From the NCBI GenBank assembly GCA_951406725.2, contig OX597825.1, positions 13,082,001 through 13,146,000 on the forward strand: 64,000 nucleotides of DNA, read 5' to 3'. The notes beneath the pieces are model-generated. The model searched no databases. It saw only the letters and a program-made list of their open reading frames with translations, and was not told the DNA's origin. This document shows, piece by piece, positions 1 through 64,000 of this stretch. The DNA is from Octopus vulgaris. Taxonomy: Eukaryota. Made by a program: the position numbers and the translations under genes. Numbering within the stretch: position 1 is the first letter of the stretch; each line of letters opens with the position of its first letter.

Positions 1-180
1 GATGTATATAGAAAACAACAAACATATAGTATGTGCGCAGACGAACAAATAATCTAAGTCAACGAGAAGTTATGAGCGCCACACATATATGTAATTCTGT
101 TGGTGTATACTAGCAGTCTCCGTGCAAATATCAAGGTCATGGTGAAAAGTGTAAGATAGTTCTGTTTTGCATCTGTTACT

Positions 181-340
181 TGTATCGGTCTTTTGGCAGC
201 GGCCATGCTTGGGGTCAGCTTTATATGGTTTACACAAGCAAATCGAACCCAGTATATATTCTAAAGTCTATCGGTGTCTTTCGCCAAGCTGCAAAGTTAC
301 GAGGGGCATAAGCAAATCAACATCGGTTGTCAAGCAGCTC
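181..340 (-). mobile_element. Degenerate 3' part of SINE family A
   Basis: Diverged match to the reverse complement of the family A 3' half (gcggccatgct...catcggttgtcaagc). Confidence 0.55.
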
Positions 341-411
341 TGTGAGAAATCATAAACACACATATATAGGTTCTCACACATACACATTTACACAAGCAAA
401 CACACGGCTGC

Positions 412-470
<59 letters not shown>

Positions 471-716
471 CCGAAATTGCTAAGATGATCCGGTTCCCGA
501 CTGAAGATTAGAGGCTTCGAATGTTTTTTTGTGTCGTCTCTTTGTGTGTTTTTCCGTTCTTGTCCCATTTTGTAATTTATATTTAATTTAGATATATATA
601 TATATATATATATAGTTAATCCAAACATGAAAACACAAAGAGAAAACACAACAACGCGAGGACGTGGAACAAATATAGTATTATTTGGACGCTCAGGAAA
701 GAAGGGAAGAAGGAGG

Positions 717-752
717 GCTTTACGTTTCGAGCGGAGCTCTTCGTCAGAAACA
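717..752 (-). ncRNA. Minimal type I hammerhead ribozyme-like motif, inverted copy
   Basis: Minus strand reads gttt-CUGACGA-a-gagc(ucc)gcuc-GAAACGUA-aagc. Confidence 0.6.
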
Positions 753-854
753 TAGGATAAGGTAAGATGGAGGAAAAAAATGTGACCGCGTGTGTACCGT
801 TGGCGATTTTTTTTTTCCTCCGTCTTCCCTTCTCTGGATCTTTCCTTTTCCTAT

Positions 855-889
855 GTTTCTGATGAAGAGCTCCGCTCGAAACGTAAAAC
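855..889 (+). ncRNA. Minimal type I hammerhead ribozyme-like motif
   Basis: gttt-CUGAUGA-a-gagc(ucc)gcuc-GAAACGUA-aaac. Stem I is guuu/aaac, stem II is gagc/gcuc, palindromic ACGU replaces stem III, and cleavage is predicted after 885. Confidence 0.7.
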
Positions 890-1077
890 CCTCCTTCTTC
901 CCTTCCTTCTAGAGCGTCCAAATAATACTATATTTGTTCCACGTCCTCGCGTTGTTGTGTTTTTTCTTTGTGTTTTCAAGTTTGGATTAACTTCATTCAA
1001 AATGTGACCGCGTGTGTACCGGCGGCGATTTTTTTTTCCTCTGTCTTCCCTCTTCTCTGGATCTTTCCTTTTCCTAT

Positions 1078-1112
1078 GTTTCTGACGAAGAGCTCTGCTC
1101 GAAACGTTAATC
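1078..1112 (+). ncRNA. Minimal type I hammerhead ribozyme-like motif, second tandem copy
   Basis: gttt-CUGACGA-a-gagc(ucu)gcuc-GAAACGUU-aauc, with one stem I mismatch. The core starts 223 nt after the previous one. Confidence 0.6.
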
Positions 1113-1460
1113 CCTCCTTCTTCTCATCCTTCCTGAGCGTCCAAAGAATACTATATTTGTTCCACGTCCTCGCGTTGTTGTGTTTTCTCTTTGTGTTTTC
1201 ATGTTTGGATTAACTATATATATATAACTCCCAGTTCCATGCGTGTTGAATGGCCGTTGTTTTTAAATAAAACGAAATGATGTAAGGAGAGCGAGATAAT
1301 TGAAGTCTGCTTTATGGTCAGCGTGGTTAATACAAAACTAGTTTCACGTTCAATGGAAATAAATTTGATTTAATCTAAATAAGTACAAACTACGATATTC
1401 AGTTGTATATTCCATATTTTGTGAGAAAATATGCATAGCTTTAAAATATATTTATCTTCG

Positions 1461-1600
1461 ATCTATGCACATCGATTCGTGATTCAAGATATACAATATT
1501 TTAAAATAATAGAAGAGAGAGAAGTCGTGCTTCTTCGTTCTTAGTCGAACACGCTTCAGTGACAGATTACAAGCGTGTTTGACTATGAAAGAAAAGCATG

Positions 1601-1636
<36 letters not shown>

Positions 1637-1676
1637 CTATTTTAAAATATTGTATATTACGAATCGATGTGGATAA
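1461..1676. repeat. Long imperfect inverted repeat (foldback or MITE-like)
   Basis: ~95-105 bp arms (catcgattcgt...atatacaatattttaaaata...agtcgaacacgctt versus aagcgtgtttgact...tattttaaaatattgtatat...acgaatcgatg) around a ~14-nt loop. Confidence 0.8.
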
Positions 1677-1970
1677 ATGGAGGACACTCTGCTAACTAGC
1701 TGTCTCATTTAATTACACACACACACGCACACGTGTACAAATGTACACACTCATGCATACACACGCAAACAGGCAGACACATTTAGACACATAAATCGGT
1801 GCGCGTGTGTCTGTGGTTTTATGCGATTTGGTGTACTGTACTATGGCCGTTTGTCAATTACACATTGATAATGTAAGTACTGAGGCAGAAATCATTACTA
1901 GAATCGATACGCTTGACTAAATACTCGAAGGTTGTGCCTCTTGTAAAACAGTAAATGAATAACAGGAGGA

Positions 1971-2015
<45 letters not shown>

Positions 2016-2087
2016 AATATAAGTATATAAATATATGTATATATATATATATATGTACGTATATATATATAGTTAGATATATGTATA

Positions 2088-2172
<85 letters not shown>

Positions 2173-2455
2173 ATATATATATGCATATATATGTATGTAT
2201 ATATGCATATAAGTAATATGTAGATATGTACGTATATATGTATATAATTATGTGTATCTATATCTATCTATCTATCCATACATACATACATACATGCATA
2301 CATACATATATACACACACATATATAAAACCATTATATTACGATATACGCCTTGTAGTATCCGGTTTGAAGCCCATTGGCAAGTATCGGCTGACATATGT
2401 CATCAACAGTTTGGAGGCATATGTACTACTGGATATTTCCTTTGTTTCTCTCCCC

Positions 2456-2494
<39 letters not shown>

Positions 2495-2621
2495 TACACA
2501 CACACTTACAAAAAAAAATTAAAAATAAAAATATATATATATTAGATAAACTAACTTTGAAATACATGTATGAATGCATGTATGTATATATATATATATA
2601 TATGTGTGTGTGTATATATAC

Positions 2622-2822
2622 ATATCATTCGCAATGACGGATCGCTAGCCACCACACATTCTTTATTTTCACTCCTTGTTTCTTTCTGTGTTCCTTTCTG
2701 TGGAAGAGCGTCGGCTCGAAACGTTTAAGACTTTTTCACTTCCCGAGCGTCATACTAATACATCTGTTTGTTGTCTACATCACTTGTCTTCGTCTTTTGT
2801 TTTTTTGTGAATTCTCCCCTTA
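2622..2822 (+). mobile_element. Short hammerhead-like element between microsatellites, related to 615-1214
   Basis: ttt-CTGTGGA-a-gagc(gtcg)gctc-GAAACGTT at ~2695-2731. The body is homologous to 29627-29813 and 52233-52423. Confidence 0.6.
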
Positions 2823-3879
2823 CATATATATATATATTCATATGTATGCTTCTTTTGGGGATGTATGATATATTGACGATATATGTGTGTGTGTGTGCGT
2901 GTGCGTGTGTGTGTGTTGTTAATCTTGTAACGAGGGATCTTCACGACAATCTCTAACGGTCAGTTTCTCTCTAACTGTACAGCGATTCGATGTGTAAAGT
3001 CAAAGTGAGACAGTGTTTATTAGAAAGAGAAATGTAAATGTGAAAAACAACGTTACTTAAATATACACAGCGACATGAAAACAAATTTAATAGTTAGTCT
3101 GAATGGGTTTGCCATTACATAAATATATGTGCGAATGTCAATGCCTTTGCCGTGTCAACTTCCGGCGTAGTGCCAACCAGCAGTGCAACACATTCTGCCG
3201 AACATGAAAAATGACGTTGTTTACAAAAGAAAAAGAAAATGGCTCGAATTCTTATTTCTCAAGGACGCCAAAATGCGAAATGATCCATAGTTGTTTGTCC
3301 TGTATTGGCTGAAAATTGTGTCAAAATAAAGGCACGTGATATGCAGGGACGAAGGCAATCTGGAGTTCATTTTCGCCAGCGTGTTTGAGAAGGAAATGCA
3401 AGCTTGTATTCATTGGATAAAACCAGTCATGTGATGTACAAGACTAAAGACATTGTTTGCACCACATTTATGAGTCAAAACTGAATATTTGAATTATCTC
3501 CTACACTGTAATTACTTCCAAGCTTCACAAATATCAATTTCCCTTCCTCCTTCAGCACTTTGCAGCTCCGCTATTCCCCCACGGCATCAGATTTGTGGCT
3601 TCATCATCATGTAAAATGTTCTTCTCGTTCTTCTTTTCTGTCTCCCTTCCTTTTCTCTTTTTCTTTCACAAACTCATCCTCTTCAGCTTCCTCCTGTTTC
3701 GCTTTCTTTATCTTCCACTTCTCCTCTTCTTCTGCTCCTCTTCCTTCCCGTCTCTTCTACTTCATAATTTTCTCATTATCGCCATCTTCCTCATCCGCCT
3801 CCCCTTCCTTTTAGCCTTTTCATCATTACCCTCTTCCTCCTTAAACTCGTAATTATCTTTCGTTTCTTGCTTCTACCGT

Positions 3880-4440
3880 TTGGAATATCCTGGTTGATGA
3901 TATACAGACGCATGGCGAGTGTGATACATCTACACAGATTCCTGTACGACGATAATGCTAAACAGAGGTGAATGCATCTCGTTCGGCTTGCATTTCTGCT
4001 TTCGTTTATTTAACTGAACTGCAATCCTCGATCAAGCGTGGATGAGGTGCAACATTGGCATTGGATATATTACCAGCGCTCACAAAACTTTACCAGTTGG
4101 ACCATGTTGAAACTCAAATTTTACATTCTCTGCAGTGATGAATGCCTGACAGTCTGTTATGTCGCACGTTCGGATGCCTCTACTCTTCTCTGGTCTACTA
4201 CTGACTTTCCTACACTCTACAACCATTGACGTCTAGGCTTCTTTCTCAATATCTACGTATTGGGCTAGCCTACTTCATCGTCTGGGGGCGTCCACACAAC
4301 ACAGTCATTCTTAGCGTCAACAAATACAGTCTGAAATATCTCTTCTGGACTTTCGAGTTGAGTATGATGAAGAATTTCCGAAATTTTTTCGCCTGAGCAG
4401 CGCCATGGTCGTCATCCTCATCAACGGAACTGCATCCTGA
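3880..4440 (+). pseudogene. Very decayed RTE-like LINE reverse transcriptase C-terminal fragment
   Basis: Remnant peptides KLKFY and STLLWSTTDFPTLYNH resemble the RTE motif KL..Y...V...LLYG.E.W.LY..H. Many frameshifts. Confidence 0.3.
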
Positions 4441-4469
4441 ATGGGATTTAATTCCGTTTGTAGGGATAT

Positions 4470-4606
4470 TTATTTACAGCTGAGTGAACTGGAGCCATGC
4501 AAGATCAAGGGTTTTGCTCAAGAACACAAGGTATCGCCCAGTCCTGGAAATCGAAACCAGCCAATCTTACAATCGTGAACGCAGCACCCTAACCATAAGG
4601 TCACAG
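4470..4606 (-). mobile_element. Degenerate tRNA/CORE-like SINE, family D 5' part
   Basis: Similar to 47230-47364 (cagctgagtgaactggag...ttgctcaagaacacaa...ccctaacca). Confidence 0.55.
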
Positions 4607-4894
4607 GCCTCTGTAACGCTATAGCGTGAGCATTGCGCATTCGAGATAAATGCTACTCGTATGACTGTTTGCAGAGGCCAACAGTCGAAACTGTCCAGAA
4701 TGCGTCAAACGGGACAAGACTGCTCGACACGTATTCGTTATTTGTCTTCAAACTGTTTGTTTGCGAGCGTTACGTCAAGCAAATTGTATAATATGAAGAA
4801 ACACGGCTCTAATTCTATTTTGAGGAGAGCCAATAGTACTGTTAATTATAGCAGAAACTATGTAAGTTGTGTGATATGTAATAATTGAAGGATA

Positions 4895-5310
4895 ATAAGG
4901 TGGCGAGCTGGCAGAAACGTTAGCACGCCGGGCGAAATGCTTAGCGGTATTTCGTCTGCCGCTACGTTCTGAGTTCAAATTCCGCCGAGGTCGACTTTGC
5001 CTTTCATCCTTTCGGGGTCGATTAAATAAGTACCAGTTACGCACTGGGGTCGATATAATCGACTTAATCCGTTTGTCTGTCCTTGTTTGTCCTCTCTGTG
5101 TTTAGCCCCTTGTGGGTAGTAAAGAAATATTTCGTCTGCCGCTACTTCTGAGTTCAAATTCCGCCGAGGTCGACTTTGGCTTTCATCCATTCGGGGTCGA
5201 TTAAATAAGTACCAGTTACGAACTGGGGTCGATATAATCGAATTAATCCGTTTTGTCTGTCCTTGTTTGTCCTCTCTGTGTTTAGCCCCTTGTGGGCAGT
5301 AAAGAAATAG
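4895..5310 (+). mobile_element. SINE family B dimer (one head plus two bodies) with 17-bp TSD
   Basis: tRNA-like head ggcgagctggcagaaacgttagc...gagttcaaattcc, body repeated twice. gtaataattgaaggata is duplicated at 4878-4894 and 5311-5327. Confidence 0.9.
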
Positions 5311-5490
5311 GTAATAATTGAAGGATATAACGGAGGATTTGGGAGATGAGACAGAGGAACAGGAAAGACTTTAAAATGAAAGGGTTTCCACCTGGTCATG
5401 CGGTTTGCTAAAAATCGGAACCAAATGTCTCTCAAATTCCATCTTACTACACTTTTATAAAATCACCCCAATGGCTAATATAATAAACGT

Positions 5491-5690
5491 TGAAGGCGGT
5501 GAGCTGGCACGCCGGTCAAAATGCTTATCTGTATTTCCTCCGTCATTACGATCCGTGTTCAAATTCTGTCGAAGCCCACATAGCCTTTAATCCGTTAAGG
5601 GTCGATAAAATAAGTACCAGCATCCGACTGGGGTCGTTGCAATTGACTTACTCCTCCCACGAAATTGCTGTCACGTTCAAACATTTGAAA
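5491..5690 (+). mobile_element. SINE family B, diverged monomer
   Basis: Head gaaggcggtgagctggca and central gcctttaatccgttaagggtcgataaaataagtaccag. Confidence 0.75.
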
Positions 5691-7406
5691 TAAATATAAT
5701 GCGCGTTGCATTCTGTCTAAATATAAGGCTAGATGGTCACGGATAAAACGTCTTTCATCATAATTCTGCTGGATCTGAGTTGACCTGGAGCTTAACAACA
5801 ACAAAAATACGCATAAGGATATTCACTCATACATATAGCTATAATTACACATAGCTTTCACCAACAACACTGTTATATCCCAATACACAGTTATAACCAC
5901 ATAAACCATTATCGTCATAAATATATCTAAAATGTTTCTGAGGAAGCTAAATATAATCGTGTTTGTCGATAAATGGAATCAAAGAAACCAGACTGCTTTA
6001 TGTATAGACAGATAAGTGTATGTGAGTTCGTCTGTGTGACTCTCTAACTGAACGTTTGAGTGAATGAATCTGTGTATTTCGTTCGCGTTGTGAGTGTGTG
6101 AGTGAGTGTGAAGAAAATGGCCTTTATCATATTACAAATCGAGAATTCAATAACACTGGCAGTTTTGACAGAACTGTTTGAGAATTTTGCTATCATTTCG
6201 AAATGAGGTCCAATCTCTCGCCGTTTGTTAAATGGTAATAACAAAGTTGGATGATAGATTTCAGATCTATGTCCGCTGGGTGCTGTCAGAAAAATACCTG
6301 CTTCTCACTTACGTCTGCAGCAGTGAATTGTTAATGCCAATGGGTCGAAAAACAAAAGATAAAGAGACAGAGATAGCCAGAGATCAAGAAAGAGACAAAA
6401 GTTTAAAGAGAAGAGAACATCAGGTAGGATATTAGCCAATGAAATCGAATGGTTTACCGCTGACATGATTGCAAGTAACATAACACGTAAATGGCCCGTG
6501 AAGATTGTTTTCGATGTCGGTTCTGTTTCAACAATTAACAAGTTGAAAAAGTTACTCGACAAGAAAAACATGAATTGTATTTGCTTATGCTTTGTTTGTT
6601 GTTTTGGTATTTTTGTTACTGTTTGTTTGTTTGTTTTACTATCGGTTCTTAGACAGAACCAGTTAATTACACAAATGGATTGACTATTTATGCATACCGC
6701 TTACACGTATGCATACCATCTTTCCAAGGTTATTGCATTTACGCAAACGTACACATACCTGCTGATACATTTACTTAGGCATACACACACACACAGATAC
6801 ACACACAAACACACACACACACACACATACACACGCAGATAATGAAGTTGTGTAGCATAGTCTCAGTTCATCTAAGCGAGATATTTAATCAGTGAGAGTG
6901 CACAACAGGTAATCGGTGCTATGAATTTACGTCTATGTGAATAAAACAAACGGGAAAAAGTTGTTTGCTCAAAATACACCAGGGGCAGAAAATATGTAAT
7001 ATATGCTGCAAGTAATCTGGCGTGACATCTAAATATTTTAGTGACCATTGATCCCGTCAACCGCTGTCCAACTAATAGATTTAGCTACACAATATATATA
7101 CAGACACTGGAACCAAAAACAGACAAGATTAGGTAGTGAAGTAGTGAATATCTACAGTGTTTTTTTTTTTACGTCTTATTTTTTTAGAGAAACGAGTTTT
7201 TATAAAGACAGACAAGAACACGGATATAGACCAGACATTCACAGGTGTGTATATATATATATAATGTCTTAGATTATGCCTGTTTCGTCTGTGCGAACAC
7301 GGGAGCTCGTAACAAGCAGCAGTCTGGAATTTTCAATTCTAAAATGAAATATATTTATTCGGGAAAGCGCTTGGTTGTATGCAAGGAGACATACGTACGT
7401 ATACAC

Positions 7407-7448
<42 letters not shown>

Positions 7449-7903
7449 GGACATACATATGCACGTGTATACATTTTTTTATTACCGGCGAAGGGCTACG
7501 TCTGCGCAGTAGATTTTGAAAAAATTAGGATGTATAAACAAGAGGCCCGTAGTTTGATCGATTCGTGTTTATATATTTAACCCAAGGTGTACCTGTTGAG
7601 GTCGATTTCACCTAGCGGGTAAATGTTATTTATTTGCTAAGCTAAAATCAGAAACCTACTGGTCCAGGAAACTACATGGTAAAATGTATTTATTTTTTCA
7701 TTTCGTTCCTATCTAGTTTTATCCCTAATTTTGTGGTTATAGAACAAGCTGTTCTTTTTAGGGTGTTGAATCCCACGAGTGGATTCCTCATGTGTTTAAA
7801 TGTACACTGAATTTTATGACTAATGCATAGCTTTTGGACTAAACTTTTATACGTTAGGCCACTGGAAATGAAAATTTTTATTATTTTCCGTTTCCCTTTG
7901 ATA

Positions 7904-7972
<69 letters not shown>

Positions 7973-8034
7973 ACATACATACATATATACATACACACGA
8001 GCACGCACACACACACAAACACACATATACATAC

Positions 8035-8190
8035 ATACGACAGTCTTCTTCCAGCTTGAGTCAACTAAATCCACTCACAAAGCTTTCGTCGCCCCGAGGC
8101 TATAGATGAAAACATTTAGCAAGGTGCCACACTGTAATATTGAACCTCAAACCACGAGGTTGAGAAGCAAACTTCCTACCACACAACCAT
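8035..8190 (-). mobile_element. Degenerate 5' half of SINE family A
   Basis: aaatccactcacaaagcttt...aaggtgccacac...taccacacaacca matches the minus-strand family A copies. Confidence 0.7.
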
Positions 8191-8695
8191 GAAATACAAG
8201 GATATCAAAAGGATAACTCCAAATGATATTTCTTAGCCGTGTCCACAAAGCTAACGCACTCTGATTATATTTGTACAAACGGGCATTGGAAATATGTGAC
8301 GAAATCACACGATAGATCAGTGACAGATATCTGATATTCTATATAAGTTTTCTTATAGATATAAATAGCAAGGGATTCTCATTCATGTTATTGACGTTAT
8401 AGGTAAATAAACATAGGTGCACCTGGATTTATGTAGGCTGCCAGGTCGATCGTGTAACACTTACGAGTAGCAGGTCGTACCGATAATACGTCATGTTTGT
8501 TAGTAGGGTTGCGTGTGTGTATATATGTGTGTGTATGAAAGTGTGTGAAAATGCATGTGTAGGTGTGTAGACGGTCAATAACCAACTTCGAAGCCATGCA
8601 GATGTATTTGTACACACAAACATTATGTGTCCGTGTGCTTGTGTGTGTGACACTATAAAAACATACACAGGCATGCACTCACTCACGTGCATATT

Positions 8696-8753
<58 letters not shown>

Positions 8754-8908
8754 TATCTACCTACCTATATATATAGATATACATACATATATATATATAT
8801 ATGTGCGTGTGTATATATGTATATAAATATATATATATGTATATCTATTTATATATATGTATGTATATACATATACATACATACATATATATATATATAC
8901 GTATTAAC

Positions 8909-9320
8909 TTGTCCGTAGCACTTTATGCCATGATAATCGAACATTGTTAAATGTAATCTATTTTAATTAAGCCAGCTGTGAAGGTTGACTCAGTTACGCC
9001 AAATCGATGTCGATATAAAAAACCAGGGTCATCAAGTACAGTTCGTGGCATGCTGTCATTTGTTGATGAAACTCAATAGCAATTGAAATTAGAATGATTC
9101 AGGCATTGCATAACCGTGTTTTTTTTAATTGTGCCACCATAGACAGAACTTGAGTATTCGAGTAGGAACTTACAAAATTTGAGAATGATTGGATTTGCCA
9201 ACAAAAACCTTAAGATTATGATGGAACAGTAGTCATCTACAGTCACTATAAAATGGTAGATATAATGAATGACTCAACATAATGATCGATGCTGCTTTAC
9301 TTTATGAAATTACTCGATAT
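8909..9320. repeat. ~410-bp diverged direct repeat, copy 1
   Basis: Collinear with 10830-11243 (ttgtccgta...aatcgaacattg...cagggtcatcaag...gctttactttatgaaat). Confidence 0.8.
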
Positions 9321-9492
9321 ATAAGTATATATATACATGTGAATACACACACACACACAAACAGACACACATGGCAGAAGTAAATAGATATACCATAAAA
9401 TATCGTTTTGTTTATTTTAACTTGAAAAGGTATATATTTTTTATTGATGGTTTTTTTTTAATGTTTTAGGTTCTATATGTGAACGTTTAATC

Positions 9493-10125
9493 ATGCCATG
9501 TACAAAAGAAGACTTGGAACTGTTCGAATTTCAAAGAAGTCGTATTGTGAATCAATCTGAAGGTGAACTAAGTCAGCGTAAAATCGCAGCAAACCTTGTG
9601 ATCCCTCTTTCTACTGTTAATAGAGAGTGATCGTGCAATTCACCAAGGAGATGAAGGAGTCATCATCACCTCGTTCAGGTCGATCAGGGCCCTCTGGCAG
9701 GACCCTTCGCTTTGTTAAGAGAAGTGTAGAGGATAATCCTCGTTGCAAGGCCTCTGATACAGCAGAACAAGTTGATGTCAGTCCCAAAACAGCTGTCAGG
9801 TATCTCCACAAATTTGGTTACTATGACAGAGCAGCAAGAAAGAAGCCACTTCTTCGACCATCCAGTATCAAGCGTAGAAACGATTGGGCCAGTGAGATGG
9901 TGGAGACACCACTAACATTTTAGACCATATTCTCTGATGAGTCCAGATGTCCTGTAATTTGTGACAGTGGTCGAGTGTTGACCTGGAGACTCTGTGATCA
10001 GGAATTTGATGTGAAAAGAGTGCAGCCAACAATGAAACACAGCGGCTATTCTGTGATGGTCTGGAGAGCAATTTGGAGCAATGGTCTATCAGAGCTGGTG
10101 GTGTATGAGGGAAATACAAACTCAG
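9493..10125 (+). pseudogene. Tc1-family transposase pseudogene, N-terminal two thirds
   Basis: ATG at 9493. Paired-like HTH ([18 protein letters not shown]), RSGRS, ARKKPLL, IFSDESR and KHSGYSVMVW. Frameshift at ~9624 and stop at ~9921. Confidence 0.9.
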
Positions 10126-10565
10126 ATATGCTGGAATCCCTATGTCTGGCAACAGCAACCTGTACCATGCCACACAAGCAGGAGAACCCAGTCATGGCTG
10201 TCAGATAATTTCTGCGACCACATCACCCCTAACATCTGGCCATCTAACTCCACCCCCTACCAGATTGCAACTCCTTTTATTTTTATATTGGGGCACAGTT
10301 GAGCAAGAGACCAACAAAACTCCTTGTGACATCTAAGATGAACTAAAGGCAAAGATTATAACAGTATTCAGTAACTGAAACAAGAAAACGTCTGAAGAGT
10401 TGCAGGAGGTTCCGATGTCGTCTGGAGGCCATGGTTGGAGCCGATGGCAATTTTATTGAAACAAGTAACTGTTAACTATTTCAAGATATGTTTATGTAAC
10501 TTTGATAAATATATGTTAAAGTGAGATGTCTGTGTTATTTTCACTTTTGCGTAATTTGGGCTATA
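10126..10565 (+). pseudogene. C-terminal fragment of a different Tc1/mariner-superfamily transposase (maT/DD37D-like)
   Basis: PYVWQQ..PCHTSRRTQSWLSDNF...IWPSNS, VEQETNKTP..DELKAKI and CRRFRCRLEAMVGADGNFIE, all decayed. Confidence 0.75.
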
Positions 10566-10572
10566 GTTCATA

Positions 10573-10704
<132 letters not shown>

Positions 10705-10829
10705 TACATATGTACGTATGTATGTATGTATATATATGTGTATATATATATATATACATACATACATACATACATACATACATACATACATACATGTGTA
10801 TATATGTGTGTGTGTATGTGTATACCGTC

Positions 10830-11243
10830 TTGTCCGTATCATTTTATGGCATGAAAATCGAACATTGCTAAATGTCAGTAATTTATTAATCAAAGCAGCT
10901 GTCAAAGTTGATTCACTTATGCAAATCGATATCGATATAAAAAAAAAGACAGGGTCATCAAGGACAGTTCGAGACGGGTTGTCAATTGTTGGTGGAACTC
11001 AATACAAATTCAAGTTAGAAAATGATACACTCATTGGATAACCGTCGTTTTTTTTATTTTGTATTACGTCAGACAGAATTTGAGGAATCCGGTAGAAAGG
11101 TTCAAAACATGAGAATGCTTGCATTTTCCAAAAACCTTAACATAATGGAACAGTTGTCATCTACAGTCAGTCTAATATGGTAGATAAAATGAATGACTCC
11201 TAATAATGAATGACACCGCTTTACTTTATGAAATCACTCGATA
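10830..11243. repeat. ~410-bp diverged direct repeat, copy 2
   Basis: Collinear with 8909-9320. Confidence 0.8.
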
Positions 11244-11261
11244 TATATATATATATGTATG

Positions 11262-11300
<39 letters not shown>

Positions 11301-11507
11301 ACACACACACAAACACACACACTCAAATGCGCACACATGCACGCACACACTAGCATGCGCACATGCACATACACACACGCGCACACATGCACGCAAACAC
11401 ACGCACACACACACGCAAACACACACACAACACACACACACACACACACTTACATGTGTGTATGTCGTTCTGGCCCCACCTCATCACGCCATCAACATTT
11501 TACAACT

Positions 11508-11680
11508 TGTGTTTGTTTCCTTACGTCCTCGTAACTTAGCTGTTCGACAACAGAAACCGATAGCATAAGGACCATAACTTACCAAAACATAACTACAGGC
11601 CTCACCTTGTTCGACCAAGCATTTCAAGCGCTAACACATCATGGCGGCAATCCGAATACCGAAACGATACAAAAATGAAA
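11508..11680 (+). mobile_element. Degenerate 3' half of SINE family A
   Basis: ttacgtcctcgtaacttagctgttcgacaacagaaaccgatagcataag. Confidence 0.55.
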
Positions 11681-11959
11681 GCTAGTAATACCGTCCCTAG
11701 TTATCTCCCTGTCGAAAACAACATAAAGCCAATACCTCTCACTCTAACCCACACGCATTGCCTTTCGTCTCCTCCCTCTCACTCACTATTTCCACTGTGA
11801 GATGCACTGGGCGACCTCACAAACAACTCGTGCTTCTCTTCATATTCATTTCCGTTGTCTAATAAGATTTGTGCTACCTGTTGTCTTCCTACATCACATC
11901 GCATTAGCGACATAGCAAATGAACACCGACTCATGATTATAATAATAATGATTATCGAT

Positions 11960-12489
<530 letters not shown>

Positions 12490-12490
<1 letters not shown>

Positions 12491-12661
12491 GCATAGGAGT
12501 GGCTGTGTGGTAGGTGGCTTGCACACTAACCACATGGTTCCGGGTTCAGTCCCCTTGCGTGGAACCTTGGGCAAGTGTCTTCTAAGATATCCTCGGACTG
12601 ACCGAAGTCTTGTGCGTGAATTTTGGTGGGTGGAAACTGAAAGAAGTCTGTTTTATATATC

Positions 12662-12693
<32 letters not shown>

Positions 12694-12915
12694 TGTATGT
12701 ATGTGTGTGTGTGAGTCTTTGTGTGTATGTTTATCATCCACCACCGCATAACAATTGTTGTGGCTGTGCTTAGGGTCGTTAACCGAGCGTTATGCAAAAG
12801 AAATCTAGAAAATAAGCAATAGGCTTTAGAGAATATGTACTGGGGTTTATTTGTTCGACTAAGATTCCCCGGATGCCCTGGAGTAGCTAATGATTGAAGC
12901 AAGCAAAAGATAAAA
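12490..12915 (+). mobile_element. SINE family A, full length, diverged
   Basis: A-box-like tggctgtgtgg, B-box-like ggttcagtcc, CORE-like ccttgggcaagtg, central (TG)n and decayed tail. Confidence 0.85.
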
Positions 12916-13992
12916 GTTGTGTGTATGTGTGTGCTTATTTATACGTATGTATTATATATGTATGTAAGTGCTTGTAGATATCACGTCCATGTTCTCACCT
13001 GAAGACGATATCACAATCTGCGTTTTTGCTTGCCCAGGGGCCTTTCTCACCAGTTCGTACTTACGTCTCTGAGGCTTTGAATTTATTTCAGCATCAAATA
13101 TGTCTTCTTCGGAGATTTCTATAAACATAATTCTCTCTGAATCCTGAGCGTGAAATGGGTTGACTTATGTCACAAACAATGATACATTGGCACAAAGAAA
13201 AGCTAAAACATCAGCTTCTACGTTTGAAGGATGTTAAAAAGGATAGCATAAATATGATTCTGTGCTTTGGACATGCAAAACTTCTTGGACGTGCAGAATT
13301 CTGGACATGCAGAATTACTTCTAAGCAATGTCATCGTGGCTCCATCAAGAGCTTGCCCTTAATTAATCAATGGCTAATCAAATATCTGGTAGAAGTTGGC
13401 TGAAGGCCAGAATCTGTATATACGATCATGAAGGTAAGATGTAGCGGCTCTGAATCACATTCGACATCAACAACCTGAAGAGAAAAGACCAGTAAAAATT
13501 AACAAATTCAGTAACAAAGAAAACACAATTTTCATAGCTTCAGAACCAATTTTAACCAAACATTCATTTCAAATATTGTAAGTTAAAGTCATGGACATTG
13601 AAAAATCAAAACAAAATCGATAAAGAAAGAAAACAAAAAAAGAAAACCTTGAGAACATCCTCCCCAATAAGGAAACGCCGAAGAAGGATTTACTTCCTTC
13701 GATTTACATGGAACTCTTAGAACTTCCAAAACATTTGGTCATGATTTATTTGCATACTTAATGATAAGAGTAAACAAGAATTTCCTACATTTAATTAGTA
13801 TTTATATGTAATTAAGAGATGAAAACTACACACTTATTAAATACAAAAATATAAAAAGGGAAAATACTTTCTAACTGTAATAGCTTATAACTTCAGATAG
13901 TCGTCACCATGTCTTCAAAATAACCTGTTTTTACTCAATTAAATATAGAACAATAGTCATTATGTGTGTGGGTATGTATAATATATTATACG

Positions 13993-14036
<44 letters not shown>

Positions 14037-14151
14037 TATGTATTTGTGAAAGACATAACAAGCATCTCAAGTCATATTGTTATTCTTAAATATATATGAA
14101 TTGAGATGCTTGCCTTGCCTTGGCGTTTGTAGTCCTCTTTCACAAATATGG

Positions 14152-14914
14152 CTTTCTACTCTAGGCACAAGGCCGGTAAGATTTGGGGACTAGCAAGTCG
14201 ATTATATCGACCCCCAGTACGCAACTGGTACTTAATTTATCGACCCCGAACGGATGAAAGGCAAAGTCGAACTCGGCGGAATTTGAACTTGGAACATAAA
14301 GACAGACGAAATACCTATTCCTTTACTACCCCCACAAGGGGCTAAACACAGAGAGGACAAACAAGGACAGACAAACGGATTTAGTTGATTATATCGTCCC
14401 TAGTGCGTAACTGGTACTTATTTAATCGACCCCGAAAGGATGAAAGGCAAAGTCGACCTCGGCGGAATTTGAACTTAGAACGTAAAGACAGACGAAACAC
14501 CTATTTCTTTACAACACCCACAAGGGGATAAACACAGAGAGGACAAACAAGGACAGACAAACGGATTAAGTCGATTATATCGTCCCTAGTGCGTAACTGG
14601 TACTTATTTAATCGACCCCGAAAGGATGAAAGGCAAAGTCGACCTCGGCGGAATTTGAACTTAGAACGTAAAGACAGACGAAATACCTATTTCTTTACTA
14701 CCCCCACAAGGGGCTAAACACAGAGAGGCCAATCAAGGACAGACAAACGGATTAAGTCGATTATATCGTCCCTAGTGCGTAACTGGTACTTATTTAATCG
14801 ACCCCGAAAGGATGAAAGGCAAAGTCGACCTCGGCGGAATTTGAACTCAGAACGTATCCGCAGACGAAATACCGCTAAGCATTTCGCCTGGCGTGCTAAC
14901 GTTTCTGCCAGCTC
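14152..14914 (-). mobile_element. SINE family B tetrameric array (one head, three type-1-tail bodies, one type-2-tail body)
   Basis: ~186-bp units with junctions gaaa(t/c)ac|ctatt at ~14314, ~14500 and ~14686. Single head at 14870-14914. Confidence 0.92.
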
Positions 14915-15317
14915 ACAGTCTTTCCTCTTTCACAAATATATATCCGCTGTATCGGAAACCTAAAATGGTTCCCTAGCTCCCGTCTCGGTTAAGATCATGG
15001 AGCCCTGATGACCCTGAGCACTTACCCGGCGGCGTACCTATTCGTTTAGATTACCAGTGAACTAAACGCCCATGTTCTATATATATGTAAATATATTCAC
15101 ATTTATATGTGTGTATATACATACGTAAATATATCCATACTTATGCGCATGTCTGCATATGTGCATGTTTGTATGCATGTATGTATGTATGAATGCATGT
15201 ATGTTCCCATGCATGTATGCCAATAAATTTAATGAAGAAGCTTTCCCATTGAAAGAAAATAAAAGGATATCGTCAGGGAAAAATATAATTTCGTAAGCAT
15301 GAATTCAGAAATACATA

Positions 15318-15490
15318 GGCGCAGGAGCGGCTGTGTGGTAAGAAGCTTGCTTACCAGCCACATGGTTCTGGGTTCAGTCACGCTGCATGGCACCATGGGC
15401 AAGTGTCTTCTAATATAGCCACGGGATGACCAAAGCGTTGTGAGTGGATGTGGTTGACGGAAGCTGAAAGCCGCCTATCGTGTATATATA
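15318..15490 (+). mobile_element. SINE family A 5' half
   Basis: ggcgcaggagcggctgtgtggtaag...; interrupted at its central (TA)n. Confidence 0.85.
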
Positions 15491-15495
15491 TATTT

Positions 15496-15729
15496 GAAGG
15501 TGGTGAGCTGGCAGACACGTTAGCGCGCCGGGGGAAATGCTTAACGGTATTTCGTCTGTCGCTACGTTCTAAGTTCAAATTCCGCCGTGGACGACTTTGT
15601 TTTTCATCCTTTCGGGGTCGATAAATAAAGTACTAGTTTCGCACTGGGGTCGATGTAATCGATTTAATCCCTTTGTCTGTCCTTGTTTGTCCCCTCTATG
15701 TTTAACCTCTTGTGGGTAGTAAAGAAATA
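15496..15729 (+). mobile_element. SINE family B monomer inserted in the central microsatellite of a SINE A
   Basis: Full head, body and type-1 tail (ttgtgggtagtaaagaaata), with (TA)n on both sides. Confidence 0.9.
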
Positions 15730-16112
15730 TATATATATATATATTTGTAAATGTAATATGTAACAATTATTCGGTAGCCATGATTAAACTCCGAGTTTCG
15801 GATGCCGAGGTGGAAATCCACGCCGCCATCGCTACAGTAATCCGGCCATCGGAATAGTACTATTAAAAATGACCGTTTTACAAAAGGAAATTACTCTATG
15901 ATTGACCGTTATTAAGACAAAAGAGCAATTTGAATGACCGCTAAGTGAGTGAAGGGAGTAAAAGTAAGGGGGTAAAAAAGTACATAGTATTCGCGTAAGC
16001 ACGCATGTTCATACGTACACATGCGCGCACGCACAACCACGTGCATGCGCCTGAAAGTATACACTCATCCACCCCCATTTGAAACGTACACATTCTCACC
16101 CGCACCATTCGC

Positions 16113-16156
<44 letters not shown>

Positions 16157-17278
16157 AACCTACACACACACACACACACATGCACCATAAAGGTTCATAC
16201 GCACGTCTATATACGCACATACCCATATGCATGCACACACACACGCCTACATACACCCATACTCGCACATATACGCACATGTATATATATAGAGAGAGAC
16301 GTGTGCAGATAATGAATTTGTACTCTACCAAATGTTTTGACAAATTAAATTTAATATAAAGTTGTTTTTTTATCAACATGAAAACAAATATTTGAAAATA
16401 TATATACTTATATGTGTGTGTGCCTCTGTGTGTGTGTGTATATGGATATATTTTTGTATATATGTATGTCAATGTATATATATGTGTGTGGCGGAGTGCA
16501 TAAAAGAGAAGAGTAAAACTGATACAGTTAATTATTGATATCATCAGTAAATGATTGATCTCAGGTCGATTTATCTGATTGGTTGCTTCATTCGATATTG
16601 TGTATAGGTGAATATATATATAACCATATAAAGCAAAGATAAGAATGACAGAGCGAAAACAGAAATGAAGAAAATCAGAAGACGGTGCTAGACAAATAAA
16701 TAAATAAATTGATTATTGAGTAAATCGATAAGCTGATGGCGGTAATCATGAATCATAAGGAAGATCGAAACGAAAGGAATTTACCGCAATATTTAATGGA
16801 ATATTCTTGAAAAATTCGAGAACTGATCATCGTTTGAGGTTAGTTTAACCTATGAGACATCATCAATGCACACACAGACATTAACACCCATACATAAATA
16901 TAAATAATAAAAACTATTTTACATTAAACTGAAGGATGACTCAGTGTATTCGGTAGAGAGAGCAAATTTATTCTTCTTTAACAAGAATAGTACTGACAGT
17001 GATTTTGACGTTTCGGCCAGTTAGTCCATCATCAGATTGTAAAGTTCATGTTGGCTCTATATAATCTCTGTCTCTCTCTCTCTCTCTCTCTGTATATATA
17101 TATATATAATAAAATATTAGGGAATAAATCCAAACTTACAGGGAAAAATCAGATTTAGGACTGAATCCAATTTTATAGTAAAATATTAATATCAATTAAT
17201 ATAAATTAATTAATTTTATGTATTTGCTTAAGTTTGTCATTGTTTGATTTGCCTAATAGTGGTTTTATCTCAAATTTA

Positions 17279-17330
<52 letters not shown>

Positions 17331-17335
<5 letters not shown>

Positions 17336-17560
17336 AGAAATTCCAACTCTGCCTGTTTTTTATGTTTTATTTATATTCTTTATAATATTGATGTAGAATA
17401 TAGAATATATAGTATAAATAATACATATATATAGTAAAATGAAATGAAGTATTGATTGTCTTATTGAATAGATGAAATGTTCAATATAAAATATTAAGGG
17501 ACTAGTATACTTTCTTTCATGCGTTATAGCAGTCTTCAAGGTCCCAGGTTGTGACAGGGG
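17331..17560 (-). mobile_element. AT-rich short element in (TA)n carrying a variant hammerhead-like motif, copy 1
   Basis: Highly similar to 56381-56625. Minus strand 17498-17545 reads gggac-CUUGAAGA-cugc(uauaac)gcau-GAAAGAAA-GUAUAC-UA-guccc. Confidence 0.65.
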
Positions 17561-17572
17561 TATATATATATA

Positions 17573-17892
17573 TGATGGCCGTCCACTCGTGATCGAAGAA
17601 GACCCTTGATGACCACCAGGAACATTGTTCGTTCTGCGGCTAACTAACATTTGGCATTTGTGGTACCGCTGGTGGCTACAGAGCCCTGCTCTTCAACATA
17701 CACGACTAAAAACCTTGTAAGCCAAGCTTTCCCCATTCACTTCACTACACCAGCAGAGTGCTTTCGAGCAGCACGCTTAAGTTCTTCATGAAGAATACGT
17801 TCTCTCTAAAAAGTGTCGGCTCCGTCCTTTACCTGCTTCCTCCATCTGTGGCGATGAGAGGCAATGGTTTCCCAGGCAGTCTCCTGCATATC
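17573..17892 (-). mobile_element. RTE (BovB-like) LINE 3' end, 5'-truncated
   Basis: Minus strand gives AWETIASHRHRWRKQVKDGADTF*RERILHEELKRAARK, followed by an RTE-type 3' UTR tcttcttcgatcacgagtggacggcc. Confidence 0.7.
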
Positions 17893-17945
17893 ACAAGCTT
17901 ATACACACACACATATATACATATATTCATATATGTAGATGTATA

Positions 17946-18232
17946 TCAATATTCAAGGGCCCACAGCTTTTTAATATTCTCCCAAAGAATCTGAGGAACT
18001 TGCACAAAGTAGATGTAGCGGTTTTTAAATCAAAGCTGAACATCTTCCTGTCAAGAGTCCCAGATGAACCTACCTCACGGCAAGAGGTGCAAATGAGAGT
18101 AGCTGTATCAAACTCCATTCTTCACCAAGTGCCACATATTGGATGAGGTTCGTCGCAATAACAGTGTATCACAAAACGGCGGTGCATCAGCATGGCCGCA
18201 GCTCTGAGCTGAAACTAGAATTTAAAAAAAAT
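17946..18232 (+). mobile_element. CR1-group LINE 3' end, 5'-truncated
   Basis: [40 protein letters not shown]...SNSILHQ is a typical CR1-type ORF2 terminus. Short 3' UTR with a hairpin. Confidence 0.8.
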
Positions 18233-18279
18233 ATATATACATATACATATATATATACATATATATACATATATATATG

Positions 18280-18320
<41 letters not shown>

Positions 18321-18379
18321 TTCGGAATGGTCATATTGCCAGTTTAGCCAATAAAAACACACGCACTATATATTTAAAC

Positions 18380-18411
<32 letters not shown>

Positions 18412-18590
18412 GTAGATATATACATGTATGTATGTATGTAAGTATGTATGCATATGTGAGTATTATGAAAATTAATATCTCTTTCATCATTTTGAATCAA
18501 TAACGTATGTTTGTCATATTCTCTGATGTTAACTAGTGACAAAATTATACTTCTGAAGTTTACCTGTTAAACGTCGAGAAAAACTATGGA

Positions 18591-18660
<70 letters not shown>

Positions 18661-18670
<10 letters not shown>

Positions 18671-18838
18671 TCCCCCTAGCATTGCTTGACAACCGTCACT
18701 TAGCGGTTCGGCAAAAGAGACCGATAGATTAAGTACTGGGCTTACAAAAATAAGTCCTGGGGTCGATTTGCTCGACTAAAGGTGGTGCTCCAGCATGGCC
18801 GCAGTCAAATGACTGAAACAAGTAAAAGAGTAAAGAGT
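18661..18838 (+). mobile_element. SINE family A 3' half
   Basis: tgtttgtccccctagcattgcttgacaaccg...gactgaaacaagtaaaagag. Confidence 0.9.
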
Positions 18839-18852
18839 ATATATATATATAT

Positions 18853-18940
18853 TCTTTCATTCTTTTACTTGTTTCAGTCATTTTGACTGCGGCAACCCTC
18901 CAGTGCCGCTTCTAGTCGAGCAAATCGCCCCCAGGACTTA
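18853..18940 (-). mobile_element. SINE family A 3' end, tail-to-tail with the previous copy
   Basis: cttttacttgtttcagtcattttgactgcggc...gagcaaatcgcccccaggactta. Confidence 0.8.
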
Positions 18941-18947
18941 AATTATT

Positions 18948-19082
18948 TTCTTTTCTACTCTAAGCACTGGGCCCGAAATTTGGGGGGAGTGGGTCAGTTG
19001 ATTAGATCGACTCCAGTAAGCGACTGGTACTTAATTTATCGACCCCGAAAGAATGAAAGACAAAGTCGATCTCGGAGGAATA
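18948..19082 (-). mobile_element. SINE family B 3' part (type-2 tail)
   Basis: ttttctactcta...ggcccgaaatttggggg...ctggtacttaatttatcgaccccgaaagaatgaaag. Confidence 0.8.
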
Positions 19083-21477
19083 TTTCTCTGAATATTAATG
19101 CGCTACTGATAGAGATGTTCCCGGATATACGTGACAGCACTGCCACAGTGCTGTCACAGAATCAATGATTTTACAGGCTGCATTTTATTTAGCGTGAAAT
19201 TAATAACAGACTGACCATCAAGGGGTATTGATTTTGCTGATGTAAAGAAATAAGTTAATGGTTATATAATGTTGCACGTTGTTAATGTCAATGAGTTAAA
19301 ACGTCTCATAAAACTTTAATAAGGAGACTTAAGCAAACGCGATCTGAAAATTGTTTGCTCCAATAGACCAGAACTAGCTACCCTACCTGTCATTGCTTCG
19401 GTTGTTAACAACATCCTTATTGACTGATTGAAGGGATGGACACAATACATCTCAACACCAATTGACCGCGACAAATAGAAAAGATATTGCAGAAAAAATG
19501 ACACTGAATGTTGCATTTAAATTTTATAATAAATAATGCAATTGCGTGAAGGCTGTAGCCATTGCTGACGTCATAGCATGAAACGTAACCAACTTCTTCA
19601 CGGTATGTTAGAGTCCGGTGGAAGTTTAAGCCAGTCAATCGTTATCTGATACAGACATCTTTACCTTTAGTAATGTATTCTCGTTTGACGATGACATAAA
19701 TATTAATATTAATACTAACCAACAAGACAACATCTAGAGCAGAGAGAAATATATTATTGAAAAGATCCGGCAAATAGCAAGACCCAGCCTCCAAAGCAAC
19801 AACATCTCCTTCGGTTATCCGGCAAAACATCCTCAACAAGAGATTATCTGTTCTAGGTAAGGAAATATGGATGGAAAATAGAAGAAGCAGGAAAGAAATC
19901 TTCTATTTGTATTGCTATAAGAACTATAAAATCTCTGCTGTATTAGTAATTACGAAAATAAACATCTTGATAGCTGCTCTATCTAGTTCATGAAATATTA
20001 ATCTGGAACTTGTTGTTGTTAAGCAACAAGACGGGTAAGGGTGATTAGGTGATGGTCTAGGGCTTAGGGGCGGGAGACCCCAGACCTTGGAAAAAAATCT
20101 TTGGTCGTCTTGTAGTTGACGGCTCTTCGTTGACGCCCGACACCACTGGGAGGTGGCCCTCGAAGTCGCTGGAAATAGAGATCTCCAGGTCCAAATTCTT
20201 CGACAGCATCTGGAACTGATAAAGCATGTGCTGAATTTCGTCCACTGCATGCCATCTTCATTTTTCGGATAAAATCAACACGACTGGATCAGAATATATA
20301 TATAGGTGAACTAGAAAAACTTGCAAACATCGTCAACAACAATGCATATAATGGAGTGTGCTTTATGTACTGATATACATTCTGGAACAGTTTAGAAAAA
20401 AAGGAAAAAGTTGGACAATTAAATTTTTGGTGTGGCGAAACCAGATTCCTGGGCATTATGTTTGTTGATGCTACACCCAGAAGTGAATTTACTTTCAAAT
20501 ATTTTTTTTTAGCGAAGCACTCTAAGTTACAAAATTAAATTTCAAAATCAATTTATAGAAAAGCAGCAAGGTCCATAAATTCATCATTATGTAAGTCAGA
20601 GTGGTTTCATAAAATACCTTGCGCTTACACCAAATGCAGCGTGGGAAAAATTAAACCACAGATAATTAGAAAAACTAGACGTTATTAAACCAAATGACGT
20701 GCATGAAAAAGCAATGCAGGGACATCGCCACATAAAGGCGCGTCGGCTCGTAGTGTGAGTGAAGGATTGCAGAGCACTGGCGAGAACGTAATGGGAAGCA
20801 AATATCTGTACTCTATCCAGAAACAGAATGGATTCAACAGAAAATATTTTCTGACAAGCAAAAGATCCAACACTGAAGCACGGACGTGGTACAAGTACAA
20901 AACTTACTCCCCCATACACACACACGCGCGATATAAAGAACCAATGGTATAACAAAGTCCCTTAGCAACAACCCATCACTATAGTAATAGAAGCATAAGT
21001 ATATGGTAAGACTAAAATCGATTAAAGTCAACAACTATAGACACACATACATATATACGCCTAAAAGCACACATACACAAGCATGCTGTAATGTCGGCAT
21101 CGACAAAAGGCAATAAATGATCAAATATGAAATTATCACTAATCTTATACAACATCACCAGCTCACACTTTTGCACTGGAGGTTATAACATAACAGAGGA
21201 AAATCAATTTAAAATCTAAATCATTTGAAATTATATTCTCATTGAGAAAAGCCACAGAAGTGGTGATGCTAAAATAATATTGGTGGGTAAAAGAAACAAT
21301 GTGTACAAACAACTGGTGGATGGGCTTGGAGTTAGTCTTTCATATTTTGTCTCTTCCAAAATAGGGTAATTTTGACACACAAGTCTAGCAATTCTGAGGG
21401 AAGAGGTGATACGATTACATCGACTCCGGTGTCCAACGTGCAAATGATTCTGCCAGTCGCCGCCTTAACAATAATAA

Positions 21478-22693
21478 CCTTTTCTACTATAGTCACAAGG
21501 TCTGAAATTTGCAAGGAGGGAACTAGTCGATTACATCAACCCCAGGGTGTAAATAGTGCATATTTCATCGACTCCGAAAGGATAAAACGCAATGTCGACC
21601 GACGCGGAATTTGAACTCAGAACGCAGAGACAACGAACTGCTGGAAACCAGTTTGCCCAGCGTGCTAACGATACTGCCAAATTGTTGCCTACATAACAAT
21701 AATGACTTTTTCTACTCTAGGCGCAAGCACCTACATTTTGGGAGAGGGGTCCAGTCGATTAGATCGACCCCGGTACACAGCTGGTCCTTAATTTATCGAC
21801 ACTGAAAAAATGAAAGGCAAAGTCGACCTCGGCGGAACTTGAACTCCAAACGTAAAGAAAGAAGGAATACCTATTTCTTTACTACCCACACAGGGAGGAC
21901 AAACAAGGTCAGACAAACGGATTAAGTCGATAAGATCGGCTCCAGTGCGTAACTGGTACTTATTTAATCGACCCCGAAAGGATGAAAGGCAAAGTCGACC
22001 TCGACGAAATTTGAACTCAGAACGTAACGGCAGACGAAATACCGCTCAGCATTTTGCCCGACGTGCTAACGTTTCTGCCAGCTCGCCGCCTTTCATAACA
22101 ATAATAACCTATTCTTCTCTAGGCACAAGGCCCGAAATTTTGGGCGGGTGAGACAGTCGATTAGGTCGACCCTAGTACGCAAGTGATACTTAATTTAACG
22201 ACCCTGAAATAATAAAAGGCAAAGTCGACCTCGGCGGAATTTGAACTCAGAACGTAGCGGTAGACGAAATACCTATTTATTTACTACCCACAAGGGGCTA
22301 AACACAGAAAAGACAAACAATGACAAACAAATGGATTAAGTCGATTATATCGAGCCCAGTGCGTAACTGGTACTTATTTAATCGACCCCGAAAGGATGAA
22401 AGGCAAAGTCGACCTTGGCGGAATTTGAACTCAGAACGTAAAGACAGACGAAATACCTATTTCTTTACTACCCACAAGGGGCTAAAAACATAGAGGGGAC
22501 AAACAAGGACAGACATAGGTATTAAGTCGTAAACATTGACCCCAGTGCGTAACTGGTACTTAATTTAACGACCCCGAAAGAATGAAAGGCAAAGTCGACG
22601 TCGGCGGAATTTGAACTCAGAACGTAACGGCAGACGAAATACGGCTATGCATTTCGCCCGGTGTGCTAACGTCTCTGTCAGCTCACCACCTTT
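21478..22693 (-). mobile_element. Cluster of three head-to-tail SINE B insertions (monomer 21478-21690, dimer 21707-22093, trimer 22110-22693)
   Basis: Three heads and six bodies. Blocks are separated by copies of taacaataa(t/c)-like spacer (taacaataataac). Confidence 0.9.
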
Positions 22694-23135
22694 CATAACA
22701 TTAATAACGACATCTACAGCGATTACGTCAATAACGGCAACAAAGTCAGAATAATAACAGCAACGATAGATAATGAACCCTTGATCAAATATTCATTCAC
22801 GCTTGTCATATATATTTCTTTACTATATTCGTTCACGCTTGTCATTTAACAAACATTCACGCACGAAGACACATAAACACACAGCTTGACACGCACACAT
22901 TTAAGATTCCGCTTACTCATATACAAATGGTATTCTTAACACACGCAAAAATCCATACGCAAACGCGCTCACACGCAACACTTTATGGATAGAGAGAGAG
23001 AATGTGTGTGAGACAGTCGTACACATGCATTTGCGTATATGAACAGATATAATCGGTCAAATAAATTTAGGTTATTCTGTATAGTTGTATTTTGAGATAT
23101 ACATGTGTACGTGCATACATATACCTCTATATCTA

Positions 23136-23189
<54 letters not shown>

Positions 23190-23252
23190 CTTATCTACCT
23201 ATCTATCTCTCTCTCTCTCTCTCTCTGTATATATATATATATATATATGTAA

Positions 23253-23328
<76 letters not shown>

Positions 23329-23430
23329 GTATATATATATACATACACATATGTATATGTGCTTATATGCGTACATATATACATGCATACATACACCCAG
23401 ACTTATATACACCTTTATATTTATATTCTG

Positions 23431-23474
<44 letters not shown>

Positions 23475-23508
23475 GTATACATGTTGGCTTGCTGCTTTCT
23501 CTCATACA

Positions 23509-23572
<64 letters not shown>

Positions 23573-24485
23573 TGTATTTTGATGATTCGCAATGCAGTAT
23601 CTGTAAAATTCGGGTAATTTTTTATTAAAAAAAAAAAAATAGGAACGCATCCAGAAAATTGTCCATTGTCATTTTATCACTAATGATCACGTGATTTTAT
23701 TTTTGTAATTTTCAAATGCATTTTGGTTCCACTCTTATTTCCATTTTCTTTTACTTTCACCAAAATCGTATGACTTCGTTTCTATTTTTACTAGAATTTG
23801 CATGCGTTGAACGATACTTCTTTATAATTTTTTTCTTTGAATTTTTTTTTCTTCTTTTTTTTTTTTTATTATTATATTTCTTCGCTTCAAGTAATTTGAT
23901 TATGTAAGGTTTCTCTCCCATTTCATACTTGAATAACTCTTACTGAAGGATATTAACATTTGACAAATTTCAACGGAAAAAAAAAATATAGTTCCTGAGT
24001 TTCATGATGAAATTTATAGTTTCAGAACTATCTGTCAAAATGTAGCTGAAATAAAGATATTTTATATTACATTCCATTCATCTCTTCATACATAGACTAC
24101 TTTATCACCATATCACCACCTCTGTAATTTCAGAATATTCCATGGATGACTTTTTCTTAAATTTAGTATTTTTGATATTTTATTAGTTTTCGGTTAATAC
24201 TCTCCGCTTTTTACTCTTCACTCATAGACACAGTTTCCTTTCTGCCTTGCTACTTTGCTCCATATTTAGCTTTTATCATTTTTGTTCGTACTTATTCCAG
24301 ACTGCTGACTCTCTCTCATATCACCTCTCACTTTTTCTTTTTCTTTCTATATTTCTCTTCATTCATTCCCCCCTCTCTCTCTATCTCTCTATTTGCCCCC
24401 CCTCTCCCTCTCTCTCTTTCTCTTTCTTTCTTTCTGACCATTCTCTATTAATTTCATTATCTCACTTGAGCAATCATTTATTTTG

Positions 24486-24787
24486 TGGAGGCACATGGCT
24501 TAGTGGTTAGAGTTGCGGTCTCGCGGTCGAGGGATCGCGGGTTCGAGTCTCAGACAGGGCGATGAGCTTGTTAATGAGCAAAAACACCTAAGCTCCACGC
24601 GGCTCCGGCAGAAGGTAATGGCGAACTTCTGCCGACACTTTCACCACAACCTTCTGTCACTCTTTCTTCCTGCATCTAGCAGCCCACCTGCGACGGACCG
24701 GCGTCCCATCCAGGTAGGGAACCTATACGCCAAGGAAACCGGGAAACCGACCCTTATGAGCCAGGCATGACTCGAGAAGGAAACAAA
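24486..24787 (+). mobile_element. SINE family C (tRNA head) with TSD
   Basis: tggcttagtggttag A box and ggttcgagtc B box. tttattttgtg occurs on both sides. Confidence 0.9.
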
Positions 24788-25035
24788 TCCTTTATTTTGT
24801 GTCTCTCTACAATGCAAATAACAAAACTAATTTCTCTCTCACGTTTTCATATCAAGACAAAAGACATATTTTGAAAATGTTAAATTCTTCACTCTTCGAA
24901 GTAACTGAATCTATGAAACACTTCCATGAACTTTCTCTCTAAACATGAAGGCAAAATCCGCAATCAGAATCGGTACTACAAGAAAAAATGGAAGGACTAC
25001 TTATGTAAATTCTAATTACACATTTAAACGGGTTA

Positions 25036-25342
25036 TTGTTTTGTTTGTTCCTTCTCGAGCCACGCCTGGCTCATAGGGCCGGTTTCCTAGTTTCCTTGGC
25101 GTATATATTCCCCATCTGGACGGGACGCCTTTCCGTCGCAGGCGAGCTGCAAGTCGCAGGAGGAGAGAGTGAGAGAAAGTTGTGGCGAAAGAGTCAGCAG
25201 AAGTTCGCCATTACCTTCTGCCGGAGCCGCTTGAAGCATAGGTGTTTCGCTCATAAACACACACATCGCCCGGCCTGAGATTCGAACCCGCGATCCCTCG
25301 ACCGCGAGTCCGCTACGCTAATCACTAGGCCATGTGCTTCCA
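25036..25342 (-). mobile_element. SINE family C with 10-bp TSD
   Basis: Reverse complement of the 24486 and 44425 copies. aaacgggtta occurs on both sides. Confidence 0.9.
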
Positions 25343-26109
25343 AAACGGGTTACAGTAGCCAGAGCGGTCGCATGAATTTTAGAGGCCCCCTACAACTTTT
25401 TGTTTCGAGGCCCTATTTCTTCAGTCAAAATTCATAATCTACCCACCTTTTATTCATAGCTATATTTTACTTTATTCTATCTGAAATTCAATGTTTCACA
25501 TTATCCTGAATAACATTTTTAAAAGTACAAGTTAAATTTATTTAGGGCTGGAACTATCATATGTTTTCATGTTTAGGAAGGCCAATATTTCATAGGGTTG
25601 AATATTTATTCAAGGGACTCGCAAGTACCAAAAGATAAGCAATTCAAAATGTGAAGTATAGTTGTCTTAGCTTTTGTGTGCGAAGATTTTTTATTCAAGA
25701 ACATTAAAATACAAAATATTTTCCCTCCAAAACAAAAGCAAACTATTTCAAATTATATATTATTGGAAAATAGACGTGAATATTCTTAAAGACTTGATAA
25801 CAGTCGAAAAAGCCTTTTTTAAATTCTATGTTTCAGTATTAGCTCTTAAGATATTTCGATTGGATAGCCAATGCTACAATTCAAACTGTAATGTCAAAAT
25901 ACCAAAGATGCAAAATATGAAGAATTTCTTACCTTTCTCTGAAATCACAAATTCAAGGGGAAATGATACCTTGCAAAATAAAATACCTCCATCACAGACT
26001 AGTTACGACTGAAGAATTGAGATGTTTGGTGATAGTGAGCAAACAATATCTGTATCCCTATATATGTACATAGATAGATACACACATATACATACACACA
26101 CACACAAAC

Positions 26110-26157
<48 letters not shown>

Positions 26158-26283
26158 ACGCGCACGCACGCCTTGGTTTTGGTACAGAAAGAATTTTATC
26201 TCCAGTTTTTATTGCCTTAGGAGGTCAAAGGCCACTGTCTTGGTACAAAATGACCAACTTTTCAACAACGCCAAGTGTATATG

Positions 26284-26331
<48 letters not shown>

Positions 26332-26501
26332 TTATATATATGCATATATATATAGAGAGAGATATATAAATGAGGAGAGAAAAAGGGGGTGACAGAGAGA
26401 CTAAGAGATGTGCTGTGTATCTATCTATCTACATATCTGTCTGTCTGTCTGTTTATCTATCCCTATCTCTATCGCTGTCTGTTTGTTTGTCTGTCAGTCT
26501 G

Positions 26502-26536
<35 letters not shown>

Positions 26537-27382
26537 GAGCTGGTCAAAGCCTTGTGAATGAACTTAATAGACGGACACAGATAAAAGCCAGTCGTAAATA
26601 CGAGTCTATGTATGTATGAATGTGTGTACGTATACCTCTGTGTATATGTTTGTATGCATATATAAGTATACATCCTCACCTTTCATCACCATTGCTTCTT
26701 TTTCTTGTCTTTTCTGTTCAACTTGTTCTTATTTTCATTGTTTCGGATTTCTTTCGCTTTTCTTTTTATTTACCTAAGGAATTCGTTGACAAACATTCTT
26801 CATAAACTTCTTCGTTTCTTTTAAATTTATTTACGGTAAACCCTCGTATGTTTTTCCTTTCCTCGTTTGGCTTGAAATTTCTTGTTAACAGCTTCAATCT
26901 TCCTGGAACTTCTATTTACATAAACCGATGGTGATTTGACCACTTTCGCCTGACGATCACATTACCGTGAAACACAAGAGGCGAAACAAGAACTCAGCTT
27001 CAGTTGCAATAACATCTATCCTTACGTGTGTATGTGTGTGCGTGTTTGTGTGTGAGTATATGTGTGTGTGTGTGTGTGTGGATGTGTGTGTGTGTGTGTC
27101 TGTATCCTCTGACACAGCTTCAGTTTGCCAGGAAGTAGAGTGGAAAACATTAGTTCCAAATGCATCGCCATGGGACTCAACGTAAGACATGTTTCGGAAG
27201 CAAGTTTCTTACCATATAGCAGCGTCTGCACCTACACACACACACACATACACATTCACAAACACATATCCGTATATGTGCGTGTTTGTGTGTGTGTGCG
27301 TGATTATGTTTGACTGTATGTATGTATATGTGTATATGGATATATATATATATACACACATACATATACATGTGTGTGTATG

Positions 27383-27431
<49 letters not shown>

Positions 27432-27582
27432 ATGCGTGCGTATATATATGTATAAATATATATTTGTGCACGGGTGTATATATATATATATATATATATA
27501 TATGCATAAATATATGTATACGCACATATATATACATATGTATATATATGCATAAATATATGTATATATATATATATATTTT

Positions 27583-27633
<51 letters not shown>

Positions 27634-28231
27634 ATGTGTATAAATATATGTATACATATAAATATATATGTGCGTGTGTATATACATATCAAGTGTGTGT
27701 GTATATTATGTACATATGGCGTGCATATATGTGGGTGGTATTTTAAATAATTCACTGCAACAGCCACCATGATTACCACATTAAAATCTTACACCCAATC
27801 ATTATATCGTCCCCAAATGCGTAATATGAAGAAGAGGACTCCGTCATGTGGAGTTTAATATAATTTGAACCAGTAAAGTGTCTTTTCTCATGACTGGTGA
27901 ACTATTACTTGGCGTTAAATACTATAATTCAATTGTGACAGCTATCAAGTTTTCTGGTTAAATTATTCATGATCATATTTATTGGACACTAAAGTAGGAA
28001 TGTACCCAATTTATTGCCGTTCGTTAGCTTAATGACACACGGGAACGAATGCGTGCACATGCACACAGACGCCGACATGTAAAAACGTACGCAAACCCAC
28101 ACACGTACACACAGATATGTACACACTTGCACACACGCACACGTACCCACACACATACAATATGCACACACATATATATATATTTGTATGCATACGTAAA
28201 TGTACATATATATATATATGTATATATATAA

Positions 28232-28263
<32 letters not shown>

Positions 28264-28405
28264 ATATATAGATATATAAATAGATCTACATATGCACATA
28301 TGCATATATATACATATATATATTTATATACACCTATATATGTATATATATATGTATATCCGTATATATATACACATATACATACATATATATATATATC
28401 CATAT

Positions 28406-28450
<45 letters not shown>

Positions 28451-28829
28451 ATCTTAACGTTTGCTTTTACGTATCCGTATTTGTAAAAGCATTTTAACAT
28501 GAAACTGACGGATTACTCAATACTTTTCGCAAGGAATCATGTTTATAGAACTTTTACAAAAAGAAGTGCAATAAAAGAAGTGTAATAGTGACTTCGCCAT
28601 CCTTTATACATACATACAATCATATATATATACATAAATACATAATTGCATATACAAACATATATATATATATATATATATTTCTTTTTCTAAAATCTCT
28701 CTAACGGATCAACACAGTAGTTGTACTATGAAGTAATATTCGTAGACACCTCAACATAGCTGTCCGTTCTATAGAAACCGTTCGAAAGTCGGCGAACTGG
28801 CAGGATCGTTAGCACGTCGGGCAAAATAC

Positions 28830-29300
28830 ATTCGACGCTTGACATATTTATAGAGAACCCGTTTCTCATCACCAGTCACTATTCCGTCCAAAAAAGGTTC
28901 ATTCGTGAGACGTAAACAGCGCACGATTAGACCCGAAAAGTTTGTGAGGAACGCATTGACCCAACTTGCTGACTTTTCCGGTGGCTCGCAAGTGTCGTTG
29001 AAAGGTTGAATGACAAAATCCAAGCTTCTCTCCTAGTTCCTCAACAGTTACGATGAGATTTTGTTCCACCAGTGTTTGCAGGACGTCCTCATCGACCTCG
29101 ACAGCTCTTCCAGGACGAGACTAATCTTCTAAGCTTTAGTTCCCGGCTCAGAATTTCTGGAACCACCGTTGACACTGGCTTACACTCGTTGTCCGATCCC
29201 CGTATTCTGCATTAATATTCCCCGCACTTTCCGTTGCGCTGTCGTCTCTATTGAACTCAAAGCAAAATATGCCGAATATGCTCCTTTGTCATTCCGCTAC
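28830..29300 (-). pseudogene. mariner (DD34D-type) transposase pseudogene, N-terminal half
   Basis: QCQRWFQKF, RPGRAVEVDEDVLQTLVEQN..TVEELGEKLG and EPFLDGIVTGDEKRVLY. It ends next to a SINE B head remnant at ~28785-28830. Confidence 0.88.
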
Positions 29301-29557
29301 AGCTTTGAAAAAATAACTGTTAAAATCGAACCGAACTCTTGATAACTTGCACTAAGAATAAGAACAAGGTACAATTCCCACCTGCTTTCAAAGCAAGTTG
29401 ATGTTTACTGAATGTCCCAATATATAAAAGTATATACGAGTATACATATATACATACGTATACATATATGTGTGTATGCATGTATATATGTATATATAAA
29501 TATATGTATTATATATGTATATATATGTGTGTGTATATATATATATATACATGCATT

Positions 29558-29626
<69 letters not shown>

Positions 29627-29628
<2 letters not shown>

Positions 29629-29810
29629 GAAAGTTTACGAAGATAAACAAAAGACGAAGGCATGTGGAGTATAAACAAACAAATGTATTAGTATAGCGCT
29701 CAGGAATAGAAAAAGATTTTACGGTTCGAGCCTACGCTCTTCGACAGAAAGATACACAGAAAAAAACAAGGAGAGAGGAAAAAATGCGTGTAGGAGTTAA
29801 TGATCTATCA

Positions 29811-29813
<3 letters not shown>
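29627..29813 (-). mobile_element. Short hammerhead-like element inside (TA)n
   Basis: Minus strand ucuuu-CUGUCGA-a-gagc(guag)gcuc-GAACCGUA-aaau at 29715-29752. (TA)n on both sides. Confidence 0.65.
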
Positions 29814-29879
<66 letters not shown>

Positions 29880-29906
29880 CATACATACACACATACATAC
29901 ACACAT

Positions 29907-29945
<39 letters not shown>

Positions 29946-30546
29946 GAGAGAGAACTAGAACTAGATTGATAGATAGATAGACTAATATATATGATATATA
30001 TATAACCTCGGTGTGTGTGTCTCTATCTCTCTCTGTCTGTGCATGTATGTGTGTATCTGTTTGTCGGTCTGTGCATGTATGTGTGTGTGTGTGTGTCGGT
30101 CTGTCTGTGCATGTGTGTGTTTGTATCATATCTTACAGTGTAAGACGTATGTATTTCTTCGCTTAATCATTTCAATGTGTGTCCTCGTGCATGTATGGAA
30201 TGAATAAAGTCCAGACCAAAGCTCATTGATATTCATTCGTTCATTCCTTCGGTTCCGGATCAATGCATTTTCACGTGACGTTCCCCCAACGTAGTATTTC
30301 CTCTACTTACAATCCATAGTTAATCTTAAACTCATGAAAATCTAATCATATATATATATATATCTAATCATATAAAATCTAATCATATATATATATATAT
30401 ATATATATATCTATAAATGTCTGTTAGTGTGTGTGGTTGTGTCTATACATAGATGCGAAGATGGAGAAAGAGAGAGAAAAGGACATGTATAGATAGATTT
30501 TGATGGATAGACATGCAGGAAATTAGATAGTTACAGAGAGAGAGAA

Positions 30547-30599
<53 letters not shown>

Positions 30600-30626
30600 T
30601 AGATAGATAGATAGATAGATAGATAT

Positions 30627-30681
<55 letters not shown>

Positions 30682-30683
30682 TG

Positions 30684-30868
30684 TTTATTTATTGGCCACA
30701 CAGGGCTGCACACAGATAGGACAAGTTACAAGGTAGAGCTTTGCTTTTGGGGGATGAAAAAACAAAAAACAAAAGAAAAAAAGGAAAAAAAAAGGAAAAA
30801 AAAAGGGGGGGTGGTGTAGGTTTTCGATCAAGAGGGATCGTAAAAGGGAAGAAAAGAACAAAAAAAAA
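30684..30868 (-). mobile_element. 3' terminal fragment of a Tx1/L1-like retroelement inserted in (GATA)n
   Basis: Minus strand is pyrimidine-rich and ends gcaaagct...aactt...atctgtgtgcagccctgtgtggccAATAAA, similar to 38725-38777. GATA repeats on both sides. Confidence 0.6.
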
Positions 30869-31177
30869 TAGATAGATGGATAATAATAGGGATAGATAGA
30901 TAGATACATAGATCAATATATATATACATACATAAATACATACATACATACATACGTAAACGTTTAGATATAATATGTGTATAATTATTCAATATGCATC
31001 TTATAATAACAACATCAACAAGAAGAACAACAAAATCAATAACAACAACAACAACAACAACAACAACTATAATGATAAGGATTCCTATTGACTTTTCACT
31101 CGAGAGTTTTCTTCAGTTAATTTCTCCGGTCTTATGTATAGAGAACCGCTAATCTTAGCCATACACTTCTATGTATG

Positions 31178-31244
<67 letters not shown>

Positions 31245-31257
31245 GTCTGTCTGTCTA

Positions 31258-31288
<31 letters not shown>

Positions 31289-31442
31289 GTATGTCTGTCT
31301 ATCTGTCTGTGTCTGTCTGTCTCTATATCTATCTATCTATTTATCTATCTATCCCTCTTTTTTCTTTCTCTTTGTCTATTTACCTCTCTATCTCTCTCTA
31401 TTCCCCATCTCTCTCTGTATATATCAACACAGGCATATACAT

Positions 31443-31479
<37 letters not shown>

Positions 31480-31598
31480 TATATATGTATGTATGTATGT
31501 GTGTATGTATGTATGTATGTATGTGTATGTATGTTTGTATGAATGTATATGTATGTGTATGCATATGCATATGTAGATATATACAGAGAGAGAGGGGG

Positions 31599-31630
<32 letters not shown>

Positions 31631-31690
31631 TGCATGTATATATGGTTACCTATATATTTACACACATACATTTGTATATACATACATACA

Positions 31691-31726
<36 letters not shown>

Positions 31727-31743
31727 TATAAACATATATGTAC

Positions 31744-31816
<73 letters not shown>

Positions 31817-32772
31817 CGTGTATATATACGCATTGCCACAAACACTGCCGCATACAAGTTCTGACCCACCAAACGCTTAAACGTCCAAATCTTTTACTTA
31901 AAACTCAGTCAGCCGTGAATCTGTATTCAACATGAAAAGCGAAGTATCATTGACTTCTCTCTGCTTTCTCGAATTTTCCGTATTTGTAACAATGCACAAC
32001 TTAGCAAGACTTTAAGACATTTCTTCCATGTTCTTTCTTTTTTTTTATGTTTTGCGCTATTTTCTTGTTTTTCGTTTTACTTTCGTTTTAAAATATTTTT
32101 GTCTTTTTTTGTATATACTTTTTTTTTTGGTCAAACTCTCCTTTGCTCTCACTCTCTCTTTCTCCTTCCTCTCTCTGTCTCTCTCTGTCTCTCTCTCTCT
32201 CTCTCTCTGTCTTTCCTTCTTTTTCTCGTGTCTTATATTTCTCTTTTTTTTTTTTTTTTTTGTTTTTCTTCTTCTTCTGCAATTTATATTTTTGTCTTTT
32301 TCGCCATCGTCCATATTTCTTTTCATTGTAAGCTTCTCAGAATATATTAACTGAAAAATTCTCCAGCCCAGCAGAAGGAACGGTATTCATAAAGCGTTCA
32401 CATAAATATAAGAACACACACACACACACACACATACACACACAAACACTCACACATACACCTACTCATACATGCACACAGAAACATACACACGTATATA
32501 TAAATGAATATGCATTTATATATATATATATATATATACATATATATAAATACATACACACATATATATACATATACATTTATATACATACATATATATG
32601 TACATATATACATGAGTACACATACATACACATATACATATATATGTAAGTAAAAACACTGGATAAAAAGAAACTGTAATCTAAGCTCTAAGGTGAATAT
32701 TTTATACTTTTTTCAAGTATTGAGTTCTATTTACTCCAGTTTATAAACGCAGATGTACTTACATGTATACAC

Positions 32773-32836
<64 letters not shown>

Positions 32837-32963
32837 CATACACTCAAACGCATGTGCACAAAACATACACATACACACATATATATGTATAAATACACAC
32901 ATTCGTATATATGTATATATATATATGTATTTAAAACTTACACACACACACACACACATATAC

Positions 32964-33039
<76 letters not shown>

Positions 33040-33443
33040 TTATTTATTTATTTATGTATATATGTAAATGTATTTAGGCATAAAGGAATGAAATTGATTT
33101 AATCATTTCTTTTTGAAGAGAAAATTTATTTCAATGAAATACATCATGCATCTCAAAAGTTCCCCAATCGAGTAACATGGCTGTTTCTATTTCCAAAGTA
33201 TTTTTATTCTGTCTTTGCAGTTGCTGCTACTCTTGGAGTCGCCGTTGTTCTCTCTTTTCAGCTTTAGTTGCGTTAACCCCACGAGGACGATAAAGTAAGT
33301 AGCAGTAAATTATTGAAACCGATTTCAATGACTATTTTCCGCACCCACCTCTCCATCCTGTCTCCCTCACTCTCTCTCTCATTCTCAAATCTTTCTCTTT
33401 CTCTCTGTCTGTCTGTCTCTCTCTCTATCTCTTTCTCTTTCTC

Positions 33444-33486
<43 letters not shown>

Positions 33487-33911
33487 AGCAAAGTTTCAAT
33501 CGTTCAGAGCAGATGAAATGAAATCAATAGTATTGATTTTCGTTTTAATATTGAAGATCTTGTCTGGGAGAAGCGCCAAAGACTTCGTGCATGTATTGAG
33601 CGCCTGTGTGTTTGTGTGTGTATGTGTGTATATGTGTTCACGTATGTATATATATGTGCAAAATTTATATATATATATATTTGTGTATATATACATTTAC
33701 ACCCCCCACAAACACACATACATATATATCTATATGTATGTACATATATGTATATTATGTTATTGTGTGTGTGATTGTACATCTATGCATATGTGTTTGT
33801 ATATATCTGTGTGTGTATGTGCGTATCAGATGCAACAGAGCGACTCAAGATCCGAGAGTTTCGTGCGTTGGCACCTAGCGTCTATCTATTTATCAATCTC
33901 TCTCTCTCACT

Positions 33912-34022
<111 letters not shown>

Positions 34023-34260
34023 GAATGTATGTGAGTACCGAATGAACTTGGAATGCAAAAGTAGTAATCTAAATGATCTATACGAACTCAATAAATTCAC
34101 AAGAATTACAGACATGATCTACGATGTCTGTAAATAGTCACCATCAGTACCTATCAACGTATCAAACCCTAGTCATCTTAAATTAAGACCAATTCTAACG
34201 AGCAGTGCCACTTAGTATCAAAGCCATTTGATACAGCGTACGCTTCAACCAATGGAAATC

Positions 34261-34497
34261 AATAATCCCTCGACTATTGCAGGTGTTACGTTCCAAAACC
34301 TCCCACAGAAATAATTAAAATCTAAAAAAATATAAATATTTATCGGCCGCAGAAATCCGCGATGTACTGAGGATTCCGCGATATAAATTTACAGATATTA
34401 GCCAGAAAGATCTGCGATGTACTGAGTGCGCAATAGGTGAAAAGCGATGTATTGAATGCGGGATAGCTGAACCGCGATATGGCGTGAGATTCCTGCA
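34261..34497. mobile_element. Degenerate pogo/Tigger-like MITE
   Basis: Imperfect terminal inverted repeats (taatccctcgactattgcagg and ccgcgatatggcgtgagattcctg) with internal (c)gcgatgta(c/t)tga repeats. Confidence 0.5.
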
Positions 34498-34657
34498 TTA
34501 AGAAGCAGCGCTATGTTTATAGAAATACTATAAAGTTGTGAAAGAGATATACACTTCATAACCAGTGTGATATTGACTGGATATCAAACGCAGTGATGGT
34601 GAAAGGGGTTTGATAACCTGAGAAAACTGTACAGTAATTGTATAATATGCAGATATA

Positions 34658-35062
34658 GGCGCAGGAGTGGCTGTGTGGTAAGTAGCTTGCTAACCAACCA
34701 CATGGTTCCGGGTTCAGTCCCACTGCGTGGCATCTTGGGCAAGTGTCTTCTGCTATAGCCTCGGGCCGACCAATGCCTTGTGAGTGTATTTGGTAGACGG
34801 AAACTGAAAGAAGCCTGTCGTATATATGCATATATATATATGTATGTGTGTGCATATGTTTGTGTATCTGTGTTTGTCCCCCTAGCATTGCTTGACAACC
34901 GATGCTGGTGTGTTTACGTCCCCGTTACTTAGCGGTTCGGCAAAAGAGACCGATAGAATAAGTACTGGGCTTACAAAAGAATAAGTCCCGGGGTCGATTT
35001 GCTCGACTAAAGTCGGTGCTCCAGCATGGCCGCAGTCAAATGACTGAAACTAGTAAAAAGAG
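34658..35062 (+). mobile_element. SINE family A, full length, near consensus
   Basis: tRNA-like head, CORE-like segment, central microsatellite and 3' tail all present. Confidence 0.95.
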
Positions 35063-35189
35063 TATATCAAATATGCGTCAGAAAGTAACGATGAAATGTT
35101 GAAAGATGTGTTAAAATGAAGAACAATAAACGTCAAGAAAGAAAAAGATGACATCACAAAAACCAGTAAAGAAGAAGTGAAGGAGAAAT

Positions 35190-35815
35190 CAGTCTTTCAG
35201 GAATACTGCATTCAAGAACACTTGAACAAGAGACAATTAAGGAAAGGAGATCTGAAGAATACTACAGAAGGAAATATAATGATAATTCAAGAACAGGTTG
35301 TAACGACGAACGCAATTAGAAGAAATATACAAGGAGGATATATATCGTTACTATGTCACTTAATAACGAAAGTAAAGAGAGTGTAATACACTTTGTATAA
35401 AAGTGTAAGACCTTCGTATAGAAACAATACAAAGGTTAGAGTTTAATTTGCATCAATTATACTCCAGGAATTAATAATATAAGACGCAGAGTTTGGAAGA
35501 ACTGGTAAAGTGCTCTGAACACAACCATGCGAAAGTTGTCAAAATTAATTTTATAGAAGGTAAAGACCCAGAAGAAATAAGAATGTGGATTATATCGTTA
35601 TGCTCGATAAAGATGCTAGAACTTCTGTGATAATAGATGTGGTCCGATCATTGGACAGCAGCCATTTCAGTTATAAACCACAGTTTCAACATAATAGGTT
35701 GGGAATTATATGAAATGGAGAACTTATACAAAGTAAACGGAAACAAGATATGACTAAGAGTTCTAAAGGTTAAAGGTATCAAATGCAAAAAGGAAACTAT
35801 TAGAATCTAACAACA
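35190..35815 (+). pseudogene. Decayed R4/Dong-like (RLE-endonuclease) non-LTR retrotransposon C-terminal fragment
   Basis: LRKGDLKNTTEGNIMIIQEQVVTTNAIRRNI matches the L..G.LK..TEG...A.QEQ...T motif. A downstream remnant IVMLDKDAR...IIDV fits the RLE domain. Confidence 0.7.
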
Positions 35816-35819
35816 ATAT

Positions 35820-36062
35820 TTATTTCCTTTATTGCCCACAGGGAGAACAAAGGGGACAAACAAAGACACACACACACAAACAAGGACAGACAAAGGGATT
35901 AAGTCGATTACATCGACCCCAGGGATTAACTGCTGCTTATTTAATCGACCCCGAAATGATGAAAGGCAAAATCAACCTCGGCGGAATTTGAACTCAGAAC
36001 TTAACGGTAGACGAAATACCGCAAAGCATTTCGCCTGGCGTGCTAACGTTTCTGCCAACGCG
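35820..36062 (-). mobile_element. SINE family B monomer
   Basis: Type-1 tail, body and head. Confidence 0.85.
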
Positions 36063-36129
36063 TAATGACTAGAAGCGAGTAAAACAAGAGAAAAGAACAA
36101 TTAACACCCCAAACTATTATATGTTCATT

Positions 36130-36235
36130 TTTTACATTATTTATATTTGACGGATATTTATCCGCATCTTCTTTGTTGCTAACAACTAGCAAGATGAGGA
36201 AAAGATATCCGTCAAATGAAAATAATGTAAATAAT
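36130..36235. repeat. Short foldback inverted repeat
   Basis: tttacattattt-atatttgacggatat...catctt versus aagatg...atatccgtcaaat-gaaaataatgtaaa. Confidence 0.75.
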
Positions 36236-36244
36236 GTACATAAT

Positions 36245-36517
36245 TCCTCCTCATCATCATTGTTCGACCGTGGTTCGAGACAATGGAATTTACTATGTGA
36301 CTCCAGACTTCACGGTCCATAATGGCATTACGGAGGTCCTGTTGCTGGATGCCTGTATCCCTGGAGATTACATCAGGGTAAGAGAGTGTGCGCCCTCTGG
36401 TATCGCGAGCAGATGGCTTCCAGGGAAGAGTAGAAATTATCACGTTTTCAGCTCTACAACAATGTCCAGCAAACTGGACTCTTCTACCTTTCACAAGAGA
36501 TGATACAGGTGGTAATT
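36245..36517 (-). mobile_element. RTE-clade LINE 3' end with (ATG)n tail
   Basis: LPPVSSLVKGRRVQFAGHCCRAE..PWKP..RGR..DVISRDTG..LRNAIMDREVW. Confidence 0.85.
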
Positions 36518-37232
36518 TCCTCATCTCTTAAATATAGAACTACAGGAGTGGCTGTGTGGTAAGTAGCTTCTTACCAGACAGACGTGTTGTTTTTTGCTCC
36601 TGCAAATGTCACGTGTTTGAACGTGAAATGTTGAACTTTTGACTCGGTGACAGGTAAGACGTTCTGTATTTTTAGAAGCATAGTGAAGTTTATTGCTTGC
36701 TTAATGTTATTTAGCAGTTAACGTTATCTAGCATTAATATTTTTTTGCGGGTAATAGACTTCACTTTACTTCAGATATATTTCTCTGCCTGTTGTCGTGT
36801 CTAAGGTCTCACTCTTTAGTGAGAATTGTGCTTTTTGAGGAGGCGTAGCCCCTCCGCAAAAATTAATTTGTTTGCTTGTGTTTTACTACTTCGCAAGAAA
36901 ATTATAAAAATAAGCCACTATTGGATTACCTTTCGGACCCATTTTTGTGGAGGTTGTGTTGCAGTTGCGGCGTTCCAGGTTCAACCCAGGCCGGGAGTAC
37001 CGCAAGGCCAGAATATTTTTGCTGTGTTTTTTCTGTTTATTAACTTTCTTTTGAACTTCATTTAACCCCCCCCTTTTGTTTTTTTTTCTTTATTGCGACT
37101 TTCCGTTAATTTCTTCCCTTCTGTTGTGCTTTCTCCTTTTTGTTTTTTCAAAAATCTATCAAATTTTATTTAGAATTTTGAACTTTTTTCTTCCTGCTTT
37201 TGAGTTTAATTTGAATATATTTTTAAAAAAAC

Positions 37233-38477
37233 ATGGCAATGAAAAATAACAAAATTTTGGAGTGGGAAATCATACCACCCAAAAAGTGGTTAAAAGACCG
37301 TGAAGATAGGACGGTGGTGTTGAGAACCTACTCCAAGGCACTTGACACCATCGCCCTATTCGAAAAGACGGCAATTGAGGAGGAGTTGGAAGAGTATTTG
37401 CCAACAATTAAATTCATTTCCAGGGGTGTCGAATATGCAACGGTGTGGTTGCTATTTGACACCCCTGAAGAGGCTTGCATATTTGCTAGCAAACCCTTGG
37501 AGGGTAAGGAAATCTTATTCCTGCCCACGTACAGAAAAAAGAAATTGATGAAAGCTTGGATCTGCGGACTGCCACCCGACATAGAACCCGAGTGGATAGA
37601 GGAGACTATCCGCCGGGGTCTGGGTGACAGCGAAACTAAGCTCCTCAATGTAAAAGTTCTTCCTGCGGCTGCTTGGGTTGGGTCGAAAGCAATTTTGACT
37701 CTGTGGACACAATCAGCCAATCTGGTTCTTCCAGATTTTTTGAAAATGGCCGGGTGCAGGTACCCGGTGATGCTTGAGGGTCGCCCCCCTAAGTGTCATC
37801 GGTGCTTGGAGTCCGGCCACATAAAGAAGAACTGTCCTCGGGAACAAAATAGGATCCCGGAACAGTTAAGTAAAACCCCTCTAGAAGAGGGAACGATAAC
37901 GGCCGAGAAAGCAGAGGACTCCTCAAACAGAGGCCGAAAGAGGAAGGTGAGCAACAATGGGTGCTCACCAAAGGATAATAGGGATGAGGAGAGGAAGGCG
38001 AATCTTCCAGCCACGGAGGAGACGCACCCTCCCTCAGTTGAAAAGGGAAAAAAAAAGAAAAAGAGGAAGAAAAACGGGACATTACCGGCTGTCAGTGTAG
38101 CACCGGAATGTCGCGGAACTACGTCGGTTGGGGTTGTGCCACCGACAAGAGAAGGAATACCGTTGGCGGAAACTGTGCCGCCAACGAAAGAACTAAATGT
38201 GTTGGTCCTCTTCTATAGAGGAGGAGAAATTGAAAAAGTGATGGAAGAGCACTACAAGGGAGCACCTTTAGCCTTCACACAGGACCCCGAATGGCCTCCG
38301 CAGGTAGCTGTGGAGGCCGTGGCGTTCGACGTGACGCTAGGGCTAAAGGAGCTCAACGAAGATTATAACTTGGTCCCGGGCGACGCGAACTCGGAACTTG
38401 ACTACGTTCTGAGGGAGGCGTGGTTGATGGTGGAGGGCGCGGGCACAAGCTATTTCGAGGACGATATGTATTATTAG
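37233..38477 (+). CDS. Gag-like ORF1 nucleic-acid-binding protein with CCHC zinc knuckle (Tx1/L1-type), 414 aa
   Basis: Uninterrupted ORF. RRM-like WICGLPPDIEPEWI segment, EGRPPK-CHRCLESGHIKKNC (CX2CX4HX4C at 37794-37835), basic NLS-like KGKKKKKRKK and an acidic C-terminus. Confidence 0.88.
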   Translation: MAMKNNKILEWEIIPPKKWLKDREDRTVVLRTYSKALDTIALFEKTAIEEELEEYLPTIKFISRGVEYATVWLLFDTPEEACIFASKPLEGKEILFLPTYRKKKLMKAWICGLPPDIEPEWIEETIRRGLGDSETKLLNVKVLPAAAWVGSKAILTLWTQSANLVLPDFLKMAGCRYPVMLEGRPPKCHRCLESGHIKKNCPREQNRIPEQLSKTPLEEGTITAEKAEDSSNRGRKRKVSNNGCSPKDNRDEERKANLPATEETHPPSVEKGKKKKKRKKNGTLPAVSVAPECRGTTSVGVVPPTREGIPLAETVPPTKELNVLVLFYRGGEIEKVMEEHYKGAPLAFTQDPEWPPQVAVEAVAFDVTLGLKELNEDYNLVPGDANSELDYVLREAWLMVEGAGTSYFEDDMYY

Positions 38478-38600
38478 TAATGGACTTAAGTCCAAAAATT
38501 GAAAAATTGTAAGAGGATTAATACCTCGTTTTGTATTAATAATGGACTGCTAAGCCCAAAAATTGGGAAAAATTGTAAGAGGTTTTATACCTCGTTTTGT
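38478..38600 (+). repeat. ~62-bp tandem duplication right after the ORF1 stop
   Basis: taatggact..aag(t/c)ccaaaaattg..aaaaattgtaagagg..t.atacctcgttttgt occurs twice. Confidence 0.85.
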
Positions 38601-39701
38601 GTTTATCTTTTTAAAAAGAACAATGTTTTAGAGAAGCAAAAGTCGGCGGGCGCTTTCTGTCTTCTCCCATCCTTATCATCTTTCTTTCATTATCATTCAC
38701 TTCATTAATGTCCTCGTCCAGCCCGCAAAGCTAACTTAATCTGTGTACTGCCTTTATGGCAAATGTTTTGAAATAAAGTAGCTTGCTAACCAACCACATG
38801 GTTCCGGGTTCAGTCCCACTGTGTGGCATCTTGGGCAAGTGTCTTCTGCTATAGCCCCGGGCCGACCAATGCCTTGTGAGTGGATTTGGTAGACGGAAAT
38901 TGAAAGAAGCCTGTCGTATATATGTATATGTATATATATATGTATGTGTGTCTGTGCTTGTGTGTCTGTGTTTGTTCCCCTAGCATTGCTTGACAGGCGA
39001 TGCTGGTGTGTTTACGTCCCCGTCACTTAGTGAGTCGGCAAAAGAGACCGATAGAATAAGTACTGGGCTTACAAAGAATAAGTCCCGGGGTCGATTTGCT
39101 CGACTAAAGGCGGTGCTCCAGCATGGCCGCAGTCAAATGACTGAAACAAGTAAAAGAGTAAAAGAGTAAAAGAGTATTATATGTTGCTGTATACTCTACA
39201 AAGCTCTTTCATGAACTCTTAGGTTAAGCGTTGCTATACGTTACCTCCCTGGCCCCAAGTAGACAAAATGGAAAAGGTTTGCCTCGGAGGATGACTAGGG
39301 AGATGCGCTGAAACAGCCACTCTGACTTACTGACCCCGCATTTGCGGACAGCCATCTTTGTTCCGATAGTGGTTTAGCAGCGATGTGTTCCGGGGACCAA
39401 GAACACCGGTATACTCTTGTACAAGGTCGACCATAAACCTGTAGATCAACCGATACTGAGACAGCTTGCTCTTCTCAGCCTGACGAGCAGCGGAGCTTAG
39501 TTTTGTAGCTGACTGCAAGTGCAGGCCCAGTGAGTCACTGGAAATAACAGCCAAATCTCTCTCAATGTCACACGCTAATATGATATAAACGAGAGGACAC
39601 ATTGGATAAGATGGACACACACACTTATATATTCCCTATAAAAGAAATTTCTGTTTTTCTCACTCACCTTAATTTTATACTTTTCTCCCACTTCTCTCCC
39701 T

Positions 39702-39732
<31 letters not shown>

Positions 39733-39953
39733 ACTCTCTCTTTCATGACCCGATGACCCGGAAGTTGTTGCTCTTCTATTACTATCGCTAACAACTTTCT
39801 TCAGCTGAATACGTGTCATTGATTGTTTAAAATTATCTAAATACGACGACTTTAACACGAAATAACTTCTAAAATACAAAATTTTGTCAAAAGCGTTAAG
39901 AGTAAACCGCGTTCTACGTGACACATTCAACCAGTATCCAAAGTTTCAAACTG

Positions 39954-40360
39954 TTTACTCTTTTACTCTTTTACTTGTTTCAGTCATTTGACTGCGGCCA
40001 TGCTGGAGCACCGCCTTTAATCGAGCAACTCGAACCCGGGACTTATTCTTTGTAAGCCTAGTACTTATTCTATCGGTCTCTTTTGCCGAACCGCTAAGTG
40101 ACGGGGACGCAAACACGCCAGCATCGGTTGTCAAGCAATGCTAGGGGGACAAACACAGACACACAAACACACACACATACATATATATACATATATACGA
40201 CAGGCTTCTTTCAATTTCCGTCTACCAAATCCACTCACAAGGCATTGGTCGGCCCGGGGCTATAGCAGAAGACACTTGCCCAAGATGCAACGCCGTGGGA
40301 CTGAACCCGGAACCATGTGGTTCCTTAGCAATCTACTTACCACACAGCCACTCCTGCGCC
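39954..40360 (-). mobile_element. SINE family A, full length
   Basis: Near-consensus reverse complement, with ctgttta at both ends. Confidence 0.95.
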
Positions 40361-41036
40361 TGTTTAATTAAAAAAATTAATTAAAAAATCTGTAACTGAG
40401 ATTGAACAGAACCAAACAAATTACGATGTCACTACAGGCATGGTCCAGTATAACAGACTGGTAATTTCTCAACAGAATTGAGGGGATTCATAAATAAGAG
40501 GGTTCACCATTTTATGTGAAGTCACATAATACATGTGCACGAAGCTGAGGAGCCTACGCAGTCGTTGAAACTGCTAGAAATAACAGCAAAATCTTTAAAT
40601 AACACCCTGACATCCTTAACAAAGGACGTATCAGACACTTTTGTCCCACACACTCCTAAAGCGACGGGATGGCCAAAAGCGGAATGCCTTTGGTTATAGA
40701 TTTCTTCAGTCAGGGATGACCTTGGTTGACCAATAAAAAAGGCAGTAGCAACAACAACAACAACAGCGACAATAATAATAAGAACAACTTGAGCCTATAA
40801 CTGCGGCATTCAATAAATTATTCGACTAGAAAAACAATATCCATTCCCCCAAAAACAAAAAATATAACCGGTTCCCGAAAAGTACAGACCAATATCCTGT
40901 TTGCCGAAAATACTTGTATTGATCTGTCAGCAATATACGAAAGTCCGGCCATTTGTGTGGAAAATAATAATATCTTTAGTGGAAGAAAAAGGCGTCTCAA
41001 AGAAAGAACAGTTCCCTAAGCAGATAATTTTTCTAT

Positions 41037-41135
<99 letters not shown>

Positions 41136-41458
41136 CGCCCTACTGCAATCAATCATTTCATTCTTCTCTCCCCACACACCCACCCACCCGGCCGCAATCC
41201 ATCCACATAATCCTTTCTGTGTTTCATTCCGTTTCAACTTCTCCGCGTCCAGCCAATCACTTTATGTTATTAAATAACTCATCTTGAACACCATCTCTAG
41301 AGTCTCCTGATGAATGAATATCTGCAGAATGTGTGCCTTGTTCATTATACGCATCAATATATATAAATATATATATATATATATATGTGTGTATGTATGT
41401 ATGTATGTATGTATACGTATGTATATATTCATACATACATATATATTATATGTACATA

Positions 41459-41511
<53 letters not shown>

Positions 41512-41573
41512 ACATATATATATACATACATAGATATATACATGCATGTATGTATATTTTGTGTGTGTATATA

Positions 41574-41613
<40 letters not shown>

Positions 41614-42483
41614 ATATACGTACACACATACACACATCTCTGTGCAAATCCTATTCTTGTTTCTCTTTTTCCTTTGCACTATTATATTTTGCAAATTCCC
41701 TCTCCAACACACACACTCTCTCTCTCTCTCTCTCTTTCTTCCTCTCTCTCTCTCTCTCTCTCTACCAGTTTTCTCATAGCCTTGAAGACTTACTATTAAT
41801 GATCAGTAAACCAACTGAAGGAGAGACAAAAACGATCTCAGACTTTTGGCTGCTCAGAACTGCAAAAGACTGACTCATGTACGAAGGGGGCTTTTAATTC
41901 ATTTTAATTTTGGCAGCATTCTGAAGCAGCAGAGCCTAATTTAAATACAAATATCTGGCGCTGTTTTGCTTCTATCACTTAGTCAAAAGAAAAGGGAGCG
42001 CCCCTGAACCTTTCCAAAGCCTTTGAGATTAGTGAAGGTAGAGACAGATGAAGGTATCCTCATATTGATACTGAGACGGAAGCTTGCAACACAATGGACT
42101 CTGCTTAATTTCACCGAAAGTATAGGCGGTGGTGTTACACAAGACGAAGGTTTAAGAGCCTATCTAGGAATTCACTCACATTATGTTATTCTCTGATTTT
42201 GATCACATCCACCCTCTGCATTGTTCCGGTGTCTCGGCAGAAGTTACACATGAAAATGGTTTCTAACATGCCGCCATTTGTATGAAAGTACAACATTTTG
42301 AATATGCGAGCAGTGCGCTTCGATGATACGTCGTCAGCTGGTCTATAACTTATCTTCTCTTCCTGCAGACCATGAAAAAATACCAGCAAGTTCAAAATTG
42401 TTTCGAGCCGTCTCTGGGACTAACATTTCCATCTTCTAATAACAGGGATCAATGTACGACTTAATGTAAACTAATTAGTTATA

Positions 42484-42875
42484 GGCGTAGGAGTGGCTGT
42501 GTGGTAAGAAGCTTGATTTCCAACCACATGGTTCCGGGTTCAGTCCCACTGCGTGGCACCTTGTGCAATGTCTTCTACTATAGCCTCGGGCCGACCAAAG
42601 CCTTGTGAGTGGATTTGGTAGACGGAAACTGAAAGAAACCTGTCATGTATATATGTATACATATATATATGTATGTGTGTGTTTGCGTGTCTGTGTTTGT
42701 CCCCCCAACATCGCTTGACAACCGATGCTGGTGTGTTTACGTCCCCGTAACTTATCGGTTCAGCAAAAGAGACCGATAGAATAAGTACTAGGCTTACAAA
42801 GAATAAGTCCTGGGGTCGACTAAAGGCGGTGTTCCAGCATGGTAACAGTCAAATGACTGAAACAAGTAAAAGAGT
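42484..42875 (+). mobile_element. SINE family A, full length
   Basis: Near consensus, with a small deletion in the second 3' hairpin. Confidence 0.95.
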
Positions 42876-44424
42876 AATTGTTGACCCACCTTTCTTACAA
42901 AAGGTGGCAGCTTAGGAACTTCCTCAACAAAACTACTTGTAATATGAAAGGCAGCGAATTGGCGGAATAGTAAGCACGCCGAACAAAACGTTTAGCAGCA
43001 TTTCGTCCGTCTAAATGTTCTGAGTTGAAATTCCGCTGAGGCCAAATATTCGAGTCAAAGAGAAACCTTCTACATTGGCCATTCGACTTACAAGGAATAG
43101 TAAAATCACCTTCGAATTGTACTCTTTCATCTAAAAAAAAATAGGCCCTGAATAATGTATTTAGAGTACACGATGCTGAATAGGGCCTCAGTGGTAACAG
43201 CTGGGGTGCTTTTGATTACAAGTTTTCGAAAATAGGTCCGATTTGAGGATAAATGGTAACAGCAGTTAAACGTGTTAACTACAACTAAAAGTTTAACATG
43301 CTAACTACAACGGAAAATACATCATTTACTTTCCCTAGCAGCCTGTACAATTTATCTACCGGCCTGTCTCTTACACTTCCTCATGTCACTCTCAATATGT
43401 CTTACGTCCCATATCTCGAACTAAATATCTTGTCAAATCCTTTATTCCCAAACTGGTTTCCTCTAGAATTGTCATCCTCATTTATATTTTTCACCCAGGC
43501 ATTGATCTACACTGTGTAAAACTGAAGACTAACCATATAGATGTTACGAGTCTGTAATGCCCCAAAAAGACCACGGACCCGGTCTCTCTTCGTTTGAGTA
43601 AATACATTTTAGAGTGTTAAGAAACCAGACGATCAATGAAAAACAGCAAGAGGTGAAACCAAAATCTGAGAATGGCCTGGATTTTTTTACACAAACGTCT
43701 TTTATTAAATTCTACACTCTTTGTTATAGGAAACTGTTATAACGGAAATTCTTCATTAAATGTCAAATTGGTGACTCTTGTCTGAAGGAAATTCAGTGAA
43801 TTTACATCGGAGTCACCAATATGGCGCATGGTTTGCTTGTTGCTTGATTTAAGCTGGTCAATGATGATACGCTTCAAACATCTGAGCCGCCATTATCGAA
43901 CTGGATTGCTTTATTATCATTGTTGTTGTGGAAGTGAAGACTATCGTTGGCTGCGTGTCTAATAACTGAATCAAACATGAAAATTTGGTTGTAATATTTA
44001 TTGCCAAATATAATATATTTGGTATTGGCCATTTACAACGTATAATATTAATAGCAGCCGACTAGAAGGAGAAAAGAACTGCTATGTGAATGTAGAAAGC
44101 CATCTGTAGAACATCATGCAGTGTGTCCGAGTGTCAGGAATTATCTTTGCAAGCGTTCGAGGCGCTCAGTGGGATTAGTGATCTGTTGACCGTCTCGGAT
44201 TTGAGTTGTGTGCGTAACAAGAGGTGCCGCGTGTCAATCAGTTGTCTGCCCTCATCACTCTGCGATGAGTGAAACGCCAAAATGCTTTTATTGGGGATAA
44301 GAGGTTACACTTCAGAACATTCGAAAAAGCCATATCATGCCACAGCCCCACGCTGATCACTCGAGTTATAAATCAGTCATGGGAAACTGTGGTGACTCAC
44401 TAGTGCCTAACCAAATATCTAGTG

Positions 44425-44731
44425 TGGAGGCGCATGGCTTAGTGGTTAGAGCAGTAGAGTCGAGGTCGAGGGATCGCGGGTTCGAATCTCAAACCGGGCG
44501 ATGTGTGTGTTTATGAGCGAAACACCTAAGCTTCAAGCGGCTCCGGCAGAAGGTAATGGCGAAATTCTGCTGACTCTTCCGCCACAACTTTCTCTCACTC
44601 TTTCCTCCTGCATCTTGCATCTCATCTGCGACAGATCGGCGTCCCGTCCAAGTGGTGAATCTATACGCCAAGGAAACCAGGAAATCGGCTCTTATGAGCC
44701 AGGCATGGCTCGAGAAGAAACAACAACAACC
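44425..44731 (+). mobile_element. SINE family C with (AAC)n tail and 14-bp TSD
   Basis: aaccaaatatctag at 44409-44422 and 44728-44741. Confidence 0.92.
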
Positions 44732-44949
44732 AAATATCTAGCGGTTAAGGTTCGAATCGCCGCTACACAGTGTATATAAATATGTCGGCCCTAACGCTGA
44801 GACCACCTATCAACCACACTATCCCAAAATAGAAGACATCAGTAACACTGCAAGATAAAAACCTGTTAAAAACAAATATAACAAAAAGTATATTATTTAG
44901 CGTGTTTCATGCACTTTCAGCTCTGCAACGGTTTACAAATTTGATGAAC

Positions 44950-45455
44950 CAAAACACCAAAGGTTAAAAATGGCACGGATAAAATATAAGCTGTCTCCTC
45001 TATAAGAATGGCTTAGACTATACACAATATTCAACCAAGTAACTAGTAAAATATCTGTATAGACTCAAGAATGATGTATAAATAAGTATGGAATTAGTAG
45101 AATTAGTAGTTGTACTCTAAGAAGAGGCAAACCAATAAAACTTCAGAGCATTAACTAAGATTTAGTCACTAGAATCAAGAAATTAAAACAGAGCCATCCA
45201 TAGACAGATTTAAAATTATATGGCAGTGAGAAAAGATGACGTACGTACTAACACGAAGAAGACCGTTTGAAGAGAGTATTAAAGAAGGATCTGGCTAGAA
45301 GATAATAAATACCATGAATGCGATTATCGGTGTAAATACGCGAAATATAGTTAAATCATAAACTACAGATTCGGCATAATGAATTTAGAGTTAAGAGAAA
45401 TGAGATGAATGGTTATTGAGACCCAGCAAGGTAATCACAAAATTCCGAACTTAGT
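44950..45455 (+). pseudogene. Decayed R4/Dong-like reverse transcriptase fragment
   Basis: Remnants appear in the expected order: SCLLYKNGL (compare SHLLYMDDL), LRRGK, REY, NTMNAIIGVNT and NYRFGIMN (compare YSFGII.W). Confidence 0.6.
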
Positions 45456-45585
45456 ATCTTGAAGTTAATCACATAGATATTATTTACCGAAAAATCATAC
45501 ATGTACATATAGACACACACGCGCACACACACACAAACACACACATACATACATACATACATACATACATACATACATACATACA

Positions 45586-45672
<87 letters not shown>

Positions 45673-45690
45673 ATATATATATATATGTAC

Positions 45691-45728
<38 letters not shown>

Positions 45729-45729
45729 G

Positions 45730-45847
<118 letters not shown>

Positions 45848-45877
45848 TGCGTATAAACATACATCTATATATATTCT

Positions 45878-46110
45878 CTTTCATTATTTTCATTCTTTTA
45901 CTTGTTTCAGTAATTTGACTGCGGCCATGCTGGAGCACCGCCTTTAGTCGATCAAATCGACCCCAGGACATATTCTTTGTAAGCCTAGTACTTATTCTAT
46001 CGGTTTCTTTTGCCGAACTGCTAAGTTACGGGGACGTAAACACACCAGCATCGGTTGTCAAGCGATGATGGGGGACGATCACAGGCATACAAGCAAACAC
46101 ACACACGTAT

Positions 46111-46153
<43 letters not shown>

Positions 46154-46314
46154 CGACAGGCTTCGTACAGTTTCCGTCTGTCGAATCCACTCACAAGGCT
46201 CTGGTCGACTCGATGTTATAGTAGAAGTCATTTACCCAAGGCGTCACATAGTGGGACTGAACCCAGAACCATGTCCTTGGTAAGCAAGCTACTTACCACA
46301 CAGTCACTGCTGCG

Positions 46315-46316
<2 letters not shown>
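45878..46316 (-). mobile_element. SINE family A, full length, with partial head duplications to 46541
   Basis: Reverse complement of family A. Confidence 0.92.
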
Positions 46317-46373
<57 letters not shown>

Positions 46374-46536
46374 GACAGGCTTCGTACAGTTTCTGTCTGT
46401 TGAATCCACTCACAAGGTGCCACATAGTGGGACTGAACCCAGAACCATGTTCTTGGTAGCTCACTTACCACACAGCCGCACATAGCGCCTATATATATAT
46501 ATATATATATATTGTACGCGTATATATATTACACAG

Positions 46537-46593
<57 letters not shown>

Positions 46594-47055
46594 GTAAACG
46601 TGCGCGTGGGGTGATACAAGCAGAGAAGCAAAACCTATAGAGGAACCAAAATTTGTCTATAAAAAGTATCGAAGAATGTAATAAATGGCGATTGATTAGT
46701 TTGTTTGTTAAAACACCATGAAACAAATCTTTACATAATAGAATTAACTTTCTGTCTACATATGAGGACACAATAAAGTAGAAACTCCAATGTAATTACA
46801 TTGAGGTTTACCCTTTAGATAAACTCAAGAGATGAAATAACATAAAAAGAAAATATTAAATTGAATCGGAAGTTCTAAACTACTGAGGTGGGAGAGTAGG
46901 TGATAACCTCACGCTGATCAATAGCCTACGAGATAGAAAAATTAGGTCAAACATCAGTTTAAATGTCCTAGAGTAAAAACGGAATGTAAGGTCTGGTTTT
47001 AACAACGCAGAATCTTAGACTATTAGACTATCCAGACACACAAAATGTATGAAAG

Positions 47056-47364
47056 CTAAGGAGCACTCCGTCGGTTACGACGACGAGGGTCCCAGCTGTC
47101 TGCTCGTGAAATTAATATGCGAGTGGCTGAGCACTCCAGAGACACGAGTACCCTTAACGCAGTTCTCAGAGAGATTCAGTGCAACACGGAGTGTGACATG
47201 GCTGGCCCTTTGAAATACATGTGCAACTCATTTTTTGCCAGCTGAGTGGATTGGAACAACGTGAAATAAAGTGTTTCAGCTTTAAGGACACAACGCGTTG
47301 CCAGGAATTGAACTCACGACCTTACGATCATGAGCCGAATGACCCTAACCACTAAGCCACGCGA
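47056..47364 (-). mobile_element. SINE family D (tRNA head plus CORE-like domain)
   Basis: Minus strand cgcgtggcttagtggttaggg...gagttcaattcc...ttgtgtcctt..acactttatttcacgttg..ccactcagctg. gtatgaa flanks both ends. Confidence 0.85.
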
Positions 47365-48231
47365 GTATGAAGGTAAAATAATGAAACAAAAGAAACGAAG
47401 CAATAAACATAAAATAACAATCGACCACATCGTTTCCTAGCGACAGTGTTGTCTTTTGAGAAAGAAAATATATTCACAGACATGTCCACGTATGTAACTA
47501 TGTCTATCGGGGGGAATATGCTAACGCTCCGACGTGAAGATGAAAGAAATATAAAATCAGTGGTCTAAGCACATACCAGACTCCGTATGTGACAATAGCA
47601 AGGTAATGATACTCTGAAAGATACTCGCTCAGATTGATTGTTAGATCAAAGCAAACGACCCGAATATTATAATGAAACATACTAACGGGAAAAGCTGCGC
47701 ACTCTCATAAACATCGCGACGACTTCCGGTGAAATAAAAAAAAAAGACAAACATTGGGGAAAATATAAATTCACAAACGCCATTCACGAAAAAATTTCGG
47801 ACTCTTCTATAAGAGGAACGAAAACTTCAAAACAAGAAAACCATTGATATTTTACAATGCATATATGTGTGGGAGTGTGTGAGTGTATGTGCGCATGTAT
47901 ATGTACGTATGTATATGTGGTAGCAACGTTGTGAAGGAAAGTGTCTTCTTTTAACCGTCATTATTTAAATCTTAGAGAAGGTTTTGCAGATTTTAATAAT
48001 CCCAGATATCGCGATACTTTGTGGCATGTGGATTAAGAAGTTGCATTCTCTCCCCAAAACCCCAAGTTCAACCATACTTCTTTGCTCCGGACAGATTTGG
48101 CATGAATCCCGTTACTCCAATAATAATAAAAATGAAGCTGACAGTGTATGCATGCATGTATGTATGTAGGTATGTATGTATGTATGTATGTATGTATGTA
48201 TGTATGTATGTATGTATGTATGTATGCATGT

Positions 48232-48315
<84 letters not shown>

Positions 48316-48372
48316 TGACAGATAGACAGATAGACAGACAGATTGCAAGCTAGCTAGCTAGCTAGATAGATT

Positions 48373-48432
<60 letters not shown>

Positions 48433-51400
48433 TGTAGATAAATAGATAGATGAGACGCCCTAGTTGCTCACTACATCGAGGACGAAAAGATTTCGAAACG
48501 TATCCGCAGATACATACATCCAGGGACAAATTCCCATCATGTCGCATTATTAATTTACGTTACCAAAAAATAGTAAATGTGAATCTAAAGTGTATCCACC
48601 TTTCTGAAGGAAACTCCGTTTCCTTATTAGGAACTAAACAGCCTTGGCCGTTTTATTAATTAGGGAATATTTCTTCGAAGAGAGCCAAGGGAAATCTAAA
48701 CAAACGGATTTCCTGCTGAAATCGAAACTAGCTAACGGATCCCGTTTAATATAAACTTATATCTTACTTCCCAGTCTGTAGTTAAATATTCGCTGATTAA
48801 TCATTAAATGATACTCCTGATGAAGGAGACAATTTTTTATAGCAACACGCTAAAAAAGAATTTACGAAGATTCACAAAGAGTTTAGAAAACATTTTCAGG
48901 TACTTTTATAGCAAATAATAGTGATTTTATATAATATATTTTAATGTGAGAATTAAAACTTTTTTTCAGTGTCTTCTATTTATTCTGCTTCATGCAATAG
49001 TTTTAGAGCGCAAAATATATTTTGACAAGTCAGCATGTTTCATTAAGAAAGTGTTCAGACCGGAGAATTATATATAGGTCGCATGGACTACGATAATGTT
49101 TATTTTATGAAAATGTCCTTAAGAAAAAATGTTGCCATTGTCTGCTGACTATCATGTCAGCATGTTGGCAGTAGCCGAGCACCATCTTATTGAAACTAAT
49201 GGTATTGTAAAATGGTAAATCCTTCTGAGAATTATCATTGGAATCAGTGGAACATCTTCATACAAAGCAGAACATTTTTAGTGGAGCAGATACAGCAATT
49301 TCTTCTTACAGCAAAAAAGTTCCTGCTGACTATTGTTGTCCTGAACATATCCGCCGTGAATAGACTCGTGATGCGTACTGTAGCTTATACATTTAACGTG
49401 GTTCATTTTTACAGCAGTCAGCCATTTTTACTGACGATGACAACACATTTAATGATTAGAATATAAAATAGCTAAAACATATTCGCATATGCAGGAAATA
49501 AAAATACAATATCAGTCAAAAATCATTGTCGGCAGACATTTACAAAGAAGAATAGTTTTTATTTTTTATTTTCTTAATATTTTTTACTTTGCCACTGTAA
49601 AGTTTAGTTTCTTCATAAATTCGTGTTATAAATACGGAGTCTTTTCTATACCTTGGAGGATTTCAGTCACTGAGTTGGGAAACAGGTATGTCTTGGCTTA
49701 AGATGTCCGCTTTGCTTCTGTATTATTTCGGCTTTAATGCCGCCCTCCGTCCGGTAGTTTAGAATTATCTACCTGTTGACTAAATCTCGTGAATTACTTG
49801 ACAGAAACCACTCCAAACGACAGCTCCTGTTTTGAAGTAGCGGACTTAATTCGCCGCTCGTTTTAACATCATTATCTGACCCTTAGGCGCCTCCTTAGAG
49901 AATACAATTTGTTGATTAGATTCAGTAATCTTCCCTTTTTCGTTCCAAAGGTCACAGAAACCCTGAAATCACCATGGAAGTTGCTCTTACTCTTCTAGCA
50001 ATAATACTTTGAAGAGAAACACTTTAAAAGAATTTTTGTCTGTTTTGTTAATCTCGCTTCTTTATCCAGCGGTTATTTTCTTGATCTTGAAAAGCAGAAA
50101 GGAAAAATCAAATTAGGTTTCATTAGGACTAACACTAAATGACATTTCTGACCATCACACAATTTCTGCCATACGTTGTCATTATATGCAGTTGTGAAAG
50201 AGAGAGATACAGAGAGCGTACATCTGCTCGTGTATATTTCGCCATGATTCCGACAACCAAATTCCTCTCACAAAACCTTGTTCCATACGAGGCTATTGAA
50301 GAAGATGCATTCTCAATTGCGCTACACTGTTGAACCAAACTCAAAAAAACATGCAATTTTGGAGGTAAATTCTTAAACAAAGAACAAGTGCCTTAATTTC
50401 TTTTCGACGCTAAAAACCGCATTCAAAGATACAGCGAAAGACATCCAAAAATGCCTGTATTGTTTTACTTCACGCCAGCATGGCTCTATATTAGTAAATT
50501 TACCGAGAAAGTTCTCTCTTATACTTCGATAGTTTTCCGAAAGGCTACGTTTCGCTGATGAGTCTGAAGAAAAGCGAAACGCTTCCGAAACTGCCTTTCC
50601 TATTTGCCGATAAACAATAATAACAATATGATAGTAATAATCGAATGATATTGCTTCATTTTCTTTCTTCATTTATGGCGTATATGACTATATTTCAGCA
50701 GGTAAATGTCCTAATTGTAAAATAACCTTTCACCTAGATTTTTTTCCCCTCTCAGTGCCACAGATACATAAATAACACCATCCTCATTTATTACGAATTT
50801 TACTGATTTTATAGACTTATCACCTACTTACATCGACTCTTACCGGTTCCAGCCAGCTGCCTGTTGTCATACATTCTAACATTCATTAATGTATCTGCAA
50901 TAGTTTTACACGACAACAATTTACTGATTTTCTAAATAAATAAATAAAGAAATAATGAAAGAAAGAAAGAAAGAAAGAAAGAAAACACGCTGTACTTCCA
51001 TAAAATATAATTAAGAATCACGTTCACAATTTTGTTTTACTATCTTTTTTTCGATATTTCATGTTTAGTTTACATATCTTATTTTCATCTTATTTTTTTA
51101 TCCATTTTTCATTTAATCTTGTTTTTATACGTTTATATTTGTCATTCTCTGTGCTTTGTTTTTATATATTTCTTGCCGTCTTTCGTTTTATTCGTAATTT
51201 ATTTTCTCATTTTTATATATAAAGTGTTCAATACATCATGATCAACAAGCAGAGCAGCACCGATATCACCTACAACTGTTCATCATAGGGGAGGCACAGC
51301 CCCCCAAAACTTCAGAAATCATGATGCACAGACGTATTTCATTTTACAGACGACAATCGTTAGCTTTTATCACGTGACCTCCTTTTGTTTCCTTTTCTGA

Positions 51401-51654
51401 AATTTCTGATTTATAAGTCTAACCCGATTCATTCATCACTTGTGCTGGATGACATGAAGACCGCAGTTGCGATCCATGTCACTCTTAGCACGGGTTGATC
51501 TGTGATAACGCGCATCGGTCATAGATTCTCATTGTACCGAAATTTGTCTCAGCGACCAATCACTCACGTGGTTCAGTTATCCAGATTGTCGCTTATGTTT
51601 AAATGACCGTAGTTTGAAGCTGCGTATTTTATATAAGCATTTTCTTACTTGTAC

Positions 51655-51925
51655 ACATCAACATGGGAACAGTGAATGGCGATGTCAACTGGCCTTCACG
51701 CTCCCAAGACTTGACTAGCCCGAATTTTTCTTGTGGAGATTCCTGAAAGACAGTGTTTACATCAACAAACCGGAGATCCGGATGTAACTGAAGGGGAACA
51801 ACAATTGAGAAATCAGAGACAAGGGGTCTGAAACTCTTGAGGGTGTTATGGTGCAAGTTTTAGAAAGTGCACGGGCGTGCGAAGCCGAAAATGGCTGCCA
51901 TTTAACCGATGTCATTTTTCATATG
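51655..51925 (+). pseudogene. Tc1/mariner-superfamily transposase C-terminal fragment
   Basis: GDVNWPSRSQDLTSP, FFLWRFLKDSVYINKP and CEAENGCHLTDVIF. Confidence 0.8.
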
Positions 51926-52232
51926 TAGTGTAGTCGTGTTGCAAAATTTGACATATTAATTACCAGTATATCCTTTATATTGTATCAAAATTTCATGCAT
52001 CTATTTGTAAAGTTAAGGAAGTTATTAAAAATTGAAACTCATCAGTGACAATATGTAATCTTTTAAAATGTCTTATTGACGAGTCTCTTTTCTTGATTTC
52101 CCTGAAAAGAAGATTACATTGTTTTCCACCATTCCACCATTTTATTCCAGTGATATCTTCGAAACATGTGTCGGAAGTAAAAGAATTTGAATAAGACCTG
52201 CGTTTAACTCCATATATATATATATATATATA

Positions 52233-52419
52233 CGGGAAGCTTTATGAAAATAAACAAAAGACGAAGGCAGGTGGAATACAAACAAACAATTGTATTAGTA
52301 TGGCGCTCAGGAATATAAATAAAACAAGTCTTTTACGTTTCGAGCCTACGCTCTTCAACAGAAAGATACACAGAAAAGAAACAAGGAGAGAAAAAAAATG
52401 CGTGCAGAAGCTAGCGAAT

Positions 52420-52423
<4 letters not shown>
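52233..52423 (-). mobile_element. Short hammerhead-like element inside (TA)n
   Basis: Minus strand ucuuu-CUGUUGA-a-gagc(guag)gcuc-GAAACGUA-aaaga at 52329-52365, with a perfect 5-bp stem I. (TA)n on both sides. Confidence 0.7.
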
Positions 52424-52477
<54 letters not shown>

Positions 52478-52522
52478 ATATATGCATATATATATATATA
52501 TATATATATTTATATGTATTTA

Positions 52523-52568
<46 letters not shown>

Positions 52569-52949
52569 ATTTGTGTGTGTATATATATAAATATATATAT
52601 ATATGTATGCATGCATGTATGTATGTTAAGTGTGTGTGTTTGTGTAGTAACTATTAACTTTCTCTGTTCACCCATAGATGGGTGTTATGTCTTGTGTCAA
52701 GTCATTTCTGTTGTATCTTAGAAAATTTTCCTATCTACATTTTTCTTCTTGTAACCGATTGATGCAATGTATATTCTTTTCTACTGAAAGCACAAGAGCA
52801 GCAATTTCGACGAATGGATGTCAGTCGGTTACATCGACGGCATTTCTCAGTTGGTAATTATTTTGTCGCTCCCTACAAGATGAAAGGCAAAGTTGACTTC
52901 GGTTAAAAACAAAGCTGACCTCAGCGCATAAAGGCGGAAGAAATGCCAC

Positions 52950-52983
<34 letters not shown>

Positions 52984-53011
52984 CACCATCATTATTATTA
53001 TTATTATTATC

Positions 53012-53103
<92 letters not shown>

Positions 53104-53584
53104 CAGCAGCAGCAACAGTAGCAGCAGCAGCAGTTCATTGAACCTGAATCCTTATGCTTGCGAAGCTAGCGTCTGAACCTAACAGCCATAATCTTAAATT
53201 CTTTGTTTATGTCGAGAAACCAATCCAAACAATTAGAAGGATGCAGTCCTCGTGAGATGCGTTGAGGGGATTGTCTTGTATCAGTAATATGTTTACTCTG
53301 CTTAATTCGGCAGAACTTAACACAGTCACTTCACTATAATTGGTAACGGTGAGACGGCTAAACGCATACCTACCTACCTACCTACCTACCTACCTACCTA
53401 CCTACCTACCTACCACCCTACCTACCACCCTACCTGCCATAGCTAATGCGTTTCATGCTTTGGTGCACAGATGATCGTTAAAAATATATGCACCCCTCAT
53501 TATTTTGATGATTGACGTTGCCTGTGTTTTAAAATTTATTCAGCTTGAAAAGCCTCAGCATACGCTCAGCATTCATAAACATCA

Positions 53585-53790
53585 GTTTCTGGCATAAAGC
53601 CAGCAAATTCGAAGAAGGGGTTAAGTCTTTTATATCGATCCCTGTGCTCAGCTAGTACATATTTTATCGACCCCCGAAAAGATATAAAGCAAACTCGACC
53701 TTGGTGGAATTAGAACTCAGAACGTAAAGACGGACGAAATGCTGGTAAGCTTTTTGGCTGGTGTGTTCAGCATTCTTCTAGTTCGCTAAT
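53585..53790 (-). mobile_element. SINE family B, diverged
   Basis: ttttatcgacccccgaaaag...gaactcagaacgtaaagacggacgaaatgc. Confidence 0.75.
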
Positions 53791-54084
53791 CTCAAGTGAA
53801 TATGTATTGTTACTATTTAATGTGAATAGGGACAGAAGTCGCGGCATAATTCCAAATTACCGAGACTATGTCTGCTACTGAGAAGGCGAATCACGTCGAA
53901 ACGCGGTGTCTGCTGATTCGCTAACATCACTTGCAGTTCTGTTTGATGCATTGTGATGCACAAAGTCTATAAAATTTTCGTCGAGATTCTGTTTTATGCT
54001 TCTCTATAACCCTTCGTAACTTTTTGGGTTTTTTATAAATTTCAGGAATTTTTTGTGAATTTCTCTTCACAATGCATACACTTT

Positions 54085-54497
54085 TACTCTCTCTCTTTCT
54101 CTTTTTACTTGTTTCAGTCATTTTGACTGCGGCCATTCTGGAGCACCACCTTTTAATCGAGCAACTCGACCCCAGGACTTATTCTATGTAAGCCCAGTAC
54201 TTATTCTATCGGTCTCTTTTGCCGAACCGCTAAGTTACGGGGACATAAACACACCAGCATCGGTTGTCAAGCAATGCCAGGTGGACAAACACAGACACAC
54301 AAACATACACGCACATACATATATGTACATATATACGACGGGCTTCTTTCTGTTTCCGTCTACCAAATCCACTCACAAAGCTTTGGTCGGCCCAAGGCTA
54401 TAGTAGAAGACACTTGCCCAAGGTGCCACGCAGTGGGACTGAACCCGGAACCATGTGGTTGGTAAACAAGCTACTTACCACACAACCACTCCTGCGT
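54085..54497 (-). mobile_element. SINE family A, full length
   Basis: Near-consensus reverse complement. Confidence 0.93.
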
Positions 54498-55373
54498 ATA
54501 CGTCTATATAAAACAAAAATTATCTTGATTTTTGGAATTTAAATGTTTTTATTTAAGTTTTCGGATTTTTTAAAAATCAGTTTAAAATACAGTCTGAATA
54601 TTTGCTTAAATCTCAGCAATATACTTTTAAATGTGTTTATGGCGAGAAAGAAATTGAAAAATGTCTGTACGTCACAGTGACAAATTAGTAAGGCATCGGG
54701 TGGTCGTGGGATGTGCTCAACAACAAAATAGTCCTGATATCACACAATTTTTTGCATAATCGTACGAATTCTCGGGTAGAATATAAATTCGCATTTAAAA
54801 AAAATTTTTTTTTAATTTTAAAACATAAAAATGTTATGAGGGTGTTATATGAGGGTGTTTTATTTATATGAGGGTGTTTTATTTATTTCTTTTTTCCGAG
54901 ACAAAAACCTTCAGTAAATGATCTTTATGTTCCAGTATGTAGGAACGTCTTAAAATATATCCGCAAATGCGCATTTGTTTGCTTGGCTTTGAATGTGTGT
55001 GTGTGTGTGTGTGTGTGCACGCAAATCACATGTTTGTGTGTGCTATAAAACCGAGGAGAAAGAAAGCTGAAACAGCAACCAGCCGGGACCCCTGTATAGC
55101 TGAGGATATTGCAATAATGTGAAATGATATGATTTGATGTATGCATGTATGTATGTATGTGTGCATGCATGGGTAAAGGTATGTATGCATAACCGGACAC
55201 CTGCTCGGTAGCAAGGTTGTGAAGGAAGCCATCAAGTTTTCGTCATCGTCCTTTAAATCTTAAGAAAGTCTTGCAGACTTTTATTGTCCCAGGTATCGAG
55301 ATCATTTTTATGACTGGACTCAAGTTCAGTAATACGTTGCTCCGAAAGGGTTCCTACATTATCCTGTGGCTCC

Positions 55374-55398
55374 AATAATAATAATAATAATAATAATA

Positions 55399-55451
<53 letters not shown>

Positions 55452-55473
55452 AATAATAACAATAATAATAATA

Positions 55474-55508
<35 letters not shown>

Positions 55509-55536
55509 AATAATGATAATAATAATAATAATAATA

Positions 55537-55589
<53 letters not shown>

Positions 55590-55593
55590 AATA

Positions 55594-55658
<65 letters not shown>

Positions 55659-55683
55659 AATAATAATAATGATAATAATAATG

Positions 55684-55747
<64 letters not shown>

Positions 55748-55832
55748 TAATATTAACAACAACAACAACAACAATAATAATAATAATGATAATAATAATG
55801 ATAGTAATGATGATGATGTTGATGATGATGAT
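55374..55832. repeat. In-phase (AAT)n/(GAT)n/(AAC)n trinucleotide mosaic
   Basis: Direct reading. Confidence 0.97.
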
Positions 55833-56316
55833 GTGTATGAAGAAGTATAAAGCTGATAGTCTACCCAAGATAGAATTTATACCGTCTCCGTTTTCTTTCT
55901 CCTGTTTTTTTCTGACCACGTTTGTATCCAGAGGGCAGCTGATCTTCACATCAGAGCATGCTATATGTGTGTATGTATGTGTGTGTTCGCATGCGTGTGT
56001 TAGTATGTATGTATATTTTCCTATGTACGCACATACATATCGAAGCTTATCGTTTTGTGGATTTATATAAACGCATTTTCTGTTTTAAGTCTACTCTCTG
56101 TAAACATTTCCGAGCTAATATTTGCATTCTGCTTTTAGACTTCGAGTAGTTGGTAGATGGTTCGAATGATAAAACAAAACGTAAACATTAGAGATAAAAT
56201 TCAGAGAGAAGTCCTTAATAAGAACAGTCTATTCATTAATATAAGGGGCTGCAGATTTATACATACATACATACATACATACATACATACATACATACAT
56301 ACATACATACATACAT

Positions 56317-56380
<64 letters not shown>

Positions 56381-56382
<2 letters not shown>

Positions 56383-56625
56383 CAAGGAAATTCTAACTAT
56401 GGCTGTTTTTTATGTTTTATTAATATTCTTTATAATATTAATGTAGAATATAGAATATATAGTATAAATAATATATATATATATATAGTAAAATGAAGTA
56501 TTGATTGTCTTATTGAATAGATGAAATATTGAAAGTAAAAATTTTATGGGACCAGTATACTTTCTTGCATTATAGCAGTCTTCAAGGTCCCAGGTTGTGA
56601 CAGGAGTTTTTCAACTGTCACAATA
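56381..56625 (-). mobile_element. AT-rich short element in (TA)n carrying a variant hammerhead-like motif, copy 2
   Basis: Minus strand 56548-56591 reads gggac-CUUGAAGA-cugc(uauaau)gcaa-GAAA-GUAUAC-UG-guccc. (TA)n on both sides. Confidence 0.65.
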
Positions 56626-56628
56626 TAC

Positions 56629-56682
<54 letters not shown>

Positions 56683-57439
56683 TTACACTTATTTACACTA
56701 CTCCACCACGAAGAATTTGGTGTTATATCGTTCGTATTGAGGTTGTTCGCACGATAATCAAGCCTTACACAATCCCACTACAGTCTGCTAGCTTCTCCTT
56801 TGTCAAAAACTATTCTACGAATGCACTTACTTCAAAAGAAAAGAATATCCTAACAAACAACCATTCTCTCGTATTTCTTATCTGAAAATATGTGTTTGTT
56901 TTCTTTGCTGACTATTCTAGCTTATAATTGATAAATATAGAATAACGTATTTAAACCTAGTTATGTTTATTGTATAGCGAGTAAAATTCTTTCGTTAACA
57001 CACATACCACTGTATATACTCTATAACTGTAGGTAGTATTAAATGATAACATATACGAAATAATAATGCTGGAGCGAACGAAGCTGGGTAGACAGCAAAG
57101 CGTCGTTCGAAATGTATCATAATCATTTGTTTTGACCTCTTATCAAAAACTACAGAGCCTAAAGACAATGAACTAACGTCACTGCACGAGTTATATAGCT
57201 AAATAATAATTTAGTAGCAACATTGTACTGCCCAAAAGAAAAAGCTCTAGATTGCTACTAGACTTAGTTAAGTAACAGATTAGTGCTGAGAAAGAATTAG
57301 TAACTGAGCTCTTACTGCACAGCAGAAGTAAATAAATTTGAGCAACAGAGAAACAAAGAATTATTTATAGAGTACTATCATTTCTAGACGATGTACTCTA
57401 TCTAATATAGTACATCAGTTCTGTTTCAAATTCTAGGAC

Positions 57440-57668
57440 TCGTAGAGCCGATTACTCGGTATCTATGGCGTATAAGTGACTGACCTCACAATACTATTCC
57501 TGAACAAGATACAAGTCTGTTGCAGGATCACTCACTTACAGCTGAGCGGACTGAGGCAACGTGAGACGAATTGCTTTTCTCAATAGCACAACGCATCACC
57601 TGGTTCAGGGATCGAAACCACATCTCACGGTCGTGAATCTAAGACCCTAACCACTAAGCGATACGTCT
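57440..57668 (-). mobile_element. Diverged tRNA/CORE-like SINE, family D-related
   Basis: cagctgagcggactgaggcaacgtgag...cacaacgc...gggatcgaaacc...ccctaaccactaag. Confidence 0.7.
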
Positions 57669-57835
57669 CGACTAATGGTGCTTATTTCTACAGTTGAGTG
57701 GACTGAGGCATCATGAAATTAACTGTTTTGCTCGAGAACACAACGCGTATTTCAAACAGGCCAGCCTTGTCACGCAGTAACTACACATTAGTATTAATTT
57801 CGGTTTTGGATAAAAGGCCAGGCTACGCAGTATTA

Positions 57836-58470
57836 TCCTTTTCCACTCTAGGCACAAGGCCCGACTTTTGGGGGAGGGAACCAGTCGATTACATCCACCC
57901 CAGTATGCAACTGGTATTTAATTTATCGACCCTGAAAGGATGAAAGGCATAGTCGACCTCGGCGTAATTTGAACTCAGAACGTAAAGACACGTAATACCG
58001 CTGAGCATTTTGCCCGGCGTCCTAACGTTTCTGCCACCTCGCCGCCTTCCTACACAGTATTATTCATTTCTGCTCTAGGCACAAGGCCCGAAATTTTTGG
58101 GGAGGGGACGAGTCAATTAGATCAACCGCAGTACGCAACTGGTACTTATTTTTTCGACCCTGAAAGGATGAAAGGCAAAGTCGACCTCGGCGCAATTTTA
58201 ACTCAGAACGTGACGGCAGATGAAATACATATTTCTTTACTACCCACAAGAGGCTAAACACAGAGAGGACAAACAACGACAGACAAACGGATTAAGTCGA
58301 TTACATCGACTCCAGTGCGTAACTGGTACTTAATTTATTGACCCGGAAAGGATGAAAATTAAAGTCGACCTCGGCGGAATTTGAACTCAGAACATGAAGA
58401 CAGACGAAATACAGCTACGCATTTCGCCCGGCGTGCTACCGATTCTTTACTACCCACAAGGGGCTAAACA
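57836..58470 (-). mobile_element. SINE family B cluster (monomer 57836-58049, dimer 58066-58445, extra tail stub)
   Basis: Two heads and three bodies. tac(g/a)cagtattat is repeated at the block boundaries. Confidence 0.9.
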
Positions 58471-58537
58471 CATGGACAGCTATACCGTGTTCTTCAATAA
58501 ATGATTAAACCGTGTGGCATACACGCATACACAGTCA

Positions 58538-58583
<46 letters not shown>

Positions 58584-59949
58584 TACACAGATACACACAG
58601 ACCCAAGGACACACACACAAACACACACGCTATATTCACATACACGTATACACTCAAACACGTATACATACATTACAACAATCATACATACATACCTAAA
58701 TATATGCATACATACATACTTGCATGCATGCATACGTACATACGTACAAGCATACATACATGCATTCATACATACATATATACATATATACATACATACA
58801 TGCATACATAAATACATGCATACGCACGTACATACTTACAAACATATATGCATGCATACGAACATATATACGTACATGTATACATACGTACGTACATACA
58901 TACATACATACTTGCATACGTACGTACGTACATACATAGACACATAAATACATGCATACATACATGCATACGTACGTACGTACATACATACATAGATACA
59001 TTAATGCATACGTACATACATACATAGATACATACATACATACATACATACATACATGCATACATACATACATACATTCATACATACATACATACATACA
59101 TACATACATACATACATACATACATACATACATACATACATACATACATACATACATACATACATACATACATACATACATACATACATACATACATACA
59201 TACATACATACATACATACATACATACATACATACATACATACATACATACATACGTACGTATGTACGTGCGTGCGTACATACACGCATAGATGTAGATA
59301 GTCGCTACGTCAATGCAGATTTCAGAAAGGGACCCATCTAGACTAGAATTAACAAATTAGAGGTCTTAATTATAGGCTGGGTCTCCCGCTGGTTCGGATA
59401 AGTTCTTCTCTGTAATTTGCTTCGGACATCTTAAAGTTTGCTTGATTCTGTCTAAATTATATTTTCGCATGCTAGCAAAACATCATCAATTTATCTCGCT
59501 CGGTCAATTCCACCAGCCCATCAAATACACTAAAGTATTTCTCAGTATCTCACCCCTTATCTCTGTCTCTCTCTCTGTTTACCTCACTCTCTCTGTTTAC
59601 CTCTCTCTCTCTCTCTTTCCCTCTGTTTCTTTCCTTCCTCTTGCACCGATATATATATATTTGAAGAACTAGTTTAAGAAGTTAAATACTTTCTTAACAA
59701 TTTTGGCTTTCAGGATTTCAATTTGATATTTGTGTTCGCTCTATTACTGTTCTTGTAGCCATCGCAAACTGTTGTTGTTGTTGTTGTTATTGCTGTTGCA
59801 CATGTGGGTATATCTAGGGGTTGAGAAGAAGATTAATGACGATGCTAATGCTAATGATAATGATGATAATGACGATGAGGGTGTTGTTGTTGTTGTTGTT
59901 GTGGATGGTGGTGGTGAGGATTGTGATGGTAGAATTGGTCAGCGATGAC

Positions 59950-60315
<366 letters not shown>

Positions 60316-60559
60316 CGGTAGTGGCGGCAAAGATGTTACTCCATGACTATTGTGATAAGCTGGAGCAACATGCTGCATTGATGTTCTGGTGGTAGATTTC
60401 TTGAGTTAAGAAGTCCTTTTGGTTTCAGAACTTCGTGGTTTCGAGTTCAATATGTCCAGAGTTGCATTTTGAGTAAATGTATTCTGGGGCAGTGTCGGGT
60501 CGAACTGAATCTTGAGAAGAAAAAAAACTTTGAAAACAGATGAATCATGAAAGCCCCTA

Positions 60560-60835
60560 AGAAAGTGAGAAAGAAAGAGGGAACGAAAAAGAAAGGAAAG
60601 AAGGAAGAAGGGAAGGAAGGAAGGGAGGAAGAAAGAAACAAAAAAAAACGAAGAAAAGAAGAAAAAAGAAAGAAACAAGCAAATGAAGAAAGGAAGGAAG
60701 AAAGAAACGAAGAAAGAAGGAAAAACAAAGAAAGAAACGATGAAAGGAAGGAAGGAAGGGAAGGAGACAGGAAGGAAGAAAGAAAGAAGAAAGAAAGAAA
60801 AATGGTCGGAAGGAAAGAAAGAAGGAAGGTAAGTA

Positions 60836-60869
<34 letters not shown>

Positions 60870-61015
60870 ACGGAAGAAGGAAAGAAAGAGACAAACGAAG
60901 GATGGAAGGAAGGAAGGAAAGAAAGAAAGAAAGGAAAAAAGAAAGAAGGAAAGAAAGAAAAAAAGAAAGGAAGAAAGAAAGAAAGAGAGAGAAAGAAAGG
61001 AAGAAATTCAGAGAA
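60560..61015. repeat. Polypurine (AAAG/AAGG/GAA) low-complexity tract
   Basis: Almost only A and G on the + strand for ~450 bp. Confidence 0.95.
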
Positions 61016-61454
61016 GATGATTATTTCCAAAGAGCGAAATTTACTTTCCATCCCTGCTTTATTTTTTTGTATATTTTTTTCTTTGATACATTTTTTTTTC
61101 TTATCTAATTATATTTACTATTTTTTTCTTTAAATTTTAGTTTTACAAAATTTTCCTGTCACGATCGTCGCCTTTCATCGATACTAATTGATCGTCGATC
61201 TAATTACACAGAGAAGAAGTACAGGCTAAGCAAAATGGATGCGTGTGTGTATTCATATGCAGATGTATACAGATATGTGTGCGTGTATGTGTGTGTATAT
61301 GTTTGGGTGAGAATGTGCGTGTGAGTGTTTGAGTGTGTTTGCGTTTGTGTGTGTGTGTATGTGTATGTGTGTGTGTATGTGTGTGTGTGTGTGTGGTGCG
61401 TGTGTGTGGTATGTGTATGTTTATGTATTCTTACACGTAAGAATTTGAAAAAAG

Positions 61455-61516
61455 AATTTGAAAAAAGGAAACCGTATGATAGAGATATGTAGATAGACCG
61501 ACACACAGACAGCTAT

Positions 61517-61597
<81 letters not shown>

Positions 61598-61663
61598 CTG
61601 ACAGATAGACAAACAGACAGATCTATCTATATCTCTATGATACGGTTTCCTTTTTTCAAATTC
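61455..61663. repeat. ~42-bp inverted repeats enclosing a (GATA)n tract
   Basis: gaatttgaaaaaaggaaaccgtat.atagagatat..agataga versus tctatctatatctctat.atacggtttccttttttcaaattc. Confidence 0.85.
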
Positions 61664-61807
61664 TAAAGAGCGCATTATGTGTAAGAATAGACAGACAGAC
61701 GGACAGCTAACTAGCAAGATAGATAGACAGACAGGCATAGACAGACAGATAGATAGATAGACAGGTAGATAGTCAAATTCAGAATTAAAGAATTGAGACA
61801 TAGAAAT

Positions 61808-61980
61808 AAGAAACGTTAGCACACCGGGCGACATGTTGAGCGGTATTTCGCCTGTCTTTTCGTTCTGAGTTCAAATTCCACCAAGGTCGACTTTACCTTT
61901 CATTTTTGAGGGTTGATAAATTAAGTACCAGTAGCGTACTGGGGTCGAACTTATCGTCTGACCCCTCCCCAAAATTAAAT
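61808..61980 (+). mobile_element. SINE family B, truncated
   Basis: agaaacgttagcacaccgggcg...gagttcaaattcc...ttaagtaccagtagcgtactggggtcga. Confidence 0.85.
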
Positions 61981-62179
61981 TTTCTGTTTCAAACCTCATT
62001 TCATTTTCCTTCATTTTTATTTCGCCTGCGTGTCTGCCTGCCTGCAAGTCATGATTCTCCAGCTGACTGCAATCTAGGTCGCCCTCCCTCCCTCTCTCTC
62101 TCCTATATACGTAATATAGACAATTGAAAAACTTAAATTAAATCATCCTTGCAGTGGAATATTATATTTCTTGCTAATA

Positions 62180-62341
62180 GGCGCAGGAGTGGCTGTGTGG
62201 TAAGTAGCTTGCTAACCAACCACATGGTTCCGGGTTCAGTCCCACTGCGTGGCATCTTGGGCAAGTGTCTTCCGCTATAGCCCCGGGCAGACCAATGCGT
62301 TGTGAGTAGGTTTGGTAGACGGAAACTGAAAGAAGCCTGTC

Positions 62342-62403
<62 letters not shown>

Positions 62404-62621
62404 TGTTTGTGTGTCTGTGTTTGTCCCCTAGCATTGCTTGACAACAGATGCTGGTGTGTTTACGTCCCCGTAACCTAGCGGTTCGGCAAAAGAGACCGAT
62501 AGAATAAGTACTGGGCTTACAAAGAATAAGTCCCGGGGTCGACTTGCTCGACTAAAGGCCGTGCTCCAGCATGGCCGCAGTCAAATGACTGAAACAAGTA
62601 AAAGAGTAAAGAGTAAAGAGT
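62180..62621 (+). mobile_element. SINE family A, full length
   Basis: Near consensus, ending in a (GTAAAGA)n-type tail. Confidence 0.95.
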
Positions 62622-63344
62622 AATATTTTTTAAATTCTAAAACCAGCCGTAATCCAATAATATCCACTAATCCATACATTTGGGGATATAAAACGAACGC
62701 TGTTAATAGTAATTTAAAATTTATGAAATGTGTGAACGTGAGTGTGTGTGTGTGTGTATATGCATGTATATATATATCTGTGTGTGTGTTTATGTGTGTA
62801 TGTGCACGTATATATGTAAATATATATATATGTGTGTGTGTGTGCATGTATATATGTATATATATGTGTGTGCATGTGTATGCATATGTGTGTCTGTTTG
62901 TGTGTATATGTGGGTGCATATATGTATATGTGTGTGTGTTTGTGTCTGTATGTGCATGTAGATATGTATATATATGTGGGGGGGGGTCTGTTCGTCCGCT
63001 TGGTGTTTATGCTGGTGTGTTTACGTCTTCTTAACTTAGCGGCTCGGCAAAAGTCACCGACAGTATAAGCACCAGCGTTTCAAGGAAAGAAAATAGTACT
63101 GGGGTCGATTCATTGAAATAATAGTTCTACAGTGTGGTGCTCCAGCTTAGCCGCAGTCTAATAACTAAACAAGTCAATGATAAAACCATTCATCCATCAA
63201 TCCATACATACATACATAAAATTTTCCAGAAGTTTTTCATTTAAATATATATGAGCATGTCTAGATATGCAACTATATGCATGAAAATACATATATACAA
63301 TATACAAATCTGCGCGTATACATACACACGTGCATCTGTGTTAT

Positions 63345-63554
63345 GTTTGTGTGTCTGTGTTTGTCCCACAACATCGCTTGACAACCGATGCTGGTGTGTT
63401 TACATAACCGCAACTTTGCGGTTTGGCAAGAGAGACCGATAGATTAAGTACTAGGCTTACAAAGAATAAGTCCTGGGGGTGATTTGCTCGACTAAAGGCG
63501 GTGCTCCAGCAAGGCCACAGTCAAGTGACTGAATCGAGTAAAAGAGTAAAGAGT
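63345..63554 (+). mobile_element. SINE family A 3' half (a more decayed copy lies at ~62990-63185)
   Basis: tgtttgtcccacaacatcgcttgacaaccgatgctgg...ggcggtgctccagc. Confidence 0.88.
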
Positions 63555-63802
63555 ATACATACATGCATACACACATACATACATACATACATGCATACAT
63601 ACATACATCGATACATACATGCATACATACATACAAATAAACAAACAAAAGTACCCTGTTGTTGACGTTGAAATTCCAATAAAGGTGCCTTGAATCAAGG
63701 TTAGAAACCGGTTCTTTCTCTTTTAGCAAGAAATCTTGAAATAAATTGAATAATGATATACACCCACCCACTCATATCTACACACATACACGCACACACA
63801 CT

Positions 63803-63896
<94 letters not shown>

Positions 63897-64000
63897 TACA
63901 TACATACATACATAGATACATACATACATACATACATACATACATACATACATTACATACTATATATTTTTTTAGCCTGCTCAACTAAATACTTGAATGA

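Follow-up and report, generated by a model that had tools for sequence, protein, structure and literature searches.

The interval 593-1226 of the window (the whole 64-kb stretch of Octopus vulgaris DNA that was analysed) contains three related copies of a 223-nt unit, and these very probably represent an insertion of the Penelope-like element (PLE) type that carries a genuine minimal-hammerhead motif. The full reading, to which we give a probability of about 0.6, is that a single insertion event produced the cluster, in which a PLE enzyme used in trans a short non-autonomous RNA, probably a linear one, and that the cluster is now in decay. Published precedents exist for tandem-plus-inverted PLE insertions, for (TA)n targeting, for minimal hammerheads and for a PLE hammerhead from an octopus. 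Coordinates of the features are listed in Table 1.

Table 1. Features of the three-copy cluster and of the related monomers in the window.
Feature	Position	Strand	Description	Evidence
(TA)11, left	593..614	.	Target microsatellite	Sequence
Copy A	615..780	-	Inverted, 5'-truncated; 3' end meets (TA)n at 615; starts inside the T-run of the unit	
Hammerhead of copy A	717..751	-	Minimal hammerhead; core from 747, H17 = A at 721, stem I 4 bp with one G-U	
Inversion junction	774..780	.	Head-to-head junction, A7 run	
Copy B	777..991	+	Tandem, without the first 7 nt of the unit	
Hammerhead of copy B	855..889	+	Minimal hammerhead	
Copy C	992..1214	+	Full 223-nt unit, 43% GC, pyrimidine-rich	
Hammerhead of copy C	1078..1112	+	Minimal hammerhead; H17 = U at 1108 (family majority)	
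Second conserved block	1130..1151	+	Contains GAGCG, 30-38 nt behind stem II	18/22 columns identical between families
(TA)6, right	1215..1226	.	Target microsatellite	Sequence; (TA)n loose ends in run X3
Monomer D	2621..2822	+	Sister family, core CUGUGGA (A6U), in (TA)n	
Monomer H	29627..29813	-	Sister family, core CUGUCGA (A6U), one more core change, in (TA)n	
Monomer E	52232..52424	-	Sister family, core CUGUUGA (A6U), 5-bp stem I, in (TA)n	

The cluster is ordered as (TA)11, an inverted partial copy A, copy B, copy C and (TA)6. Tandem Repeats Finder identified a repeat at 777-1215 with a period of 223, 2.0 copies and 92% matches, and inverted arms are present at 614-768/838-992 (155 nt, 94% alike) and at 603-768/1061-1226 (166 nt including TA, 95% alike). 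These results bear out the layout described in the first-pass annotation of this DNA, namely one inverted and two tandem copies at 223-nt spacing that are bounded by (TA)n, with an inverted arm of approximately 165 bp. The description of three copies of one unit holds in that the units are related, but A and B are incomplete, with A missing the first ~37 nt of the unit as well as 16 nt in an internal deletion between two TCTT microhomologies, and B missing the first 7 nt. The cluster has the 3' end of the unit on both of its outer sides, and this end passes directly into (TA)n 106 nt behind the cleavage site. Positions 777-780 are common to copy A (its T-run, on the minus strand) and the start of copy B, forming a 4-nt A/T microhomology. 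The first 7 nt of copy C (992-998) are a B-C junction piece of uncertain origin and the sole candidate at this junction for the 30-40-bp tail of PLEs.

Over the 155 columns shared by the copies, private changes number three in A, six in B (five without the boundary base) and five in C, and one column differs in all three. The pattern is star-like and pairwise identity is 90-94%, a result that speaks for copies which were alike at the start and then drifted by approximately 3% each, and against an artefact of assembly. PLE structures of this kind are described as troublesome for assemblers (PMC8557442), and none of the contigs placed on 963-1400, which do not include 615-962, spans the whole stretch as a single piece. 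A fold-back or duplicated read is nevertheless hardly credible, as the copies are 6-10% apart with private changes and the 16-nt deletion, the flanks outside (TA)n are unrelated, and the B-to-C junction is found in contigs of three runs. It is very unlikely that monomers inserted independently into one (TA)n or that a later local duplication took place, since there is no (TA)n between A and B or between B and C, B and C have no changes in common against A and the family majority at visible sites, all three copies carry a minority extra base, and there is microhomology at the inversion point. These points outweigh the abundance of the family, the presence of another element (468-592) in a TA neighbourhood where (TA)n is a hot target, and the difference of C from A and B at H17.

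The standard insertion of EN+ PLEs described in the available text of Craig et al. 2021 (PMC8557442) combines a partial tandem with a neighbouring inverted copy that is 5'-truncated, and shows a bias for (TA)n. Both the partial tandem and the adjacent inverted, 5'-truncated copy are present here, so the earlier reading of the tandem and inverted (TA)n layout as a PLE insertion fits the published pattern. The cluster resembles insertions of the Neptune, Naiad and Hydra clades in its layout, its (TA)n target and a hammerhead near the 3' end, and it differs from EN+ PLEs in having no ORF and no identified 30-40-bp tail (PMC8557442). The same source attributes a hammerhead and (TA)n targeting to Hydra-1_Obim of Octopus bimaculoides, and it states that it is unclear what the hammerhead does in EN+ PLEs. 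The Hydra-clade hammerhead has a 3-4-bp stem III, whereas the motif of the cluster is without stem III and has a different sequence; because the Hydra clade has the full stem III and Naiads are described as lacking canonical hammerheads (PMC8557442), neither clade is an evident parent. The search for an autonomous partner gave none; by eye, neither the 3' end of Naiad_Obim nor the hammerhead of Hydra-1_oBim is like the unit. Among the papers listed by a literature search on octopus and hammerhead ribozymes, only Craig et al. 2021 was relevant, and no paper on the 223-nt family was retrieved, which is possibly already catalogued, Repbase and Dfam lying outside the search. In the available part of the supplement of PMC13282606, 190 PLE families together make up 6.83% of the Octopus vulgaris assembly, and ribozymes are not mentioned there.

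The locus is not an autonomous EN+ PLE, as it has no RT or GIY-YIG ORF and is closed on both sides by (TA)n. No RT or GIY-YIG Pfam domain was identified in 150 of the 167 complex frames of at least 62 aa in the 64-kb window (the 17 shortest were left out), and RT and GIY-YIG regex motifs gave no match in its six frames. The linkage to such ORFs raised by the first-pass annotation was therefore not found within the window. A protein-coding origin of the unit was rejected, with 150 of these 167 frames scanned. Rfam gave 0 matches in the window at the gathering threshold, and the 96 weak matches in 400-3000 include no hammerhead family, which neither confirms nor refutes the motif. A tRNA-like head, as in tRNA-derived SINEs, was not found in a weak test, with no tRNA called, no Rfam match and a T9 run near the 5' end; SINE heads often escape tRNA and Rfam tools. 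Other repeats in the window include tandem arrays of one SINE-like repeat, with 2-3.6 units of 179-186 nt, at 4948-5309, 14195-14873 and 21525-22642. We take this repeat to be an octopus SINE, and tandem SINE arrays are somewhat unusual in themselves. A Tc1/mariner transposase fragment is present at 9624-9920 (+) (PF01498, E 6.5e-11). A 416-aa open frame at 37227-38474 (+), unrelated to the cluster, shows a weak zf-CCHC match (E 0.0078, below the cut-off) and CCHC/ZCCHC3-like neighbours in the protein atlas (0.93); it probably represents ORF1 of a non-LTR element, although no ORF2 is seen downstream, where a 66-nt duplication follows.

The hammerhead cores lie at 747 (-), 859 (+) and 1082 (+), with the H17 cleavage base at 721 (-), 885 and 1108. 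The core CUGANGA ... GAAA ... UH is complete in all three copies, each of which has a 4-bp, G-C closed stem II with a 3-nt loop, an unpaired A between positions 9 and 10.1 (A866) and a G10.1-C11.1 pair (G867-C877, and equivalents). In copy B, stem I is formed by 855-858/886-889 and is followed by the core (859-865), the extra A (866), stem II (867-870/874-877), GAAA (878-881), the palindrome (881-884) and H17, which is A at 885. The ACGU palindrome (15.2-16.2) occurs at 881-884, at 1104-1107 and likewise in copy A, with no stable helix III. Stem I has 4 bp in copies A (one G-U) and B and only 2 contiguous pairs in copy C, where position 1111 departs from the family majority and weakens the stem. 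The pyrimidine-rich flanks are unable to extend the 4-bp helix I, and the 6-bp helix I and the loop 1-loop 2 contacts of canonical hammerheads are absent. Predicted folds of the 46-nt motif in the two tandem units have energies of -8.9 and -7.7 kcal/mol. A general minimal-hammerhead descriptor gave three matches in the window, against an average of 0.01 (at most 1) over 100 block-wise dinucleotide shuffles; the three matches count as one event because they are copies of one unit. The parts named in the first-pass annotation (core, stem II, GAAACGUH and a short stem I) were recovered in all three copies, with the reservation that stem I is reduced in C, and the extra A between core and stem II was absent from that description. 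Its assignment to the PLE minimal type I hammerheads with a palindrome agrees with the core, the G10.1-C11.1 pair and ACGU; judged from sequence, the motif is classed as a PLE-type minimal type I hammerhead in which all four emergent PLE features are matched.

The min-HHR class was defined by Cervera and De la Pena 2014 (PMC4209133), whose available text describes dispersed copies in the thousands per genome, pairs on opposite strands at a distance of 100-700 bp, and weak dimer activity. The motif of the cluster is like these metazoan PLE min-HHRs in its core, extra base, G10.1-C11.1 pair, palindrome, 4-5-bp helix I and mostly dispersed single copies. It is unlike them in that no PLE ORF is present in the window and a sister family carries U at position 6, and its 4-bp helix II with a 3-nt loop differs from the 7-8-bp helix II of the Schistosoma min-HHR families (PMC4209133). 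Three further sites of the window have hammerhead-like parts. A 125-nt element at 468-592 (+), located between (TA)26 and (TA)11, contains CUGAAGA and no full hammerhead; its T-rich tail is weakly like the tail of the unit, and the window holds no second copy of its head. At 17035-17006 (-), just behind (TA)n(GA)n, there is a decayed hammerhead-like motif of an unrelated family with a core, an imperfect stem II, ACGU and C at the cleavage base, which fails the strict descriptor. The region 50535-50595 is quasi-palindromic and has a hammerhead-like first core half on the plus strand and GAAACGUA on the minus strand.

A sister family is represented in the window by the monomers D, H and E, which are 187-202 nt long, flanked by (TA)n in each case, and 72-82% alike mutually; their likeness to copies A-C is 51-61%. 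A check of (TA)n flanks suggested in the first-pass annotation came out positive within the 64-kb window, where all four loci of both families lie in (TA)n and (TA)n makes up 5% of the sequence. Position 6 of the hammerhead core is normally an invariant A. In the sister family this position is U in all three copies, with stem II intact. A literature search for A6U in hammerheads returned, among the matches listed, one paper, on twisters, and Lunse et al. 2016 may list an A6U variant. Between the families, 21 of 23 positions of the core and stem II are identical compared to 64 of 150 elsewhere (Fisher p 8e-6), a result that is supportive and not decisive because the alignment is anchored on the hammerhead itself and covers only two lineages (3 + 3 copies). 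One family has G-C as its outer stem I pair where the other has C-G, and this pair is kept in D and E and broken in H. Extra conservation of the core, named earlier as a check, is thus seen between the two families but is not visible among copies within the A-C family. The second conserved block at 1130-1151, which was chosen after the alignment had been inspected, is present with its equivalents in all six copies. It is able to pair with the 3' strand of stem II, with duplex energies of -7.3 to -9.3 kcal/mol, and the predicted pairing probability ranges from 0.003 to 0.96 depending on copy and window. From these predictions, the block could be a candidate ribozyme off-switch or protein-binding site.

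Part of the stretch is carried by 20 of 24 listed public sequencing runs (9 studies, 4 organisms), none of which is recorded as RNA. Four runs (X3, X4, X8 and X23) were placed on 963-1400, with X8 guessed to be RNA. The matching contigs number 12,553 in X4, 3,519 in X8 and 9,472 in X3, and their summed depth is 106-1,756 at 963-992, 57,000-372,000 at 993-1007, 10^5-10^6 from there through 1217, 41,000-838,000 at 1218-1232 and 0-767 beyond 1232. The rise from bin 978-992 to bin 993-1007 is 157- to 817-fold. In three of the four runs the family is a dispersed repeat of high abundance whose ends are sharp, and 89 X3 contigs have loose ends made of (TA)n past 1226. The ratio of body to distal-flank depth in X4 is 27,696-fold, or 893-fold after division by 31 overlapping words; the copy number of the family is probably in the thousands, summed contig depth not being equal to copy number. 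Only 2 of 12,895,792 reads match in the raw-read DNA run X23, which bears the same species label as the best-matching run; provided that this label is correct, such a near-absence contradicts a high copy number. Scans for the exact pattern turned up 0 loci in viral contigs and likewise 0 in metagenome contigs.

At the cleavage base the majority of the family carries U (A in 0.3-9.5%), and at 1111 it carries the base that pairs. The extra base at 1145-1146 is present in A, B and C and absent from 72-93% of the family depth, which places the three copies in one source lineage. Core variants within the family include U4C (5.5-17% of depth) and G12A (1-10%), and at least 5 of the 15 core positions are among the variants listed; this lack of extra core conservation within the family is expected for decay after insertion. 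U4C (position 1083) peaks in the run guessed to be RNA and may mark a subfamily. No strand-change joints are listed for the contigs on 963-1400, so the inversion is not demonstrated to recur in the family.

In a rival account, each unit is what remains of the 3' end of a longer, autonomous PLE of the C-terminal EN+ kind (Neptune-like) with a truncation hotspot near 993-1003, and the same enzyme and mechanism would operate with no separate short family. We regard this as unlikely, though by no means far-fetched. The hammerhead lies approximately 100 nt from the 3' end, as it does in Hydra-1_oBim (position 2403 of 2507), 5' truncation is usual among PLE copies, and the contigs placed on 963-1400 do not reveal the sequence 5' of most copies. 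The starts of B and C, however, are within 7 nt of each other, the sister monomers are all 187-202 nt long, and no upstream loose end is common among those listed. Two single contigs also speak against it: one of 647 nt (depth 42.7, near single-copy) has 490 unrelated letters before 1001, and one from X3 has TA-rich letters before 996.

The first-pass annotation had offered a candidate retrozyme or Penelope pLTR, in which the paired hammerheads of B-C could cleave at 885 and 1108 and release a ~223-nt monomer able to circularise; as a model of an active non-LTR retrozyme, this would have the family spread by rolling-circle RT. In the available text of Li, Clavereau and Pollet 2026 (bioRxiv 10.64898/2026.07.22.740005), animal retrozymes are derived from PLE ends and 1 of 9 dimers cleaved; by the operational rule given there (at least two consecutive type I units, no ORF, <50% GC), B-C, with complete motifs in two consecutive units, would be classed as a retrozyme. 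The cluster is also like animal non-LTR retrozymes in its non-coding unit within 150-450 nt, its GC content below 50% (43%) and one type I hammerhead per tandem unit, and for these a PLE origin has been proposed and monomer-rich families occur (PMC7229834, bioRxiv 10.64898/2026.07.22.740005). In addition, the review PMC6765202 reports PLE hammerhead cleavage as dimers. The available text of Cervera and De la Pena 2020 (PMC7229834), however, ties retrozyme circles to canonical hammerheads and self-paired folds, from which the cluster departs with its minimal hammerhead, a family that is almost wholly non-tandem and a predicted circle that is unstructured.

The unit-to-unit junction, at which the proposed circle would also be closed, is measured by the depth at 963-992. 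Its share of the body depth is 0.04-0.12% in X4, 0.08-0.2% in X8 and 0.26-0.64% in X3, and the family is accordingly mainly non-tandem in the three contig runs. A B-to-C type junction is present in the contigs of all three and exceeds single-copy depth in X4 and X3, a point in favour of the retrozyme. The share in X8, the probable RNA run, nevertheless lies inside the DNA range of 0.04-0.64% and shows no enrichment, bearing in mind that the contigs of this run are blind to RNA ends or levels and that short circles may drop out. No clusters of molecule starts or stops were reported for 963-1400, a feature that contigs do not reveal. A circular template is endless, yet the depth falls 157- to 817-fold at the unit start. 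As a circle, 886-1108 is predicted to fold at -30.0 kcal/mol compared to -28.1 +/- 3.5 for shuffles (z -0.55), with 27 of 100 shuffles as good, and is thus no more structured than shuffles in these models. The rare junction, the absence of RNA enrichment and this lack of structure give no support to the proposed ~223-nt circle.

Folding of the longer RNAs points the same way in models without tertiary contacts and proteins. The predicted minimum of the B+C RNA (-77.0 kcal/mol) is a non-hammerhead duplex of the two motifs, and constraining it to the double hammerhead places it 23.7 kcal/mol above this minimum; for the isolated motif pair, the values are -27.7 for the minimum vs -3.9 kcal/mol for the double hammerhead. 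In plus-strand RNA through all three copies, arm A is predicted to pair with the 3' part of C and, at a probability of 0.999 for the base that was sampled, with hammerhead B. Since arm A would tie up hammerhead B, dsRNA and double cleavage are predicted to be mutually exclusive, and only an RNA starting within about 770-855 could keep both hammerheads free. Of the two outputs suggested earlier, the dsRNA of ~165 bp is predicted by the models but not together with release of a circle. Published retrozyme circles have canonical hammerheads, the nine dimers of which 1 cleaved in Li et al. are from Xenopus, and minimal motifs cut weakly. Three retrozyme features that were tested failed, namely the canonical hammerhead, tandem organisation and the self-paired circle, and we consider an active retrozyme at this locus improbable.

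The insertion of a short RNA by a PLE enzyme in trans, the reading preferred here, takes its assumed mechanism from the PAc Poseidon element of Anolis. According to the available text of Frangieh et al. 2024 (PMC11167929), the purified PLE protein makes nicks in both strands of AT-rich DNA and extends them, its RT starts at a fixed internal site and uses uncleaved RNA, hammerhead cleavage is not required, and the protein assists its own hammerhead. PAc Poseidon is autonomous and its hammerhead overlaps the start codon, whereas the cluster has no ORF and shows ACG at the matching core position in two of three copies (PMC11167929). At the octopus locus, a PLE enzyme (RT plus endonuclease) would have nicked both strands of the (TA)n tract. 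Primed at one nick, cDNA synthesis would begin at the fixed 3' start, which lies 106 nt behind the cleavage site, and yield copy C, after which the RT would jump to a 3' end again and yield copy B. The opposite nick would prime copy A, and the two cDNAs would then join head to head through the 4-nt A/T microhomology at 777-780. The template RNA would be uncleaved, as the copies span the cleavage site, and it was likely linear as a rule, since a circle would often run past the unit start and the sharp 5' edge indicates that this happens rarely. Copy C possibly came from a second template, given that H17 is A in A and B vs U in C.

The hammerhead itself is probably an inherited terminal motif of PLEs that was under selection in the source lineages, and cutting would require a second copy as partner and perhaps also the PLE protein. 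At 593-1226 it is likely idle, considering the drift of approximately 3% per copy and the predicted pairing of arm A with hammerhead B. A wider reading, which we put forward as speculative and think rather doubtful, is that in octopus-like genomes at least two related SINE-like families exist as fixed-length (~190-220 nt), linear, PLE-mobilised RNAs with thousands of copies, that both kept the minimal hammerhead and an off box pairing with stem II, and that one of them amplified with U at position 6. If this is true, the hammerhead fold would be a regulated or non-catalytic handle for the PLE protein and not a maker of circles, and the two families would be a natural substrate pair to test why PLEs keep hammerheads.

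The cluster probably works like a PLE-mobilised non-autonomous element whose motif belongs to the PLE minimal hammerheads. Its contribution is a further host family for a pattern that is already well described, and its main use is in repeat annotation. The sharp 5' end and the rare junction argue that RNA circles are not a necessary source of tandem hammerhead units, and the A6U sister family together with the conserved block at 1130-1151 offers a handle on whether catalysis matters for amplification.

Follow-up and report, generated by a model that had tools for sequence, protein, structure and literature searches.

Does a unit of about 2.2 kb that encodes one CCHC-knuckle protein and no reverse transcriptase represent a retroelement family in its own right, or is it a damaged LINE, a copy of a host gene or a remnant of some other retroelement? 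This question is raised by a locus in a 64,000-nucleotide stretch of the Octopus vulgaris genome (contig OX597825.1), the whole of which is referred to below as the window. We consider it quite probable that the unit is a full-length, multi-copy octopus non-LTR element that carries ORF1 only (predicted RRM-RRM-CCHC) and likely borrows the endonuclease and reverse transcriptase of an autonomous L1-group LINE.

Alignment with intact SINE copies in the window, where this SINE is abundant (10 heads detected), showed that the element occupies positions 36570-38775 (2,206 nt) and was inserted into a SINE head, which we take to be a tRNA-like A-box region. It is flanked by a perfect 9-bp duplication of the 9-mer AAGTAGCTT (36561-36569 and 38776-38784) that is single in the intact SINE copies, and 5 other SINE copies match the reconstructed empty site at 91-97% identity over about 153 nt. 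The features of the locus are as follows.

36543-36560, + strand: 5' head of the host SINE, left of the insertion (alignment to intact window copies)
36561-36569, + strand: left target-site duplication, 9 bp (identical to 38776-38784)
36570-37232, + strand: 5' UTR, 663 nt, T-rich (contig starts at 36571/36572, with 0-1 differences, in runs X1, X8 and X14)
37233-38477, + strand: ORF1, 414 aa (translation, Pfam, predicted fold, homology)
38472-38600, + strand: 66-bp tandem dimer over the stop codon and into the 3' UTR (TRF, 2.0 copies, 88% matches)
38478-38775, + strand: 3' UTR, 298 nt (run-contig depth, sequence)
38770-38778, + strand: terminus GAAATAAAG, without poly(A), its last bases overlapping the duplication (similar end in autonomous relatives)
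38776-38784, + strand: right target-site duplication, 9 bp (identical to left copy)
38785-39170, + strand: rest of the host SINE

The preliminary description had placed the unit between 36577 and 38775, bounded by a target-site duplication. The duplication and the right end held, but the start had to be moved by 7 nt: the element's first base is most likely 36570, because the deepest listed 5' contigs in the three runs begin at 36571/36572. A 17-bp imperfect duplication, which would give a start at 36577, was rejected, as it needs two differences and does not agree with these contig starts. The seven bases to the right of the left 9-mer resemble the continuation of the SINE, which invites the 17-bp reading. 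The long 5' UTR, short 3' UTR and AATAAA signal that had been noted at the outset are all present; AATAAA lies at 38772-38777 and runs into the right duplication, and a poly(A) tail is absent. An internal promoter within the 5' UTR is likely, by inference. The element has neither long terminal repeats nor long terminal inverted repeats, and no terminal repeat exceeds the 9-bp duplication. Rfam gave nothing near the gathering score around the element, ARAGORN found no tRNA, and the last 189 nt folded no better than shuffled sequences (z=0.15).

The reading frame at 37233-38477 runs for 414 aa without stops. A frame that long was found in 0 of 1,000 shuffles of the element, the longest shuffled frame being 228 aa. 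It had also been described as the only intact long frame of the window, and it is indeed the longest high-complexity frame there (416 codons stop to stop, followed by one of 215). A Pfam scan of 86 other window frames yielded a single match above cut-off, to the HTH of a Tc3 transposase (a fragment at 9624-9920). No remnant of ORF2 was detected when the ORF2 of a relative was compared with the whole window by tblastn (no match at E<=1), in agreement with the earlier claim that no trace of ORF2 exists; the stop codon is followed by just 298 nt, and the frame in this 3' UTR has no Pfam match.

The 414-aa protein, P0001, contains a knuckle of the form C188-x2-C191-x4-H-x4-C201, and its sole Pfam match at E<=10 is zf-CCHC, with E=0.008, just under the curated cut-off. 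An AlphaFold model, built from a 38-sequence alignment, predicted two RRM-like domains, mostly with pLDDT 80-96, and was confident over about residues 11-210 and low after. The resulting layout consists of an RRM at about 14-102, an RRM at about 100-185, the CCHC knuckle at 188-201, a basic low-complexity linker and a C-terminal region. All 48 Foldseek matches at E<=0.001 were multi-RRM proteins, and the VIA search, whose RRM matches lie at about 14-102 and 100-185, had the La RRM as its best single-domain match (Z 9.0, rmsd 2.5, 82 residues aligned). A capsid fold was absent among the matches listed in the fold searches, and RRM matches account for residues 14-185. The C-terminal 110 aa, where model confidence is low, gave no usable match in the atlas and none to the C-terminal domains of relatives. 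Type I LINE ORF1 proteins are defined by one or more RRMs directly before a CCHC knuckle, according to two accounts of ORF1 types (PMC4120745, PMC5203782). On its predicted fold, P0001 is thus a Type I LINE ORF1 with an RRM-RRM-CCHC arrangement, and this fold suggests an RNA chaperone or RNA-packaging protein.

A search of 1.84 billion representatives returned 56 relatives of P0001 at E<=0.001. Of 22 that were looked up, 12 carry names, and all 12 are from cephalopods (Octopus, Argonauta, Sepia/Acanthosepion). The nearest of all, at 63-64% identity, is an annotated gene of O. sinensis, for which RefSeq has three protein records. No reverse transcriptase or endonuclease family was found in the scanned relatives (sets of 29 and 24, partly overlapping), and no longer relatives with ORF1 and ORF2 fused were found at 1,508-4,305 aa or 726-2,070 aa, which is weak evidence. 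No loci related to P0001 were found in metagenome, viral or genome contigs, and none related to P0061 in viral contigs. Several candidates were set aside: a metagenome contig (L001) with one exact 20-nt match, judged to be chance; L004/L005, a gypsy element matched through the knuckle only; and L035, where the match spans only 21 residues. In a tree of 27 of the 39 core sequences (12 shorter than 150 aa were omitted), P0001 and P0002 form a pair (99/99) on a long branch, surrounded mainly by octopod sequences. The two-ORF elements fall apart from this pair, with a deep split that is weakly supported. Only 12 residues precede RRM1 in the P0001/P0002 lineage, as against 43-294 in relatives.

The relative P0024 led to contigs filed under bacterial assemblies but evidently of animal DNA, and these contigs carry intact two-ORF elements with an ORF1 of 633 aa and an ORF2 of 1,155 aa. 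The domains of this ORF2 are Exo_endo_phos, RVT_1 and zf-RVT, and its closest solved structure is human L1 ORF2p (E=6e-74, versus about 6e-27 for R2). P0001 and P0075, the ORF1 of an intact two-ORF element, align by BLASTP with 22% identity over 197 aa (E=4e-9), and the alignment covers both RRMs and the knuckle. Profile probabilities between P0001 and the ORF1 of two-ORF elements were 99.96% and 98%, the first obtained with a profile that includes close kin of the target. An endonuclease lay <=100 nt downstream of ORF1 in 50 of 50 copies (13 contigs, 2 assemblies) that had a complete C-terminus and downstream DNA; 49 of these came from one assembly and mostly one tandem family, so that they are not independent. 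Since homologues of the window protein precede an endonuclease-RT ORF2, it is a genuine LINE ORF1 whose ORF2 is missing.

With regard to the parent clade, the element had been called Tx1-derived, and this stood to the level of the L1 group only, to which the two-ORF relatives belong by the similarity of their ORF2. Tx1 membership of the octopus element itself is plausible from its ORF1 type, as ORF1s with RRM and CCHC have been linked to Tx1 (PMC5203782), and the two-ORF LINE of loci L002-L034 is probably of Tx1 type. A Type I ORF1, with RRM and CCHC, in an animal other than a mammal fits Tx1 without being diagnostic of it, because Jockey, L2 and CR1 elements are also reported to carry Type I proteins (PMC4120745). 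Target-sequence preference is common in Tx1 elements; for the octopus family one insertion site was available, the run contigs stop at the 5' boundary, and a single diverged copy is preceded by different sequence.

The stretch is contained in 20 of 24 listed sequencing runs (10 studies), and contigs of four runs were aligned to the element, contig depth not being a copy number. In X1, a 135-nt contig covering 36572-36706 had 0 differences and a depth of 1,903, and the six single contigs with diverged sequence that are listed over the element had depths of 33-148. An insertion variant at 38486, 9 nt after the stop codon, was present in single contigs of three runs (depth 2,383, 2,286 and 305), and one contig spanned 38315-38597, across the junction of the ORF1 stop and the 3' UTR, with 4 substitutions and 1 gap. 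Among the best 40 of 238 rows, 14 of 22 ORF substitutions were synonymous, versus 22-30% expected (p<=0.0013, omega about 0.2), and 0 of 22 were nonsense; this estimate covers the best-supported rows only. Likewise, among the best 12 of 34 rows, 0 of 10 indel sites within the element fell in the ORF, which makes up 56% of its length (p=0.00025). Shared 5' ends, junction contigs and a spared frame show that this is a multi-copy family with conserved ORF1, spread as a unit, and not a one-off internal deletion. The window copy differs from nearly all aligned depth at three non-synonymous sites (residues 67, 83 and 101), and therefore carries some private changes.

Contig depth showed no step-down after the stop codon. 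It was lowest in the first 250 nt and rose across the last 190 nt (bins 38588-38763) in each of the four runs, a profile that 5' truncation or a shared tail would produce. A more abundant or different element may have the last 120-190 nt in common with this one. One contig matched only 38658-38780 and is preceded by 141 bases of unrelated sequence, which may be a trace of the partner. The autonomous relatives terminate in (G)AATAAAG without poly(A); among them, L034, a single dispersed copy, has the end GAAATAA, no poly(A) and a 14-bp duplication whose first bases are AG. The octopus element ends likewise. The pattern TGCCTT-N14-18-RAATAAAG, which was picked after seeing both ends, occurs just once in the window, where the element ends (expectation 0.01), and in 25 of 31 related loci, being absent from 6. 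A profile of the relatives' 3' UTRs missed the element's end in a window search, UTR alignments between the element and the relatives scored no better than shuffles, and the double hairpin of the relatives was not clearly present at the element's end. Rfam gave nothing near the gathering score in the relatives' spacer.

The two-ORF LINE of L002-L034 resembles the octopus element in its homologous RRM-RRM-CCHC core, the (G)AATAAAG end and a short duplication starting AG. It differs in its intact ORF2, a longer ORF1 with another C-terminal domain, a 3' UTR of 650-715 nt and head-to-tail arrays. As the ORF1 identity is only 22-28%, this LINE is not the actual partner; rather, it shows the habit of the clade at its ends. 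No autonomous partner from the octopus's own genome was found among the loci examined.

These features allow a mode of spread to be proposed. A two-ORF ancestor would have lost ORF2, followed by rapid divergence of ORF1. By analogy with established LINE biology, transcription would start from the 5' UTR, and the ORF1 protein would bind its own RNA in cis. The ORF2 of an L1-group partner would then act in trans, presumably recognising the last 120-190 nt, and target-primed reverse transcription at the nick might be aided if the RNA end and the target match over 2-3 bases. Because poly(A) is absent, the terminal AAG could pair with the target.

A different account of the partner and of target choice would be that of an orphan ORF1 lineage, in which the parent LINE is gone, an unrelated partner is engaged via a captured 120-190-nt tail and sites resembling the element's own 5' end are preferred. 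Of the element's first 14 nt, 12 agree with the reverse complement of the SINE head immediately 5' of the duplication, a match equalled by 12 of 9,115 sampled window positions. Part of this 5'-end match is explained by a small inverted repeat of the SINE head itself. The distant two-ORF relatives insert head-to-tail beside their own 5' ends. The account is based on one insertion site. We regard it as unlikely; if true, it would point to RNA-end-assisted target choice.

Returning to the family that relies on an L1-group partner, we weighed it against three explanations that deny the element its independence. The unit could be a passive deletion derivative of an autonomous two-ORF family that persists with nearly the same ORF1, in which case the purifying signal would be inherited from that family. 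The relatives are two-ORF in all 50 cases, a minority of ORF2-bearing copies with near-identical ORF1 may exist, and the loose contig ends covered are 24 of 2,549, dominated by the SINE, so that any at the stop codon could have escaped notice. Against this, high-depth variant contigs occur just past the stop in three runs, where depth holds, and the 298-nt UTR has no ORF2 remnant. Such a derivative is therefore unlikely.

The purifying signal in the ORF would equally suit a host gene domesticated from ORF1, as in L1TD1 or ZCCHC3-like proteins, with retrocopies made from its mRNA; that the closest relative is an annotated gene, that P0001 and P0002 share a long branch with so short a leader before RRM1, and that ZCCHC3-domain clusters are among the language-model neighbours of P0001 (score 0.91) all agree with it. 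A domesticated ORF1 gene would be single-copy, whereas the run contigs contain many copies with near-identical 5' ends and several divergent subfamilies, with depth climbing 3'-ward. The O. sinensis relatives look like scattered TE debris, one being a gene model cut short at 281 aa and the other a stretch of 46 aa within the model of an unrelated integrase, and the end without poly(A) is like that of autonomous LINE relatives. We find this origin quite improbable. The least credible reading is an LTR or tyrosine-recombinase retroelement reduced to its gag, to which the similarity of the CCHC knuckle to retroviral nucleocapsid would point. Such a remnant is very hard to reconcile with the absence of long terminal repeats and long terminal inverted repeats, with an N-terminal half that matches tandem RRMs and with homologues that precede an APE-RT ORF2; instead of grouping with LTR gag, the protein aligns with the ORF1 of intact L1-group LINEs.

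The octopus family combines LINE-ORF1 homology, absence of ORF2 and spread as a unit, and so belongs with the ORF1-present non-autonomous LINEs, as the preliminary description had supposed. Those named by Kojima 2018 are HeT-A (Jockey), HAL1 (L1) and Ag-Sponge (CR1), from Drosophila, mammals and Anopheles, respectively (PMC5786205). Like HAL1 of mammals, the octopus element is non-autonomous, has ORF1 only, is of L1-group origin and keeps ORF1 intact (PMC5753468, PMC3627910); in HAL1, ORF1 is reported to have been retained for tens of millions of years (PMC3627910). However, mammalian L1 ORF1 proteins are Type II (coiled coil-RRM-CTD, Transposase_22), and the octopus element is not HAL1 proper because its ORF1 is Type I; unlike HAL1, it also has no poly(A) tail. 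As the host is a mollusc, its origin is independent of HAL1. The element is likewise similar to HeT-A and Ag-Sponge in being an ORF1-present non-autonomous LINE (PMC5786205), although its parent clade differs from theirs. HeT-A is described as lacking pol and is thought to use that of TART or TAHRE (PMC5537684). Jockey-lineage ORF1s are also Type I in the available account (PMC4120745), usually with three knuckles, whereas the octopus ORF1 has one. HeT-A targets telomeres and has a long 3' UTR as well as poly(A), in contrast to the interspersed octopus copy with its short 3' UTR and 9-bp duplication.

The family had been thought possibly undescribed in cephalopods, and we came across no earlier description in the literature: full-text searches listed neither a cephalopod nor a Tx1-derived element with ORF1 alone, and the repeat libraries of supplements, Repbase and Dfam may contain the family. 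Among related reports, an octopus LINE paper deals with an RTE element (PMC9115989), and two mollusc surveys deal with L1-Tx1 elements (PMC10294476, PMC11203168). The octopus element adds an independent case, from a mollusc, to a known class, acting like HAL1, HeT-A and Ag-Sponge, and its mechanism is not new. As a fourth, independent case, with an L1-group parent and a different ORF1 architecture, it supports the idea that a borrowed ORF2 acts more effectively on an RNA encoding its own ORF1. With young copies and an intact frame, the family could serve to test why ORF1 has to be produced in cis. Besides, "uncharacterized CCHC" gene models in octopus annotations are explained as TE ORF1s.

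Autonomous relatives of the ORF1-only element, distant two-ORF L1-group LINEs, were found in tandem arrays and as a dispersed copy:

Loci L002, L003 and L006-L033 (contigs CAXXMW01..., under the title of an Arenicella MAG): arrays of an intact animal-type L1-group LINE
Locus L034, 7669-13484: this LINE as one decayed copy, flanked by a 14-bp duplication

Head-to-tail LINE units of 6.4-6.8 kb each make up 12 contigs of the Arenicella-titled bacterial record. Identity of the ORF1 core went down to ~56% from unit to unit, and ORF2 of the intact units was 91-100% identical. These array contigs are host DNA binned into the MAG. The dispersed copy sits in a 539-kb contig of a different bacterial genome record, and the DNA of this contig is also animal-like despite the record that holds it. 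Besides, two loci dropped from the relatives (L004 and L005) contained tandem fragments of a gypsy-type LTR element in a contig recorded under the title of a Rubritalea MAG, which is another case of animal-like DNA under a bacterial record.

The 3' ends of the autonomous relatives were compared with one another and with repeats in the window:

L002, 7560-7605, and equivalent positions: two adjoining hairpins ahead of the terminal AATAAAG
Window 58077-58110 and 14162-14188, minus strand: tail-like stretch in a second octopus repeat, a family with a 186-bp unit (nhmmer)

Across 5 subfamilies, pairing in the second terminal hairpin was kept while its sequences differed. The tail-like stretch of the 186-bp-unit repeat matched the 3' end of these LINEs (nhmmer, E=0.003 at the best site); this match may point to the partner LINE of that repeat.

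At its 5' end, the ORF1-only element showed likeness to its target (window 36550-36583): its first 14 nt are the reverse complement, at 12 of 14 positions, of the SINE head just 5' of the duplication. The first 7 nt of the element are similar to the sequence with which the target continues. Further features of the window were as follows:

Window 36651-36659: splice-donor-like CAG|GTAAGA, ~85 nt into the 5' UTR of the element
Window 36186-36524, minus strand: decayed frame of 112 codons, within a highly repeated stretch that adjoins the host SINE on the left
Window 9624-9920, plus strand: Tc1/mariner-type transposase fragment (HTH_Tnp_Tc3_2, E=6.5e-11)

A long pyrimidine tract lies downstream of the donor-like site and relatives carry GTAAGT at a comparable position; an intron within the 5' UTR is possible. 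The decayed frame appears to be the end of an RTE-type LINE; it gave no match in a Pfam scan.

A stretch similar to this ORF1 (P0001) was also present in the Octopus sinensis annotation. In gene model P0003, a 46-aa piece, 85% identical to the ORF1 N-terminus, is spliced into an integrase-like model that is otherwise unrelated. P0003 is probably a chimera that arose when TE debris was annotated as a gene.
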